The position numbers and the translations under genes were made by a program. The notes under the pieces are model-generated. The model made no database searches and had not been told where the DNA came from. It worked only from the letters and a program-made list of their open reading frames with translations. 64,000 nt of DNA from positions 2,170,001 to 2,234,000 of the forward strand of contig CM102284.1 in NCBI GenBank assembly GCA_046563655.1. The letters run 5' to 3'. Of the stretch, positions 1 through 64,000 are shown one piece after another (within the stretch, counting starts at the first letter, position 1; every line of letters starts with the position of its first letter). The DNA is from Yuukianura sp. NJ FZ-2021. Lineage: Eukaryota.

Positions 1-1572
1 GCTGGAGTGTGATGCAAAGTTTCGTTGAGATATAATTGTGAATATTGTGGAGCACTGTCTTCTACAATTAATACAAATAACAACTGAATTAGTTCGAACA
101 AACTAATCGTAAGTTAAACTAATCGTAAGTTAAGATAACATTCAATTACTTGAATTACTTATTACTTATAGAAGCAGCTTACCTGGACCATGTGGCGATG
201 GAAATGAAGCTACGAGCAGAAACGGTTGATTTGGTCTTCTAGGCTTTGGTTGAGGAGGAGACGGAGGAGCGAAACTTCCACTTCCCTCTTCATCATCTTC
301 AGCATCGGAAGTTAACAGATCTTCATTTGTAAATACGTCGTCACCATCATCGTCAGGGATAGGATTTGCCATGCGTTCCAGAAACTTGACAGTATCATTT
401 GCAATTGAGTCTCTGTAAATTCAAAAATGAGGTGTTGAAACGGAAGTTAGAAGGAATTGTCAAAGTTTCGGCCTTACGGATAGTAGTCTCGCTGGTAGTT
501 GTTTCCATAACGGACATTCACTCCATTGCGATTTACTGTGTAATTGTAGAATCTTGAGTTCATCAAAAGGGCATTCCAGTCATCCCAGCCCATCTAACCA
601 AAATAAAATTGAATTCAATTATGGCCAATAGCGCCGCATTTAGCCACGATCGGTAAAGAAAGACTTACGGGAATATGAGATCCATCGTATTTGTTCAAGT
701 ATTTTCCGATATAGGAAGTAAAGTAGCCAGAACCCTGAAGGTAGGCAGCAAATGTCTTGAATTCAAACTTTTCTCTCCAGAATATGCTGCTGCAGTTGTC
801 GTTATTTGTGTAAACTTGATGGTTGTGGACATACCTGAATTCAAGGATAACATCGAACGTTTAAAAAACTTAAAGAAAATTGTAGGCTTTTCTGCTTACA
901 ATCCAGTTAGCATGGAACTTCGAGAAGGGCAGCACATCGGCGTAGTGACATAGCCGTGTCGAAATTCCACTCCATTTTCTCGAAATGCCTTCAAGGTTTC
1001 TGGCATGTACTCCATGCTACCTATGAAAAATGAAATGTTACACCAAAATTCCGGTAACGAAGCGTTAAATGGACTAACCTAGTTCAATATCTTGATCATC
1101 AGTTAGGATAAGAATTATGTTTGGTCTAGGTCCCTTTCCTTCACGTCCTCCATGATACTTTGACTCTGTTCGTCCATGAACACGTTTCGGTTGTTGGGTA
1201 GTCCGACCTGTCAAATCCAAAAATCAAAATCCTCCAGTTACTTCACTGTTACTGTTACTGATATAGTAAATTAAGAAAACAAAGAGTAAATTGAGAAATT
1301 AACTGACCTCTTGGCTTCCTGTCAACTTCCCAAAAAGCATCTGATTTGGGCGGAAACAATGGATTAGAATTGTCATCTCCTGCTTCTTGACCCCTTCGCC
1401 TTCCACGAACCGTTGCTCCGTCAGTATTTCGATATCGGTATCTGTCACCCCCGTTTTCCAGTTTACGTTGAGCCTCGTCCAGGTCAAAGGTACGCAATCC
1501 ACTAACCCAGTCACATAACATTACCAAGTAAATAACTAAACTGCAAGTACTTACAAATTGATTAAATAACAT
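1..1572 (-). CDS. Sulf1: Extracellular heparan-sulfate 6-O-endosulfatase (Sulf1-like), 5' part; continues off the left edge
   Basis: Spliced exons ~1572-1308, 1207-1079, ~1020-898, ~833-670, ~593-478, ~413-183 and ~62-1 give a signal peptide, [23 protein letters not shown], the sulfatase motif [31 protein letters not shown] and [21 protein letters not shown]. These are hallmark SULF sequences, with GT-AG junctions in frame. Confidence 0.95.
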
Positions 1573-1641
1573 TATAAACAACACAACTGAGTTCACTTTC
1601 AATAAAGAAAGTAATTTAAATAATTTTAAAATTTTACATTA

Positions 1642-1938
1642 GGCAGGGTAAGCATGTTTTGTAATCTGAAATCTAGGTACATTGAAAACCAGAAATCGTA
1701 ATGTAGAGGAGTGAGGGTAAGCAAATTTTTCTTAAATGTAGGAGTAAATTTGAATCTAGAGGTTTGCCGCGCGAGAATTTCTCACTTCTCTTTTGAAAAA
1801 CTCCGAACTCTAGATTCAGATTCAAAAACCGAGACGAGTTTTAGGAAAAGGAGAATTGCAATGTAGATTTGAACTCCCGCCAGCTCTACATCACAAAATC
1901 GCTCTCTAGATTTCAGATTGCAAAATGCTTACCCTGCC
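1642..1938. mobile_element. MITE with ~35-bp terminal inverted repeats, flanked by TA
   Basis: Left GGCAGGGTAAGCATGTTTTGTAATCTGAAATCTAG versus reverse complement of right end GGCAGGGTAAGCATTTTGCAATCTGAAATCTAG. TA on both sides; no coding capacity. Confidence 0.8.
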
Positions 1939-2749
1939 TATTCTCTTATACCTAAGTTTCTTCTGTTTTTGTTTTTCCAACTTTTATTTTCTTTTTTTTT
2001 TTTTTTGAAAAAGAAAACAAAGGGACTTTTCACTCAAAAGTTGTGCCTTTGAGTTTTGGGTTTGCCACTTGTGGTTGAGACTCCAACAATTTGAATCTGA
2101 CAGTTAGAACAAAAAAAAAAGCTGACAAAAACTAATGAGAATCTTAATTAGTTAACACTAATAATCCTACTCTTTCAACGGTAATTAAACTTTTTAATGT
2201 ATAGTATAGGTTGATGCATTTGGCAGGGAAAAAAACCGAAACTAGTACAACCCATCGTCTCTCTTCGTAAAATTAATAAAACCGCGGCAAATTCAAATTT
2301 TGAAAACAAAGAATTTTATAAAGTGCGCCAGGTTGCGTTGGGGCAAGGTTCAACGACCAGCATTTCAATCGCACAGTGTTTCCACTTTGCGGCTAACGTC
2401 GTTGGCTGCACTATATGGCTACTTGTTTTGTTGCCACTTTAGGTTTGGTATTCATAAGTTAGAGCGTCTACAAATATTGCCACTAGATGTAGCCGCCAAT
2501 TGTAGACATACAAGATGTGCGGGTGGCTACAATGACGGTCGATAATCCATGATACAAGCCACGTGCCCGTGCATTAGCCGAAAATAAAATAAAATTGTCG
2601 CCCATTTCCAAGCAAAGTCGGTTTTCAATCTGTTTGTTTTGAAATTTCTAACAAAAATAGGGAAAATTAATCAGTTAATAGCCAATTAATATACCAAAAA
2701 GTAGTAGAAGGACTGTGCGGTGTTGAGTTCGATTAACAGGGAGATCGAG

Positions 2750-4939
2750 ATGGAGGGTTTGTCGAAAAAGAAGCAATTTTGCTGGCAGACATTTTGGAAA
2801 CGTGAGAAGACGAAGAGGATATTAGTAGTGTTGATTTTGTTTGCTGTACTTGGCATAGTAATTTGGTATTATGCTCTGTATTATCATTTCCGCCGACAAT
2901 TCCAGTATGGAACAAAGATAGTTCGACGTAAGCTACTAAAAGTATTCAATTAACTAGTAGGAACACAGATGAGAATTAGGCCGAGATGCTACTTTATTAC
3001 TTTGTCGTTTTACTGACTATAGGTTGTTTTGTATTTGCAGTGGACTCACCCACGACTTGTGACATTCCAGTCATTGACCCCTTTTCGACACTTGGGAATG
3101 TTATGATCGAAGCGGAAGGAACAATCGCTGGAGCTCCACTCTGTATCGGTGCTGCCATAAAGTTTAAAGTGGAGTATGAAAAATCTAGATTGGTCCGGGA
3201 CGACTTTGACGCTGAATTCTGGAAAACTGTGGATTGCTGCTACTCGTCGTTTCGTTGGGATTGGGGTTCAGTGAACCAATCTCTACTGTAAATACTTACC
3301 AATTAATCAACCTCCGCTAAATAGGCAAGGAAGCACTGTTTAGCTTATCACTCCTTTAACTTCTTTTTTCAGTAATGGGTCGAACTGTTTTCCCATCGAC
3401 AGTAAATATACGACTGTTCCCATTCAACATATTAACTTGGACATCAAGTGCAGCGACAAACAAACTCACAACATTGTCTACCGAGATCAACTTCCAATTT
3501 TTCGAATACGTCCGGAAATCGAAGCGAAGGTTGATAAAGTTTCTTTTAACACAAAGAACAAGAAGGACCGGATGTCAGTTGTTATTCTTGGCCTGGATTC
3601 CGTCTCACACCCAAATTTCATTCGGTACATGCCAAAGTCTCGCAAATTTCTTTTAGAAAATCTCTCAGCCATCGAGTTTCACGGGTTCAACAAAGTTGGA
3701 AAGGGAACACTAGAAAATCTTATTGCTATGTTTAGTGGATGCCAATTCAATTCATTCGGACTAGCATCACCCGTAGAAGATCACTGCAAGTTGCTTTGGA
3801 AGTATTACCACGACAGAGGATTCAGAACCGTATACTTTGAAGATAATTCGTTCAATGAACAGCACGTCTTTTCCAGAATTCTAAAAAATAGTAGTTCTGG
3901 GGTGGTTTCGCACTATAATTTCTCCGATTTCGTGCGTGGGATGAAATGGATTGATGAACATGAAATGCAAAACAGTTACGAAGACGGTTATGGATGCTTT
4001 GACAATCAATTTTTGATGGACGTCTATACTCAACCAATTATCGAAATCGCCAAAATGTTTTTGAGGAAGCCATATTTCCACTTCACTTGGTTTGGTAAAA
4101 CAACCCATGTTGTCATGCGCAATACAAAATTCAGTGACGATCCTCTCCACAGAATCATGACACAACTCCGGGACCTCCAGCTACTCAAAAACACCATTCT
4201 GATCGTCTTATCCGATCACGGTCCATGGTATGGGGATTATGTAGCCAGTCCTGTTGGTATACTGGAGCGATCAATGCCTGTCCTTTACGTCGCATTTCCA
4301 AAATCCTTCAAGAAAAAGTACCCTGTGGCACTGCGTAACATGAAACTGAATAGCAAGCGACTAACGACTCACTACGATCTATACGAAACCCTCGTTCACC
4401 TATCAAATCCGACCAACCTGAAAAATAAACACCTAAAACAACGGAACGAGACGCAGCGGAATTCAAATCGTTTCGGACAGAGTCTCTTCCTGCCTGTTCG
4501 ACTGGACAGAACCTGCGAAACTGCCAACATTCCTTTGGAATTTTGTATGTGCTGGAGCCATTTCCCAATTGTCCGACCGGAGTCTGTGGTCGAAGTTCAA
4601 CAAGCAGCGACATATGCAGTTATTCATCTCAATTCAGAGCTACAGTTGTTTCCACATTGTGCTCGCCTCGAGTTGGAGCACATAAAGGCAGCAAACTGGC
4701 TCTATTCTAGTGCGGAAGACAAGAAATCGAACGACAGAAGCAGTCGCCAGCGATTTGTGGATGTGACGTTTACGACGTCTCCATCGGATGCTGAATTTTT
4801 CGTGACAGTGGAGTTTCACCCGACGTTGAAGATCCATGGTAACGTATTACGGAATAATATTTACAAAGGGGAAAGTGATTGTATTAGTTCGTGGGAAAAT
4901 GCGACTTATGCAAAAACTATGTGCTACTGTATGCAGTAA
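2750..4939 (+). CDS. DUF229-family (alkaline phosphatase/sulfatase-like fold) type II membrane protein
   Basis: Exons 2750-2927, 3041-3287 and 3373-4939 splice in frame. N-terminal TM (ILVVLILFAVLGIVIWYY); DUF229-type motifs MSVVILGLDSVSHPNFIRYMPK, GFNKVG, LSDHG, RLTTHYDLYETL, GQSLFLPV..RTC..ANIP..FCMC and terminal CYC. AATAAA at ~4968. Confidence 0.9.
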
Positions 4940-5145
4940 GTATGTCTTGTGTTTTATTTATTAACCTAATAAATTGTGAATTAACTTTTATTAACATTGT
5001 AAACTGTGTTGCTCAGTTTTTATTTGTTGGACACAAGGAAATCGTGAGTTGTGACGCAGTTGCGACAATTCATCTATATTCGCGGGGAAAAATAATTTTG
5101 AATTTGCAAAGTCCGTTTTTTCGGGTGACCTAACATTAAAGAAAT

Positions 5146-5310
5146 ATATCCTAAGTGGCAACATTTGTAGCCGCTCGAACTTAAAACACCATTATCCTAA
5201 ATATCCTAAAGTGACAACATTTGTAGCCAAGAAAAACTTATCCTAAACTGGGAACATTTGTAGCCGCTCGAACTTAAAATTATCCTAAAGTAGCAACAAC
5301 ATAAGTAGCC
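5146..5310. repeat. Degenerate tandem subterminal repeat (~4 units of TATCCTAAA-GTGGCAACATTTGTAGCC[GCTCGAACTTAAAA])
   Basis: Units visible at ~5147, ~5202, ~5239 and ~5281; they form part of the right arm of the CACAGTG element. Confidence 0.8.
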
Positions 5311-5884
5311 GAAATTTTAGCCATCTAGTGCAACCGCATAGTGGGTACACTGTGGTTAATCCTTACGCCAACCGAACAAAAAATTGAATTGCGTTTGTTT
5401 TTGTTTCCATATGATGACGAGACAGCTGAGAGAGATTTTATCCTGGACTTTCTCGGTTTAATTTGGTTAATTTATTAGGGACTCTGAATTTAAGGTTGTT
5501 CTGCTTCTTCAGAACTTACTTGTTACAACAAAACAAGGAACGAGTACTGAGCTGGTACTGCTGAACTCAGGTAATGTGGATCCATCTTAGTACTAAGTAT
5601 ACATTGTCGAAAGTTCAATAAAAAAAAGTTATTCACATCGTTCGTGCTTATAATAATATATGATGTAAAACTTGACATACAGCTTTTATTGATTACAAGT
5701 GACGTAAACCACAACAACAAATTATACATCGATTTTATAGTTCGTTAGGATACGCAATATTTGGTACCCCATTAACACAAACAAGGCCTAGCTAAATGGT
5801 TTTTTGATTGTTTCAGCTTTCAGCGCTTGGCAAAACGGCACGTTTCAGACTTGAAAATAGGTGCGTCTTCGACCAACGACTAGT

Positions 5885-7785
5885 ATGGTAAGTTGAATTC
5901 TATTTTAATACCCTCAGTTTCTTTGATTGATTGATGACATACTTTTCCAGGATGGAAACTGGCCATCATCAGACTCTCGTCGACCTTCTTCCGGAGGAAT
6001 CATTCCGCCTTCTAACACACAGCGACAGCAGTCGCAAACATCCGCATCAGATGATGAGGAAGAAGATGAGGAATCCGAGTCCTCGGCTCTGTTTAACTTC
6101 AGAAAACAATGGTTACACTACTATCCAATGATACGACGGCACTGCTAAGTGGAGTTACATTTGCAATGACTGATTTTGAATTTTTCAACAGGGAAGCAGA
6201 GCTAAAGAATGTTGCAACAGGACAGAAAGGTCACAAGAACAACACTCCCACGCAACTGTCAACCGGTTCTTCAGTGCCGTTCAGCAACACTCCCACGCAG
6301 TTGTCTGCTGCATCACCATCAAATGCAAACTCCTGCTCTCCGCGACGTCAATCCACCTCTCATACTCCGATTCCACCAGTCGGATCTTCTCCAACTGACA
6401 AGATAGAAGAGGAGGCCAAAAAGTTCTTTTTGATGGGAGTAAGTTTCGAGCGAAGAGGGGATTTGTATGACGCTGTGCGGTTCTATCGAAGAGCAATGCA
6501 GTTGGTTCCTGACATTGAGCGTCTTGTTCAAATGGAACTTCTAGAAGATGAAGTTGGCGGAGGTCAAGGAAATGGACAACTTGAGGACGAACCAAGTGAG
6601 AACCGGGCAACTGGAAGCGAAGAAGTGGACGATGAATCAGATGAGAGATCCCTGTATGGTAAATTCATTCAACGAATTGAGGCCAATGGGTGGAAATTCT
6701 TTGCCAAAGGAAAGGACGACGACAAAGTCCATTTCTCTGACTTTCCTGTCGAAATCCTTATTTACATTTTGAGGTAAATGTAAACATATAATTTATTTTT
6801 AAGTTAATTAAACATTGATTTACAATTATAAGCGGAATTTGTGCTAACATTTTTGATTTATTTTAGGTGGGTGATTTCAAGTGATTTGGACGTAAGGAGT
6901 TTGGATACTCTTGCTACCGTTTGTCGAGGATTCTACTGCTTGAGTCGTGATGAAAAGTTGTGGAAAATGGCATGTGACAGGTAAGCTTTTCGTTTCGTAT
7001 TTGAGTTAATGTAAAAACAAATTGTAATTTGTAGAGTGTGGAAATCTTGTGATATCATGGGATCACAATTCTCCACCTACCGTGAAATGTTTCTGAATCG
7101 ACCTCGAGTTCGTTTTGACGGGTGCTATATCAGCAGAATCACTTACGTCAGACCTGGAGAACATTCGTTCCAGGATGCTTCATACAGGTTCGGTTCGTTC
7201 ATCTACCAAATGTAGACGGAAATTCCTAATTTTTTAAATTTTTGAAGCTTTTTTTTAATTATTCTGTGTTTTAGGCCGTGGCACATGGTGGAATATTTTC
7301 GTTACATCAGATTCTTCCCAGACGGGAAACTCCTATTTCTTACTACAGCTGAGAAGCCTGCAGTCACCGTGGGACTGTTGAGGAGAGACGCAACTTCTCG
7401 AAATCCAACTGTGTTGAGGGGGACGTATCATCTCTATGGAAACAACGTCATCTCAGCATCAGTACGCAAAGTATCCGTGTCACAGTCTCAAGGGGCTGGG
7501 TCAGGACGACCTGGAAAGAACATCAAATCAGCCTTGGAAACCGTAACTGAATTTCAAATGGACTTTGAAATAGAGGAGCTGAAGGGGAAGAGCAATTGGG
7601 TCCTTCGCTGGACCTACTACGCTGTGTACATCAACAACACCAACATCAGAACCAACAACAATGGAGACTTACATGGTGGCGGTGGGATCACGACTACGTT
7701 CGAACTGAGTCCCACCAAGTACCCACCACTTTATTTTTCACGAGTCAAATCCTACACACTCAATTCTGAGGGAATCCTGGAATGA
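5885..7785 (+). CDS. FBXO9: F-box only protein 9
   Basis: ATG|gt at 5885-5887, then exons 5951-6111, 6192-6773, ~6868-6981, ~7035-7187 and ~7275-7785. They encode FRKQWEAEL, TPR-like [36 protein letters not shown]-box [44 protein letters not shown] and [16 protein letters not shown]. Confidence 0.95.
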
Positions 7786-8026
7786 ATTTGATTTTCCATG
7801 ATTTCAGAGCTTTAATCTACAGGAGTTCATTGGGATTTGGTAAATGAAGTACCTAAAACTAGTGAATTGCGAGTAGATAAATCAATTACCTCTTAAGTTT
7901 AAGATGCGCGAACGCCAAAAATTATTTCAATCAAGGTACCATAAGCGACGAGAAAGAAAGCGACTATTAAAGATGGATGTTGGATTGCGCTTGGTTTTGA
8001 TAATAAACTTCAACTGAATTTAATTT

Positions 8027-8190
8027 AAGTTGCGAAAGCTACTTTATGCATCGACCTTGTCTGTCTGTCTTACGGTTTTATCCCCGGTAAGATGGAAAAT
8101 GACACCCAAAAATTGTTCATCTCATTGAGACAAACAACTTTTGTGTACATAGCATGACCCCAGATGACCTTCCGGGTCAAATGTCAACTT
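8027..8190 (+). mobile_element. DINE-1/HINE-like (Helentron-associated) dispersed repeat, partial
   Basis: AAGTTGCGAAAGCTACTTTATGCATCGACCTTGTCTGTCTGTC: a short hairpin followed by a GTCT microsatellite. The same head recurs at ~12057, ~32720(-), ~33093(-), ~37215(-), ~37559(-), ~42450(-), ~55602 and ~59044(-). Confidence 0.6.
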
Positions 8191-9043
8191 TTTTCATTTT
8201 ACCGTTGTTCATAACCATTGTTCACCAATGCGTGTCGGTCTGTCACCATTACCACCTTTTTGCGAATTCAGAATCATCTTAATGTTTTTAAGCTTTTCCA
8301 GCTAAGTTTCAAAATTTCCAAGATCGAAGACCCAGCAGCAGTTTTTCGCATTAGTGTTTTTAATTTTCCAGAATGCAGATCGACTTCATCCTATCATTGT
8401 GAGTATCAAAAAATAGTTCTGAAATTGATTTTTAGTGTTAAAGTGAAGCTGTTTCTTGAACTAATTGTGCATTTTTTGTTAAATTTTTAGGCGTTACTGC
8501 TCTGTTTTGGTGCTTATTAGTTGGAGTTTAGCCCGAAGTTTTTTGTAACAACTCTCCACTTCATGCTTCACTTTTCTGCTTTAAGCTTTTTAGGAAATAC
8601 CGAAGACCAAAAGTCAAATGAAAACCTCATCTTCATCTCAGAAGTTTCACAAAGTCCAAAGGAGAAGCAACCCACGTACTCTCCCTCTTCAAGAAGTTTC
8701 ATCTTCCAAATACCTAAGTGTCCATAACCCACGGAACGAAGGACCAAAGTACATCAGGGGAATACCAGACCCTCAACACAAGGTTAACAACATTTCTCCG
8801 CGCATCGCGTAATTACAATTCCAAGTTCAACAAAAACTATTTTCTGAGTTCTCGCTTTACCAGTGACATTTTCAATTTGTGTCCAGAACCAATCTTCAAA
8901 AAGTGGTCTCAGGCCATGACGTGGAGAAGCTGATCAGTTGACTTGTCAACAGCATCAGTTGGACCGAAGCGTTCCAGTAAAACATGGAAATTGTGCAAAT
9001 CCAGAACTTCATATCCCTGTCACCTAAAAATCTCAGATCAAAT

Positions 9044-12000
9044 ATGACTTTAGGAAGTTTCATCTTTTGCAAATGGCCGTGGAAGAGGAAACGACTGACA
9101 AAAATTGCCAGTTTTTGGAAATTGTCTGTCGCAATTTACTTTCTTCTACTTTCACCTACAACTTCACATCCAGTCGTCTCTAGTCAATCAGATTGTGATT
9201 GGAATGGAAGGTAAGCATTCTCAAATTTTCATTTTTATAGCTCTTTGAAATTGAATTGAAATTTGTTCTTTCAATTACAAATTTTACAAATTTTCATCGG
9301 TATTCAGTGATTTATAGTATTTCTATTCATTTCATTTGTAACGGTTCCGGATTTCAATAGGCCAAAGTGTCAAGTTTTACAAAAAAAAAATTGAAAATAT
9401 TTTCAAAAAAATTGTATTAACGGCAACGCCAAGCCAGAAAAGTGTGCTTGTTCTGAAAACGAAATCCTATTAGTATTTTCTTTCAAAATTTTGCACTGAC
9501 GTGTTTTTTTGAGTGATTTTGAATGGAATGGACTTAATCCTATTAGAAGGTCCTTACAAGGGCCAAAGTAACCATCAAGTGTCAAAATAAGGCTTCAAAG
9601 GGCCCTTCGACACCATTTTGCCTTCCTTTCGTGTCAAAGTCACTTCAAAGTTCATTTTCATTTTCATAACAGTTTTCCTTTTTTGAAAAAAAAAAGTCAA
9701 ATTTTGGAAATATTTAGAACGGAGGTTGAATTAAAGCTACTTTGAAAATATTCCACTCCATCATAAAGTTGACAGGGAAGAGCCCCCACTTGACCCAAAT
9801 GACATGCTCAGAACAATGGCCACTTTCTGTCAATAACACAATGCCTCTTTTCAAAATTTCAAAACAACCATCAACATCCTTATTTCTAAGAAGTTTTCAA
9901 CTTTACAACTGAAATTGAATTAGGATTCTTTGCCTTTTAGCAACAAAGGACACAGTTGAAACAAATTTTTAGCGTTTTCTTGTTCTTGGGTTGTCGTTTT
10001 CCCAATATTTATGTTCACCTTGCTGCACCCTTGAGGACCTTCAGGAGTGATTGATGAGTTCAAGTGGACTCGTTGACACTCTCCAAGTCCCTTGCTTTCA
10101 TACCCAACCAAAACCTGACTTTTATCGCTTCATAAAATTCAGAAAAGTGCAGACCGTAAGGTGTTGCGTTGCCGTAAAACTGCAATTCCTTAAATCTGCT
10201 CAACAACAACAACCTAATAAACTTATTTTCTACTCTAATGCACTTTAAACTTATGACTCTGCAGTCCCTGGGCACTTAAACACCGAACAAGTGGAGTCCA
10301 AGGGGAGCCCTTCTAGCTAAAGCTATTAACATTTTGACCTTAGCGTTTTTCCATTCTCTCCTGGCTCGAGCGAGCACTTTTTACCTTAACACAGTGTATC
10401 CATATCGAACTACGGTGTTAAATTGGAAAGTGGATCCCTTCAAGGGCTCTTTTTTTTTCGTTTTCAGAAACTGATTTTCCGGTGAATCTTTTATGATTAT
10501 GATTTTCCAATGTTTTTGGACTTTCGGTCCCTTCAAGGGGTCCTAAAAGCTTTATGGATTTTACAACCACCTTGTTTTATCATCATTTTAGAAACGTCTG
10601 GAAGCTTTTTCGAATGATTTTAGATTGAAAAGGCAGGTAACGTTCAATAAAGTGATTAGGAGGACTTGAAGGGCCCTTAATGGAACTGTAATGCTGCATT
10701 TCGGCTTCGATGATTCCAGCTACTGATTAGGGATAAATGCTTAAGGGTCGGAACAAAAGTCATAAAGTCGTTTTTTGAAAGTTGCGCTTAAAAGTGTGAC
10801 GCAGACGCTTTTCTTTTGTAATTTGGAACAATCAGAGGTCACGAAAGCTGGAAGCTGACAGCTTAAATCCAGTTTTGAAAAGGATTTAGTCAGTTTTGAA
10901 AAATGCACACAAAGTATAGTTTTTTTTTGTATTTGTGTGTACACGTGATAGTTGTTTTGTAAGGGCCCAGGGCTAAGGACTAATCAGAGCAGAGACAATG
11001 AACAAATAGAAGTAGTGATTGTGTACACAACTGGTTTGACACCATGTTTGACCACTTTCTGGATCCAGCTCACAAGTTAGTCACTTACAATCATAGGTCA
11101 AGTGGAGATAAAGTTTAATCTTATGCTTAAAGCGTTATGCAGGAGCAGCATCCATGACTAACAAAGATTTGGCAATGAACCTCAACTGGGGCACGCTGTA
11201 ACGCATAAAAACGTCAAATTTAAACAACCATTTCGGAATAGAAAGCACGTTTTAGATTATTTTGACTTAAGGGCCCCCTTCTTCCGTAACATTGGAAATT
11301 ATAATTACCAAATTACTTTTGGAAAACCGTAACAAAACTTGTGTTTCTTGTGTTACACTAAAACTTTAAGGGTACCAGAGACTTTAAGCCTTAACAAAAA
11401 AGAAAGTGGAATTTATGACTTTTCAACGTTCCAAAAATAGAATTTCGTTTTGTCTTTGTAACTAATGTTCTTTTTAGTTTTCCAGTTCCCCTCCCTTACA
11501 TTTTTGGAGCCCTTAAGGGACCTAAAAAGCACTAGCCACACCACACCCATCGGCATAACCATAAAGGCATCTGTAGGCACCTGACCTTCCTTAAACCAAA
11601 AAACTGCTCAAGTACCCCCCACTTGTTTTACTCTTGCTCTTAACCCACATGCGTCAATTACTGAAATCGACCAAGGGAAACTGATCATTTCCTTTTCTTT
11701 TTTATTTTTTAGGGATCCCTTAATACTTTCAACTAACATTCCACTCCCCCTCGGATAAGGAACAAGAAGTGTTAAGTGCCCCTGTGACTTAAGGGTCCAG
11801 GCAGATGCATTTCATGCTCGTCTCGTGTTCCCTTGCCCATTGTTTTAAAAAAATGTTGAAGAGCATTTTTGTATGCTGTTGGGTGAGCATTATGAGGTTA
11901 CTTTCTTAAAAAAAGAAGATGAATTCTAGAATTTGTGTAGGTTGTAGCTGGTAGGAGGTCGTTTAGGAAAGGTTAAGGGCGGGGGACCCTTAACTCAGCA

Positions 12001-15000
12001 GTACACTTCTTGTATTAAATTACGAAAGTGCTCCCCTTGCTCTGTTTTCTAATTTATTAAATAGCGAGACGTACTTTGTGGTTCGATTATGTCTGTCCGT
12101 CTGTATGGCTGTCTGATCGTCGTAGACATTTATATCCCAAACGTCGCAATATTTCCGTTTTCACTTTATGAAAGTTCATTGTTGAATATTTTACCAGTGC
12201 AGTAGTCGAATTCCTTTGGAGTCAAAGGTCAACCAACCAGGTTCATTATTAACATGGGAAATGTCTTACACAAAAGCTGTCTGTTGCATAACGAGAGTAC
12301 ATTTGTACTTCACTTATCATATGACCTGTTATGACTTTTCGGGTCAAAGCTCGACTTGTTTCTGGAGCACTTCGGCTCATATCTTTCGCTACTTGTTTAC
12401 ATTCCGTTTGCCGCTTTTTTTGGAAGCCAAGTCTGGAACATCTATGAGGGAACTTATTGGAGTTTGAGTTTGTGTAACTTTCAAAATCCTGTTTCGAAAT
12501 TCTTTAGTTTTTGAAAGCCCTTAAGTCCCTGTTTTTGGAGACCGCAGGAGAGGTCGGCTAGGGTCAAATTCATGTTGAAGAAAGTTTAAGGGTTTAAGGG
12601 TCCTAAAACAAGAGGATTTACGATCATGACACACCACTACGAGTAATTGTATACAGACACTGTAGTTGCTTAAGGTTTAAAAAATAAAGGTAAATTCATG
12701 TCGAGCATGACTTTGGTCGAAGAAACACTGCTGAGCGGAGTTTATGACCTTTAGACACGTGACAATGGAAGAACAAAACTCTTGTTCTAAAACTTTGTAG
12801 GAACTCCTTTGTTTAAAAAAAAGAGTTGAAGTAGCATATGCGGGAGTTTGGAAATTTTTATTGTCTTTTCTTGTCTGTTGACTTTTAAGAAGCTTTGGTC
12901 GGTAGGAATTCGTTTGTTGACTTTGATGTCCATTTTGGTCTCTTTGCACTTTACTTCAACCTAAATGGCTTCTTTCAACTTCAGCTTTTTTTACTTTGTA
13001 AAATTTGGCTTCTGCTTTTTAGTTTTCTGCCTCATGCTATGCTTAAAGTGTTTTTTAAATTGAAGTTTGACTTTACTCAACTTGAGATGTGAGGTTCAAT
13101 ATTTTGATTGATGAATTTTGGAGTTAAATATTGAGTGGGGGGTACTTGAGAGGATCCATCACGAGATATTTTTTATTCCAAAGTAAACTTTAAGGGCCGC
13201 ACCCAGTTATAAAGTTGTGTTTAAAAATAGAGCTTTATTAATAATGACCCGTCGTCGTCGAAAGTTGTCGAAAATGGTCCACGCCATTGCTTCGAATGAA
13301 TTGCTCCGAATGAATTGCCACAAAATCAATTTGTCCGAAAGGCAAATTCCTTCAAAAGACAAGTTGCTCTGAAACTATAGTAATTAAACTTACATTAATT
13401 TGCTCAACATTAAGTAGGTTAGGTTATAAATGAATAAAGTTACGTGTTTTGTTAGGCTAACAATCATGAGATTGCAATTGAATTAAAATGACAATGTTAT
13501 GTTGGGTTAGTTTACAATACCATATTCGGAGGAATTGATTTCGTGGCAGTTCATTCGGAGCTACGCGCTTCGGAGGAATTCATTCGGAGCAATAGCATAT
13601 GGTTAGCCGTTTAATTGAAGTTTTCCATTTTTTCTTTATGATTTTTTTGTTCAAAATTTTCTAATTTTTTTTGTTTTTGTGTTGCAGGGGAGCACTCCTT
13701 GGATCTGTCAAAAGTTCTACAATGTCAGAGTCTCGGAGTATTCAGACAATGACCTTTAGATGTACCCGAGGCCAAGTTCATTGGGAGGATCCGATTGGTG
13801 GCCTTCGAATTGCCATCGAACCGACACTGGACCCACCCTACAAATTATGTCTGGAGGAACAGAGGACTTCGAGGAGAAAAAGAATCCATCGGATTCTGCT
13901 GGAGGAGCCTTCAGGCCGTCTGCTCCAAGTGCTTAGTACGGATCTCAAGAATTCCGATTGCTACGAGATCTCAAGACCCTCAGCGATTCTGTACATAGAA
14001 AGTGGTAGCGGAGGATCCGGGAATGAAGTGTCGCAAGATATTGACGCAGATGCTGCTGCGTTGAGTCATCCAGTGTCCTTGGCCTACGAAGTAGAATCAC
14101 TCCGAGGTGAGAAAATTCACCTAACTTTAAAATCAATCTCTTCTAGAAGTGGGTACTTGACAGTTTTTCAAGGGCCTGTTGATTTTGTACCAGTTTTGGA
14201 CTTAGCTGATGCTAATCTGGGAGTGGTACAATTGACTTTTTATGACAATGGGGTAGCATTTTGGTGTATCTGAAAGTGTGGAATGGACACTCTCCTTCCG
14301 TAGTAATAATTAGGAGTGGGTTCCATGCTGTGACTCATTAAGACTTCGATTGTTACGTTTTCCTTGGAAGATGGACTGGGACATGAGAAGATTTCCATTT
14401 GAGACAAGACTTAGGGAAGGGCGTTGGAATTGACTCTGAACTTGAGAGATTTTTGCTCATTGTTGCAAGTCATTGTTACTTTTGACTCTTGAGAGACTAC
14501 GAAGTAGGGCTAGAGAGCCAATCATAATGGGACGCTGAGGGTGACGACCACTTGGACTTGTAGATTTTTCAAAACGTAATTTTACATGTTCTTCTGTCGG
14601 TCTACTAAAACATCTTCATGACTATTATACCTCGTTTGCATAAAATTCAAATTTACATGCTGTTTTATAACTGAAAGTTTACTTTTCGAATTCATATGAG
14701 ACTAAACTCGGAATTGTTCAGAATTTTGATAAAGTTTTTGTTTCAGGTGACGGTGACCCGTGTCGCCCTTGCTCAGAAGCAGAAGTTCTCAAAGCCTACT
14801 GCTCTGCGGATGTTGGTAAGTGACAGCGACAGGACTGCGCAAGGTTCCTTGACAAGGAAAAGTTAAATTTTTTTAACAGGTTGAGTACTACCTCGCTCGC
14901 TAACAAAAAAAAAACCGGAAAACAAAACGAAAACTTAGTACCAAACCAATAATCCAAAAACTTGGTACCAATTCGTATGCAAAATTTAGAAAAATTGGCT

Positions 15001-15613
15001 GTATTGCCATGACTACGATGCCCTGAAATGAAACTAGAAATTTTTTTGCAAAATCGAAAACACATTAGGTATTACCCAACCTGTTAAAGACAATCAAAGT
15101 CAACATACCTTTTGAGTACTACTCGTGTCCATAAATTACAAGAATCCACATCCACCTCATGTTATTCTCAAAACTAACTTTGCATTTTAAACATTTCAAA
15201 AATTGTAAGCATGTTTTTTTCTGGTTTTTGCAGTGGCCCGTGGATCCATTCTCCAAATCCTTCCAGGATTCCAGTATGACTCCATTTACATCCACTCTGA
15301 CTTGGTTTTACACCAGAACCAACCAGTTTTTACTCCTGTCCAAAGTCCCCTTGTCAACTTCCTCACGACTCCGCCCAGACGGTTTGACATGGACCGACCT
15401 CAACGTGTCACCCGAAGTCACGGCAGAGGTAAACTGCACCAGGGCATCATTAGTCATCCTAGTCAGTGCGCCGCCGCAGTGGGAGACGGCGACTTTCTGT
15501 GGCTGATTAAGTTTCGATTCGGAATGCCTATGACGGAGTGTGCTGTGTACTGGGACAGTTGGACAGACCTTGCAGGGAGAAGCCAAGGGGAATGTCCCCT
15601 GTCAACAGACTAA
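9044..15613 (+). CDS. Meteorin/meteorin-like secreted protein
   Basis: Exons 9044-9210, 13689-14106, 14747-14815 and 15234-15613. They give a hydrophobic leader, CDWNGRG, FRCTRGQVHWEDPIGGLRI, PCRPCSEAEVLKAYCSADVVARGSI and CAAAVGDGDFLWLIKFRFGMPMTECA, matching the METRN/METRNL Cys pattern. Start codon uncertain. Confidence 0.85.
9558..13197. promoter_or_regulatory. Dense cluster of (T)TAAGGG(C/T)C / G(A/G)CCCTT(A/C)A motifs in meteorin-like intron 1; candidate homotypic enhancer
   Basis: About 20 copies on both strands, e.g. ~9598 AAGGGCCCTT, ~10434 ATCCCTTCAAGGGCT, ~10669 AAGGGCCCTTAA, ~11267, ~11508 GCCCTTAAGGGAC, ~11789, ~11985, ~12586 TTAAGGGTTTAAGGGTCC and ~13189. The motif is rare elsewhere in the window. 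Confidence 0.4.
12057..12360 (+). mobile_element. DINE-1/HINE-like dispersed repeat
   Basis: ATAGCGAGACGTACTTTG..GTCTGTCCGTCTGTATGGCTGTCTG, plus internal GTCAAAGGTCAA and ATGACTTTTCGGGTCAAA segments shared with the other copies. Confidence 0.55.
13279..13602. mobile_element. MITE family A (TTCGGAG/CTCCGAA subterminal repeats, TAGGTTAGGTT core), copy 1
   Basis: Left GCCATTGCTTCGAATGAATTGCTCCGAA is inverted to right TTCGGAGGAATTCATTCGGAGCAATAGC; homologous to the elements at ~20293 and ~24768. Confidence 0.8.
14877..15083. mobile_element. MITE flanked by TTAA
   Basis: TTAA|CAGGTTGAGTACTACCT ... AGGTATTACCCAACCTG|TTAA, an imperfect 17-bp TIR, in meteorin-like intron 3. Confidence 0.7.
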
Positions 15614-17122
15614 AACAATTTACAATTATGGGGAAAATTAGTATTCAGATGGATACTGCGACTCAAGATACGGGAGAGATCAGGTTTTGAAGTGGAAAGT
15701 GAACTTATCCTGATTAGGAATTTGAGACACGAGCTTCACTCAAGGCACAAAACATAAATTTTTAAAGTTCATCCTCCCTAGAGAGGAAGATTCGAAGAAA
15801 AAATGAAACTGCGTGCCAAAACGACTTTAACGAGATTTTTAAGTAAAGTTATTATCGTTTAGAGATGAGGTAATAATCAATTCATGCTAAAATTTTTTCT
15901 TTGGTAAAAGTACCAAGATAAAAAAGTCAAACTTTTCTTAGTCATCTTCTCTCTGTTTTTGTGCAATCAGTTACTACTTAAGTTTTGTTCAAGCGCTAAC
16001 ACTTTTTAGTTTAGTTTTTTTTAAATTTGAAATTCTTGTTTTTTTTTAAATTTAGCACATTTTGAAAACGTTACCATCACTTAGGAGTAAGTCATAAACG
16101 CCTTTTATTCCAAAAGAGGCTCATCTTTTTCACACTTTTGAGATAGAGTGTGATCTCAATTTTTTGTGCAAATAAGTTAAGAGAGACGTCTTATTTATTT
16201 TCCCAAGTGCCAACCATGTGTTAAAACGTTACAATAATTTTTTTAATGTTAGAATTTTAATAGAATTGGAAATGATAAAAAACTAAAAAAAACAGTCTAG
16301 AGCAGATGTGGAGATTCATTTTCATTTTTTCATTTTAATTTGGCCCATTTCCGTATCCTAGGCATCTGTCCCTTCCTCTCATCCTGGAATGAGCCTTTCT
16401 TATACTAAAAGTCTATGAAAATGTTAGTCTAATGTAAAGTAAGGCTGGAAGACTGGAGAGCTGCTTTTGATAAAAAGCAACGCCCCTAAAATGTCGTGGG
16501 AGAAGAGTAGCAAAATAGTTCTCAGCTTCATTTTTTTTTCCTTTTGTGAGTGTGTAGATGATTTTGAGAGTTTGAAGACGTTTTGTTGTCATAATTAATA
16601 GTTTCACACTCCAGATTTCCTTTTCAACACGGGATTTTTTTAATCTTTACCACAAAACCCCAAAAACATTGCTCTCACACACTATTCCTGCTTTTCTGAA
16701 ATTACGACGAGAGGATATGCATCCTAAAAAAAATATCACCGAAAAACCAAAGAAAAAGTTTCAAACTTTTCTTCTCACTGCACAAAATCAACATTTGTGG
16801 CTTTTTCCAAAACAGTAGGAAACTTACAAAAAAAAATAGGCGAATAGTTCAAATATTTCTTATAAAAACGCGTAACATTAAAAAAAACGAAAAAACATGT
16901 GTAAAAAAAAGTTTTTGAAGTTTTGAAGTGAAGTTGCAGAAAATTACAGAAACTTGAATCAGCCAAACGGAAATTTTTGGTTAGGCAAATTCGGTTTTTT
17001 TTTTCAAAACCGTGAGGAGAAAAAAAGCTTGAGAAATTTTCGGTTTTTATAGAATAAGTCCGCAGCTAGAAACAAAATGAGTTTGTGTAATTCCGAACTG
17101 AAGTGACCTTGGTGGTGTACCT

Positions 17123-18200
17123 GGGGGGAGATGCAATAGAGTTTCAAAGTCTGGTCATTTCCAAAGTCAAGCCCAAAGCACGGTCAATAGAAGGCAAAGT
17201 CGAAGTCCAAGCCTTAGACTTAGCCAATAACTGAGACAAAGCATAGACAAAGCCTAGGCAGAGTCCAGAAAAATGTAAGTCAATTGAATCCGTGAATTCA
17301 ATAGACTTTCTAATTGGTCAAAGTCTAAGACTTTCCCAGGCTTACTCAGGAGTAGGCCTAGCTTTGTCTAAACATGCATTTTCGGCCTCTTGTGCTTACT
17401 TTTTCAATTTTGTAAATGAAAACTTGCATTAATTATAATATTTTAACACTTCTAAAAATTACATAATTCACATGTACATATAAAATATGTGCACATAATG
17501 ATATTAGGCATATATGCAAGTACTATAAGCATACATATTGTTATTATGCATATAATGCATTATATTATGTGTATTGCGTATATAATATAAGAATGCATTC
17601 ATGATATATCGTGCATATCTCCATATACATGATATATGCCTGATATATGCATGATATATCGTCCATATCTCCATATACATGATATATACCTGATATGTGC
17701 ATGATATATCCTGCATATCTTCACGTACACGATAAAGGCATGATATATCCTGCATATCTTCACGTACATGATAAAGACATGATATATCCTGCATATCTTC
17801 ACGTACATGATAAAGGCATGATATTATCATGATAAATCATTTCATATAGTAATTATCATGTTATTGCATACACCACTAAACTTTTACAGTTAACGTTAAT
17901 TAATATAACTAATGTTAAGTGTAATAATAGATGTACATAGGATATAATATAATTAATAATTGCAGTATTAATTAATATATGAAAAAAAAAATTAAAAAAC
18001 AAAGCTAAAAAAAATTGCAAGGGTGAGGAATCCGAACAGGTGAACACTCAAAAAGGGCTTAGACTTGACTTTTGCGTAAGCCCGCCAAAGTCGAGTCCCG
18101 AGTTTTGATTGAATTTCGGACTTTGCCCAGTCTAGGGACTCGACTTTGACGGGCTAAGGACTTTGGGCTTAAAAGCTCCATTTCTATTGAATCTCCTTCC
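17123..18200. mobile_element. TIR-bounded non-autonomous element with AAAGTC/GACTTT subterminal repeats and a central minisatellite
   Basis: GGGGGAGATGCAATAGA at ~17124 is inverted to TCTATTGAATCTCCTTCC at ~18183-18200. Many AAAGTC on the left side and GACTTT on the right; AT-rich interior. Confidence 0.55.
17590..17830. repeat. ~39-bp minisatellite (ATGATATATCCTGCATATCTTCACGTACATGATAAAGGC), ~5-6 degenerate units
   Basis: Direct tandem copies; the ORF track shows the 13-codon period ISCLYHVREDMQD. Confidence 0.9.
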
Positions 18201-19403
18201 TGAAGCTTAGACTATGATGTTGTTATAATGCAATGCGTTAAGAGCCGTGTAAGATGGATGGTTATAACAATGCCTTCCAGAACAATGGACCTCAGGTGGA
18301 TAACATTGTACTTTTATCTCTGCATTCTCGATGTTCTTCAGTTTCAGAGTTGAAGGGCCGTGGGCGTGTGCCTGGCAACAAAACTTTGGATCCCTCCAGG
18401 ACTCAGCCAAACCCATCAATCGAGCCGATGTCAATCATCCAACAACTTACAACCAAAATACAAAGTCTTACATCCCTCGTTCTTTTTTTATTTTGTATTT
18501 TCAATATTTTAAACTAAAGTCAAAGAAATTGATGAGAACTAACCGTAGCAGGTAAAATGTTCAAAACAAATTGATCAAAAAATGAAAAACTCAAAAGCGA
18601 AAATATCAACTGTTAAAACTGTAGATTAGGGTTGGTGAGGCTATGGTTTCTCGTGTTTGATCTTTTCCCCCTTTTTGACCATATTAAATGAACTACTGAT
18701 TACACTAATACAGATTGAATTTACTCTCTAATTTCAACTATGGCGTTATATAAGTAAACGAACAAAAAAGTGCTCTACTGACATGCAAAATTTCAGTTTC
18801 TAGCGATTTCTGGAACTTCATGTCTTGGTACTAACTTGCAAAATTTCATTTGTCATAATCTGCTAAATTACGTACCTGACTTAATTACAAGATTTATGAC
18901 CGTATTCAAGCTTAAGTTCGCTCATTATTCATTCTTTGTTGTTTTAACAGATTTTCCAAAAAGATAACGAAATGACGCACTTGTCTTCGTAATGTTAACT
19001 TAATTAATTTTTGCTTTAGATTTTAGTTGAAAGAGACAAGGCCAAAGTTAGGATTTTCCCGCATAAAAACGCGCAGCAACATTCGACAACTTCCCCACGA
19101 AATAAGCCGTTGTATTACTCCATTTCTAGTGAATTACGTATTTTGAACGTTGAAACTCAAGGTCATGCAGAACTAGTATAAAACAGAACAACTAATTACT
19201 TTCCTAGGATTAGACTCAACGAAGTGAATTTTGAATTTTTGTCACGCGAGCTCAGTGTTCAACAGAAGAAAGTCAAGGTTATATACAAGTTTTTGTTAGA
19301 TTTGTCATAACATGTTTCCCTGTCTTCTGGAAGGCCGTTTGTAACTTCATTTTTAGTTGTTGTTTTACATTATCACAGAAAAGTTCTCTTCCAACTTGAA
19401 ATA

Positions 19404-21224
19404 ATGCCGACACACTCTATAGGCTACGCTGCCCAAGACGATTCTGGAACTCTAGCTCCGTGGAAGGCAAGTCCGATTCAAGTTAAACATAATTTTTTGA
19501 AATTTTGAATTTCAAAAGTTTTTTTTTTAATTTCAGTTTGAACAACGTGACCTTCGACCAGAAGACGTCAGAATTAGAATCGTCGCTTGCGGAATTTGTC
19601 AGACGGATGTTCACTGTGGAAAGAATCATTGGAAAATCACGTCGTATCCTTTCATCCCAGGTACTAAATGCATTACCCAACATTGCTCAGGGTCACCATT
19701 TATGTCAAAAGGCTGAAATTCTGTTTTACTTTTGTTGAAGGTCACGAGATAACTGGTTACGTTGAAGCCGTGGGACCAGACGTGTCAAAGGTCAAAGTTG
19801 GAGACAAAGCAGCAGTTGGAATCCTGATAGACTGTTGTCGCTCCTGTGACCAATGTCAACAGAGTCAGGAACAATATTGTGCTAAACGTGTGCTCCATGG
19901 CATGGGACTGCTCAGGAATGGCGGCCAGTCTTACGGTGGCTACGCTCGGGACATTGTCGTTGAGGTAAAAATCGCAAACTACTAATAGAAAATGCTGGAA
20001 TACTGAGACTACTAAAAATATGTGTGAAATAATATTTAAAATATTGACTGACTTCTTAAACAACAGGAAAAGTTTGTTTGTCGGTTTCCGGATTCCCTGG
20101 ATATGTACGCTGGCTCTGCATTACTCTGCGCAGGAATCACTGTTTACTCCAGCATGAAGAAATTCGGAATGGACAAGCAACCTGGAAAGACTCTTGGGGT
20201 CATTGGACTAGGAGGTCAGGTTAAGTCAATTCTAACTAACCTAGCTTAAGTTAAACCTAGCTACTTTGTTTAGGATAGTAAGTCACGTGTAGCATGCCAT
20301 TGCTCCGAATGAATTCCCTCGAATCCAATTATCCCGAAAGGTAAATTCCTCCGAAGCACAAAATTACTCCAAATTTGAATAAACTTACGTTAACATGCTC
20401 AGCGTTAAGTCTAGAACATGTTATAAATCGTAAGTTTAGCTTTGGTTATGCTAACGATTATGAGATTAATATACTTGGTTGAGTTAGAATTCATAAGGTA
20501 TAATTGTAGTTTCCGAGTCTCTCCGAATCTGAATTTCGGAGCGATTTGTATTCGATGCAATCCATTTGGAGCAATGAGCTTAGGAACAATTCATTCGGAG
20601 GAATGGCATGGAACAAAATCTATGAATTGTAGTTTGTATTTTTTTGAATCTACAGGACTTGGTCACATGGCAGTGAAATTCGGAGTGGCGTTTGGGCTTG
20701 ACGTTACTGTTTTGTCTCGTTCAGAAACCAAACGCCACGAAGCAACAACTGTACTCGGAGCTCAGCATTTTCTCAATACTGGAGAAGAACAAACGTTCAA
20801 AAAAGCTATCCAAAGTTTGCACTTCATAATTGACACTGCCGGAGCCCATAAGGACATGGACGCTTACTTGTCACTCCTTCGCGTTGACGGAATCATGGTT
20901 CTGGTTGGCGTTCCAGAAAAACCACTTCAGGTACTAAAACTTTTTCCAAAATTTGAACAATTTAAAAGTTCCAAATTCAAACCACTTTTTTTTTAGATCA
21001 ATGGAAATTTATTAATCGACGCACGCCGAGTTTTGACTGGAAGTATAATTGGAAGTATTGAGGAAACTGAGGAAATGCTCAAGTTTTGTGCAGAGAATAG
21101 CATTACAGCAATTATCGAGAAAGTGCCCATGGACTATGTGAACACTGCTTGGAAACGACTAATGGCATCCAATGTCCACTACCGCTTCGTCTTGGATATT
21201 CAAAATAGTTGCCCACCAATCTAA
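19404..21224 (+). CDS. Zn-dependent NADP(H) alcohol dehydrogenase/aldehyde reductase, cinnamyl-ADH (CAD/YahK/AdhC) type
   Basis: Exons 19404-19466, 19537-~19661, ~19741-19964, ~20067-20214, ~20657-20930 and ~20998-21224. They encode [36 protein letters not shown], structural-Zn [64 protein letters not shown] and [16 protein letters not shown] at ~19177. Confidence 0.93.
20293..20612. mobile_element. MITE family A, copy 2 (in ADH intron 4)
   Basis: CATGCCATTGCTCCGAATGAATT ... AATTCATTCGGAGGAATGGCATG inverted ends. Confidence 0.85.
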
Positions 21225-21647
21225 ATTGTTCAAATTTTGAAAAAAAAAAAAAGGATTTGCATTTTTAACACTTCTTGAAATTATGAAACTTTGTTTTGGC
21301 AAGTTAAATTCATCTTCCAAGCCTTTGCTTGGAGTGAATTTGATACTTACGTCTTTTAATTTTTTAAGCTACTAACTTTACTACATCTTTTAATACTCAC
21401 TAAGCATATTTTAACACACCTTTACTGTATAATGTGACTTAAAAAAATACTTTTTTGTTAAAATTATTTTTCGGTTTTCGAAAATTATTATTTTTTGGTA
21501 ACACGGTTTCTATGACAACAAACAAACCAACCCCCATTCAGTTTGCATGGTTTTGTCAAAAACTTGGTTTCATATTTTGAAAATGACGAAGATTATTGTT
21601 TCATGAATTTAGATTTTTTTTTCTGTTCTAAAATAGTTTAGTTGGAC

Positions 21648-22142
21648 ATGATCATGCACTCCAACAGTTTTAAACACATCGGTAGTGTACTTTTGTTTTT
21701 TATTTTGGTGAAACAGTGTAGCAGTGTGCAGATTTCGGACAACGAGGCACGGATTATGACCGCTAATGCTAAGACCACGGCGAAAAAACTCTGTCCACGG
21801 GAGGAAGACCTCTACAAGTTGATCATCTCGCATCAAGACAATGCCACCAACATCACACTGGGCAACGTCAAGCCCTCTCCTGACCTTCACATTCGGCTTG
21901 ACCTCTACCTAGTTATCAACAGAGTGGTAGCGAAAATACTGAGTCGATGTTGTCCATGGAGAACAAGGATCTTCACTTGCAATGATGCTCAACAGGACAA
22001 ACTTGCAGACCAAGTCATCACTCAATCCAGAGAAGCTACAGTGGCTCCAACTTCTGGTTCAACCTGTACATACATGATTCAAGTGACGCCACGGTTGCTA
22101 ACATTCCTCTTCATTTTAGTGGTTGAGGCCCTCAAAACTTAA
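21648..22142 (+). CDS. Small secreted or GPI-anchor-like hypothetical protein (~164 aa, single exon)
   Basis: Signal-like IGSVLLFFILVKQCSS, several Cys, a Ser/Thr spacer and a hydrophobic C-terminus (LLTFLFILVVEAL). AATAAA at ~22178. No family recognised. Confidence 0.6.
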   Translation: MIMHSNSFKHIGSVLLFFILVKQCSSVQISDNEARIMTANAKTTAKKLCPREEDLYKLIISHQDNATNITLGNVKPSPDLHIRLDLYLVINRVVAKILSRCCPWRTRIFTCNDAQQDKLADQVITQSREATVAPTSGSTCTYMIQVTPRLLTFLFILVVEALKT

Positions 22143-23827
22143 ATACTTCAATTTTAAACAGATTACAAATGTATTTTAATAAAACAACTGTAAAAATCTG
22201 GCAAAGTCAAAAGTTCACTTCATTTTGAAGTAGCTTTGGATCGTCGAAGTATAAAATTTTGAAATTTTACCGAAATCGTGACCTTTCGTCTCGGGTTCTT
22301 TCTACTTTTTTTTTTCGTGGAAGCTAAAATGCGGTACTAATTAAAAAAATGATTAAATCTTGTTAACCTCTAAACTGTTTTTTTCATTTCCTTTAGTGTT
22401 TTTCCCTAACGGCTCAACTCTCGCTTTTAATTTTCTCCAATTTTCTCCTTCTTCGTTGAAGTGCTTCTTTCCTATCACTTCTGCACGGTTTTCTATTTCA
22501 AGTGCTCTGATTCAATTTCACACTTCACCAAAATCCTCTTCACCAGAAGAGAAACTAAACGTTCTGCAAGGAAAAAAAACACCAGATGACAAATAATTCA
22601 CAAGCTCGGTTTAGAAAAACTTTGTGTGTTTTAGGAAAGTGTTTGTAGAAAAGTAGTTCATACTCGTTCTTGCCACTCCTCTCGATCCTGTAATTATCAT
22701 AACGTCTCTTGCATGTTACCAAACAATTATTAGGTAGAACACATTAGCAAAATTCGAATTTAGAAGAAACCGTTTAGCTGCACCGTGATCATGGGACATT
22801 GACGCACAGTGCACGTCATTCGTTCAAACAAGAAGGTTGGAAGAAAGTAACTTGGTTAAAAACTCGAAAGTTTTTTGCATTTCTTTGAAAGTAAAGACAT
22901 TTGAATTAATTTGTTTGCATTTGACCTTAATTCTGAAAAAATTCAAATCGAACTTTCTTTAACTTCAATTTAAGTGGCATGTTTTCACTTGAACTTGCAG
23001 GAATTGGATTCTCCAGAGACAGAAGCTTAGAGAAAAGCGAGCGGAGAAGTGAAAGTTCATCGCTTACAAAGTTTTTAAGTGGTCTACAGAGACTGTTCTG
23101 AAGAAACAGTTCTGCAGTTATTTTGAACAAAAAAGGAACAACATTCAACAGTTGTGTGTTTGAAATCAGTTTTTGAGTATAATTTGGCTCCAGTCCAAAA
23201 GTTATACACAGATCAGAATCAGCAGAGAGTTTGTTCTAGAAAAGCTGCGCTAATACTAAAAACTAAGAGTTTCCAACTTTTGCAAAAGCAGAGACATGTT
23301 TTACTTTTTGGAATTTTATTAGCAACTGAGCACTTGTTGCAACAACACCCGAAAAGTACTCTTCTGCGTCTCTTTTTCTTTGCGTCGTTTCTAATTAAGA
23401 TTGACTTGGGCACGGGCTGGGAAATTGGCCAAATGAAATCAGTTTTCGTAAAGCAGTGGAAGAACAATGTGTGAAATGTCTATGTGATTGTGATCTACAC
23501 TGAAGAGTAACTGGGTTATGACTTATGGACATTTTTGGCAAGGAACAATTAGTTTGCCAAAACTAGAATTCGCGAATTCTTGAACTCCAAACTGTGACAG
23601 TCGTGTTTTGGAAATTTGGAAATGCAAGTGAAGTGAACAAAAGTTCTGAAAAAGTTTTTGTTCTAATTAAAATTAAAGGGAAGGAATTTAAGTGAAAGTT
23701 GTCCAACGTTTTGTTTGCTGCTGTTCTAGAACTTACCGGAAAAGAAGTTGGATTAATTTCTAATTATTTTTAGTTTGCAAAACTTTTGAAAAGTTTTGGT
23801 TTCTTTAAATAAAGTTTTTCAAAGAAA

Positions 23828-25456
23828 ATGTCCACGTCTGTGTCCTCCACTTCAACTAAAAAACCAAAAGGAAAAATATTTCTAAAAAGTAAATCCAAAA
23901 CAGAACTTCCAGTTCCAAAACCGTTTTCAGAAGATGAAATTAAAGGTAAGACATTTTTTGAAAAATCAAATGTTCAAAATTTTGAGCAAAATCGGAGTAG
24001 CATGTAGGATTGATTCTTGCTTAAAATTTTTAGAACAAGCTTAGTTGTCACTGTTTTTGAATTTGATTTGAAAAACAGATCTCAGAGCAGCCTTCGTCCT
24101 GTTGGACAAAAATAGCGACGGAAGGATTCAACCCTCAGAACTGCAAGAGATGCTCATCACTTTCGGAATTTCAGTTCCTGATAACCATGTACTCAGAATC
24201 ATCGAAAGAGCTTCTGCTGGGGGTAACTTTCAAACTTTAGAAATGGCATAAAATTCCGAAGATTAATTCGTCCAAAATTCCCGAAAAATGGAATTTCTAT
24301 TTAATTTACGAAAGGAAATGTTTGGCATTCTTGCAATAAATTGAAACGAATTTTTGATTGGTATTTGAGGGGCGAGTGGCTTAACGGAGCCTGAATTTTT
24401 TGCGTGGATCCTCCCACTTCTGGAGAGTGAAGATGAGAACCCAGAGCAAGATCTACTGGCAGCATTCCAAGTATTTGACAAGGACAAAAATGGCTTCATC
24501 ACAAGGGTAGGCTCTGTACCAAGAAATTATTCTAAATGATATTTTCTTTACAGTGTCACTCCCTGGCACTTCCAAAAACAACGCTTGTCCTCTGTCCCGT
24601 CCTGGTGCAAAAACACAAGCAAAATGTCAATGCCTTGTTGACTCACACCAATTTGTCGCTGAAAACACGTTTAAGCCATTAGTGAATTACCATAACCTCA
24701 ACCTACAAAAAGAATTCCTGTAAAATCAGAAAAACCTAACAAATTAAAGTTACCAATTCAAACTTTAGCCATCCCTTCGAATGAATTTCTCCGAAGCGTA
24801 TTGCTTCGAATGCTTTGTTGTAAAACTAATTGCTCCAAAATCAAATGAACTTTAACGTGCTTAGTGTTAAACATGTTAGTTTATGAGTCGTTAGGTTGGA
24901 CTGGGTTAGTATGCAAGGTTATTTTCGAAACAATCTGACTTTCGCGGCAATTTACTTTTCGCAGCAATTGCTTTCGAGGCAATTCATTCGGAGCAATGGC
25001 ATGGAACCAATCCACAGCGAACTATAAAAGCTGACCAAATCTTGTTTTCCCAAAACACAAAATCTTACTTAGTTAGTAATTAGTTTAAGTTTTGCAAAAT
25101 TTTACTGTACCTGGATTCGGAAACTTTTTGTCAATAATACATTGACAAAACTGGCCTAAAATTTTTGTTTTGAATTTTTTTCATTTTTTCAACTGAATTT
25201 TCAGGATGAGCTGAAAATTGCCATGGACATGATGGCAGAGTCTATGGATGATGGAGATTTGGATCAATTGATTGCTTTAGCCGATGTGGATCGAGACGGA
25301 AGGATTGACTATGGTGGTAAACTCTAAAATTTAAAACTTCAAAATCTAGAATTTTTAGCACATAATTAAATTAGATGCTAAAAATTTCATACTTCTGGAA
25401 GTGAAGGTGTTAATTTTTAAATTTGAATTGCAGAATTTGCTCGACTGCTTATGTAA
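23828..25456 (+). CDS. Calmodulin-like EF-hand protein (calcium-binding protein E63-1-like)
   Basis: Exons 23828-23945, 24079-24222, 24370-~24506, ~25205-25316 and ~25434-25456. They encode FSEDEIKDLRAAFVLLDKNSDGRIQPSEL, DLLAAFQVFDKDKNGFITRDELKIAM and ADVDRDGRIDYGEFARLLM*. The second EF-hand looks degenerate. Confidence 0.88.
24768..25008. mobile_element. MITE family A, copy 3 (in EF-hand gene intron 3)
   Basis: GCCATCCCTTCGAATGAATTTCTCCGAA ... AATTCATTCGGAGCAATGGCATGGAACC. Confidence 0.8.
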
Positions 25457-25899
25457 CCCCGAGACAATTCTTCTTCCTCGTTCGGTTGAACTGGATTTTG
25501 TTGACACCAAACTGAAGTACTATAAAGATAACACTCAAATCCCGTTTTTCTATATGTCTCAAAGGTTGGACTCAAATTGAAGTCAGAAACTGAATTGGCC
25601 TCAATCTAATCTTCAACCAACAGATTCATCTTGTCAAACCTGTGTTTGTCCAATAAAACTACGTTACATTACCCTTCTACTCTAAAACTCTACTCGTTTT
25701 ATGTCCCATATCCCTCGACATCAAAATATTATTGTCTCAGTATCACTCTCTTCCCTTCTCTTCTTCATTTTCCTAATAGTTGCATACAAAACCTTGAAAC
25801 ATTTTCTCATCTAGTGCTCTGAAATTGTCGCTTCCGCTGTGGACTGGAGACATAACGTAGTAACAGTTTTCATAAAGTGCAGATTTTAGTGGCGTCGAG

Positions 25900-26324
25900 A
25901 TGACAGATTTACGACAGTCAGAGACAGATGCGGAGAGAGTGCTAAGACCAGCGTCACTTAATAGTAGCCTCTTGTTGCCCAAACCTTATTTCAAGGTCAC
26001 CGTGGGATCCAACGTAGTCAAAAGTGTTCAAGCACCAGAGTCACCCACGACGCCCACGCAATCTCCGCCTCCGCGTAAGTCAAATCGTCTTCAATCAATT
26101 CTCAAGGTTTAGATATACACATCCCAAAACACTGAAATGGAAAAAACGAAGATGAGAGATTGATCAAATCATTGATCACTTTTCCAGATTCACTTTTCAA
26201 CCCTGCCAGTCCATCAACCGTGTCCATGTCAACGACTCAAAATGGCACCCGTCCAACCGTACCACCAAAACCAGAATTCCTAAAGACAAAGCGCAGTCAG
26301 TCACAGGAGACGCCACAAAAGTAA
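25900..26324 (+). CDS. Possible small two-exon Pro/Ser/Thr-rich protein (~103 aa)
   Basis: ATG at 25900; phase-1 donor C|GTAAGT at 26074/26075; acceptor TTTTCCAG at 26187; frame open to TAA 26322-26324; contains RPTVPPKPEFL; AATAAA at ~26415. Confidence 0.4.
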
Positions 26325-26716
26325 ATACCTTTTTGGCAAAAAATTCAAACGTCCCAAGAAACTAAACAAAAAATGTAAGCTAAAAAAATTATGATTCATG
26401 ACTGAAAAAAAACAAATAAATTAGAGAATTAAGTTTGCAGAAAGACGTTTTCAATAATTTTAATCTTGGAAAATTTTAACATGGTTTTGCCAATGAAAAA
26501 CTGTCGTTTTTGGAAAATTGAAATTTTCTCTTCTTTCAGAAAATAAGTAAGTTAAAGTTTGAATGCATGTCGATGGAAAAAGATCATGAAAGTTTCAAAA
26601 AAAAAATTTCTTTCTTGGAATTTCGCAGTGACCTCGCTAAAGCAAATGCAAATGAAGTTGGACACAGTTAGGAAATTAAATTTTCCGTCTAGTAGAAAGC
26701 CATTTACATGCAGCCT

Positions 26717-28236
26717 TTATTGTGACGTTTGTTTTTTCGTTCCTCCAAATCGAACTGGAAGGTCAGCGAGATTTACGTGTTTGGAGATTTCTGCCTGCTG
26801 TTCTTTTCGGTCGTATCCAAACACTAGTAAGCTCTCCGAAGTTGACTTCGACAATACATTTCTCAAAAGTTTCACAATCGGGTCAAGGACACGCGGAGCT
26901 AGAGACGTCGAATCAATTAGCTCATGTAGTAGCAGATTTTTTTTTTAAATGACCTACCGTTGATGGCAATAAGCCTGTAGAAGTTGTACGGGTAATGCTG
27001 CTCATGGAAGACACCCCAGTTAAGGTACAATGGAATACCTAATAAGTGGTCAATGTTTCGCGTCATTACACAAGATATATAATTCACATCTAACTAAACT
27101 GTCGCGAATTTTGAAATTATAAGGCACTTACATTTGGGACACCCGTGCGTCTTCACCGAAAATCCATTATAGTCGGCGATAACTAATGATGATGGCTCTC
27201 CCGTAACATTGTAACTCAGTTGCGCCGCTTTTTCTTCCGTTACAGTCAGTCGAAAGCTCAAGTCAGACACTTTACCCTCCAAAGCTTTACGGCGTATGTT
27301 CCAATCGCCGTAGGGAAACAAAACAACTTTAAACAACATTAATTAAAATTTAAACAAATTTTTATACCTAATCTCAAAAAAAAAATTAACAATGATTATG
27401 GAAATATTATTTGTGTGAGTTATTTGATGCAGTTACTTGGTCTCCCTTCTTTGTCTTTCGCTGTAGTGAGGTCAATGACGTATCTTTTTTCCAAATCAGG
27501 ATCAAATTTATAGTTAGGTAAATTGTCTGCATCAACCGACTTACGCCACTCCAGGGTCTAGAAGCATAAGAAATTAATATATGAAATTGGAAATTTCAAA
27601 ACTTATTAGGCCACCTATTATTTCAAAATTTCAAAACTTGAATAAGTAAAATTCGTAATTAAAAATTTGCGTAAGTTTGGGAGTTTTTTTTTTGGTTCCA
27701 TTCGACATTTTAACAAAAACAAGGTGCGTCATATTATATTTGTCAGTTTCGATCAAGCTGCTTACATTACTACTAAACATTTTTCACTTACTTTCTCCAG
27801 TGCTTCTCGTGCGTTTTTGTGATTAAAATCCTTTGCTGAAAATATAAAAAAAGAAGCTAATTTTCATTTAAAAAAAAAACAATGTAGTGGCTGTAATCGT
27901 TACGTTGAGATGAGAGTTACCTTTCAGCCATTTGATTAAATAAGCATCGGATTTCATATAGGGCGCCGTCAATTTACCAGCTACAGCTTGTCTCAACTAC
28001 AGAGTATAAAAATGCACTAAATTAATAAAATAAGTTTCTTTGAATTGAAGTTAATTAACCTAAGCATTTCTTGAAGACATAAAATACAAAATTCACAGTG
28101 ATTAAAAACTGACCTTATCGATGTGTATTTTTTCCTTTGCTGTAAACACCGGAGGATTTGCGCCATTAGTCGCAATGACTCCCAGACAAAAAAGTGGTAG
28201 AATTAATTTTAACTTGAAAATTGTTTCCATTTTCAT
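26717..28236 (-). CDS. SEC14-like/CRAL-TRIO lipid-binding protein with N-terminal signal peptide, copy 1 (7 exons)
   Basis: Spliced product: KLILPLFCLGVIATNGA.., LRQAVAG..SDAYLIKWLKAKDFNHKNAREALEKTLEWRK (CRAL-TRIO_N), DKEGRP, IADYNGFSVK, HYPYNFYRLIAINAPRVLDPIVKL, LADLPVRFGGT. Confidence 0.88.
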
Positions 28237-28659
28237 TTTGTTTCCGCACTATTAATTGCCTAACCTTATTACGCCAATTTTTTCTTTCAAAAATTCAACT
28301 TTTAGTTAACCAAACTCATACACTTAATTCACTTCTTTATAACTATTTACAAAAGGGTAGGTTAATTTGTGAGTGTAAGTGTTGTTAAATAAAAAGATTT
28401 ACAATTAAAACAAACAAATTTACAAAAAGGTTTTGCTACAATGGTTTCACAATGGCTTCGACAACGGCTAACATGTCAACAAGCTTAATTGAGTTACGAC
28501 GAAAAGACTAATCCAATGACAACTCGTTTGGTTATTTAAGTATTTCAACAGATGAAAAATTGTCACTATATTCCTGTTCATCAAAAATATCGCCAGCTCA
28601 TTAAACCAAAATTGATCTAATTAGCGACTATGTTGCGTCACCTTATTAAACCAGTATTC

Positions 28660-28920
28660 TAATTGAATTCGAACGCTAGTGGAATGATATTGGAATGATT
28701 TGAAGAAGTATCATTTGCGCAATTTGATGAACAACTAAACTAATTAAGTAATCGTCAATTAACTCAAGAAACTTTACCTTTTAGTCCCAATTCAATTTTG
28801 GCGACTTCTACAAAATTAAAAGTGAAATTATTTGCAGCACAAATTTTTTTGGAGTACTGGTTTGCTCTTGAATGTTTCATGGCCAATGGATTCTGGAATT
28901 TGAATTTCGTGGTCTTGTAA
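28660..28920 (-). pseudogene. Orphan duplicated copy of the last three exons of the 42556-46718 repeat gene
   Basis: CCAATGGATTCTGGAATTT, TCAATTTTGGCGACTTCT..AAAATTAAAAG and TGAACAACT..ACTA align colinearly with 42540-42775. One donor has mutated (ATTG|GCCATG). A more decayed copy lies at ~33180-33430. Confidence 0.7.
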
Positions 28921-29060
28921 TTCTTTTTTTCAAATTTAGCATTTTAATAATTCAATTGATTAGATTCAAGAATTATTCTTAAGTGATTGTAATGTAACTT
29001 AACTATTTTTTTTGTTTTTGTTTTGGACTAAAGGACAGAATATAGAGGTAAATTTTCCGT

Positions 29061-29498
29061 TCAGTGGGAAGCCATCTGACATACAACGTTTATTAGAACG
29101 TAAATGAAAAAGTTTTTAAAAATAATTTTGTATTTTTCAGTAATAAAAAAAAGTAGCGGGTTGTATTTGTTACGCTGAGCGTTACCTTTTAGCCACTTAA
29201 TTAAATAAGCATCGGATTTCAAGTATTCTGCCGTCAATTTACCAGCCACAGCTTGCCTCAACTACAAAATATAAAAATGCACTAAAATCAAATAAGTTTA
29301 TTTGAATTGAAATTAATTGATGTAAGCATTTCCTGAAGACATCAAATTACAAAATTCACAGTGATTATGAAATGACCTTGCCGATGTGTGTCTTTTCTTT
29401 TGCTGTAAACACTGAAGGATATGCGCCAATAGTCGCAATCACTCCAAAACAAAAAGTAGTAAGTGACAGAATTACTTCAACTTGGAAATTGCTCTCAT
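29061..29498 (-). pseudogene. SEC14-like pseudogene fragment (copy 2): exons 1-2 joined to a 3'UTR remnant
   Basis: Exon 1 has a 1-bp deletion (GACAGAATTACTTC vs GGCAGAATTAACTTC in copy 3), giving an early stop. After exon 2 the sequence jumps to the family 3' end (GAAGCCATCTGACATACAACGTTTATT); exons 3-7 are absent. Confidence 0.8.
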
Positions 29499-29888
29499 TT
29501 TGTTTCCGCAAAATAAATGCCTAGCCCAATTTTAATGCCAAGCAAATGCGTCGCAATTATATTTTTGATTATTAATTGAAAATCCGCTGGAACCTTCTTC
29601 AATAAACTGTTTTTATTTTCAAAGCCACTGAAAACGCTATGATTTTGCATCTATTCACAAATGCATTCACAGGAATTAACTGTTGTATTAGACTTGTAAT
29701 AAACACACTAAAAAGCGTTTAGTATTAAATACAATCAAATTATATTCTTAAACAACTAAAATTAAATGTAATATTAATTGTAATTTCAATTGTAATTGTA
29801 ATTTAACTTTTTAACTTTTAATTTTTTAGCGTTTTACAGTAGGGGAAGAAATTTTCCGTTCAATCGAAAGCCATACAACATACAACAT

Positions 29889-31740
29889 TTATTTTGACGT
29901 TTGTTTCTTTGTTCCTCCAAACCGAACTGGAAGGTCAGCGAGATTTACGTGTTTGGAGATTTCTGCCTGTTGTTCTTTTCGGTCGTATCCAAATACTAGT
30001 AAAGACTTTGAAGTTGACTCCGACAGCAAGTTTCTCATCAATTTTATAATTGGGTCGAAAACTCTCGGTGCTAGAAACATTGAATCAATTGGTTCATGTA
30101 GTTGCAGCGGTACTTAGGCAAAAAATGACCTACCATTGATAGCTATAAGCCTGTAGAAATTGTACGGGTAATAGAGCTCATGAGAGACACACCAGTTAAG
30201 GTAGAATGGAATACCTAATAAATAGGACATGTTTAGCATCACTACACAAGTCATACAATTAGCATATAACAAATTTGTGAAATTGAGCAATGTCTCAGCT
30301 ACTGGCATTACTACGATGCAAAAGTAAGGTTGGCCATAGCGTTATCCTCTGCACCATGCTTACCTCTGCCAATGGTGGCGAACAAATAGACTCTACATTA
30401 TTTGATGCGATTGGCAGTCACATCTATTCGGCTTTCCCAAATTATTTACTAATGTTCATATGCTACCTACGTGGATTACTCGGAGGCTGTTACACAACAA
30501 ACTTGAAATTAGCACGAGGATAGGCTACTTACATTTTGTACATCCATGCGTCTTTAATGCAAATCCATTGAAGTCGCCAATAACTAATGACGATGGCTCT
30601 CCCGTAATATTGTAACTCAGTTGCGCCGTTTTTTCTTCCATTACAGTCATACGAAGGCCCAACTCAGACACGATTTTACCCTCCACGGCCTTACGGCGCA
30701 GGTTCCAATCCCCGTAAGGAAACAAAGCAACTTTAAACAATATTAGTCAACATTTAAGCAAATTTTCACTTCTTTCGAAAAAAAATTCACAAGGATTATG
30801 AAAATATCATTGGTGTTAGTTTGTTTGATGTCCGTGTTTGGTGTTTACTTGGTCTCCCTGCTTTGTCTTTTGCTGTAGTGAAGTCAATGACGTATCTTTT
30901 TTCCAAATCAGGATCAAATTTATAGTAAGGTAAATTGTCAGCATCAATCGACTCACGCCACTCCAGGGTCTAGTAAGTTATAACTAATTATTATAGTATA
31001 TATTTAGAAACTAAAGAATATATGAGTTATGTACAATATTAGTACATATAATATGTTATAACTACAGTAATTGCAGTTCCGTGGTTACTTTACCACTACC
31101 AAAAATTAAATTATTTTCTCTATAGTTTGTGGGAATCACTAATTGCGAAATAATTCGCAATTACAAATTTATATTTTTGCGATTAGTTTGGCTGGCCAAA
31201 AAAAAATTATTAGGAAGGTAATTGTATTGCAGTAAGAGTACAAACTGCTTGCATAAAAAGTTATTCCTAGCATTTTTCACTTACTCTCTCGAGTGCTTCT
31301 CGTGCCTTTTTATGGTCAAATTTTTTTGCTGGAAATATTCGAAAAGAATTGTTTTTAAATAATTCTATGTATATTTAGTAAAAAATAAGTAAAAGTATGA
31401 GATTGCTTTGGTTACGTTGAGCTTTACCTTTGAGCCATTTGATTAAATAAGCATCGGATTTCATATAGTCTGCCGTCAATTTACCAGCTACAGCTTGCCT
31501 CAACTAAAAAATATAAAAATTCACTAAATTAATAAAACAAGTTTATTTGAAATTAAATTAGTTAAACTAAGCACTTCCTGAAGACTTAAAATTCAAAATT
31601 CACAATGACTAAGAAATGACCTTGTCGATGTGTATTTTTTCTTTTGCTGTAAACACTGGAGGATTTGCGCCAATAGCCGCAATCACTCCCAGACAACACG
31701 TAAGTGGCAGAATTAACTTCAACTTGGAAATTGTTCTCAT
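29889..31740 (-). CDS. SEC14-like/CRAL-TRIO protein with signal peptide, copy 3
   Basis: Same 7-exon structure; MRTISKLKLILPLTCCLGVIAAIGANPP...LADLPVRFGGTKKQTSK*. Confidence 0.87.
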
Positions 31741-32369
31741 TTTGTTTCCGCAGAATTAATGCCTAATACGTAATTTCAATGCCAATTTTTTCTTCAAAAA
31801 TTCAATCTTTAATTAATCAAGATGATATACTTGCCACTTATTTCTATTTAAATGTAAAAGGTTTTGTTACAATAGTTTCACAATGGCTATCACAAAGGCC
31901 TACGTGCCAACCAGCTTATTTGAGTTGCGACCAGAAAAATAAGAAGATGAAAACTCATTTGGCTATTTAAGTACAACGAACGACGCAAAAGTGTCCCTAA
32001 GTTTTTTTTCTTCAATGATATCGGCAGTTAGTTCAACCAAAATTGATCTAATTAACAACTTTTGCGTCACATTATTAAGCAGGTTTCTTAATTGAAATTC
32101 TCTTATTATACAGCTTTTCGTCCCTCAAATGCTGCAAGGATCCTCTGGAATTTCTCTTCTCAAACACTTCTCTCACATTTCTAAAACCAATCGATAGTTG
32201 AAAAGTAATACCAATTAAACACAAATCCATGAAAATAGAGTTACTTCAACTTAGGCAACAAAGCAAAGTTTCTCGCCGTATGAGTATGCGTAATTAATTA
32301 AATTTGGTTGTAATTCGGAGTGTAAGAAAGTAGCGAGTGATGACGCTGGGCACAGGTTCGTATCACGGA

Positions 32370-32722
32370 AAACCCATGGTAAACTTTAGAGCACGAAAGT
32401 CATGAACGGTAAAATGAAAAAAGTTGACCTTTGACCAGGAAAATAGTCACTTTGGGGTAACTTGATTTTCACAAATGCTGTTGAGTTTCAATGTGACTGG
32501 CAACTCTTGGAGACGCCAATTTCCATGTTACCGGGTATAAAAGCAATGGACCTTGGCCTTTTACTCGAAATCAGTTGACCCACTAGATTGATACGCAATA
32601 GGGAGCATCCCTGGGTCACTAGTGAAAACAGAACCGGGATGTGTTGAATCGTTTCAGAGGTAATTCACGTCGACGACTCGGCAGACAGAAAGACAGACCA
32701 GCTCAATGCATAAAGTAGCTTT
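32370..32722 (-). mobile_element. DINE-1/HINE-like repeat (duplicated with the SEC14 unit; paralog at ~36880-37215)
   Basis: Ends CAGACAGAAAGACAGACCAGCTCAATGCATAAAGTAGCTTT; internal TTGACCTTTGACC and GTCACTAGTG are shared with the 36880-37215 copy. Confidence 0.6.
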
Positions 32723-33619
32723 GGATTCTAGAAAAAATTGTCGTCATTACCACTTTTGACCTTAAAGATAATGATTACCGTCACACATTAAATTACCATG
32801 TTTATTCTGTGAAATATTTTAATTACCATTCCTTCTAGAAGGATCCTTAACGATGTCACATCATCCCTTCCAAAGGAATGCTGTATATGCAATTCTAACT
32901 TTGTCATAGTTTGGCTTAAAACACGCCGTCTTAACTCTAAATAGAGGCGTAATTAGCAAGTTAGAATTTAGGGACGCTTGAGTTTAAACACTACCTTAAG
33001 ATTTTTTGTCTTTGATCCTCTAAATGGAGAGGCATCGTGAAACTCAAGGATTAATGACAGACAAGGTGAATGCATAAAGTAACTGTCGCTACTTCATAAA
33101 ACACAAGGCGGATAAATAATTAACTGTAATGGAACTTACAAGTTTTTTATTTAAAATCCAAAATGAACTTGAATGCTGTGGCTTAGTCGAATGATTCGTT
33201 TGATTTGGAGATGTATCATATAATTACGTAAATTCCACGAGTAGAAATACAAAATTCGTATTATGCATTACGTAAACTGTGCAGCATAAACGTTTAGCGT
33301 GTATCATTTTCTAATTTAATCAAACTAATTAGGTAATTGTCAACTAATTCAAGAAATTTACATTTTAATCTCAAGTCAGTTTCGGTGACTTCTGTAAAAT
33401 TAAAAGTCAAATTATTTCTAGCACAATTTTCTCTTAACTTCTGTTTTTTTTTGGAATATTCCCTTAATACTTCAATTTATTACAACCAAAATATATTCTT
33501 AACAATATAAAAGTGATTGCCATGTAAAATATTTTTTTTTTTGTAATTTTGCAATAAATTTGGACACAGTGGACACCTTTTCCGCTAAGTGGAAAGCCAT
33601 CTACATACAAAGTTTATTG

Positions 33620-36265
33620 TTACGCATGTTTCTTCGTTCCTCCAAATCGAACTGGAAGGTCCGCGAGGTTTACGTGTTTGGAGAGTTCTGCCTGTTGTTC
33701 ATTTCGGTTGTATCCAAATATTAGTAACGACTTTTTAGTTGACTCCGAAAGTAGGTTTCTCGTCATTTTCACAATTTGGTCGAAGACTCGCGGAGCTAGA
33801 AATGTTGACTCAATTAGTTCCTGCAGTTCAATGCTATTAGGCCGTATGAATTTGGTTATCAGCCACTAAGCCCTATGAAATACACCCTAAACTGTTAGGT
33901 CCTCATTGTGTTTAGCCCTAAGCAATTAGACTCGCAGAATTTTTTTAATTGTAGTGTTAGTTAGCGTGACAACGGGCTTCATGTCTTTATTTCATGAAGC
34001 CACGTATTGAAACATCAATACACTTCGTAATTTGCATAAGGGCATCGATGATGCCCAAGCTTTGGTATTGAAAGCATTAATCACTACGATCAATTTAATA
34101 ACTTACCGCTGGAAAATCAACGTAGAGTACAGAATGTTACCGGTTTGAATATTATATTGCTCATCATGGCTTTGAAAGCCTAAAACTTCTGAGGGTCTGG
34201 AGTGCAGAGGCAGAGGGTATAAAGATTTAGGGCCTAATTATTTAGCGTCTAAACACAATGAGGGCCTACAAGTTTAGAGTGTAATAGGGCCTAGTGGCTG
34301 AGGGCCGAATTCATAGGGCTAATCGTGTGCTTTGGTTCATGCAGTTGAAACGGTGTATTTAGCAACAAGTTAAACGGATTCACTTACCGTTAATACCTAT
34401 AAGCCTGTAGTAGTTGTATGGATAATGGAGCTCATGCACGACACACCAGTTAAAGTAGAACGCAACACCTAATGGGTAGGTAATGTTTAACATCATTACA
34501 TACGATACATAATTCGCATCTAAGCAATGACATAATAATTCCCACAAAAGTGCAGACACAATAGCCATGCTATTACCTAAGGTGTGCAAAGTAACAATGA
34601 ACAACATTTTCTAACCACTCGCTACTGATGAAGTAACGGTGATTTACATAACTAATTTTAAGAATGTCGTAGTGGACATATCTGCGGTTACGACGTATTT
34701 CAAACATATGGGTCAGACATTAAGTGAACCTACAAAATTCCTTGATGTTCATACTACATACTACTGCATAGTGGTTGAGTACTACTAGGAAGTCTGTTGT
34801 AGGTACTACAATAATTTTGAAACTAGCGCGAGTTTTGAAATTTCAAGGTACTTACATCCGGTACATATGTGCTTTTTTAGTGAAAATCCATTCAGGTCGG
34901 CCAGAAGCAATGATAATGGCTCTCCCGTAACGTTGTAACTCATTTGGGCTGAAATTTCTTCCGCTACAGTCATACGTAGGCCCAACTCAGACACGATTTT
35001 ACCCTCCAGGGCCTTACGGCGCAAGTCCCAATCGCCGAAAGGAAACAAAAGAACTTTAAACAAAATTAGTCAAAATTTAAGCAAATTTTTACCCTATTTC
35101 AAAAAAAAATATAATAATCATAATAAACAAAGGCAAAGTAAATATTCAAGGTTCGTAAGCAAAAATAAAACTTTTTCTACAACAGGTTTTCCGATAACTC
35201 GAAGTGCTAAATTTTGTTTGAAAGTAGCAAATCTGCCTTTCTATTGTAATATGTTGCAAGTAATTTAAATAGGATTAGTGCTAAATTGTTGCTAGAAGTT
35301 GTTTGAAGCAAGATTTTTAAAAACCTTGAGTTAATGGACAACCTTGTTGTAGGAAATACAATTTAGTAGTCAAGGAACCTTGCAAATATTATTTGTGTTA
35401 GCTATTTTTTGTGGTTACCTGGTCTCCCTTTTTTGTCTTTCACAGTAGTGTAGTCAACGATGTATTTCTTTTCCAAAGCAGGATCAAATTTGTACTTAGG
35501 CAAATTGTCTGCGTCAACTGACTTACGCCACTCCAGGGTCTGGGAAGGAATAACAAATTAAATATATAATTAGAGATTACAAAATTGGTTGGTTATATGC
35601 ATATAATATAATAGGTGCTATAAATGTAATTATTGTAGTTATAAATATACAGTAATAGTAATTCGAGTTCTGTAGTTCCTACTACCACTGAATAAATTAT
35701 GTTTGTCTAATAAATCGCTGGCCACAATGACTGTTCTTACAACCTTTGTGAATTCGTACTAGTCAATTAATCAAGAGTTATGCGCAGGACGAGTTGTTCC
35801 TAACAATTTTCGCTTACTTTTTCGAGTGCTTCTCGTGCCTTCTTGTGATCAAATTTTTTTGCTGGAAATATTAAAAAAAAAGTTTTTAAAAATAATTTTG
35901 TCTTTTCAGTAATAAAAAAGTAACATGTTTTGTTTGTTACGTAAAGCGTTACCTTTTAGCCACTTGATTAAATAAGCATCGGATTTCATATATTCTGCCG
36001 TCAATTTTCCAGCTACAGCTTGCCTCAACTAAAGAATATAAAAATGCACTAAATTAATAAAATACGTTTATTTAAATTAAAGTTAATTAATCTAAGTATT
36101 TCCAGAAGATATAAAATACAAAATTCACATTAATTAAGAAATGACCTTGTCGATGTGTATCTTTTCTTTTGCTGTAAACACTGGAGGATTTGCGCCAACA
36201 GTCGCTAGTACTCCAACACAAAAAGTAAGTGACAGAATTAACTTCAATTTGAAAGTTTCTGCCAT
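33620..36265 (-). CDS. SEC14-like/CRAL-TRIO protein with signal peptide, copy 4
   Basis: MAETFKLKLILSLTFCVGVLATVGANPP...LADLPVRFGGTKKHA*; 7 exons, with two introns expanded by MITEs. Confidence 0.87.
33836..34323. mobile_element. MITE/foldback element with ~95-bp imperfect TIRs in the last intron of SEC14 copy 4
   Basis: ATTAGGCCGTATGAATTTGG..CAGCCACTAAGCCCTAT..CCTCATTGTGTTTAG is inverted to CTAAACACAATGAGG..ATAGGGCCTAGTGGCTGA..CCGAATTCATAGGGCTAAT; absent from the same intron in paralogs. Confidence 0.85.
35147..35382. mobile_element. hAT-like MITE family B, copy 1
   Basis: CAAGGTTC...GAACCTTG ends, internal TACAACAGGTT/AACCTTGTTGTAG inverted segments, 8-bp TSD TAAATATT/CAAATATT. The empty site is seen in paralogous SEC14 introns. 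Confidence 0.8.
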
Positions 36266-36879
36266 TTTTTCCGTAAAATTAATGCCGAACCTAATTTCAA
36301 TGCCAATTTTTTTTTGTGCAAAAATTCAACTTCTTAATTAACCAAGCTGATACAGTTGCCACTTATTTATAGTTAAGTGGAAAGGCTTTTGTTACAATGG
36401 CTTTACAATGACTATCAGGAAGGCCTACGTGTCAACCATCTTAATTGAGTTGCGACCAGAAGAATAAAAAAGATGAACGCTTATTTGGCGATTTAAGTAG
36501 ACAAACGAAGCAAAATCGTCCGTAAGTTTTTTTTTTGATTCATTATATCGGCAGTTAGTTCAACCAAAATTAATCTAATTAGCGACTTTTGCGTAACATA
36601 AATAAGCAGGTTTTTTAATTGAAATTCTTTTATTTTATAGGTGTTCGTCACTCAAATGCTGTAAGGAGCCTCTATAATTTCTCTTCTTAAGCAAGTCTCT
36701 CACATTTGGGAAACCAATCGACAGTTGAGAAGTAATACCAATTAAAGCTAAATGCGTAAAAATAGTCTCACGTCAACGTGGGAACGAAACAAAGCTTCTC
36801 GCAATACACTTACTTAAATCGGGTTGTAAAGGAGTATAAGAAAGTGGCGGAAGATGAAACTAAATGAAAAATTGGGTGG

Positions 36880-37215
36880 TACCGCGGACACATCATCGTA
36901 AACAATAGGGACTAAAGTCATGAATGGTAAAATCAATAAATTGACCCTTGACCCGGGAAAAGTCCTTTGGGGGTTGTCTGTGTTACACAAATGATGAGAT
37001 CGTTTTCGTCATTTTTGATGTTACCAAATAGAAAACCGGTTGACCTTGACTTTTGAAACAAAATCAGTTGGGCTCGTATTCAATATTAAAGCAACCTCGT
37101 AAAGCATCCCGGAGTCACTAGTGTAAACTGATATGTTCAGCCGTTCTAGAGGTAACTCACGTCTATGACTGGCCAGACAGAGAGTCAGACCAGGTCAATG
37201 CATAAAGTAGCTTTG
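36880..37215 (-). mobile_element. DINE-1/HINE-like repeat
   Basis: CAGACAGAGAGTCAGACCAGGTCAATGCATAAAGTAGCTTT; colinear with 32370-32722. Confidence 0.6.
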
Positions 37216-37680
37216 GCTATTTGAAAAAAAATCGCCAGTACCACTTTTGGCCTTAAAGATAATGATTACCGTCACACATTAAATCGGCATGTTTATTCTG
37301 TCAAATATTTTAATTGCCCTTCCTTCTAGAAGGATCCTTATCGATGTCACATCATTCCTTCCAAAGGAATGTTGTATATGAAATCCTAAGTTCATAGTTT
37401 GGCTTAAAACACTCCGTCTTAACTCTAAATAGAGGCGTAATTAGCAAGTTAGAATTTAAGGTTTTTTTTTCTTTTTGATCTTCTAATTGAAGAGGAATCG
37501 TGAAACTCAAGGATTTATAAGACAGACAAAGTGAATGCATAAAGTAGCTGTCGCTACTTCATAAAACACAAGGCGGATAAATTACTGTCATAGAACTTAT
37601 AAATTTTTTATTTAAACTCCAAAATGAACAAAATGAAATAAAGTTTGTTCTCTCAGTGGAAAGCCATTAATATGCAATCT

Positions 37681-39215
37681 TTATTGTGACGATTGTGTCT
37701 TTGTTCCTCCAAATCGAACTGGAAGGTCAGCTAGATTTACGTGTTTGGAGATTTCTGCCTGTTGTTCGTTTCGATCGTATCCAAATATTAGTAAGGACTT
37801 TTTAGTTGACTCCGACATAAAGCTTCTCATCAATTGAACAACTGGATCGACGATTCGAGGAGCTAGAAACGTTGAGTCAAATCAGTTCATATAGTTGCAT
37901 CGATACTTTCAGCAAAAAATTAAAAAAAAGTCAATTACCGTTGACGGCTATAAGCCTATAGAAGTTGTATGGATAATGGAGCTCATGGAAGACAGCCCAG
38001 TTCACGTATAATGGAAGACCTAATAAGTAGCTAATGTTTAGCATGCATACACGAGAAACATAGTTCACATCTAACCCATTACGTAAATCCCACGATTAGA
38101 AATACAAAATTCGTGCTATTAGGTAAACTGTGCGCAACATAAACTTTTAGCATGTATCATTTTCTGACGTATTGCCAACTTATGTTACCGCTATTAAGCC
38201 ATAAATTTTAAGGTACTTACACCCGGTACAAGCATGTGTCCTTAACGCAAATCCATTATAGTCGGCAATAAGTAATGATAATGGCTCTCCCGTAACATTG
38301 TAACTCAGTTGCGCCGCTCTTTCTTCCATCCGAGCTAGAAGAAAGCCCAATTCAGGCACTTTGCCCTCCAGTGCCTTACGGCGTACGTTCCAATCGCCGT
38401 AAGGAAGAAGAACAACTTTAAACAACGTTAATCAAAACTTAAAAAATTGTTATACCAAATTTCAAATAAATTATACAAATAGTATTATTTATGTTAGTTA
38501 TTTTGTGTAGTTACTTGGTCTGCCCTCTTTGTCTTTTGACGTAGTAACGTCAAGGACGTAATTATTTTCCAAATCAGAATCAAATTTATAGCCAGGTAAA
38601 TTGTCGGCATCAACTGACTTACGCCACTCCAAGGTCTGAGTATCACAAGTTAATACATAGAAATTACAAAACTTGAAAAAAAAAACATTTGTTAACAAAA
38701 AGACGGTGTAGAACAGTATACGAGTGAGAGTTGATCATACTAAATACTTGCATAAAAATTCCCACTTCATTTTTCACTTACTTTCTCCAGAGCTTCTCGT
38801 GCCTTTTTCTGATCAAAATTTTTGGCTGAAATTTTTTTTTTCATTTTTTTTTAAGTTTTCATTTTAAAAGAAGCGTCGAGTTGTTTTGGTTAAATTAAAC
38901 ATTACCTTTGAGCCACTTGATTAAATAAGCATCGGATTTCATATAGCTGGCCGTCAATTTACCAGCTACAGCTTGTCTCAACTAAAGAATACAAAAAATA
39001 GCATTTAATAGTAAGAAATAAGTTTATTGTCGTGAAAATTAATTAGCAAGAGCATTTCTTGAGCACATGAAATACAAAAAAAATCAAAGTGATTAAGAAC
39101 TGGCCTTCTCGATTTCTGCTTTTTCCTTTGCTGTAAACGCTGGAGGAAATGCTCCGTTAGTCAAAATTACGCCAAGACACACAGTAAGTGTTAGGATTAA
39201 TTTCAAGTTTGACAT
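37681..39215 (-). CDS. SEC14-like/CRAL-TRIO protein with signal peptide, copy 5
   Basis: MSNLKLILTLTVCLGVILTNGAFPP...LADLPVRFGGTKTQSSQ*. The intron 1 donor is GC (AAG|GCCAGT) rather than GT. Confidence 0.8.
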
Positions 39216-40110
39216 TCTTCTGATTTTTTTCCACACAAGTTACACCTAGCGTAATCTTGATTATAATTCTTTCAAAAACTCAAGTTTCAATTAATCAAAC
39301 GTGTATGATTAAATCATTTATTTATTATTAAATACAAAAGGTTTTGGTAAAATGGTTTCACAATTGCTTTCACGAAGGCCAGCCGCCCTGAGTTCCAACA
39401 ACAAAACTAAATAGATCAAAACTCGTTTGGCTTTTTAAATATTCCAAAAGATGCAGAAATCGTCCCCAACTATTTTGTTGTTGTTGCTCTCAAAAATATC
39501 CGCAGGTCCTTCAACCAATGAAATTGCTGTAAATACAATTGTTGATTAACCTTATTAAACCGGTTTTCTAATTGTAGTTCTGGTATTGTCTGATTTCATG
39601 GCTTTTCGCCATCCAAATGCTGTAAGGATCCTCTGGAAATATTCTTCTTCAAGATGTCCGCCATTCTTAGAGAAGTCAAATCAATAGTTGAGAAGTCATG
39701 CCAAATAAAGACATAGAAATAGAATCATTTCAAATTCACATGTATATACATACGATTTACATAAATACTACAACATCTTCCTTCAAGTATATTGGAATGA
39801 TATAACTTTATTTCAATTTCCATGCGTAGTTGCTTAATTATTGACAAAATTAATGTAGGCATCGCAACAATAAATTGTGTATCTCACGGTATTTAAAATT
39901 CAATAGAAAAAACAAGAAGGGCGTACATACTGTCATAGTAGGTACTTGTTTAGTATTGGATACTACTAAAGTATAATCCTAAACCACTAAAATTGATTAA
40001 ACTAAAAATTAATTTACTAACTTAAGTACTTTTTCGTGGCTTGAGAGGAAGTTTGGACACTGGAGGGAAGTAAATTTCCCGTTCAGTGGAAACCTACCTA
40101 CAAACAAACT

Positions 40111-41763
40111 TTATTGTAAAGCTTGTTTCTTCGTTCCTCCAAACCGAACTGGAATGTCATCGAGATTTGCGTGTTTGGAAATTTCTGCTTGTTGTTCCTT
40201 TCGGTCGTATCCAAATACTAGTAAAGACTTTGAAGTTGACTCCGACATTAAGTTTCTTACCAACTTCACAATTGGGTCAAAAACTCTCGGAGCTAGAAAC
40301 ATTGAATCAATAATTAGTTCATGAAGTTGGAGCGGTACTTTGGTAAGAGAATGACCTACCGTTGATGGCTATCATCCTGTAGAAGTTGTATGGGTAATAA
40401 AGCTCATGGAAGACAGTCCAGTGAACGTACAATGGAATACCTAAAAAGTAGATAATGCTTGGCATCATTACACGAGATACATAATTCACATCTAGTCAAT
40501 CACTTAAGTCACAAGAATGCATACATACAAAAGTCGTGCAATTACGTACGTCTTCCAACGTAGCCAACGTTATAGATCACAATTACAACGTAGCCTATGT
40601 AATTGTGATCTATAACTAATTGCAAGACATATTGAGTTAATTAATGTTCATACTACCTATTACTAACATAGTCGAGTAAGAAGCTGTTACGCGACAGATT
40701 TGAAACTGGTGCGAGTTTTGAAATTTTAAGGTTACTTACATTTTGTGCATCCTTGCTTCTTTAACGAAAATCCACTAAGGTCGGCAATAAGTAATGATAA
40801 TGGCTCTCCAGTAACATTGTAGCTCAGTTGCGCCATTTTTTCCTCCCATGCATTCAGCAAAAGGCCCAATTCAGACACGAGTTTACCCTCTAGTGCCTTA
40901 CGGCGCATGTTCCACTCTCCGAGAGGAAACAATGAAACTATAAACAACATTAATCAAAATTTTAACACTCTTAAACCAAATTTTGAAAAAAGGAGAATTA
41001 AACCAGCATCATGGGAATACTATTTGTGTTGATTATTTTATATGGTTTACTTGGTCTCCCCTCCTTGTCTTTACATGTAGTGTAGTCAATGACGTATTGC
41101 TTTTCCAATTCAGGATCAAGCTTATAGTAAGGTAAGTTGTCTGCATCAACCGACTTACGCCACTCCAGGGTCTAGTAAGCATTACAAATTAATACATTTT
41201 ATATTAATATTATATTTTTATATAAAATTTATGATTTATGTATAGCATGTTTTGTGTAAAACTACGATAAGGTTATTTCTAACATTTTTTACTTACTTTC
41301 TGCAGTGCTTCCCGTGCCATTTCGTGATCAAATTGTTTTGCTGGAAATATATTTAAAAACACAAATTAATAAAAAAAAATTGTGTTTTGAGTAAAATTAG
41401 TATTGCTTAGTATTGGTTACGTTGAAGTTACGTTACCTTTGAGCCACTTGATTAAATAAGCATCGGATTCCATGTAATGTGCCGTCAATTTACCAGCTAC
41501 AGCTTGTCTCAACTAAAGAATATAACAATCATGTACTAATGAAATAAATAATAAAATAAGTTCATTAAAATTAGAATTAATTAACTTTAGGCATTTCCTG
41601 AAGCCATAAAATACAAAATGCATGGTGATTAGTAAGAACTGACCTTATCGATGGCTTCTTTTTCTTTTGCTGTAAACACTGGAGGATGTGCGGAATTTGT
41701 CTCAATCAATCCAAGACAAAACGTAAGTGACAAAACTAATTTCAAATTGAACATTGGTTTCAT
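40111..41763 (-). CDS. SEC14-like/CRAL-TRIO protein with signal peptide, copy 6
   Basis: MKPMFNLKLVLSLTFCLGLIETNSAHPP...LDDIPVRFGGTKKQALQ*; 7 exons. Confidence 0.87.
40569..40616. repeat. Perfect 19-bp inverted repeat with 10-nt loop (intronic hairpin)
   Basis: GTTATAGATCACAATTACA-ACGTAGCCTA-TGTAATTGTGATCTATAAC. Confidence 0.9.
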
Positions 41764-42555
41764 TTTCTTTCCGAACCTAACTTGATTTTAGTGATATTTC
41801 ATTCAAAAATTATTTTTTAGCTACCCAAACTGATACAGTTAAGTCGCTTTATTTATGGTTAATTGCAAAAAGTTTTGTCACAATGGGTTTGACAAAGTTC
41901 AGCGTGTCAGTCAACCAGCTTATGTTGCAGCAAGAAAACTAGTCTTAAGAAGATGAAAACTCATTTGTTTAAATACTATTTCTAAAAACGCCAGGTACTA
42001 TTTTATTGTTTCGAGATATCGGCAACTTGTTCAATCAAAATCAATGGAACTGGAAACTGTTGCGTCACTTCACTTTATTAGCCCGTTAGTGGCGTCACTT
42101 TCTTACCGGTTTTCAAATTACAATTTTGGTGATCTGTACTGTCATATAGCTTTTCTCTATTCAAACGTTAAGGATCGACCGGTCACGCAGGAACATGATG
42201 GGTAATATTGCTATCATCAGGATTTAGAATTGAAAATGACGACTAAATTTAGTCGTCATTTCCAATCATGACCTAAACATAAGCACTACCGTCACACTTT
42301 AAATTTTCCCAGTTTATTTTATGTGAAATATTTTATAGACCTGCTCTATAAAAAAATCCTTAAGAATATCACGTCATCCCAACCAAAAGAATGTTCACGA
42401 ATACTAATTGTTTACTAATGGTTTGATGCGTAAAGTAGCTCTCGCTACTTAATAAAACACAATACTATAGTTGGTTATGGTTGCCACAGAACTTGTAATT
42501 TTTTATTTGGAATCCAAATTGAATTTAAAGGCTCTATTTTAGTAGAATGATTCGT

Positions 42556-45500
42556 TCAATTTGGAGAGGTATTGCTCGTGCAGTCTTCTGAACAACTTAA
42601 CTATTACGTAGTTACTAGTTAACTCAAGCAGCTTACCTGTTAGCCTCAAGTCAATTTTGGGGACTTCTGGAAAATTAAAAGACAAAATTAGTGCTGACAC
42701 AAATGGTTTTTAGAGTTTTAGTCTGTTCCGAAAAACTTCTTACCAATGGATTCTGGAATTTCTATTTCTTGCTCTACAAATGAAATATTTTTTCAAAAAT
42801 ATAGTAATATTTCAAAAATAAACAAGATGATGACTTTGAGTGACCTATGTCTGGAGCAGCTTCGTCGCTTCCTAAGTCATGGCTGTGCCGATGGCGTTGA
42901 ATAACTCTGACCTTCTTGATGGCAACGCCCGGAATTTCGACATTCGTGTCGAGGTCTCCGACGTTAAAGTCAAGGTCACCCGTTGGCGCATCGGGTAAAC
43001 CTAAGCTAATGTCCGGTATATCTGAAACAAATTAAACAATGTTGCAAGGTTCGTCAACAAAGCAAATGTTGTTTGTACAACAGGTTGTTCAATAACTCGG
43101 GTTCTTCAATGCTGACTTCCGTTTCTACTACAATTTTGTCTGTTTTTTCTTTGTAGTAATAGTCGACCAGTTAGGAGAAAATTGAAGGCATAAACAGAAT
43201 TGAAGGAAAAATGGAGGAAAAATTTTCTTCCTAAAATTTTGAAGCAGGGAGTTATTGGACAACCTGTTGTAGAAAATACTATTCGGTTCTGAAAACACCT
43301 AGCTATGTTGAATGACATTAGATTTTACCTAAGTGCAGTTCATCTACAAGATGAAGGTGAGGTGTTGTTATGACAGTCTTGTGTTTTCTTCTAATAGCGA
43401 CTTCAGGGGTGTCTAGCTCCAGCGTGACTGCTGGAAATTCCAGGTCGCTGTCTGGAACACTCAGTTCTTCAGTGTCAAATTTATCAATTTTAATGTCTGT
43501 TGTATCTAAAAATTTGGAAATCTAAATTTCACAAGGAACTCAAAAAAGAAGGACACTTTTTTAAGAAATTTTGTTTCACAAAAGTAGATACCAAATTTTG
43601 GTTCATCTAGATGAACATGTACGCCGTGAGTGTGTGCAAGTGTTGGGACAACCTTGATTGTTTGTTTCGTCCTTGTTTTGAATTGTGGAATCTTCACGTC
43701 TACGTCCAACTCACCAACAGAAAAGTCCAAATCTACATCCGGAACTTCCAGCTCACCAACACTCACTCCAATGTCTGGTGCTTCTGTAGTTCCAAAATTT
43801 TGAAATCGTAAATTCTCATTTTTTTTTAAATTTTCATTGAAAATCACCGAATTCCGGGTGTGCCAGATCAATTTTCACTTTGTCTCCAAGCCCACTCAGA
43901 CCGACTTTGACTCTCGTTTTAGCATCACGTACTGTCATATCTACATCCAACTTTCCAACGGAAAAATCTACATCAGTATCTGGAATTTCCAAGTCACTGA
44001 CGCCTACTCCTATTTGAGGTGCTTCTGAAATTTCCAAACAAAAAACTGTTCAAAGGCGTTGCTCTTTTTGTTTAAATTTTTTTGAAAAATGGTTACCAAA
44101 TTCCGGATCTTCCAAATCAATGTTGAGCTTATCGCCAAGACCAATCAGACCAATTTTAACTCTAGTTTTGGCGTCGCGTACTGTCGTATCTACATCCAGT
44201 TTATCCACAGAAAACCCCAAATCCGTATCTGAAGCAGTTGGTTCCTCAATATTTACATCGATTTTTGGTGCTTCTGTAAAGGTAAATTTTTTTTTTCAAA
44301 AAATATATTTTTCAAAATGTGACTTTGATTTTCTTTTATAATTTCCTTACCAACTTCTGGTTGCTCCAGCTCGATTTTGACTTTATCTTCTGTTTGGATA
44401 GCATCAATGGCTACCCTTGTTTCAACATCTGTCAATTTCAAATGGTCCACATCTACCTTGTTAACGGAAAAATCAAGGTCATCAAATTTTGGCGTCTCTG
44501 TGACATCTATTCCAATTTTTGGAATCTCTGAAATGTAAAAAGTAAGTCAAGGCGTTTTCAAATTTTCATAATTTTGAAAACTGACCGAGTTGTGGCTCAT
44601 CTAGATGAACATGCACGTTTCCCGAAGTTATGGCAATCTTGGTCTTCGTTTTGAGCGGAATTTCTGTTTTGAGTTCATCAGCCGTAAATTTCTTGTCGTC
44701 TTGCGGCATGGTTGGCACTTCAATTGAAATTCCTACATCCTTTACATCTGCGCAACAAAAAATTTAAATAAAATTTGAAAACATATACTAAAAACTGTTT
44801 TAAGCTAACCAAGATCATGATGACCATGCGTATGGACGTGAGCTGGAGGAGTCTCGATCACTACCGGTTTCGGCTTCGTTTTTACGGCTATTCTCGGAAT
44901 GCTGATTTCTGATCCAAGTGTTCCTACGTTGAAGTCAAGGTCGCCTACCTGCAGCTCTTCAATTTGTAATCCAATCTCAGGAAGATCTGACAATCAAATC
45001 GAAATTTTATTGAGAAAAATCATTTGAAATTATTGAATTTTGAAATTTGATTTTTGACGTTTGTACCCAGTTTTGGTTGTTCCAAGTGTAGGTGGACTGG
45101 ATCTGGTTGTACTATTTTGAGCTGTCTTTTTTTAGTTACTTTTGCAGTTGGCTCTTCTACATTCACCAAAGTTCCAATGGAAAAGTCAATGTCACTTTGC
45201 CCAACTTCCGGTTCAGAAATGTTGATCGAAATGGCAGGACATTCTACACAAATTATTTAGAAAACTCAAAATTTAAAAAAAAATAAAAGAAAAAACCAAA
45301 ATTTTTTAAGCACTTTCGCTTTTTAGTTCGAAAAAGGCCAAAGGGAAAGTTCACCTAATTGAGGTTGTTCCAAATGCAAGTGGACAGGAGCCGGTGGGAC
45401 AATTTTGAGGTGGCTCTTTTTCTTAACTACTTTAGAAGTCGTAGGTTCTTCTGCCACCAAGGTTCCCACCGAAAAATCAAGGTCACTCTGCGGAATTCCG

Positions 45501-46718
45501 GGTTCGGAAATGCTGATAGATAATTCAGGAAATTCTAAAAAACCAACAATTAAAAAAGTCAATCCTTCAAGTTTTTTTTAAAAGTTTTTTTCTTTTGAAG
45601 CTTACTCACCTAATTGTGGTTGTTCCAAATGCAAGTGGACTGGATCTGGTGGGACAATTTTTAGGTGGGTCTTCCTCTTTACTACTTTGCAGGTCGTGGG
45701 TTGTTGCGGCATTTCCACATCCGTCTTCACGACGCAAATAGAAAAATCGACGTGACTGTGTGGAATCGTTGTGTGAATGTGAACATCGGGTGCCTCTGAA
45801 ATCACAAATTTCGAAATTCAAAATTTAAAAAAAACCTTTCTTTTTTTCCAAATGTCACACATTTTTGGTTGTTACCAAGCTCAGGCTCCTCTGTGTCTAC
45901 TGGAACGTCAGGAGTAACTAAACGGTAGAAAGTTTTGTTAAAATTTGTATAATTAATTACTAATTAATAATTATTGTTAACTACAAATTAGTAAAGTGAT
46001 TTTAATTTACTTACCGAGTGGTTCAAAGTCTGTTTTCATTCCTTTGAGTCCGAGTGCTTTTCGTTCCGGGTTGTCTGGTACTTCCATGTCATCCATTTTG
46101 AAATCCAAGTCTATTTTTGGTTCGGAGGTTTCAATTTCTATTCCAGTTAAAGGGATTGGGATGGGTTCTAAGCACATCGCAAAATTTTAAAATTTTGAAA
46201 CTTATGAAATTCAGAAAAACATAAATTAAAAAGCATGAGCTACCCAGGTCAGGGGTCAAGTTATCCGTGTCCAATGGTATCGTCTGTCCTTGAAGCCAGG
46301 TACTTATCAAGTGGGTCGACGATACCTCCACCACTTCAGGTCGGTACTCTGTCCGTTTTGTCAACCTAGAACAGGTCAAAGGTCAACAGAGGTCAAAGGT
46401 CAAAGATTACAACGTTTACCTTAGGTACATCAATATTAGCTGTGTCTTTGTCTAGTGTGATTGTGGGGTTTGGGGGTGAGGTTATGGGGATTCCGTCCAG
46501 GGGTCCCCATGGGGTTCGTGTGGAAATGTCAACATCACACCCTCCGCCGTCTGGAACTCTTACAGCCACGGACGGAATCTCCACGTCAACCTCGGGACGT
46601 TTTGCAATGACAATGACGTGTGGCTCTCCGTCCTTGACATCCACCATGGTCAGGTCCAAGTCCGGTCGCGGGTCGTCTACCTTTAAAACAAATTCTTCCG
46701 GAGTCACAAGCTCCGCCC
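42556..46718 (-). CDS. Uncharacterised ~18-exon acidic repeat protein (one ~55-65 aa repeat per exon); 5' end unresolved
   Basis: Successive phase 1-1 exons encode E-x-P-x-I-G-V-S-V-x-E-x-E-I-P-D-x-D-L-D-F-S-V-G-x-L-D-V-D...K-T-K-x-K...H-V/L-H-L-D/E-E/Q-P-x-L/F. Examples are 45796-45610, 45534-45354, 44023-43848 and 43783-43591. Three micro-exons; TGA at 42556-42558. Confidence 0.8.
43045..43302. mobile_element. hAT-like MITE family B, copy 2
   Basis: CAAGGTTCGT..TACAACAGGTTGTTCAATAACTC...GAGTTATTGGACAACCTGTTGTAG..ACCTAG; 8-bp TSD CAATGTTG/CTATGTTG; homologous to 35147-35382. Confidence 0.75.
46373..46402 (+). promoter_or_regulatory. Two adjacent perfect DR1 nuclear-receptor elements (AGGTCA-A-AGGTCA x2) in a short intron
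   Basis: AGGTCAAAGGTCA at 46373-46385 and at 46390-46402. Confidence 0.35.
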
Positions 46719-47289
46719 CTGCAAAAACCAAACATTGCAAATTATTTAAGACAATAACTGGACTAACTATTGTTCTAAAGACTGCAAGAACGCCTTTCCC
46801 CAAATCAAACACCAAATACAGGAAGAAGAGCTAAATTTTTTGAAATTTCGCTGGTACTTGTCCTCTCCTCGCCTCACCTAAAATGCTGAACAATTTTTCG
46901 AAATTTTCCTTTTGAACTCCAGTTGCGGTAATTTCTTGGCGTTTTAGGAGATAGTGAAGTGGCAAAATCTGGAAGTTGTCTCCTTTGCGGTAATTTTGCT
47001 TAATTGGTGAAAATTTCCGACGCCACACTGCAACCGAAATAATAGATTCTACCAAGGTGCAAAAGTAATTGAAAGAACGCTCCAATTTGCCAATTTAAAA
47101 ATTCGCGGTTTCGAAAGTAGCCGCAGACAGTGCAACTTCAGCTATTCAAACTGCTGTATATATTTTAATCCCTTGATTTCTAAAACTAATATTTACACAA
47201 CAAAAACTAAATAAATAAGTAAAAATAAATCTAAATAATTGGATTTTTTTTTAAATTTTAACTTTTTTTTATGTTGAATCTGTTTGGTT

Positions 47290-47790
47290 TTATCCTTGAC
47301 GTCGACTGAGGCGGAAATGAGTTGCGTAGGCTTGTTGTCTTTGGACAACACGTTGATTGTGTCTTCGGAGTAAATAGGAGCGGTAAACTTCATACGCCTC
47401 GGCTGAAGCTTTGAGAAGCAGTACAATGAGGAGACAGAGAAGAATTAGCAGAAAGCCCCATAGGATCCAAGGCAGGTACGGAATGAGGTACATTCCACAC
47501 GTAAACGCCCAGTATGTTTCTTTGGAGTCCTCAATGTCATCTGGGGGTGGGTCAAGGTTAGGTTGATTTAGTTCACTCCCAGACAACATCAACTTGATGC
47601 TAAACTTCCATGATATGGTTATGTTTGTGAGGTCAATGTTCTCTTGGATGTTGAAAGAATCCAACGGTAGACACTGTGCGCGACCCTCATCTTCGATGTT
47701 CAGTTGGGAACTTACTTGAGTTCGAAACACATCAGAAGAGACGACAACAAACAACGCGAATGTAACTAACGGAATTTCAACAAATCTCAT
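47290..47790 (-). CDS. Single-exon hypothetical type I membrane protein (~166 aa)
   Basis: Signal-like MRFVEIPLVTFALFVVVSS, N-glycosylation sequon NIT, long hydrophobic segment (YLIPYLPWILWGFLLILLCLLIVLLL) and a basic tail. Confidence 0.65.
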   Translation of the reverse strand: MRFVEIPLVTFALFVVVSSDVFRTQVSSQLNIEDEGRAQCLPLDSFNIQENIDLTNITISWKFSIKLMLSGSELNQPNLDPPPDDIEDSKETYWAFTCGMYLIPYLPWILWGFLLILLCLLIVLLLKASAEAYEVYRSYLLRRHNQRVVQRQQAYATHFRLSRRQG

Positions 47791-48182
47791 TTTCAAAATT
47801 TCTGAAATTAAAATCTAACTTTTGAGAAAGTGTTTGAATGTCTAAGATTAACTGTGATACAGTTATGCCTGTAGTAATATTACAACAAATTTTAAGCTTG
47901 GCGTTGGATAGGAAAAGTGCTCTGTCAAACTTTCATTGACACAATAGCTGAAATTTTGTTCAAACGAAAAATTGAGTACGAAAGAACAATTAAAAATTGT
48001 CATAAAAAGTTAATACAAACAGAAGATTCCAAGGAACGCTTGAAACATGAAACCAAAATGCCGATTTCTAACTAAACGTTAATTAACAAAGTTAATTAAA
48101 TTCAACACATAAAGTGAATTAGTTGTATCTAATTTCACATTTTTTTTAATATTGATTTATTTGAATTTTCTTTTGTTACATT

Positions 48183-49203
48183 TTAATAGTCAAAGTACCC
48201 CTCATGCTCACTCTCATAAAATACCGGGTGACTCCTGTATCTGGAATGGTGGGAGTGGACGCCATGGTTTTCCCTCGTGTATGGATCTTCACAGAAACAA
48301 TTAAATAAAGTTAATTTCAGTTAATAAAATTATGTTTAAGTTAAATTTAAGTTCACTGACCTGGAACAATTGAGATGTGTTGGTCTCCAGAGACAGTGTC
48401 AACCGGCACAAGGACTTCTCCTTGGTCAGTAACATAGCCAGGCACAAGAGCTTCCATTCCGTCGTCCAGTTCTAGCCCACCACTCGGAGCTACAACTTCA
48501 TTAGAGTCAACGGTTACAACCGGCCGGACATCTTCTACGGAAGACTCGACAGAAACTGACGACTGCGCAGGTTGCGATTTTACAACGGGCTGCGCAGGAG
48601 CTTCTTTTTCGTTCTTCTGCGCAACGTTCTCCTGTCGCTTTCTGTCTTCCTCCTCCTCCTCTCCGTCATCGTCGTATTCGTCATCACCCTCCTCAGATTC
48701 GTCGTCTACGTCTTCATCCGATTCGTCATCCTCCTCCTCCTCCTCCTCTTTCTGCTTTTGAGCCTTTGGTGGTGGACCTGGACGGAATGGTGGCTAAAAA
48801 AAGCGTGAAAATTTACAAAGATTTGAAAACTGCAAGGTTTTTACCAAAAACTGAATCATTTTTTGGAAATTTTAGTTTAGTTTTTTAAACTTACCCGCTC
48901 AACAGGCTTCCCGGCAGTTTCTGGTGGTCCAACAGGCCTGGATTGTGGCACAGGCGCGTTCGATGGCTGCGTTTCCTTTGGAGCTGGTTCCACAATTGGC
49001 GCAGCTACAACGGTCTCCTGTTGGCCAACTTTTTCCTGTCGTCCCCGCGGTTCATCAGCGTCTTCCAGCGTCGGAAGATACTTGTAGTTTGACCTAGCCG
49101 GAGCATTATGTCTGTTATGCGACGTTACGTGATGTTGTTTCGCTGGACCTGGAGCGGCAAAGGAACAGGCGACAAGACAACAAATAACCAGCCAGCGTTC
49201 CAT
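48183..49203 (-). CDS. Secreted low-complexity protein with Pro-rich, poly-Asp/Glu and His/Tyr-rich segments (3 exons)
   Basis: Exons 49203-~48896, ~48793-48361 and ~48286-48183. They give signal MERWLVICCLVACSFA, EEEEEEDDESDEDVDDESEEGDDEYDDDGEEEEED and the end HGVHSHHSRYRSHPVFYESEHEGYFDY*. Confidence 0.75.
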
Positions 49204-49775
49204 TTAAAAATTTTACAAGGTCAATGACCTGGAGATTTCAGAAAACTAACAAAATCCCAAAATTGTTGAACAACTGAGAGTGAAAGTGCGACTGGCGGAA
49301 TTCTGAAGATGATCTTCTCATTTTTTACTTTTAGAGAGATCACCTTGACTCGGGTCGTCACTCTTTGCAAAACAACCGGATTTTAGTGTAGCTGGTTCTG
49401 GTTTCAATTCATTTTCAGTTGATTCATATCTGAACAAGGTATTAAGAGTCAACGCCCAGCCACTAACCTCTCAACGACTTCTGCTTCCAAACACAACTTT
49501 TTCATCATCAAAATTTAAAAAAAAGAGAAAAACTTGTTTAGATGCGAAGTCCAAATGTTTTCACACTAATATTTAGTAGTACAAATAAAATTCAAATTGT
49601 TTTTTTTAATCTTTGTAAAAATGAGCCTAGTGTTGGCACCGCTAAATGTGAAAAAGTTAAAGCATTTGTATTCATTTTTCCTTGGTTAAAGTGAAGCATG
49701 ACTTAGTAAATGCACTTTTCAGTTTTTGGTAACAAAAATTGGAAAAAGTGTTTTTGAAGTTTTCAAAATTAAAAT

Positions 49776-52700
49776 TCAAAGTTTCGTTTCTTGTCCCAGA
49801 ATGCGTGGACGGAGTACTTCCATGGCCGAAACAGAGTTACTTTTTCCAGGACTTCCTTTCAGTGCAGTAGCAGTTAGTAGACGCTTGAAATGAGACAGTG
49901 ACGTTTTGGGGCGAAGTGAGACTTTGGACGACGACGTTGGTTGCGACTGCGGTGCAACTGAAGAAAAACTGACAGTCTTTTGAGTTGAAGCAGACGAAGA
50001 GCGACTGGGTTCTCTGAGAGACGAAAAAAGTAAACGCCGTTGTACAGAGGCTGCAGGAATTTGTTCGAATTTGACCAGTTTTGAGTCAGATCTAGTCTGA
50101 ATTTCCGTTTTCTTTGGATTTTCGGCGGGAATTTGAGGTTTCGATTTTCCAAGTGGCGTTGTAAAAGCGGTTTCACGTAACGGAGCCACCGTGGGGCCAG
50201 TTCTAGGTGGGACTTGTGGTGGGGCTTGTGTAGAACAGAGTTTTCGTGAGAGAGCGATTGGTTCGATGTTGAATTTCTTGCGGAAGGTGTAAATTTGTTT
50301 GCTGATTTCCTCCATAGTGGGCGGGGATTCTGAAGATTGTTTAACATTTTTTATTGAAAAGTGATTTATTGGTGCAAATTGCTGCAAAGGTGCGTTGTTT
50401 TTGCCAAAACCATGCACGTAGTAAAGCCAACACAAATTTATGCAAAAACGACAACACAAACCGCAAAAGCCAAAATTTTTAGAAAACAACCACAAATGAT
50501 TGAGTTAAATTAAAATTAGACCGCGGAAGAGTGAACCAATTAATTGGCTCACAACGTGATTAGTTCTTATTCATTCCCAATCTAAAATGCTAGTGGTAGT
50601 GGAAATTACAGGCCACAAGAAGGAACTTTTGTATCGTGTACATAAATACAAACTATTTCAAAGATTATACCGTATAAGATTGTCTTTCAAAATTCTAAAC
50701 ATGTTAGTTGCATTTGAAATTTTGAAGAAAAAAATTGAATAAATTGAGAAATTTGAAATATTGAAATACGTTAACTTGTTATTAAAAAAAGTCATATTGT
50801 GTTAAATTAATGTTAAAAATACCAGCAAACAATTTTTTTTCACAGTTTTCAAAAATGGGAAAACAAAAAGAAAACTAGAAAACTAGAGAGCAAAGCGTGT
50901 TTTTTTTAAGAAGCGCGAAGCAAGAAGCATAAAATAACTTGGAGTTAGTGAATTAGTCAAAACGCATGTTTCGAAACTGGGCATGTTTAAAAAGCGTTTT
51001 TTTTACCAAATGTCAGTATAAATTAGTTTACCTCGACTACGCAGAAAGGATGGCCTGTCTTCTGGTGACACTGGAAACTTGGACGGAGACATTTTGTTTT
51101 GATGTGACATATTTAGAACTTGTTGAATGAAAGCGGGATCTTCTTCAGGAATGTCACGATCTCTACCCTTCCATTTTGGATCTTCGGAAGCAGTCGACAT
51201 TCGCTCGGGAACACTCGGAAGTTGGTTAGCAGTATTTTTAACAACTTTGACCTCGTCTGTCGCCATTCGGTAACTTTCGTTCCGTTTGAGACAATCTTTA
51301 ATTTTTGGAAGTGTTTTTAAATCTGGCATCACGGGAGGAATGGCCGAGTCCAAATCCGTTTCTAAAAGTCTTGCATCTTGGCTATATTGTGTTTCAAAAT
51401 TTTGAGTTTCTGAATTTTGAACTTTTGAAGAATTGTGAACACTAGTGGTGGTAGGCTGTTCGTAGAGCAGAGCAGAGGCTTCGCTTTGTCTCAAATTATG
51501 TAACCGTATTTCTTGAATGCAGTCGTACAAGTCTTCGGCTCCTTCCGACTGTTTACGGAGACGATCGTACACAGATTCGCCTTGTCTCGGCAATGCGTCG
51601 TAAATGACAGTCTTCACGGCTTTTCCTGGATCAAAAGACACTTTGTGCCTGCGTTTGCGTCGGAGAGTTTCGGAAGAGAAAATAATTTCTCCACTTGCAT
51701 CTAGAACGACTCTCGCTCCACGGATTTTGGCGCTTGAATTTGAATCCGTCTTGGGCGTGACCTGGTCACGAGACTCCGTGACCTCAAAATCACGTTGCTC
51801 TTCTCTTCTGGATGAAGAGGCCAAGAGGATTGGTGATTCCAAGGAACAATATTCTCTGGCAGAGTCAAGCTTCGTAGTTGCGGGTTTGAGGGTTACCTAT
51901 TCCACAAAAAATCAGAAATCAGAAAACCATTTTCAAAATTTTGTAGAAAATCAGAGAATGAAGTAAAACCGTACTTGATAGACGTCTGCAATGACATCGG
52001 GTTGCGGTAGAGTTGGAATCGGGTGGGCGTCACGCAACGTTTCAGTGCTGCCGTGACTTATACTGCTCAAAGTACTGCTGCTGTAACTACTTGTTCGTTT
52101 CAGTTGCTCCAGAAGTTCGTCTTCTTCACGATTTGTTTGAAAATCGTCCGATTCACTTCCCGCGCCAGATTCGAAATCTTTGTCTTTTGGCGGGGGGCTG
52201 GAAGAGGAACACGATGGCGACGGAGTTACGACAACCAGAGACGGAATTCGCTCAATGAGAGACTTCCGTTTTACGCGTTCTTCTAAATCGCCATCATTCT
52301 AAAAAATATTTTTGTAATCTTGTTTTTTTTATAAAAATTTCTAAACTTAAGTGTTTTTTGTTTATAATTTTGCTTTTTTTTATTACCATTTGGTTTTTGT
52401 CTGTTTGTGACGAGTCTGGGTTGGACGGAAGTTCCAGTTTCTGACGCATGACAACAGTGCCACATGAACTGGCTGTGGTGCTTGTCGATCCTTTTCCGAA
52501 CAGCTCGTAGTCTTCTTCGACTCCATTCGACTGATTTTCAGTTGCGTCTGAAGATTTTGTTCTTTTTAATTTAGGAAAGCCACATTCGTTTCTGAACGAC
52601 GTGAAATAGCCTTCGGTGTCCACCGAATCGGAGTCAGACACCATTCCATCCTATATTCAATTAAAAAACGTTTTTTTTTTTAAAAAAGCATAACGTTTTT

Positions 52701-55700
52701 TTTTAATTCCGCTCAGAATTTGGTAATTTTTCGTCGGAATCCTTGTAATTTTATGTTACCGTAAAGTTTTCGAGCTGCGGAGTTAGCGTTCTGTCTTCAT
52801 CGTCAAAGAAGAATTCAGATGAATTTGAATTTTTTTCCCACGGAAACTGAATGTCGTCTCCACCACGAGATGGCGTTGAAGTGCTCCAATGTCCGGAGTC
52901 TCCTCCATACTTTCGGTGGTTTGGTGTGTCGAAAGTCGTTGCCGGAGTTACTGAGCTCATACTTGTCTGGACGCCGCACCTTTAACACAAAAATGTATTA
53001 AAAACGCGGGAAAATACGCAGGAAGCATTAAAATGAATGACTTCAGAAAATGGGACAAAAGACTTAGTTAAACGTTGAAGTTTCTTTAAAAGTCAATTTG
53101 GTCACGACCAGGAAATTTTTTTGAAAACGTTCTTTGTTGTTTATGTGAAAGGAATGTGGGAATGTGACGGTCAAAGCTCGTTTTTGTTCGATTGTTGTTA
53201 GTTTTTGTCGGTTATTTTTTTCAATTGTTGATGGATTTTTGTTACTCTTTGTTAGGGAGTGATCCACAGATTGTATTTCTCCGTTTCTTTCTTATTCTTT
53301 TAGTGTAGACGAGGAGTGACCTTCGGTTGGCTCTCATGCGGTCGAAGATGGATCCTGTCACATCTACCGAAACCAAAACTTCCCCTGGGAACTTCTTTGA
53401 AACTCCCGCTTCCTTCTTCTGTTTTTCATCCCTCAACTCCACCACATGTCCCTCCTGCCAAAAAATTAAAACACTTCATTAAAGCAGCCCACAGGCTTAG
53501 CAGTACCGTACAACTCCAAATACAGCTCCGAAATACTTCTGTCTTAAAAAAATATTTGAAAGAGGTAAAGGATGAAAACAGAAACTGGATCTGAGTAATC
53601 CCGGAAAGCTTCAGAAAAACTTCGGACTTTATTTGGAACTTTACGCTACTCGCATATCTTTTCCCGGAGTTTTGTGTGTTCTGGAACCCTTCAAATTTCC
53701 CCCTCCTGAAACGATAGCACGCGACTCACTTAAAAATAATGCATTTCTCTTCTCCCATGATTTCCCAAAATAGGACTCTATTTTTCAAAATTCACATGGG
53801 ACAAGGGAGTGGCACAAGGGGAAAACAAACTGCTTTTTTTTTACTTTCCCGGGAGATTTGAAAAAAAAAAAGTTGGACGGTGGAAGTGAACTTGAACTTA
53901 CACAGGAACTTTCGGAAGTGCATGCCACCTCTACAGCTGCTTCATTTGGATTTGGTTTCCGCGGAGGAGCTTTCGGTGGAAACTTTGTCGCTTCTTGGTA
54001 TAATTTTACCAAAAATGGAGGTCTCGAGTCGTTCAAAAACAGTCGGCAGTCCAATGGTTCACATTGCCTAAGTCGAAATTGTCCGAAGTCTCCGTTTCCA
54101 TTGAGGTCAAGGGTCCCCTCGGCTGAAAAACAAAAAAAAATGAAATTTTCAAATTTTAAAGTTGCCGCATCTGGAGAAAATTTGAGTCATGTGAGATGTG
54201 ATGGTTGGTGATTAAATTAAAACTTGAAAATCCCGCTGCGACTTTAAATTGTTTTGTAATGGTCATGCATTAAAATGGAAAAGGAACCGCGGGGAAGATG
54301 AGAATTTGAAAAATTTGAAATATAATTTTCAAAAAGTGACACATTACAAAAACCACCCTGCAGCAAGTCATGTTCTTCTGTCAATTCTCAAACCCGCAGA
54401 CACAAGAACACTTTCGAAATTTTATAGTTCTGAAAGAAGATGGACGAATTTTAACTTCTGCAACTTGAAAACTTTGTTCCCACGTTGGCTTTTGAGTCTA
54501 ATAAAATTCGTCATGCTCATAAAATCGTCAGTTTTTAGTGTTTTAACAAACCAAAAACTTTTGGAATTGTTTTGAACTGTGACTTTTGAAATTCCCTGAA
54601 ACTCGCGCAGTTACGACCGAGTTTGAATTGGTTTATGGAATGCTCAGCAACTGTGAAGATCAGAGTTAGATATTTCTGACTCTTCCGCTTAATAGTCGTC
54701 CACTCTTGGTTAATTAGACTCTGACTGTAAATTAATGCATCTTCGCATGGCTGGAAACATTTCAATTGTTTGTTCAATCTCCCTGGGGGGAAGTGGTCAG
54801 AAATTCCAATCTCACGTTAAAAGGCTTCTCTCAGGAGAAGGAACGAAAACAGCCTAGTCATAATTTAACATTTGAAATTCCCTCCTCAAGGACATTCAAA
54901 AAAAAAATCTCTCCGTCTCCCGCTAAAAATAAAACTAAAGTCTTAAAAATCAAGTCTCTGTTTTTTGCAACTGGACTGGAAGAAAAAATGTTCACGCTTC
55001 GAGCTTCATAAAAATCTTTACGCCACGCGAAAGAAAAAAATCTTCGCCAAAGATTCTGTTCTGCTCATTTGTTTTTTTTTTCTAACTAGAAGCCACGAAC
55101 CATAGCTTAGACATGATCAATCTTTGTTCCTCTCAAATACATTTCTGAGTCATGAGTTCAAATCTTATGTTTACATTTTACAACTTTCAGACACTTTTTT
55201 AGAAATGCAAAAAAAAAAAGAAGTTTAGTAATGTTTTGAAAAGTCATGCTACGTTTTAAACATTACATTAAAGTCATTTTTGTTGCTACAAACACTTTTA
55301 AGGAATTGAAATTTCTTGGATTCCTTTGTTCTTTTTTCCTTTCAAACCTTTTTGTGTGTAAATTTTGAAACCTTCTGTTTAAATTTACAAATCTTCTGCC
55401 TCCCATGCTCACAAATATGGAAAAGACGTTCTTTTCTTAATTCATCTCCTAATTGTTTTTAAAACTCACGCGGAATACTTTTTATCACCCACATCAACTT
55501 TTAAGTTGCATAACAAAACTCCCGCCCTCCAATTCCATTGTTCTCGTCGTTCCTTTGTTTCAATTCGTCATTTTTAACACTTTTAACTTATTTTATGTAT
55601 TAAGTAGGGAAAGATACTTCATATGTATCTGCCTTGTTTGTGTCTGTCTGTCTGGCCCTCTGTTCGTTAGCGGCAGTTAGCTCGGAAAGAGATATAAATT

Positions 55701-56246
55701 TCCGAAATCGACTCTGTTTTTACATTCTGGCAGATTAGTTGATCAGGGATGCTTTTTATTCATTTTTGTTTGCACTGCATCAATGTTCGGGTCAAACATC
55801 AAGGTCAACTGGTAACATATCCAAAATGAGCTACACAAAGGTTGCTGCTTTCATTGACACCAAGAACTTTTGTGTTTGCTTCGTGTTATGCGTGCTGCCT
55901 TCGCTACTTTTGTATACCGCAATTACCACCGACGTGTTAAATGTCAAAAAAAAAATGTTTGCGGTTACTTACGCACTGGGATGAGCTTGGGGTCAAACAA
56001 CTCTGTCTTCACTTCCAATTCCTCCAGACGCAGACGCACATCCTGGATCTTCCCACTGACATGACCCGTGAGGTCACCAAGGTCGCTGAAGATCTCTCCA
56101 GCCAAGGTCACGAGTGAAGCCAACTGCTTGAGCACAGCTACGAGCGTTCCATTGTTGACAGCAATGAACTCAGAGTCAGTTCGGTCCAAGTCCAGTTTCT
56201 TGTTGGACAAGTGGCGAGGACTCACTCGTCGATGGACCAACGGCAT
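49776..56246 (-). CDS. Nance-Horan syndrome family actin regulator (GUK-holder/NHS-like)
   Basis: N-terminal WAVE-homology domain (MPLVHRRVSPRHL..VNNGTLVAVLKQLASL..AGEIF..FDPKLIPVPEG..LFLNDSRPPFLVKLYQEA), RIRKKRRNTICG, GDSGHWS and the NHS motif SVDTEGYFTSF. Exons near 56246-55973, 54122-53830, 53454-53245, 52978-52759, 52650-52390, 52275-51975, 51896-51032 and 50330-49776. The 3' exon structure is approximate. Confidence 0.85.
55602..55870 (+). mobile_element. DINE-1/HINE-like repeat (NHS intron 1)
   Basis: AAGTAGGGAAAGATACTT..TGTGTCTGTCTGTCTGG head, and TCGGGTCAAA..AAGGTCAAC internal segment. Confidence 0.5.
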
Positions 56247-57483
56247 TTCCCGCCAGTTAAAATTTCAAACCGAAATGATATTTTACATTTTAGTGGAGTA
56301 TTTTTGAAGTTGTGTGTCCGTTAAGCAGAAGAAGAGAACTGGAAGATGACTCAAAATCTGCTGCCCGCTTTTAGATGAATGGAGAAACAAAGAGGGAGAA
56401 TTCCTGAGGGTTGGATCCAAACACCTTTCAACTTCCAAGGGCTCACAAACTGCCCTTCAATGGCTCATTGTCTAAAGCCCACTGCACACAACACAGTCAC
56501 GGTACAACAAAATTTATGCTTTCAAGATTCAAAGTTTCAGATTCCCATTTCCACAAAAACTTGATAAACTTGCCTTCGAAAAATTCTTTCTCGAAAATTG
56601 CTTCGTCGAAAAAAATGTTTTTCAGAATTCGGAATTGTGATGAATACCAAAAAGTGAAATTTTTAAACAGAAGTCAAAATGTTTACACAACTCACTCTGA
56701 CTGCTGATCCTGTGTGAAGGGGCCTTAAGTCCTTTCTGTGCCCTGGAAGGGGTCTATGGAAATGAGGGCAGATGGAATTTACCACAAAGTGGGTCCCATG
56801 ACAACCAAAAAAAAACATACAAAAGAACTAGAAAGGAACTGCAGCACAAAAGCAAGCAACGGAGTGACGTTGACGTGGTGGGTTGATGTTGGAGACTGGT
56901 TTGTGACTAAAGTAAGTCCAAGTTCTGCGTGTTGCGTTGCGTGTTCGAGGGAAGCTCCCTTGTCTCCACTTTCATCTTCACTTGGCAACGGAACAATCCC
57001 ACCAACAATACAAATCCCAAGGCAAAAGAGCAACAATGGGATTACAGCTCAAATTAAACGCCATTCAACACTTTACTTTTGCTAACTTTTAATGAGGAGG
57101 TGCGAGTTTGCGCAATCGCGGTTTTTCACTTTACAAAACAAAATTTAATTTGATAAAGACTTATTAATTAGGCCCGCCAAAAATATTTATCTGAAAAAAA
57201 AATATTTGTTTTAAATCGGGCCAATATTTTAACACACTGGCAAGAGAAAGTAATTAAATATTTAAAAAATTAGTCACAAAAAAATTTTAAAAAAATATGA
57301 ATGTAAAATATTTGACAGACCTGTTAATAAGTTCGTAATAATTTAAGAATTTTCGGCTCAACTTTTATTCAACACTTTGGCTAATTAGGCTCGTGTGTTA
57401 ATTAGTCAACCTAATCAAAAGTTAGGCTTTAAACTCAATGTTAATTCGCTTCGTTCAGGAAATTTGGAAAAGTCTTTCGGTTT

Positions 57484-59812
57484 TTAGGAATTCGGTTCAA
57501 AAATTTTCTCACGAGTTGCGTTTTCTGAAACACTGTTGCGTTCCGTAGACAAATCGTCGTTCCCAGCAGTTCCGTCTTCAGTCTGTTCACCTTTTAAATT
57601 AAAGTAAGGTTACTAGGTTATTTGTTTAATTTAGAAAAGGTTTTAAGTAGTGTTAATTAACATAACCAACAGTGCAATACTTGTTTTAGTTAGCTTTTCA
57701 AATGTACCCGTTTCTTTATTTATGAATTCGTCCAGCAATCCTTCTTGTTTCATTGAATTGAGAACTGATGGAAGAAGCTCCAGAAAGTAAGCACTGCTCG
57801 AGTAGTCTCCTTGACCATTCGGCGGCGATTCCTTCAACTCAAGGTCCAATTCCTTCTCCAATCTCTCCTAAAAACGTTTTTTGAAAAAAAAAAGTTAAAA
57901 AAAGCGTTTTTTTTTTCAAAAGTTGATTTAAGTACTTTTTCTCTCATAATTCGTAGTTTCTCGTTTTGCAGAAATTGCAATGCTTTCTCCTCCAGCTTTC
58001 TCTCTTCCTGAAACCGATTTCGCTGCTCACGAATTGCCAGCAGTTCCTCTTCTTCTACCACTTCGGTCAAGCTCTATAAAATTTCAAAATTTCTTTAAAG
58101 TTTATATTTTTGAATTTAGAATTTTCAAATTATAATTCAGAATTTAAGAAAATGACTTACTTGCTCCAATACTTTGGCCACAATAGAATCCAGAATCGGT
58201 TCCACTTCTGTTTCAAAATCAAATAGTTCTCCAGGCAGGATCTGCGTCGACGCATCCACACCGGATTTTACATGGACATGCCTTGTATACATAGACATTG
58301 GTCGACTGTAGAGCTTGTCTGTCTGGATGTTGGCATCAGACGATGACCCCTCTGACCCCAGCTCCTCCAGAAAGTGGCGTTCTGTTTGAACCATTTCGTG
58401 CAACCTCCGCTCCGAGTCCCCCCGGGGGTGCCTCTTCACGTTACCGTTGACAGGCGGAAAAGCTTCATTGATTTTTCGTGGAACATAGGTGGCTCTCTTT
58501 TTCCTTCTCGGTGGGTCTTCATTAGCGGGTTTGGGTGGATTCTGTTACAAAGTTATTAGGAAATAAAAATAAATCAGGGAGTACATAAGTAGCGAAAGAT
58601 ATGAATTTAGTTTTAAGCCGGCCTATTTACGCTCGATTTCACCGACTGCAAAAGTCAATGAAATGGGGATAGAAAAGTTGACCTTTGACCCAGCAGGAGT
58701 CGATCTTTTACCTCTTGCCTGATACATGCCTGTCACAGGCCTGATACATGCTATGCACATAAGTTGTTGGTCTTTATGAGACGAACAACCTTTGTATTTA
58801 GTTATTCAAGGTTACCGGGGATGACAATTGGCTGACCTTGACCTATGAACTTTGCAGGAATTTCCCCGTGGGGATGCTTACTTAATAGATAGTAGGCCGG
58901 GGTAATCAAAAGTTGAAAGAAATTCCGGAAATTTGTTGCATTCACCGAGATACTTAGTTGCCGCCGACAACACGTACACAGATAATAAGCATGAGACAGA
59001 CGGACAGATAAGGTCAATGTACAAAGTAGCTGTTGCTATTTAATAAATTATGTTTTGCAGTATTTGTTTTTCCAAGAAGAAAAAGTTTTCAAATGAAGTC
59101 ATCGAACCGGAAAAGGCATTTGAGCGGCAAAATCCAAAAATCAATTGGGATAAAATCCAAAATTGGAAATTGATTTGCACTTACCCCTGTGACGTATTCT
59201 GCTTTGACTTTGATTGTACTCCCTCGCACGACATGGGGATCCCACATCAAATTGAAGTAGTCATGCACACCACGAGGTCTACAAAACAAAAATGCATCAT
59301 CAAAATTTATAGACAATCAGGGAAATTTTCGAATCAAATTTTTCCTAAAACTTGCAGCATAGCCAGATAACACTAGGTATTCGACATTAACCAATTACAT
59401 TTCAACAAACAGAAATAAAACACGAGTAAACAAATTCTCAAGCATACATTAACTCTATTCAAGAATTAATCTAAAACCTGTTTGAATTTTCCAGTGACTC
59501 TTGCCGCACCCCAGGCGAGGAGTGGCTCTGTTTTTTGAGCGCGGGAACAGGGCGCGGTCGGCTGGAAAAAGTAAAAACGTTTCGTGCTTCGAACAAGTCA
59601 AACTTCGAAGGCAGAAACTTCCCTTTGGTGACCGTTGTGATGAAGGGAGGTCGCAGGGCCAGTTCGTCCTTGAAACTTTTGCCCCCCGTCGTAGGTACAC
59701 TTTTGTTGTTGCTCCCCCGACCTCCCTCTCCCCCTGGGGAAGCGGGGGTCAGCGGTGACGGGGAGTATTTGACTGTTGTGGTGGACTGACACACAACATA
59801 GTGGCCCTGCAT
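57484..59812 (-). CDS. RSPH3: Radial spoke head protein 3 homolog
   Basis: Exons give VFTFSSRPRPV, NLMWDPHVVRGST, VQTERHFLEEL, IQTDKLYSRP, KSGVDASTQILPGELFDFETEVEPILDSIVAKVLEQSLTEVVEEEELLAIREQRNRF and LLPSVLNSMKQEG. Terminal exons less certain. Confidence 0.92.
58620..59044 (-). mobile_element. DINE-1/HINE-like repeat (RSPH3 intron)
   Basis: GAGACAGACGGACAGATAAGGTCAATGTACAAAGTAGCTGTTGCTATT end; internal TTGACCTTTGACCC and TGACCTTGACC. Confidence 0.6.
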
Positions 59813-60677
59813 GTCTCCACCAGAAACAACACTAATCAGGCCCGTCTAAGAAGGAACTGTTTTTGGATTGATTTCTGTGTGGCCCATTTGTCCCATTTGC
59901 CAAGAATATCGATTGGCCACTCCAATATTAAACCGTCTCCAATTGGACAAAGAAAGTGCAAGTTCTTTTGGCGACAGCAACTAAATCATACACTCAACCT
60001 GAATACCCATGCACTTTGTGAAAGTACATTTTCAAAAACAAATGTAAGGTTAACCTACTAAAGTTATCAGCATTTTCAAAAAAAAAAATTAATAGAAACT
60101 AAGATTGTTTCAGAACTTACAAAATTTTGATTCTAAAGCCTAGTATTTTTTTCTACTATTAGCTGACCCTTTGTGTATAAAAGTTGATGATACACTGTTA
60201 TATTTAAATTGTTACAGAATCGTTACATACCTTGAAAGATTGTTTCTGTACCGGAGATGAGTTCGTGCCGGAAAATGAAACGGTTTCGGTGGACTTGAAT
60301 AGCTGAAGTAAAAAGCAGCCTGATTGGCACCATTATTAGTATTTCGGAATCGGTCCGGTACAAAGTCCAAGTTTCCCACCATTTTTATGGAATTAAATTA
60401 CGGTTTTATATTATGTATTTTATATTACAGAGTAACTCACTCAAAGACAACAAAAGACTAAAATAATCTTCAAGAACTTTGGTTTCTCATGCCCATAGGC
60501 CACAGTTTCGATCAAACATATTGATGTCACTTTCCGGAATTTTTGAAAAAGAAAACGCGAGAAAAACCTTGCTGAAACATAAAGTGAGGGTTGCATTTTC
60601 AAAAATTTTTCAATTCCATTCCTGGAGCAGATATACATCAAAATCGCAGTGTTTGTTTTTCCATTTTGAAGAGCGGA

Positions 60678-61895
60678 TTAGTAAGTGGTATTTCTGATTA
60701 GGTTTTGGAAGTATTCAAATGCACAAACGGATGGTTTGTTAGCAAACTCTTCCATTTGTGACGGCGGTTTGACGATTGGTTTCACTTCCACTTCAGCGTC
60801 GGGATTGATGGAGAAGATACAACTTTGTCTTGGATTTGTAAGCAAGCGCTCCTCATCCATAATGCGAACTCGATGTGGCTAAAACCAAAAATAAATCAAT
60901 TTTAAACAGTTTTTGGAGAGAAGAATTTCAAGAGGTCAAAGGTCACCGTACCGTTGCTGGAAAGTGGCCAGCCGACCAGCGTTCTAAAAGTTGTCCAGTG
61001 TTGATCAAAATCGAATCTTTGACTGGAACTGCCGGCACCCATTCTCCATTGGTTCTCTTTGCCTCCAGCCCACCAATCATATCCTGTTTTCAAAAAAAAA
61101 TCTTACTTTACCGAAAAATTAAAAAAGAATTTTTTTTTTGAAATTTTGCTTGGAATAGAAGAGTAATTGTTCCCCAGTCAGTGTGCTCTCCGCACCGAAT
61201 TGCATTTTTTGGAATGTCGCTGAGAGAACTTCTGTCGAGCGGGTAATAGTAGAGTGACCTGAATCCTGACTGCGTCTTTTTGTTTTCGGGAAAGTCCATC
61301 CAGGAGTGATTCTTGACAAAGTACTCTTCATCCTCCAGTTTCAAGTAAATTCCAAGACATCGTAGCAGTTTCTTGACCAAATTCACGCAATCCTTTCGCA
61401 GAGAATCAAAATCTTCTTTGAGTCCAGGCACTTCCGACGGAAAACCGGCAATGTCGAAGGCCCGTGGCCACCAAAAGTCAAACGATTCCTTCAATTCGGT
61501 TGAATTTTTCAGCGTTTCATTTAAAAGTTCGTCTCCAGGACGAGAGTACCCGTGATAGTCTTCTGCTGGATCTTCCTTTCGGTATTTATCTTTTGTCTCT
61601 TGCGGCAGGTTGAAGAATGTTTTCGATTTTCGGTGAATCTCTTCCACCTAAAGTATAGAGCAGAAGTTTTCTAAAATACTCAAAGCGCTTTAGAAGTAAT
61701 ATAAACTGTTTTCAGAAACTCTTTCTTTTTGAAACTCACAATGTTCATGTCCACTCCGTGGTTGACGAGATATGCAAAGCCTATTCCTGTCATGGCGTCT
61801 GTGACTTCTATTGCGAAATTTGCCATTTCTGCATTTTGCAAATCGGCGTAATTCCCCGCGACACTTGAGCAATCGATAGTCACAATGCCATTCAT
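60678..61895 (-). CDS. 2-oxoglutarate/Fe(II) oxygenase, isopenicillin-N-synthase-like (DIOX_N + 2OG-FeII_Oxy), copy A
   Basis: 4 exons encoding IVTIDCS..GIGFAYLVNHGV, FFNLPQETKDKY, RCGEHTDWGTITLLFQDMIGGLE, INTGQLLERWSAG..PHRV and RQS (HxD...H and RxS motifs). The intron 2 donor is a weak GC. Confidence 0.88.
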
Positions 61896-62530
61896 TTCAG
61901 CTTGCGACTTAAATTTGATATGTCAGCCAATTTTCTTCTTAAACTCTTGCTTTGTTTTAATATTTTTGATTTTTTTAAACTTTATGTTTTGTGCTTAAAA
62001 ATCCTTCAAAAGTTCCTTTCAATGAGACTGGCACTGAAAACATGAGTTTTATGTAACGGAGTGTACGGTTAATCTTTTAAACTTCTCTTAACTTCAGAAG
62101 GACCAATATATATTGCGTTTGCGTGTAATTTAAACAGTCTGAATGTTGAAATTTGAAACACAAACTTGTGTTAAATGATCTTTAGACGACCTTTCCATGT
62201 TGTTTACGTGTGTATCTGAATGAGTTGGTCCCATTGAAGCGTCCGGTTAATATTTGGGCAAGACATTTGACTGTTGACATTTAATAGTCTCGAGGTAACT
62301 TAAAGTGATTAGTAAACCAACCGTTAAGAAAACAAGATTTCTTGCTTCATCGTCGCTGTTTGTAAGCTCCGTAAACAAACGACAACTCTGCCCATTAAAA
62401 TTTTCAAAGAAAAAGCTTTAAAGAAACCTGTACCAGAACCTAAAAACTTCTTTTTGAAAAAGTGGAATTTTCAATTCCATTGCTGTTATAATTCAACAAA
62501 AATTCGAGTTTTTGTTTTCATTTTAGCGGG

Positions 62531-63775
62531 TTAGTAATTTTTGGAATTTTTGATGAGGTTTTGGTAGTGTTCAAAAGCGAAAACTGAAGGTATTTTGGCA
62601 AATTCTTCCTTTTCTGAAGGTGGCTCGACGATTGGTTTCACTTCCACTTCAGCATCGGGATTGATGAAAAAGATGCAACTTTGTCTTGCATTTGTAAGGA
62701 GTCGCTCCTCATCCACAATTCGAACTCGATGAGGCTAAAATTAAAAAAAAATTGTAAAGAATTTTTATACGAAAGTTTTCAGGAGGTCAAAGGTCACCGT
62801 ACCGTTGCTGGAAAGTGGCCAGCCGACCAGCGCTCCAGAAGTTGTCCAGTGTTGATCAAAATGGAATCTTTCACTGGAACTGCCGGCACCCACTCTCCAT
62901 TTGTCCTCTTTACCTCCAGTCCCCCAATCATATCCTGTCGTTCAAAAAATATAAATTTTGGTTGAAAATTTTGAAACTTTTTTTTTGAAATTTAGTTTTA
63001 GTACTTGAAATAGAAGCGTGATTGTGCCCCAGTCTGAGTGTTCTCCGCACCGAATAGCGTTTTGCGGAATGTCGCTGAGAGAATTTCGGTCGAGCGGGTA
63101 GTAGTAAAGTGACCTGAACTGCGTCTGCGTCTTTTTGTATCCAGGAAAATCCATCCAGGAATGATTCTTAATAAAGTACTCTTCATCTTCCAGGTTCAAG
63201 TAAATCCCAAGACATCGCAGCAGTTTTTTGGCCAGGTTTACGCACTGCTGTCGCAGAGAATCAAAATCTTCTTTGAGTCCGGGTACCTCTGATGGAAAAT
63301 AGTCAGGGTCGAAGGCCCGAGGCCCCCAAATGTCAAAAAACTCCCGCAATTCGGTTGAATTTTTCTGCGTTTCATTTAAAAGTTCGTCTCCAGGACGAGA
63401 GTAGCCGTGAAAGTCTTCTGCTGGATCTTCCTTTCGGTATTTATCTTTTGTCTCTTGAGGCAGGTTGAAGAATTTTTTTGTTTTTCGGTGTATCTCTTCC
63501 AACTAGAGTACAAAACCACAAAAAATTAGTTTCGCAAAACTAAATTTTTCTAAACCTACAAAAATGTAAAACTATTCTAAAAAATGTTTTAGAAACCTCT
63601 TTTTTTGGGTGAAACTCACAATATTCATGTCTACTCCATGGTTTACGAGATATGCAAAGCCTATTCCTGTCATAGCATCTGTAAATTCTTTTGCGAAATC
63701 CGGCAAGTCTGCATCTTTCAAATCGGCATATTCACCCGCGACGCTTGAGCAGTCGATAGTCACGATTTCTTGCAT
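62531..63775 (-). CDS. 2-oxoglutarate/Fe(II) oxygenase, isopenicillin-N-synthase-like, copy B
   Basis: Tandem paralog with the same 4 exons; HSDWG, PHRV, RQS; all junctions GT-AG. Confidence 0.92.
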
Positions 63776-64000
63776 TTCTGTTTCAGACGTGAAAAAACTT
63801 TATGACTTCACACAATTATTTCTGTTCTAAACACTTATTTTTCTTTTAAAATTTTTGATACTGTTTTAAAGTTTATTTGCTGTGTTGGAAAAATTCCGTC
63901 TTCAACTTCAATTAAATTAACACTGCACTGAGAACGTGAGTTTTATGGAGAGTGGACAAAGACGTCTGTGTGGTTTATCTTGACTTCAAAAAGACAGAAA

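Follow-up and report, generated by a model that had tools for sequence, protein, structure and literature searches.

Pack-CACTA elements exist in plants, and the ends of CACTA transposons carry subterminal repeats. The Pack-TIRs of animals are among the closest described systems. One example is Ssk-FB4 of Drosophila melanogaster, a non-autonomous TIR element whose inverted ends are built of short repeats and enclose a host gene together with its UTRs, exons and introns; the accessible part of the study describes, for Ssk-FB4, target-site duplications (TSDs) of 9-10 bp, several copies, a parent gene that is known and insertion sites that are polymorphic, and it reports gene fragments as the cargo of most Pack-TIRs (median 224 bp) and no Pack-TIRs in insect reference genomes (Tan et al. 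2021, PMC8277862). Transib elements are defined, in the available portion of their description, by a 5-bp TSD, the heptamer CACAATG, an A-rich nonamer about 23 bp (or 12 bp) further on and a GC-rich target (Kapitonov and Jurka 2005, PMC1131882). Most recently, a 2026 preprint reported, in its accessible text, that there are Transib lineages whose TSDs and TIRs are non-canonical (10.64898/2026.08.26.747230). Termini of the CAC...GTG type are common to the whole EnSpm/Mirage/Chapaev/Transib (CMCT) clade, according to the available part of a further source (PMC12730594).

The locus described here lies in a window of 64 kb, that is, the whole stretch of DNA analysed, and consists of two inverted arms and a gene of the DUF229 family between them. 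With a probability of roughly 0.4, the arms are the ends of a fossil, non-autonomous cut-and-paste DNA transposon that carries the whole gene. The arrangement is like that of Ssk-FB4 and the animal Pack-TIRs as far as the accessible text describes them, and this precedent for a whole or near-whole gene as cargo counts in favour of one element; the prevalence of fragments among animal Pack-TIRs and their absence from insect reference genomes count against it. The locus differs from most Pack-TIRs in carrying a complete 2.2-kb gene, and from Ssk-FB4 in that none of the four features listed above was found for the present unit (PMC8277862).

A DUF229 gene between two inverted arms

A local alignment of positions 2200-2700 with the reverse complement of 5000-5500 pairs 2372-2482 with 5354-5249 at a score of 75, compared with 21.4 +/- 2.4 (maximum 31) in 200 shuffles, which rules out chance as the origin of the arms; homology of this degree counts for one element. 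The arms are identical at 84 of 104 ungapped columns (~81%) and at 19 of the first 23 nucleotides, each begins with exactly CACAGTG, and the inverted termini face outward, 2983 bp apart. A preliminary description had reported such homologous inverted arms with a shared heptamer and a subterminal repeat, and the alignment confirms them; the homology does not extend over the ~130 nt given there but over 106-111 nt, the array of the right arm continuing inward to ~5139 and motif-like sequence in the left arm to ~2540 (Table 1).

Table 1. Coordinates of the arms, the enclosed gene and its neighbours (positions in the window)
Feature	Position	Strand	Remarks
Sulfatase gene, 5' exons	169-1575	-	Pfam Sulfatase 5.7e-08 (899-1078) and 0.0011
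Possible outward extension of inverted homology	2337-2354	+	pairs with 5355-5372 at 14/18
Left arm core	2372-2482	+	homologous to right arm; CACAGTG at 2372-2378
Sole left-arm copy of 20-nt subterminal motif	2466-2485	+	3 mismatches
DUF229 exon 1	2750-2927	+	ATG at 2750; hydrophobic N-terminal membrane anchor, read from translation
DUF229 exon 2	3041-3287	+	covered by the alignments of homologues P0007 and P0008 and of locus L001
DUF229 exon 3	3373-4939	+	stop TAA 4937-4939
AATAAA polyadenylation signal	4968-4973	+	read from sequence
Right arm	5139-5354	-	terminal CACAGTG 5348-5354; core homologous to left arm 5249-5354
Right-arm 34-nt unit, 3 copies	5153-5186, 5209-5242, 5246-5279		
Partner of 2337-2354	5355-5372	-	directly abuts right heptamer
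F-box-only (FBXO9-like) gene	5400-7785 (start ~5400)	+	FBO_C 1.3e-09; TPR_2 weak, 0.0039

The heptamer alone is common enough, with nine occurrences on both strands of the 64 kb. The terminal 21-nt pattern is found twice in the same stretch, exclusively at the two arm ends (0.02 matches expected by chance), and a 20-nt subterminal motif, with up to three mismatches allowed, four times, always within the arms (0.02 expected). Tandem Repeats Finder returned nothing above a score of 30 in the arms except a 9-nt doublet; the units are spaced rather than head to tail. Rfam gave no match across 1500-6000 at E up to 1, and the terminal 21-mer pattern had none in viral contigs; the motif pattern matched nine times in prokaryote genome contigs, which is estimated to be about chance level for the size of that collection, and none of these matches entered the analysis.

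The inverted homology possibly runs on for ~18 nt beyond CACAGTG, in which case the heptamer would not be the true end, a point against the one-element reading. Of the two stretches concerned, the left one is separated from its heptamer by 17 extra nucleotides; their pairing was reached by 5 of 500 random window pairs and is weak and not significant under stricter scoring. Two contigs of the public run X2 begin matching at 2337, where they have a loose end.

As stated in the preliminary description, the arms enclose only the 5' region, three exons and polyadenylation signal of exactly one complete gene. Its introns are of the GT/AG type, and splicing yields an open frame of 663 amino acids. 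Exon 3 matches Pfam DUF229 (1.9e-85), with a sulfatase-type SDHG stretch (1.1e-09); exon 2 alone has no Pfam match, and a PDB sequence search with the protein returned none. Of nine homologue alignments, eight end at 4930, short of the stop by two codons; the ninth reaches 4954. The closest relative shares 55-59% of its amino acids and is colinear over exons 2 and 3; nothing homologous to the arms is seen at its locus, where the adjacent genes are different ones, coding for alkaline phosphatase and for a class II aaRS. The existence of a relative without arms counts for one element; that the gene of this relative may be a paralogue counts against it. On either side of the unit, the two neighbouring genes are transcribed divergently, as had been described: a sulfatase with a signal-peptide-like start near 1575, for which the proposed name Sulf1 holds at family level, and an FBXO9-like gene, whose 5' non-coding exon ends at a GT near 5569 and whose ATG lies near 5953.

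One element or two insertions

Gene capture is plausible, given two outward-pointing arms, each with one end only, and exactly one gene between them. Each arm possesses its outer terminus only, not the terminus pair of its own by which two complete MITEs would be recognized, and blastn of the arms against the 64-kb window detected no inward-facing terminus between or near them. A single MITE split by an inversion was rejected, since the ends would then lie in direct orientation with one terminus inward, as reasoned from the sequence. One element is more parsimonious than two independent insertions within 3 kb that each lost the inner end, an inference that rests on the appearance of the arm family only at the arms within the 64-kb window.

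The rather unlikely alternative is that the DUF229 gene is resident and that the arms go back to two separate events of one repeat family, either independent insertions or a local hop, after which their inner parts were lost. Cut-and-paste elements tend to insert at promoters and to re-insert locally, and both arms are indeed located at promoter-side intergenic gaps. The limited likeness of the arms and the uneven distribution of the subterminal motif, with one copy in the left arm (+) and three in the right (-), also fit a resident gene. Against this stand the lack of a second, inward terminus on either arm, the restriction of the family to the two arms within the window, and the number of coincidences needed, namely two events so close together, termini that both face outward and two losses of an inner end.

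The target site speaks for the resident gene and against one element: no TSD spans the unit, the flanks matching at 0/2, 0/3, 1/4, 1/5, 0/6 and 1/7 positions. Flanking 8-mers match at 5/8, which is not significant after nine lengths tried. Since the arms are still 81% alike, a 5-bp TSD should match at about 4/5.

Contigs of public sequencing runs from two organisms (A and B) provide a wider view of the repeat. The 33-nt unit at 5154-5186 was matched by 5-8 contigs per run in three runs of organism A, with unlike sequence on both sides, which indicates that the arms are members of a repeat family. The loose letters beside it resemble a preceding tandem unit, not the arm locus; the recurrence, which counts for one element, was seen in contigs that give neither a family consensus nor a boundary. 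Together with the homologous, one-ended and outward-facing arms and their subterminal arrays, it makes the earlier view of the arms as ends of a transposon-like repeat a reasonable one. The summed depth of contigs, which is not a copy number, was higher in arm bins than in the gene body, a point for one element: 133 versus ~55 for X1, 544 versus ~208 for X2 and, for X5, 57-61 over 2304-2605 versus ~5. That the rise in X5 is confined to the left-arm region counts against one element. The X5 pieces listed leave 2350-2416 and 5300-5355 of the arms uncovered, a gap from which nothing is concluded. An opposite-strand joint of 2424 and 5184 was considered as another locus and is read instead as a second left-arm haplotype, with about haploid depth.

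In organism B and in the minor X2 haplotype, the alignment stops at 5299 and restarts at 5356, one base past the right terminus. This break shows the structural boundary at 5354/5355 to be real, which favours one element. Both of the sampled organisms have the arm-gene-arm arrangement, which counts against one element, as do three results from the public-run contigs: no contig joins 2371 to 5355 as an empty site would; no second copy of the arm-gene unit was found; and among the listed gene-body pieces of four runs no parent copy of the gene was seen at 80% identity or above, all pieces being the locus itself, although older or more diverged parents could escape at this threshold. A gene without a second copy also suits the resident-gene alternative. 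The earlier proposal that the gene was captured and moved stays plausible for its capture, and neither a TSD nor a second copy, a parent copy, an empty-site allele or a transposase in the window accompanies it.

Possible boundary modules and candidate transposon families

Distinctly improbable is a third explanation, without any mobile unit, in which the arms would be inverted arrays of protein-binding sites, possibly derived from transposable elements and co-opted, that serve as boundary or promoter modules and shield DUF229 from the promoters of the sulfatase and FBXO9 genes; a local inverted duplication is a variant of this explanation. It would account for the position of the arms exactly at both gene boundaries, for their construction from repeated short motifs, for their retention in both haplotypes and both organisms, and for the missing TSD. 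The unit may bear a resemblance to insect CTCF-type sites. Strong constraint is however hard to reconcile with the left arm, which differs between haplotypes by ~12% plus indels, and the public-run contigs contain the unit in tandem arrays elsewhere as well.

Very improbable is the capture of the gene by a non-autonomous Transib element, that is, one with a RAG1-like transposase, as the preliminary description had favoured. The terminal heptamer on both arms contains the CAC that is invariant in Transib, agrees at six of seven positions with CACAATG and is identical to the RSS heptamer, and the preprint on non-canonical TSDs and TIRs, in its accessible part, leaves room for deviating ends (PMC1131882; 10.64898/2026.08.26.747230). 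The other hallmarks of the ends and target described in the available text (PMC1131882) are absent: the 5-bp flanks (AATCG and GTTAA) match at one position, the nonamer AA at positions 5-6 is found on neither arm at a spacer of 22-24 bp, the target is AT-rich, with a G+C content of 3/10 in the 10 nt on each side. None of the 130 ORFs of the 64-kb window matches a transposase family in Pfam, RAG1/Transib-type included. Long subterminal repeat arrays like those of the arms are not mentioned for Transib ends in the accessible parts of the two sources (PMC1131882, 10.64898/2026.08.26.747230). The caveats of the preliminary description on TSD, RSS nonamer and window transposase hold, an AA at the 12-bp spacer being seen in the left arm only (GGCTAACGT).

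EnSpm, Mirage and Chapaev elements end in CAC...GTG as well. The 5'-CA..TG-3' termini of the CMCT clade, often CAC..GTG, are present here, and judged by their letters the ends would fit this clade as a whole without pointing to Transib specifically. The likeness to EnSpm/CACTA, Mirage and Chapaev extends to asymmetric subterminal repeat arrays, such arrays being familiar from CACTA. The difference lies in the 2-5-bp TSD expected of the clade, which is absent at each of these lengths (0/2, 0/3, 1/4, 1/5). The shared termini are taken from the available part of the comparison (PMC12730594). A hAT origin is at odds with the third terminal base, which is C and not G; the flanks, compared over the 8 bp of a hAT TSD, match at 5/8, which by itself points neither way.

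A possible route of capture and its meaning

If the arms go back to one element, the left arm and the right would be the decayed ends of an old and now immobile transposon. Its family would be marked by CAC...GTG termini and by a 20-34-nt subterminal repeat, present in arrays, to which the transposase presumably bound. The likeliest route would be the one proposed for Pack-TIRs of animals: in the course of template switching, or of the repair of a double-strand break, a copy of a host gene took the place of the interior of the element. This would have happened where the unit now lies, or else earlier, with a single transposition afterwards into the promoter-rich space that separates the sulfatase from the FBXO9-like gene. 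The cargo gene, which is under constraint, would have kept its own promoter region, introns and polyadenylation signal. The fuller version, in which a cut-and-paste transposon of an arthropod, ending in RSS-like CACAGTG, packaged a whole, intron-bearing and still-constrained enzyme gene and delivered it between two unrelated genes, is somewhat doubtful.

At present, the locus is a well-documented candidate, and its connection to RAG and Transib rests on a heptamer common to a transposon clade. If the fuller version is true, the unit would be a Pack-TIR with a complete gene, in an animal group whose surveyed reference genomes had yielded no Pack-TIR. If the unit moved whole, it would be a rare case of an animal DNA transposon that relocated a complete working gene and not a fragment. 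Such relocation would provide a route by which the DUF229 family could expand and a concrete mechanism for the spread of a poorly understood family of arthropod enzymes.

The two arms and the enclosed gene

The preliminary description had claimed a pair of inverted arms that start with CACAGTG, and these were borne out. The left arm aligned to the reverse complement of the right arm core with a local score of 75, as against 21.4 +/- 2.4 (maximum 31) in 200 shuffled-sequence controls; 84 of 104 ungapped columns are identical, as are 19 of the 23 nucleotides at the outer start. CACAGTG is the exact outer start of both arms and by itself has 9 occurrences in the window, both strands counted, and a scan of the window located a 21-nt terminal pattern at the two arm ends only. 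A 20-nt subterminal motif (up to 3 mismatches) has 4 copies in the window, where 0.02 are expected, all inside the arms: one in the left (+) and three in the right (-), which also carries a 34-nt unit in three spaced copies. A blastn search of the window with both arms returned neither a further arm copy nor an inward-facing terminus. Together with the arm homology and the window-unique motifs, this establishes that the arms are real and homologous and that each has a single terminus, facing outward. A short AT-rich motif (about 12-14 nt, GCAAATTCAAATTT-like) flanks each arm immediately on its outer side and recurs at the right arm's inner edge; taken alone, its recurrence is not significant.

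Features of the unit and of the remaining window
Feature	Position	Strand	Remarks
Sulfatase exons	upstream of unit	-	Pfam Sulfatase 5.7e-08; signal-peptide-like start near 1575
300-bp inverted-repeat element	1640-1940		in sulfatase 5' region
AT-rich motif	2287-2301, 5093-5107, 5378-5392		GCAAATTCAAATTT-like
Left arm	2372-2482	+	
DUF229 exons	2750-2927, 3041-3287, 3373-4939	+	GT/AG introns, open 663-aa frame
AATAAA	4968-4973	+	downstream of DUF229 exons
Right arm core	5249-5354	-	
F-box-only gene	downstream of unit	+	FBO_C 1.3e-09
Alcohol dehydrogenase gene	19668-20993	+	two exons, zinc-type (ADH_N, ADH_zinc_N)
CRAL_TRIO exon matches	26720-26944, 33623-33865, 40114-40368	-	
Two tandem genes with DIOX_N exons	61111-63799	-	2OG-dioxygenase N-terminal

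The complete three-exon DUF229 gene with its polyadenylation signal was likewise found between the arms. The predicted protein begins with a hydrophobic anchor, and exon 3 gives a Pfam DUF229 match at 1.9e-85 and includes a stretch of the sulfatase metal-site type. Alignments of homologues end at 4930, two codons short of the stop, in eight of nine cases, the remaining one reaching 4954, and exon 2 is covered by two homologues and by the metagenome relative. The best named protein relatives come from Diptera and a damselfly (~30% identity), and the window has the look of arthropod DNA. The unit had been placed between Sulf1 and FBXO9; Pfam hits on opposite strands confirmed this arrangement, with 'Sulf1' holding only to family level. 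The first non-coding exon of the F-box-only gene begins at most about 100 nt from the right arm. DUF229 adjoins a sulfatase gene here (169-4939) and an alkaline phosphatase gene in L001 (9692-13577), the metagenome contig carrying its nearest relative. All three belong to the alkaline-phosphatase superfamily, and their adjacency at both loci may be coincidence.

Elsewhere in this AT-rich window (37% G+C), the 189-aa exon of the alcohol dehydrogenase gene had bacterial NAD(P)-dependent ADHs as named matches in one search (proteins of 332-2000 aa), the top rows with 48-61% identity over about half of the exon; the gene may have been acquired horizontally or may belong to a family rare in animals. 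The DIOX_N family is unusual in animal genomes. The three CRAL_TRIO matches, about 6.5-7 kb apart, suggest a tandem paralogue array.

The arms in public sequencing runs

The stretch is present in five public runs: X1-X4 all come from the same organism A sample, whereas X5, which contains 0.32 of the sampled words, comes from organism B in a separate study. Contigs of X1, X2, X3 and X5 were aligned to it at 80% likeness. Organism A contigs cross both arm/flank junctions (X3 record 18, 2171-2748; X2 record 14, 5253-5831), and the arrangement is thus not an artefact of how the window was assembled. Five to eight contigs in each of X1-X3 match 5154-5186 alone, with unlike sequence on either side; since these unaligned letters are similar to a preceding copy of such a unit and differ from the local spacers, the arm unit stands in tandem arrays elsewhere as well. 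Summed contig depth, which is no copy number, was 133 and 99-102 in the arm bins of X1 (gene body about 55), 544 and 430-522 in those of X2 (about 208), and 57-61 over 2304-2605 in X5 against about 5, with no rise at the right arm. The 300-bp element, whose terminal inverted repeats (pairs I2, I3) are 35 nt long, served as a known-type control: it is a high-copy MITE, at 13-16 times baseline depth and with sharply defined loose ends at 1906 and at 1940-1942, possibly flanked by a TA or ATT duplication. The arms gave no signal as clear in depth or loose ends, so their repeat family is small in organism A. They are probably the ends of a transposon-like repeat family.

Two signals on the true ends are in conflict. 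In organism B and a minor X2 haplotype, alignment stops at 5299 and restarts at 5356, one base past the right terminus, 66 other letters replacing 56; this restart favours CACAGTG as the end. Against it count two X2 contigs that begin matching at exactly 2337, and the pairing beyond CACAGTG of 2337-2354 with the reverse complement of 5355-5372 (14 of 18 paired, 17 extra bases on the left). Such a match arose in 5 of 500 random window pairs and the chained score in 21 of 500; stricter scoring of outward pairing gave 95 of 1000, which is not significant. The X2 contigs could also represent the very divergent second haplotype; 28 substitutions and 25 gap letters separate the two haplotypes over 2022-2305. 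Across the non-coding 2022-2691 upstream of DUF229, organism A haplotypes show about 10-12% substitutions and many indels (X1 records 1 and 2; X2 record 10); they merge into one contig across the exons. One X3 contig matches from 4264 on, mid exon 3, after 255 unlike letters; it may represent a structural variant, a paralogue or a chimera. Among the listed exon differences between the two organisms, five of eight are synonymous third-position and three residue-changing; the list is partial, so constraint on DUF229 is only hinted at.

Superfamily

The label 'Transib-like' found no support. In the parts of Kapitonov and Jurka (2005; PMC1131882) describing Transib, these elements have 5-bp TSDs, GC-rich targets and 38-bp ends (CACAATG, a 23-bp spacer and an A-rich nonamer), with CAC and nonamer positions 5-6 invariant. 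The heptamer feature fits at the unit's ends. The flanking 5-mers match at one of five positions, AA at nonamer positions 5-6 occurs in neither arm with spacers of 22-24 (left arm only with 12), and the flanks have 30% G+C, against GC-rich Transib targets. There is no TSD of 2-7 bp around the unit, and Pfam gave no transposase family match in 130 of the 142 window ORFs of at least 75 aa (the other 12 overlap longer ORFs, 7 of those in the DUF229 gene). Flanking 8-mers match at five of eight, which is not significant, nine lengths having been tried. Termini of the form CA..TG or CAC..GTG, together with 2-5-bp TSDs, are described as common to EnSpm, Mirage, Chapaev, Transib and related lineages (PMC12730594), so the heptamer is no pointer to Transib in particular. 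By a criterion from PMC1131882, the third terminal base rules out hAT. Nothing positive points to Transib, an identity that is unsupported; a 2026 preprint reports, in one part, Transib lineages with other TSDs (10.64898/2026.08.26.747230), which keeps it among the candidates.

Origin of the unit

We put at roughly 0.4 the probability that the unit is the fossil of a single element, of whatever superfamily, with a whole gene as cargo. Since each arm has a single terminus that points outward, and the pair encloses exactly one complete gene, the simplest view takes the arms as the left and right end of the same element. Capture is favoured by the L001 relative, which is 59% identical across exon 3 and aligns colinearly at 55% identity over residues 60-661, the subject having about 21 additional residues; no arm homology was found at that locus, and its neighbours differ (alkaline phosphatase downstream, a class II aaRS far upstream). 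A precedent appears in the Pack-TIR survey of Tan et al. (2021; PMC8277862), which describes Ssk-FB4 of Drosophila, where a foldback-type TIR element encloses an almost entire gene.

The L001 relative may be a paralogue, which counts against capture, as do the missing TSD and the arm-gene-arm arrangement in organisms A and B alike. In the contigs of X1, X2, X3 and X5, no second copy of the unit (80% likeness), no parent copy of the gene at 80% or more and no contig joining 2371 to 5355 was found, and this too tells against it. So does the survey, which in the part concerned describes animal Pack-TIRs as mostly small fragments and found none in insect reference genomes. Two separate events around a resident DUF229 gene are a rather unlikely account, and paired arrays, co-opted or non-mobile, a still less probable one. 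A non-autonomous, specifically Transib version is very improbable. As for the DUF229 gene, 'captured and moved', as the preliminary description put it, would be a reasonable reading of the sequence.
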